Assembly (NCBI RefSeq): GCF_006345805.1 | Contig: NW_021829848.1 | Span: forward strand, 1 to 5,827 | DNA length: 5,827 nucleotides | Source of the DNA: Octopus sinensis | Taxonomy: Eukaryota | Direction: 5' to 3' | In this document: piece by piece, positions 1 through 5,827 of the stretch | How the letters are laid out: every line of letters begins with the position of its first letter | Numbering within the stretch: position 1 is the stretch's first letter | Program-made: the position numbers and the translations under genes | The notes under the pieces: generated by a model | Told to the model about the DNA's origin: nothing | Database searches by the model: none | What the model saw: the letters and a program-made list of their open reading frames with translations, nothing else

Positions 1-19
1 GGTGTATAACTTTAAAAAT

Positions 20-150
20 AACTGTGTATGTATGCGTAGGTATATATAATGTATGTACATAGATACATCATATATATATGTGAGACATATAAATGCATGT
101 ACATGTGTGCGCGCGCATACAATCACATACACACACAAACACACACATTT
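20..150. repeat. Compound (TA)/(TG)/(CA)/(CG) dinucleotide microsatellite tract
   Basis: tgtgtatgtatg, tatatata, gtgtgcgcgcgc and acacacaaacacacac runs read directly. Confidence 0.9.
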
Positions 151-324
151 CTGTGCTAGCCTTTACTAAATTTCTTGGTTTATAGTCTTAGACCCCTTAT
201 AGCCATGGGGTTTACTCCTACAACTGTCATAAATATGTTATCGGAGTAATCTTTGAAAGTGCTTTGATATTGCTTTCGTCCAGCGGTCTATTGCGCAAAT
301 TCTGATCAACGTACAATACGCTTA

Positions 325-575
325 GTTATTGTCTGTGCAATGCCGTGTTTGACAGCAAAATGGATACAAAAGAAATTGAGAAATGTTGGGCCAGAGAAAT
401 GAAGGGATTGCAGAAGAGAAAACTTGGTACAATACCTAAAATGCTACCTAGAAAACCTGCAGAAAAGTACTATCCCGCATTCTGCGAGAATCTTAAAGAA
501 TATTCTTGAGGTGTGAGGAGATCTGTTGTCATCAAACCTCAATATAATGTACTTTACCTATTAAAGCATGTAATA
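325..575 (+). mobile_element. 5'-truncated, decayed R4/Dong-like RLE LINE 3' end (copy 1)
   Basis: Broken translation AMP.DSKMDTKEIEK ... AREMKGL ... LGTIPKML ... QKST ... SARILKNILEV* (stop 514-516). Aligns to the 3' end of copy 2 (SVRILRKILEI*, stop 3930-3932) and shares the 3'UTR blocks caaacctcaa (533-542 / 3949-3958) and gcatgta (566-572 / 3985-3991). Left boundary approximate. Confidence 0.8.
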
Positions 576-593
576 ACTTAATAATAATAATGA
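571..593 (+). repeat. Imperfect (TAA)n tract between LINE copy 1 and SINE 1
   Basis: taataacttaataataataatga. Confidence 0.85.
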
Positions 594-596
594 TCC

Positions 597-804
597 ATTC
601 TACTATAGGCACAAGACCTTAAATTTGTAGGGAGGTGACTAATCGATTGTATCACCCCAATATTTCGCTGGTACTCTATCGACTCCGAAAGGATGAGAGA
701 AAGAGCCAACATCGGCGGAATTTGAAATCAGAACGCAGCGACGGGTGAAAAAACCGCCAAGCATTTCGCCCGGCATGCTAACGATTCTGCCGTCTCACCG
801 CCTT
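597..804 (-). mobile_element. tRNA-derived SINE copy 1 (octopus-type), near full length
   Basis: Minus strand aaggcggtgagacggcagaatcgttagc (A-box-like head) ... ctgatttcaaattccgccg (degenerate B box) ... ggtcttgtgcctatagtagaatgg, then (ATT)n. Homologous along its length to 838-1040 and 4017-4196. Confidence 0.9.
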
Positions 805-810
805 AAATAC

Positions 811-837
811 AATAATAATAATAATAATAATAATAAT
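811..837 (+). repeat. (AAT)9, the (ATT)n tail of SINE 2
   Basis: Perfect trinucleotide run abutting the 3' end of SINE 2 and close to the head of SINE 1. Confidence 0.95.
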
Positions 838-1040
838 GCTTTCTACTCCGAGTAGAAGGCCTGAAAGTTTATGTGGAGTGGCCAGTCGATTACATTGAAC
901 CCAGTACTTAATACATCGACCTCGAAATGATGAAAGGTGAAGTCGACTTCAGCGGAATTCGAATTCAGAGCGTAAAGACGGACGAAATACTGCCAAGCAT
1001 TTTGTCCGGCGTGCTAACGATTCTGCCAGTTCGCCGCCTA
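838..1040 (-). mobile_element. tRNA-derived SINE copy 2, near full length
   Basis: Minus strand aggcggcgaactggcagaatcgttagc (A box) ... ctgaattcgaattccgctg (B-box-like) ... ctttcatcatttcgaggtcgat (central block) ... ggccttctactcggagtagaaagc, then (ATT)9. Confidence 0.9.
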
Positions 1041-1048
1041 AAATAAAA

Positions 1049-1066
1049 TAGTAGTAGTAGTAGTAG
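1049..1066 (+). repeat. (TAG)6, left flank of the inverted LINE segment
   Basis: tagtagtagtagtagtag read directly. Confidence 0.95.
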
Positions 1067-2280
1067 TGTCTACAATTGCTGACCCCCCCCACCTTAGCTT
1101 TCTTTGTACTTCTGTATCAACACTGTCTGTCCTTTTGTCATCTATGTTACTGTTCCATTTACACACTAGGCAAAAAAAAAAAAAAAAAAATGTACATTCC
1201 TTTGTATACTTGAAAGTTTTTAGAGCCAGAAACCTTGGACACCACAGGGCCTGGAGAGTGGGGTTGCTTTCCGTTTGGTATTTTCTCGAGCACCTCTTTT
1301 ACTTTCATATCCGTGATTATTATATTTTTCTTGTCGCTCCATCTTCTCTTTTAAATCCCCGCAACCAGCCCGGCTTTTATATTACCTTGAACCTCTTTGC
1401 TGCTTCAGTATCTGACATATTGTTACTCTGGTTCAGTTGTTTATAGCATTTTCTTTCGATGTTATTGAGTCTATTCTGCTGGTATTGCTTTGTTCTCTGT
1501 TAGTATCCAGGTTTTTTTTTTTCATTTCATTTTTTTTTTACTTGATATGGTTTAAATTTTTTTTATTTTTGGACGACCTGCAGTCCTTTATGTTTGACGT
1601 ACTTTCTTTGTAGTTCGTCCCTGTGCCTTTCGCTTACTCTCTTCTTTTCTATGATTGCAAATATCCGTCCAAGATCTCCCTTGAGCTGTTCAATTTGGTT
1701 CTCATGCCTTTGGTCCTGCTACGGGATTTTGTCCTTTGTTTTTCGTACGTCTTTTAACCCCAAGAATTTAGGTGTCGTTTAGATCTGTTACATTTTGCAC
1801 CACTTCGTTTTCCACTTTTGATTCCTCTCAGAACAGGTAGCCTCTTTCTCTCGTTATTTCGTGTCTCTTTCAGGCGTTATAGTAAGTTCCTTTCTTATTC
1901 TGTAACAATTTTTCCTTCCACGAAATAAAATCTGCCTTCGTCTGGGTAGCTGTTTCTTCTGTGAAGATTTATTGGTTGCTCTACCAATCCCTGATATTGT
2001 TCTGCTTCATTTCCTTCGTATTCAGCGTAGTCATGTTCACACTCTTTCACTATTGTGGAGATCTCCTTCAGTTCCAATCGGAATAACCACTATCTCATCA
2101 CGATTAGATTTTTCTAGTCTTTTGTTGTACATGATTTTAGTAGGCTCTTTTCTTTAATAACATTCCATTGCAGTTTTGTTGTCGTTTTGCGTCGATTTTC
2201 TCCTAATCTTAGTAGTATTTGGATAACGACCAGGCCCACCCTGCTGTACAGTGGAACACTTACCGTGCAAAAGACATTCA
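1067..2280 (-). pseudogene. Disrupted N-terminal/pre-RT coding region of the RLE LINE polyprotein
   Basis: Same motifs as above. The supplied ORF 1895..2077(-) (ELKEISTIVKE...) is one surviving piece. Confidence 0.8.
1172..1190 (+). repeat. A19 homopolymer (T19 in element sense) interrupting the LINE coding region
   Basis: Lies between the KNF and MTKGQTVLIQK motifs on the minus strand. Confidence 0.9.
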
Positions 2281-2497
2281 CACGGAACACGAAGAAGACT
2301 GTAGAGATGAAGTGTCACAACCACCAGTGTTTTATCGAGACACCGCCTCTAGGGGGTTGTCAGCCAAGTCTAAAGAGACCCACCTCCCTCTGTGATAGAT
2401 TTATCTACATGAAAACTTTCGCTGCCGTTTTTATTCTCGAGGCATTCTTTAATACTACTGCTATCCTAAGTGGTAACAATGGCGTCATCATCAGCAG

Positions 2498-2970
2498 TTA
2501 ATAAAGAGATGGGAAGTCAGTAATTATAGAACTATTATGTTTATCTAATTGGCCTCACAGTAGATGAAATATGGAATTTTCTGGAAAAGGAGAACTTACT
2601 GCCAGCGGAGCAAAAAAGATGCAGAAAGAAGTGGAGGGGAACCGTTGATCAGCGTTTTCCAGGGAGACTCACTCACTCCGCTGCTCTTCGGCATTGCGTT
2701 AATCCCTCTGATAAGTATACAGAGAAAATCCATCGCCCGCTTTATATGGATGACCTCAGACTATATAAAAAGAAATGAGATAGCCCTAGACTCTTTGATC
2801 CAAACAGTGAGAGTATTCAGTACAGATATTGAAATGGAGCTTGGAATAAATAAATGCGTAGTAATGATCATGCCCGAAGGTAAACCCTGATGGCAAAAGT
2901 TACCACAGCAGAACATGATTAGATTGCTGTAAAATAATGAGGGATACAAATACCTTGGAGTGCTGTAAGG
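2498..2970 (+). pseudogene. Reverse transcriptase domain, frameshifted and internally deleted
   Basis: QGDSL.P and YMDD motifs are present in different frames, followed by YKYLG. The supplied ORF 2564..2890 is a mosaic of these frames. Confidence 0.92.
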
Positions 2971-3375
2971 ATAATGGAAGGAGATATGAGAGAAAATCTC
3001 TAAAGAGTTTACGAGAAGAATTACGAAGCTGCTAGAAACGAAATTAGACGAAGAAAGGTGGCAGGGAATTACGATATTGGGGTTGAAACATTATGGTGTA
3101 CGGAGTGAAGAAAGAATACTACTGATAGCTAGAGATGTCTAAAATGTAACTGAAACAGTAGGAGAATTGAAGAATAGAGCAAGCAGGTGGAAAGAAAAGG
3201 AATTGTATCACTGATTGATGCCACCAACGGAAGATGTTATAAGTGAAGAACGCTGGCTCTGACTAACCAACCGAAATCTGAAATGAGAGACCACAGCGCT
3301 AATCGTAGCTCCTCAGGAACAAACTATTAGGACGAATCTGATAGAAGCAAAGAATGACAAAACTTAGACATCAAA

Positions 3376-3691
3376 GGTAGAATTTGCAGGAAAGGGGACG
3401 AATTATCAGTCATCTCTTCAATGTGTGCAGTAAGCTAGTATAAAAACAGTTTAAGCGCAGGCATAACTAAGTAGATATATATAAAAACAAGTGCATTGGG
3501 ATATTAACCGAGTATGTGACTTCAAAGCAACAGTAAAGCGGTGAGAACACGAACTAGAGGCTGTGACAGAGAATAGATTACTGGATCTTATGGGATTTCC
3601 CCATAAAGACCAGACATGATTATAGAGAACAAACTAGTGTGAGATCATAGATTTTGCAAATCCCTGTTATAACAGTCGATACCATAGAAAC

Positions 3692-3746
<55 letters not shown>

Positions 3747-3932
3747 AGGATCTAACCAGAGTTGAAAGGACTGTAGAAGACTGAAACAGCAATTATTCCT
3801 GTGGAAATGGCACGTTTGGCACGGCACCCAAAATGCTACGTAAAAGTTATTGGACATGAGATTCGTGTTGTTCACCGCGAAAGTACCATCCTGTGTTCTG
3901 TAAGAATCCTAAGGAAAATTCTAGAGATTTGA
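3376..3932 (+). pseudogene. CCHC zinc knuckle and PD-(D/E)xK restriction-like endonuclease, decayed
   Basis: (G for C)RICRKGDE-ISHLFNVCSKL (3376-3437); KRRHN (3453-3467); VHWDI; ILWDFPIKT (3585-3611); PDMIIENK; CEIIDFANP (from 3638); QDL (3746-3754). This order is typical of R2/R4-type RLE elements. Confidence 0.85.
3695..3744 (+). repeat. (GA)25 microsatellite inside the RLE coding region
   Basis: Perfect run counted directly. Confidence 0.97.
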
Positions 3933-4016
3933 AGAAATTTGTGGTCAACAAACCTCAAGACAACTTTCCTGTTGATTAAAATTTGCATGTATTAGGTTGA
4001 TGATGAGGATAATAAT

Positions 4017-4196
4017 CTTTTCTACTCTAGGTACAAGGCCTGATATTTTGGGGGAAGGGAGTTTGTGGTTTATATCGATTTTTAGTACTCAACTGGTAAA
4101 TTTTATATTCGCAGAATTTGAACTCAGAGCACAAAGACGGACGAAATGCCACTAAACATTTTGTCCGGCATGCTAACGATTCTGCTAGCACACTGC
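4017..4196 (-). mobile_element. tRNA-derived SINE copy 3 with central deletion
   Basis: Plus strand cttttctactctaggtacaaggcc ... cagaatttgaactcagagc (intact B box gagttcaaattc on minus) ... ctaacgattctgctagc. It lacks the ~35-40 nt gaaaggatgaaagg..tcgac block present in copies 1 and 2. Confidence 0.88.
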
Positions 4197-4237
4197 AATA
4201 ATAGTGATGATGATGATGATAATAATACTAATAATAA
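4197..4237 (+). repeat. Compound (GAT)n/(AAT)n spacer between SINE 3 and SINE 4
   Basis: aataatagtgatgatgatgatgataataatactaataataa. Confidence 0.9.
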
Positions 4238-4240
4238 CCA

Positions 4241-4365
4241 GTCTTCTTATATGCACAAGGCCGGAAAGTAAGAAAGGCAAAGTCCTCTTTGACAGAATTT
4301 GAACTCAGAACTTATAAAGGCTGGAAGAAATCGTTTGTCTAGCGCAGAAACGATTCTAATATTAG
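4241..4365 (-). mobile_element. Degenerate SINE copy 4 with large internal deletion
   Basis: gcacaaggccggaaa joined directly to gaaaggcaaagtc, then cagaatttgaactcagaac (B box on minus) and aacgattct. Confidence 0.75.
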
Positions 4366-4379
4366 CCCAAACCTTCCGG

Positions 4380-4470
4380 TTTTTGAAGAGTGATCACACG
4401 ATTAAATTTCTCAGTATACAACTGGTATCATACCATATCAACTCATGAAGACTTAATTGACCTCGGCGTC
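4380..4470 (-). mobile_element. Highly degenerate SINE fragment 5 (central part only)
   Basis: ctcagtatacaactggta resembles SINE 3 ttagtactcaactggta; tatcaactc resembles tatcgactc; aattgacctcggcg resembles agtcgacttcagcgg of SINE 2. Confidence 0.55.
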
Positions 4471-4559
4471 GTTTTCAAGAATCATACTTCTTTATTTATC
4501 GCGGGAGGAAATAAAACAAGAATACGCTTGTCATCGTTACGAACCTGGGATTTAATAAC

Positions 4560-4670
4560 AGCAACGTTGAGCAACAAGAAAGCCCCTACACGGCCATTCG
4601 ACCACCAGGAGATAACAGCTAAATTTATCTCAATTCATTTCCCTATAGTTCCTTCCCTTAAAGTTTTTCA
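4560..4670 (+). repeat. Possible degenerate copy of another interspersed octopus repeat
   Basis: ggccattcgacc...gagataacagctaaatttatctcaattca resembles a recalled octopus repeat (gaaatagcagccaaatctccctcaaatca). From memory only; no second copy in this window. Confidence 0.3.
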
Positions 4671-4773
4671 TATACAATGTCTAGCAAAAATTAAATAAAG
4701 ATGGTCGCGGGTGAATATATTTTTTGATCCGAATTTTTTATCAAGTCGCAATTGATCTGGACAGAAACAGTGG

Positions 4774-4795
4774 CAACAACAACGACAACAACAAA
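4774..4795 (+). repeat. Short imperfect (CAA)n
   Basis: caacaacaacgacaacaacaaa. Confidence 0.8.
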
Positions 4796-5287
4796 TAAGA
4801 TGGGGAGAAAATTAACTACAGTAACCGTTGATCCACCGCAGTTGTTGATCGAAGGACTGATAGCTGGCTTGTCCAGTCACTCAATCACTCATTCACACGT
4901 AGACTAAATGATCAAAGCTCTCACACACCACACAAAAACAGCTGGAAAGCAAAACGAAAGTGTTGACAGAAAGTTGTTGGCAGTAAAGATATCGTTGATA
5001 GTTTTTTTTTTTAAAAAGCCGTTAGAGGTTTTTAGTTTGTTTTATTTGATTTTATTTTTTCTTCATTCTTGTAATCTAACAACTGTGACATTTATTTGAT
5101 ATTTGCTTCATACAGTTCCTCCTTGGCTCCTCTCTTGGTCTTCCTCTCTATCTTGATTTAATTATCTTCAACCCATACATTTTCCTTTTTTCTATCTTCT
5201 TTAATACGTCCATAGGTGATTGCGCATGTTTCTTACTCACTTCCACTCCCCCCTTCTCAGTGAGTACACTCACGGACGCACGTGTTA

Positions 5288-5414
5288 ATGTGTGTGTGTG
5301 TGTGTATGAGCGCGCACACAGAAATATGTGTGTGTTTGTGTGTAAATGATTTTATATTCATCATATATATATGTACGTATATATGCACACACATACACAC
5401 GAATGTGTGTATGT
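5288..5414. repeat. Compound (TG)/(TA)/(CA) microsatellite tract
   Basis: Read directly. Confidence 0.9.
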
Positions 5415-5518
5415 AACTTCAGAAAATTACCTGATGAAATGGATGATGAATAACAATACGACTTCGCTATTAAAATGCGTGTTGTGATGTTTTAAACTAT
5501 CCGTTCATTTTTGTTTAC

Positions 5519-5599
5519 CACACACACACACACATATGTGCTGAGCATATGTGTATATATGTATAAACAGGCACATATATTTACATATATATATATATA
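5519..5599. repeat. Compound (CA)/(TA) microsatellite tract
   Basis: Read directly. Confidence 0.9.
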
Positions 5600-5737
5600 G
5601 GTTTACGAAAAAAAACAAAAGACGAAGACAGGTGGTGTACAAAACAAACGCTCAGGAATAGAAAAGGGCTTTTACGTTTCGAGCCTACGCTCTTCCACAG
5701 AAACGAACACAGAAAGAAACAAGAAGAGAAATAAATG
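5600..5737 (-). mobile_element. Short interspersed unit between dinucleotide tracts carrying a hammerhead-like motif (Penelope-like terminal repeat or retrozyme-like fragment)
   Basis: A non-repetitive ~135 bp island flanked by (TA)n and (CA/TA)n. It contains the motif listed next. The Penelope link is inferred from the known association of minimal type I hammerheads with those elements. Confidence 0.45.
5666..5705 (-). ncRNA. Candidate minimal type I hammerhead ribozyme with variant core
   Basis: Minus strand UUU-CUGUGGA-A-GAGC-GUAG-GCUC-GAAA-C-GUA-AAA: perfect 4 bp stem II with a tetraloop directly before GAAAC, palindromic ACGU in place of stem III, and UUU/AAA as stem I. Confidence 0.5.
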
Positions 5738-5827
5738 TATACACACACATACACAGGAACACATTGACATATCTATATAGGTAGGTAAGTAGGTGGGTTG
5801 CTTAGATAGATTGATTATATATGCATG
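5738..5827. repeat. Mixed (CA)/(TA)/(TAGG)/(TAGA) low-complexity tract
   Basis: Read directly. Confidence 0.85.

Follow-up and report, generated by a model that had tools for sequence, protein, structure and literature searches.

The window analysed here is a stretch of 5,827 nt of Octopus sinensis DNA (contig NW_021829848.1). It contains a composite copy of a LINE in which a minus-strand 5' arm (1069-2497) is joined to a plus-strand 3' arm (2498-3997). The minus arm corresponds to the N-terminal 467 residues and ends at the reverse transcriptase (RT) motif SN(Y/C)R, whereas the plus arm runs from just before this motif through the C-terminus and 3'UTR into a (TGA/TAA)n tail. At its outer end the inverted arm has point b of the element (just after SNYR), adjacent in element coordinates to point c, the LI.K start of the direct arm; point a (5'UTR) is at the inner junction. 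This half-inverted layout had been proposed in an earlier, sequence-only reading of the window, the coordinates and strings of which were borne out; the split was reproduced by frameshift-aware alignment and by tblastn. The reference for the former was the 1118-aa ORF of L003, the closest intact relative; tblastn gave the identical split with 10 and later about 110 full-length relatives as queries. The features of the locus are listed in Table 1.

Table 1. Positions of the LINE arms, repeats and junction features in the window
Feature	Positions	Strand	Remarks
Second, independent copy of this LINE lineage, strongly 5'-truncated	345-592	+	aa ~1038-1118, 3'UTR and (TAA)n tail; repeat families D4, D11
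Further SINE-like copies	~593-800, ~4017-4195, ~4245-4360		Found by repeat search
SINE-like ~210-bp repeat	839-1040		Directly left of target microsatellite; repeat families D1, D2, D3, D5
(TAG)6 microsatellite, left (upstream) flank	1049-1067	+	TRF: period 3, 6.3 copies, 100% matches
Single G between repeat and 15-mer	1068	-	Minus-strand C of the Pro codon after NYR
Duplicate copy 1	1069-1126	-	LI.K-SNYR stretch in inverted arm
Inverted arm, coding part	1069-2316	-	N-terminal region and RT motif 0 to SNCR (1083-1069)
A19 run (T19 on element sense strand)	1172-1190	+	Grown within inverted arm
Conserved 5'UTR block	2310-2402	-	Common to L001, L003, L014, L083, L084
Innermost 95 nt of inverted arm	2403-2497	-	Matches nothing by alignment
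Duplicate copy 2 and direct-arm start	2492-2530	+	LI.K-SNYR stretch
Direct arm, coding part	2498-3932	+	RT motifs 1, 4-7; thumb/linker; CCHC; remnants of restriction-like endonuclease (RLE); stop TGA 3930-3932
ACTATTA, proposed internal RNA priming site	2531-2537	+	One of only three occurrences of A[CT]TA[CT]TA along 2.8 kb of element
(AG)25 microsatellite	3694-3744	+	Grown out of EKEKE codons, endonuclease region
3'UTR	3933-3997	+	Aligns with 3'UTRs of window copy 2 (77%), L001, L083/L084 (83%)
3' tail, or right part of target microsatellite, TGATGATGAGGATAATAAT	3998-4016	+	(TGA)3 GGA (TAA)2 T

Both arms map to the same protein. When read from 2316 to 1069, the coding part of the inverted arm aligned to aa 8-467 of the L003 ORF (45% identity over 376 aligned codons) with 8 frameshift steps, and the direct arm aligned from aa ~455 to aa 1118 (52% identity over 450 aligned codons to position 3929) with 17 frameshift steps. 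The direct arm also carries a deletion of about 240 nt at 2650-2654, corresponding to aa ~520-594 of the relatives, but the remnants CRKGDE..H..CSKL, ILWDFPIKT and EREREK, the last of which passes into (AG)n, are still readable. In-frame stops occur at a density of 2.7% in each arm (11/413 codons in the inverted and 13/473 codons in the direct arm), and the arms are, by this measure, equally decayed. For both, the L003-like group is the nearest (rho 0.33), with different top-matching relatives for each. A Pfam scan of ten stop-free pieces of the window, which were short and heavily decayed, returned nothing useful, and a word-index protein search with a 108-aa piece matched a single fragment, P0151.

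The family of the element was established through its intact relatives, to which both window arms align. Their RT domains match RVT_1 with E values of 1e-23 to 1e-33, and a profile of 8 full-length relatives aligned to the R2 protein 9nl3_A (E = 1.9e-57) through the CCHC, (K/R)PD, D and K residues. Their best solved relatives were R2 proteins, ahead of L1. Exo_endo_phos found no match in the 5 full-length relatives scanned, and the 5' arm of the window aligns to their non-APE N-terminus. An (AAT)n tract precedes seven of the relatives (L001, L002, L003, L004, L046, L083 and L084) and also follows L001, L003 and L083, for which the 3' end was read; Dong is known to insert into TAA repeats (PMC3774820). 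From these alignments we class the element as a restriction-like-endonuclease LINE of the R2/R4/Dong group and as Dong-like. The R2 alignment and the (AAT)n flanks of the relatives support what the sequence-only reading had taken it for, a Dong-kind RLE LINE targeting TAA-type repeats. Elsewhere, the relatives are uninverted and form head-to-tail arrays.

The composite lies inside one plus-strand (TAG/TGA/TAA)n microsatellite with SINE-like repeats on either side. To the left, AAAATAAAA and a SINE-like repeat come before the (TAG)6 tract, and to the right the 3'UTR ends at ~3997 and gives way to the tail. Once joined, these flanks, (TAG)6 on the left and (TGA)3GGA(TAA)2 on the right, resemble the inter-SINE microsatellites at 801-838 and 4196-4240, and every microsatellite in the window has its TAA-type repeats on the plus strand. 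The second LINE copy likewise ends in (TAA)4, followed by a SINE-like repeat. Within the microsatellite target, a target-site duplication is unreadable. The SINE-like repeats, as well as the 5' ends of L006 and L008, appear tRNA-like by eye; ARAGORN and Rfam gave no match for either.

The sole sequence common to both arms is the LI.K-SNYR stretch, which spans 33-39 nt of the plus arm (2492/2498-2530) and, on the minus-strand side, 52-58 nt (1069-1120/1126). The plus arm translates from 2492/2498 as (Q)QLIKRWEVSNYR, and the minus arm as TKGQTVLIQK...VSNCR. As the earlier reading had it, the 15-mers GTCAGCAATTGTAGA (1083-1069, minus) and GTCAGTAATTATAGA (2516-2530, plus) are identical at 13/15 positions; they are the only two matches in the window at ≤2 mismatches, with 0.03 expected by chance (200 shuffles). 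The inner junction was located within about 2492-2503. A start of the direct arm farther upstream, at a P.W motif (2465), was not significant. A cut-and-paste inversion would not produce such a duplication.

Next to the inner junction, 95 nt of inverted-arm sequence (2403-2497) gave p values of 0.11-0.26 (local) and 0.045-0.2 (anchored) against the upstream 5'UTR of the relatives, and nhmmer stopped short of this segment. It may be what is left of an upstream 5'UTR after decay or partial deletion, or else filler or flank. A landmark, CCTCGAGA, occurs at 2442-2435 with a spacing like that of CCCCGAGAC in the relatives. In L001, (AAT)n abuts CCCCGAGAC, whereas the full 5'UTR of L083, L084 and L014 extends 128 nt farther upstream. 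The L001 arrangement would make 2443-2497 a 5' flank or transcribed leader, a suggestion weakened by the longer 5'UTRs of the other three. The segment was also compared with the 3' end of the element as a candidate template-jump copy, with no significant similarity (p = 0.27-0.57).

At the outer inversion end, the sequence-only reading had noted that TAGTAGT (1061-1067) pairs fully with ACTATTA, the motif just past SNYR in the direct arm. The positions of both strings are correct, but the pairing ignores G1068 and holds for the present sequence only: the microhomology comprises 6-7 nt with one G:U pair and is offset by one base by G1068. In all relatives, the codon after NYR is Pro (CCN), as in AGACCT of L001 or AGACCA and CGGCCC of L083, and the minus arm of the window, which reads AGAC followed by ACTACT, keeps the C of this codon. 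Compared in this way, G1068 is probably derived from the element. A2531 is probably a later change, because all relatives have CCN there and the minus arm retains the C. The target side has not stood still either. The (TAG)6 tract is perfect amid surroundings that are about 13-25% diverged; thus, the tract has changed since the insertion and is still evolving.

We give about an even chance to the composite being the product of one retrotransposition event into an inter-SINE microsatellite, resolved through twin priming or some closely equivalent process. A bottom-strand nick would have primed on the (UGA/UAA)n tail of the RNA, and the resulting first cDNA, with its 3' end back at about LI.K, would be the present direct arm. 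Before its synthesis was complete, the top strand would have been nicked, and its 3' end (...TAGTAG) would have annealed within the same RNA at (C/A)CUAUUA just past the SNYR codons. A second cDNA primed there toward the 5' end of the RNA would be the present inverted arm (1068 to ~2497), and the two cDNA 3' ends would have been joined at about 2492-2503. Later decay would account for the in-frame stops, for several deletions and for the expansion of three simple repeats. A top-strand 3' end in a TAR repeat is the expected product of second nicking, since the relatives insert into (AAT)n, and of the three A[CT]TA[CT]TA sites one falls exactly at the junction; we infer the order of the nicks, the priming step and the origin of both arms from a single RNA. 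Twin priming had also been the proposal of the earlier reading, and the layout fits it exactly, with b/c adjacent and a small duplication, but the mechanism is drawn from one decayed copy. Against it we count the single old copy, the imperfect and fragile microhomology, the failure of 2403-2497 to align, the lack of a second case among the related copies surveyed, the unreadable target-site duplication, and, from published work, the cleavage order in R2 and the apparent restriction of 5' inversion to L1 and its host.

One decayed copy does not discriminate between twin priming and a small inversion that arose afterwards through a staggered break. Such a DNA-level micro-inversion of a normal plus-strand, near full-length insertion would require a break staggered by about 40-55 nt at the SNYR codons, where fill-in of the stagger would produce the inverted duplication, and another break at or just outside the element's 5' end. 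The final sequence would be exactly alike, and DNA end joining could have made use of the inverted microhomology TAGTAGT/TAATAGT just as well. The 95 nt at 2403-2497 could include 5' flank moved inward, and if they are flank, the later inversion is the simpler explanation. It would also agree with the failure to find a second 5'-inverted copy among about 115 related copies (81 loci and ~34 copies on 14 longer loci), a sample drawn from other families and other hosts, with metagenome assemblies that favour intact, consensus-like copies. One pair in that survey, at 4080-4913 (minus) and 5376-6808 (plus) of L086, was considered as snap-back-like and rejected: it has no DNA-level inverted repeat and represents unrelated insertions. 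We nevertheless regard the micro-inversion as unlikely, given that it takes two breaks 1.4 kb apart, one of them within about 100 nt of the element 5' boundary, as well as the stagger needed for the duplication. Moreover, no residual 5'UTR lies left of 1068, and an inversion hitting one particular LINE copy has a low prior next to an integration-linked mechanism that produces this layout in a single step.

Separate insertions, with a 5'-truncated plus-strand copy lying beside a minus-strand copy that is of the same lineage but unrelated to it, and from which a deletion later removed the 3' two-thirds, appear quite improbable to us. Elements of this kind do accumulate in (TAA)n tracts, as the truncated second copy in the window illustrates; opposite-strand fragments occur occasionally in the arrays of relatives (4080-4913 and 18008-18379 of L086), and the relatives that match best are not the same for both arms. 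However, the copies abut head to head, and no more than about 55 nt would have to separate the 3' limit of one from the 5' limit of the other in a 3.3-kb element, a coincidence that we estimate at about 3% (110/3300). A minus-strand insertion would break the orientation rule of the lineage in a window whose microsatellites are TAA-type on the plus strand, and the stop density is the same in both arms. Target-primed copies lose their 5' end rather than their 3' end; because a 3'-truncated minus-strand copy is not an ordinary product of target-primed reverse transcription, the one-event reading is favoured. In an assembly chimera, two different copies from the genome would have been fused, either in the (TAG)n tract (about 1049-1068) or near 2497. 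At just 5.8 kb, the window is short and rich in repeats, and microsatellites are classic points of misjoining. But the (TAG)6 tract spans just 19 nt, the arms have no exact match of a length that would seed a join (the 15-mer has 2 differences), and both flanks are consistent with one SINE-microsatellite-SINE site. Adjacent b/c coordinates would also have to arise by chance, and we think such a chimera very unlikely.

Twin-primed, 5'-inverted insertions were described for human L1 by Ostertag and Kazazian (2001) and are summarised in PMC2912911 and PMC4245944. In cell assays, 5' inversion has been seen with human L1 in human cells only, plus one Nimb-2_DR insert, and appears specific to L1 and its host (PMC4245944), in agreement with the remark of the sequence-only reading that twin priming is described mainly for APE-type L1; 5' inversion has indeed been described almost solely for L1 and is treated as its hallmark. 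The window copy shares with twin-primed L1 the inverted 5' and direct 3' segments with abutting element coordinates, the small duplication, the normal 3' tail and a possible microhomology of the upstream target end with an internal RNA site. It differs in having a C-terminal restriction-like endonuclease rather than APE, a (TAA)n-type microsatellite target rather than TTTT/A, no readable target-site duplication and a fairly long duplicated stretch (33-58 nt), and in being one case as opposed to many.

A second comparison is with R2, for which second-strand cleavage is thought to come after first-strand synthesis and for which snap-back 5' junctions were found in protein-mediated insertions by PRINT (both PMC11371274). 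As in those junctions, antisense sequence of an RLE-type LINE lies beside the upstream target. In a snap-back, however, the cDNA folds back and the inverted part duplicates the direct part, whereas the inverted part in the window is the upstream half, which is missing from the direct arm except for a few tens of nucleotides; the layout is therefore not that of an R2 snap-back.

Staggered-break inversions in Drosophila leave inverted duplications, usually at both breakpoints, that are unrelated to transposon boundaries. The window resembles them in that both ends of the inverted segment carry one copy of a short sequence, the two copies being oppositely oriented, but here one end coincides with an insertion boundary.

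The half-inverted copy would, if twin-primed, be an unusual case outside L1; as a single fossil, it is a lead rather than a demonstration. We tentatively propose, at a little short of an even chance, that RLE LINEs can twin-prime and that a Dong-like (TAR)n top-strand end primes internally at a CUAUUA-like RNA motif. If so, priming on the RNA by the upstream target end would occur in these elements too, and second-strand nicking may precede the completion of first-strand synthesis, with consequences for how the two nicks are ordered and how 5' junctions form. It would also be relevant to R2-based gene insertion tools, in which inverted products are unwanted. Inversion points would be predicted to cluster at internal (UUA)-like motifs.

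The lineage resembles Bombyx mori Dong and the R4 clade (Xiong and Eickbush 1993; PMC3774820), with which it shares a single ORF encoding RT followed by CCHC and a PD-(D/E)xK endonuclease, and insertion into TAA repeats, its own relatives being (AAT)n-flanked and in head-to-tail arrays. Unlike Dong, the window copy is dead and rearranged. An HDV-like self-cleaving ribozyme has been shown at the 5' end of Dong and R4 (PMC3774820), whereas Rfam found no match to one in the 5'UTR of the window copy, L001 or L084, and no fit of the conserved 5'UTR block to the HDV fold was obtained. The block itself is conserved (nhmmer E = 1e-15; 77-83% identity by blastn) and partly covarying, with a few compensatory pairs.

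A dead LINE occupies positions 1049-4016 of the window, which is eukaryotic, repeat-rich DNA, and is divided into two arms on opposite strands. No stop-free piece of the window was long enough for Pfam. As yardsticks, we used full-length matches from a search of a 108-aa RT piece against 1.84 billion representatives. One such protein, P0046, aligned by tblastn with the minus strand at 1378-1109 (residues ~375 to 463) and with the plus strand from 2545 (residue 487 onward). The reference was the 1,118-aa ORF of L003, a metagenome locus with the closest intact relative that could be fetched. Frameshift-aware protein-to-DNA alignment placed its residues 8 to 467 on the minus strand, from 2316 down to 1069 (413 codons at 45% identity, interrupted by 11 stops and needing 8 frameshift steps). 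The rest of the ORF, to residue 1118, fell on the plus strand and reached 3929 (473 codons at 52% identity, interrupted by 13 stops and needing 17 frameshift steps). About 240 nt, equivalent to residues ~520 to 594, is gone from the plus arm. Two simple tracts have grown inside the dead element: (AG)25, from the EKEKEK codons of the endonuclease region, and A19, in the inverted arm.

Overlap between the arms is confined to the LI.K-to-SNYR stretch. The two copies of its core 15-mer are identical at 13 of 15 positions and are the only such pair in the window at up to 2 mismatches (0.03 expected). The duplicated stretch spans 33 to 39 nt in the plus arm, where about five codons have been lost from it, and 52 to 58 nt in the minus arm. 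A sequence-only reading had described two halves overlapping around SN(Y/C)R alone, with ACTATTA at 2531-2537 and TAGTAGT at 1061-1067; coordinates and alignments agree. The two-arm feature is real, and that description was accurate save for an overstated microhomology.

Features of the composite and its surroundings, with corresponding positions in related loci
Feature	Strand	Window position	Related loci
CA/TG-rich low-complexity tracts		85-155; 5282-5357	
Second copy of the lineage, strongly truncated		345-592	
SINE-like repeat (~210 bp)		~593-800; ~839-1040; ~4017-4195; ~4245-4360	
Other inter-repeat microsatellites		801-838; 4196-4240	
Left flank: SINE-like repeat, AAAATAAAA, (TAG)6		1049-1067 for (TAG)6	
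Inverted arm	minus	1069-~2497	
Core 15-mer, inverted arm	minus	1083-1069	
A19		1172-1190	
Conserved ~90-nt 5'UTR block	minus	2310-2402	L001 8349-8440; L003 ~120-215; L014 ~280-375; L083 9134-9215; L084 3286-3365
Upstream 5'UTR, beginning GTCCTGGGTATGAC			L083 8951-9073; L084 ~3098-3225; L014 ~105-232
Direct arm	plus	~2498-3997	
Core 15-mer, direct arm	plus	2516-2530	
(AG)25		3694-3744	
Right flank: 3'UTR end, (TGA)3GGA(TAA)2T, another SINE-like repeat		3'UTR end ~3997	

In the relatives, RVT_1 is present and an APE domain absent, and among solved structures they match R2 proteins best, with L1 behind. When eight relatives were combined into a profile, its alignment with the R2 protein 9nl3_A ran on through both the CCHC motif and the endonuclease with (K/R)PD...D...K (E = 1.9e-57). 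The element is therefore a LINE of the restriction-like endonuclease (RLE) class. Many relatives (L001, L002, L003, L004, L006, L046, L083 and L084) have (AAT)n before and after them, and a repeat of this type is the published target of Dong (PMC3774820). We use the term Dong-like for the element on the grounds of architecture and target. Of its earlier assignment as an R4/Dong RLE retrotransposon, the RLE class, the Dong-like architecture and the TAA-type target stood; its place within the R4/Dong clade is putative.

On longer contigs, copies form same-strand head-to-tail arrays. Four loci (L083, L085, L086 and L073) hold Dong-like copies of several families, 3 to 9 per 10 to 23 kb, as would be expected if copies had inserted time and again into one another's (TAA)n tails. 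In L003, the opening part of the same ORF reappears past the (AAT)n tail (3700-3739), either as a head-to-tail tandem or as an assembler-collapsed repeat.

TAA-type repeats lie on the plus strand at both flanks of the composite, and when the flanks are joined they resemble the window's other inter-repeat microsatellites; the composite thus has the appearance of a single insertion into a single microsatellite. The truncated second copy occupies the same kind of site. TAA-type microsatellites also separate the four SINE-like copies, which are 62 to 85% alike, and both LINE 3' ends of the window adjoin one. By eye, the minus strand of the SINE-like repeat is tRNA-like at one end, and on that reading its tail would be (TTA)n, the reverse in sense of the (TAA)n tail of the LINE; ARAGORN and Rfam found no tRNA in these repeats. 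The CA/TG-rich tracts at the window ends are 74 to 85% complementary over 39 to 58 nt, which is probably only shared simple sequence.

On the plus strand, the target repeat is followed by the reverse complement of the element from b (just after SNYR) back to a (the 5'UTR), and then by the element from c (the LI.K start of the direct arm) to the tail. This order, a<c<=b with b outermost, matches the twin-priming layout summarised in PMC2912911, as had been claimed. In contrast, the antisense part in the snap-back reported for R2 protein in human cells copies sequence also present in the sense part (PMC11371274); that mechanism was rejected because the layout differs. What we observe is the anatomy, from which we infer the priming steps. 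Priming on the tail from the first nick would give the direct arm; the top strand, once nicked and with TAR repeats at its end, would anneal at (C/A)CUAUUA and give the inverted arm; and the two cDNA ends would be joined near 2492-2503. We put twin priming, or a closely similar process at integration, at about an even chance.

The sites A[CT]TA[CT]TA number three in 2.8 kb of element, and one falls exactly at the junction, a placement unlikely by chance (roughly 0.1 to 1%, depending on the offset allowed). This much of the proposed pairing of TAGTAGT with ACUAUUA held, but full pairing applies to the present-day sequence alone, and with G1068 left aside. G1068 separates the (TAG) repeat from the 15-mer. 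After NYR comes a Pro codon, CCN, in every relative (CCT in L001, CCA and CCC in L083), and the C is kept in the minus arm, so the RNA probably read CCUAUUA, for a match of 6 nt with a one-base offset. Moreover, (TAG)6 is perfect in surroundings where 2 of 15 sites have come to differ between the two 15-mer copies, so this tract has undergone remodelling after the insertion. DNA end joining could equally use the TAGTAGT/ACTATTA microhomology, which thus does not discriminate between the rival explanations.

Among these, a later micro-inversion through staggered breaks is unlikely. Left of 1068 there is no 5'UTR sequence, so the outer break would have to lie at the element's 5' end or beyond it. 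An inward-carried, microsatellite-like 5' flank would have favoured such an inversion, and 2443-2497 was considered as one since (AAT)n directly adjoins CCCCGAGAC in L001. That support was lost with the full 5'UTR of L014 and of the closer relatives L083 and L084 (ENA assemblies), which extends 128 nt further upstream of the CCCCGAGAC landmark and starts right after (AAT)n. Window 2443-2497 aligns weakly with this upstream region (local p = 0.11 to 0.26; anchored p = 0.045 to 0.2), and nhmmer recognises the conserved block alone; the innermost 95 nt of the inverted arm therefore favour neither explanation. Two separate events are improbable. In-frame stop density is 2.7% in both arms, the L003-like group scores best for both (the top matches differ), and across 111 relatives the scores of one arm are correlated with those of the other (rho = 0.33, p = 4e-4); as a weak test, stop density and relative scores are compatible with one event. 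We also hold a misassembly to be improbable.

None of 81 related loci had matches on both strands, and none of ~34 copies on 14 longer loci carried an inverted 5' part with abutting coordinates; the loci surveyed represent other families in other hosts, and copies close to consensus are favoured in metagenome contigs. The survey shows no more than that inversions of this kind are not frequent in the lineage, with a rough upper bound of 8% from the longer loci alone. In L086, just 2 of ~11 fragments lie on the opposite strand; one opposite-strand pair in this locus (4080-4913, minus; 5376-6808, plus) lacks an inverted repeat at the DNA level, and its members are most plausibly insertions unrelated to each other. 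Apart from one Nimb-2_DR insert, cell assays gave 5' inversion solely for human L1 in human cells (PMC4245944), and in an R2 integration paper twin priming figures solely as something seen with L1, possibly related to second-strand synthesis (PMC6895275). Our full-text literature search found no report of twin priming in any RLE LINE. If true, the case would carry an already known mechanism over to another class of endonuclease.

The conserved 5'UTR block follows the pattern CTCTTTAG.CTTGG.TG...CTAGAG...TGTCTCGATAAAA and is 77 to 83% conserved between elements whose proteins are only ~45 to 55% identical. It contains a few compensatory pairs (e.g., AGAGGGA/TCCTTCT versus AGGAGGG/CCCTCCT), matches no Rfam family and may act as a functional RNA in this lineage of LINEs. 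An HDV-like ribozyme is known from the 5' end of Dong (PMC3774820); Rfam found none in the 5'UTRs of the window copy, L001 and L084. By eye only, GTCCTGG and a downstream CCAGGTC in the relatives' 5'UTR form a possible first helix. The starts of L006 (1-100) and L008 (100-200), right after the microsatellite, are tRNA-like by eye (GGTTCAATTCC, GTTCGAACCCGG, box B-like), with no support from ARAGORN or Rfam. Upstream of the L001 copy (8200-8310), the (AAT)n tract is interrupted by 11 nt of the copy's own 5' landmark (CCCCGAGATCA), after which (AAT)n resumes and leads into the element; this piece may be a trace of an aborted or template-jumped 5' junction.
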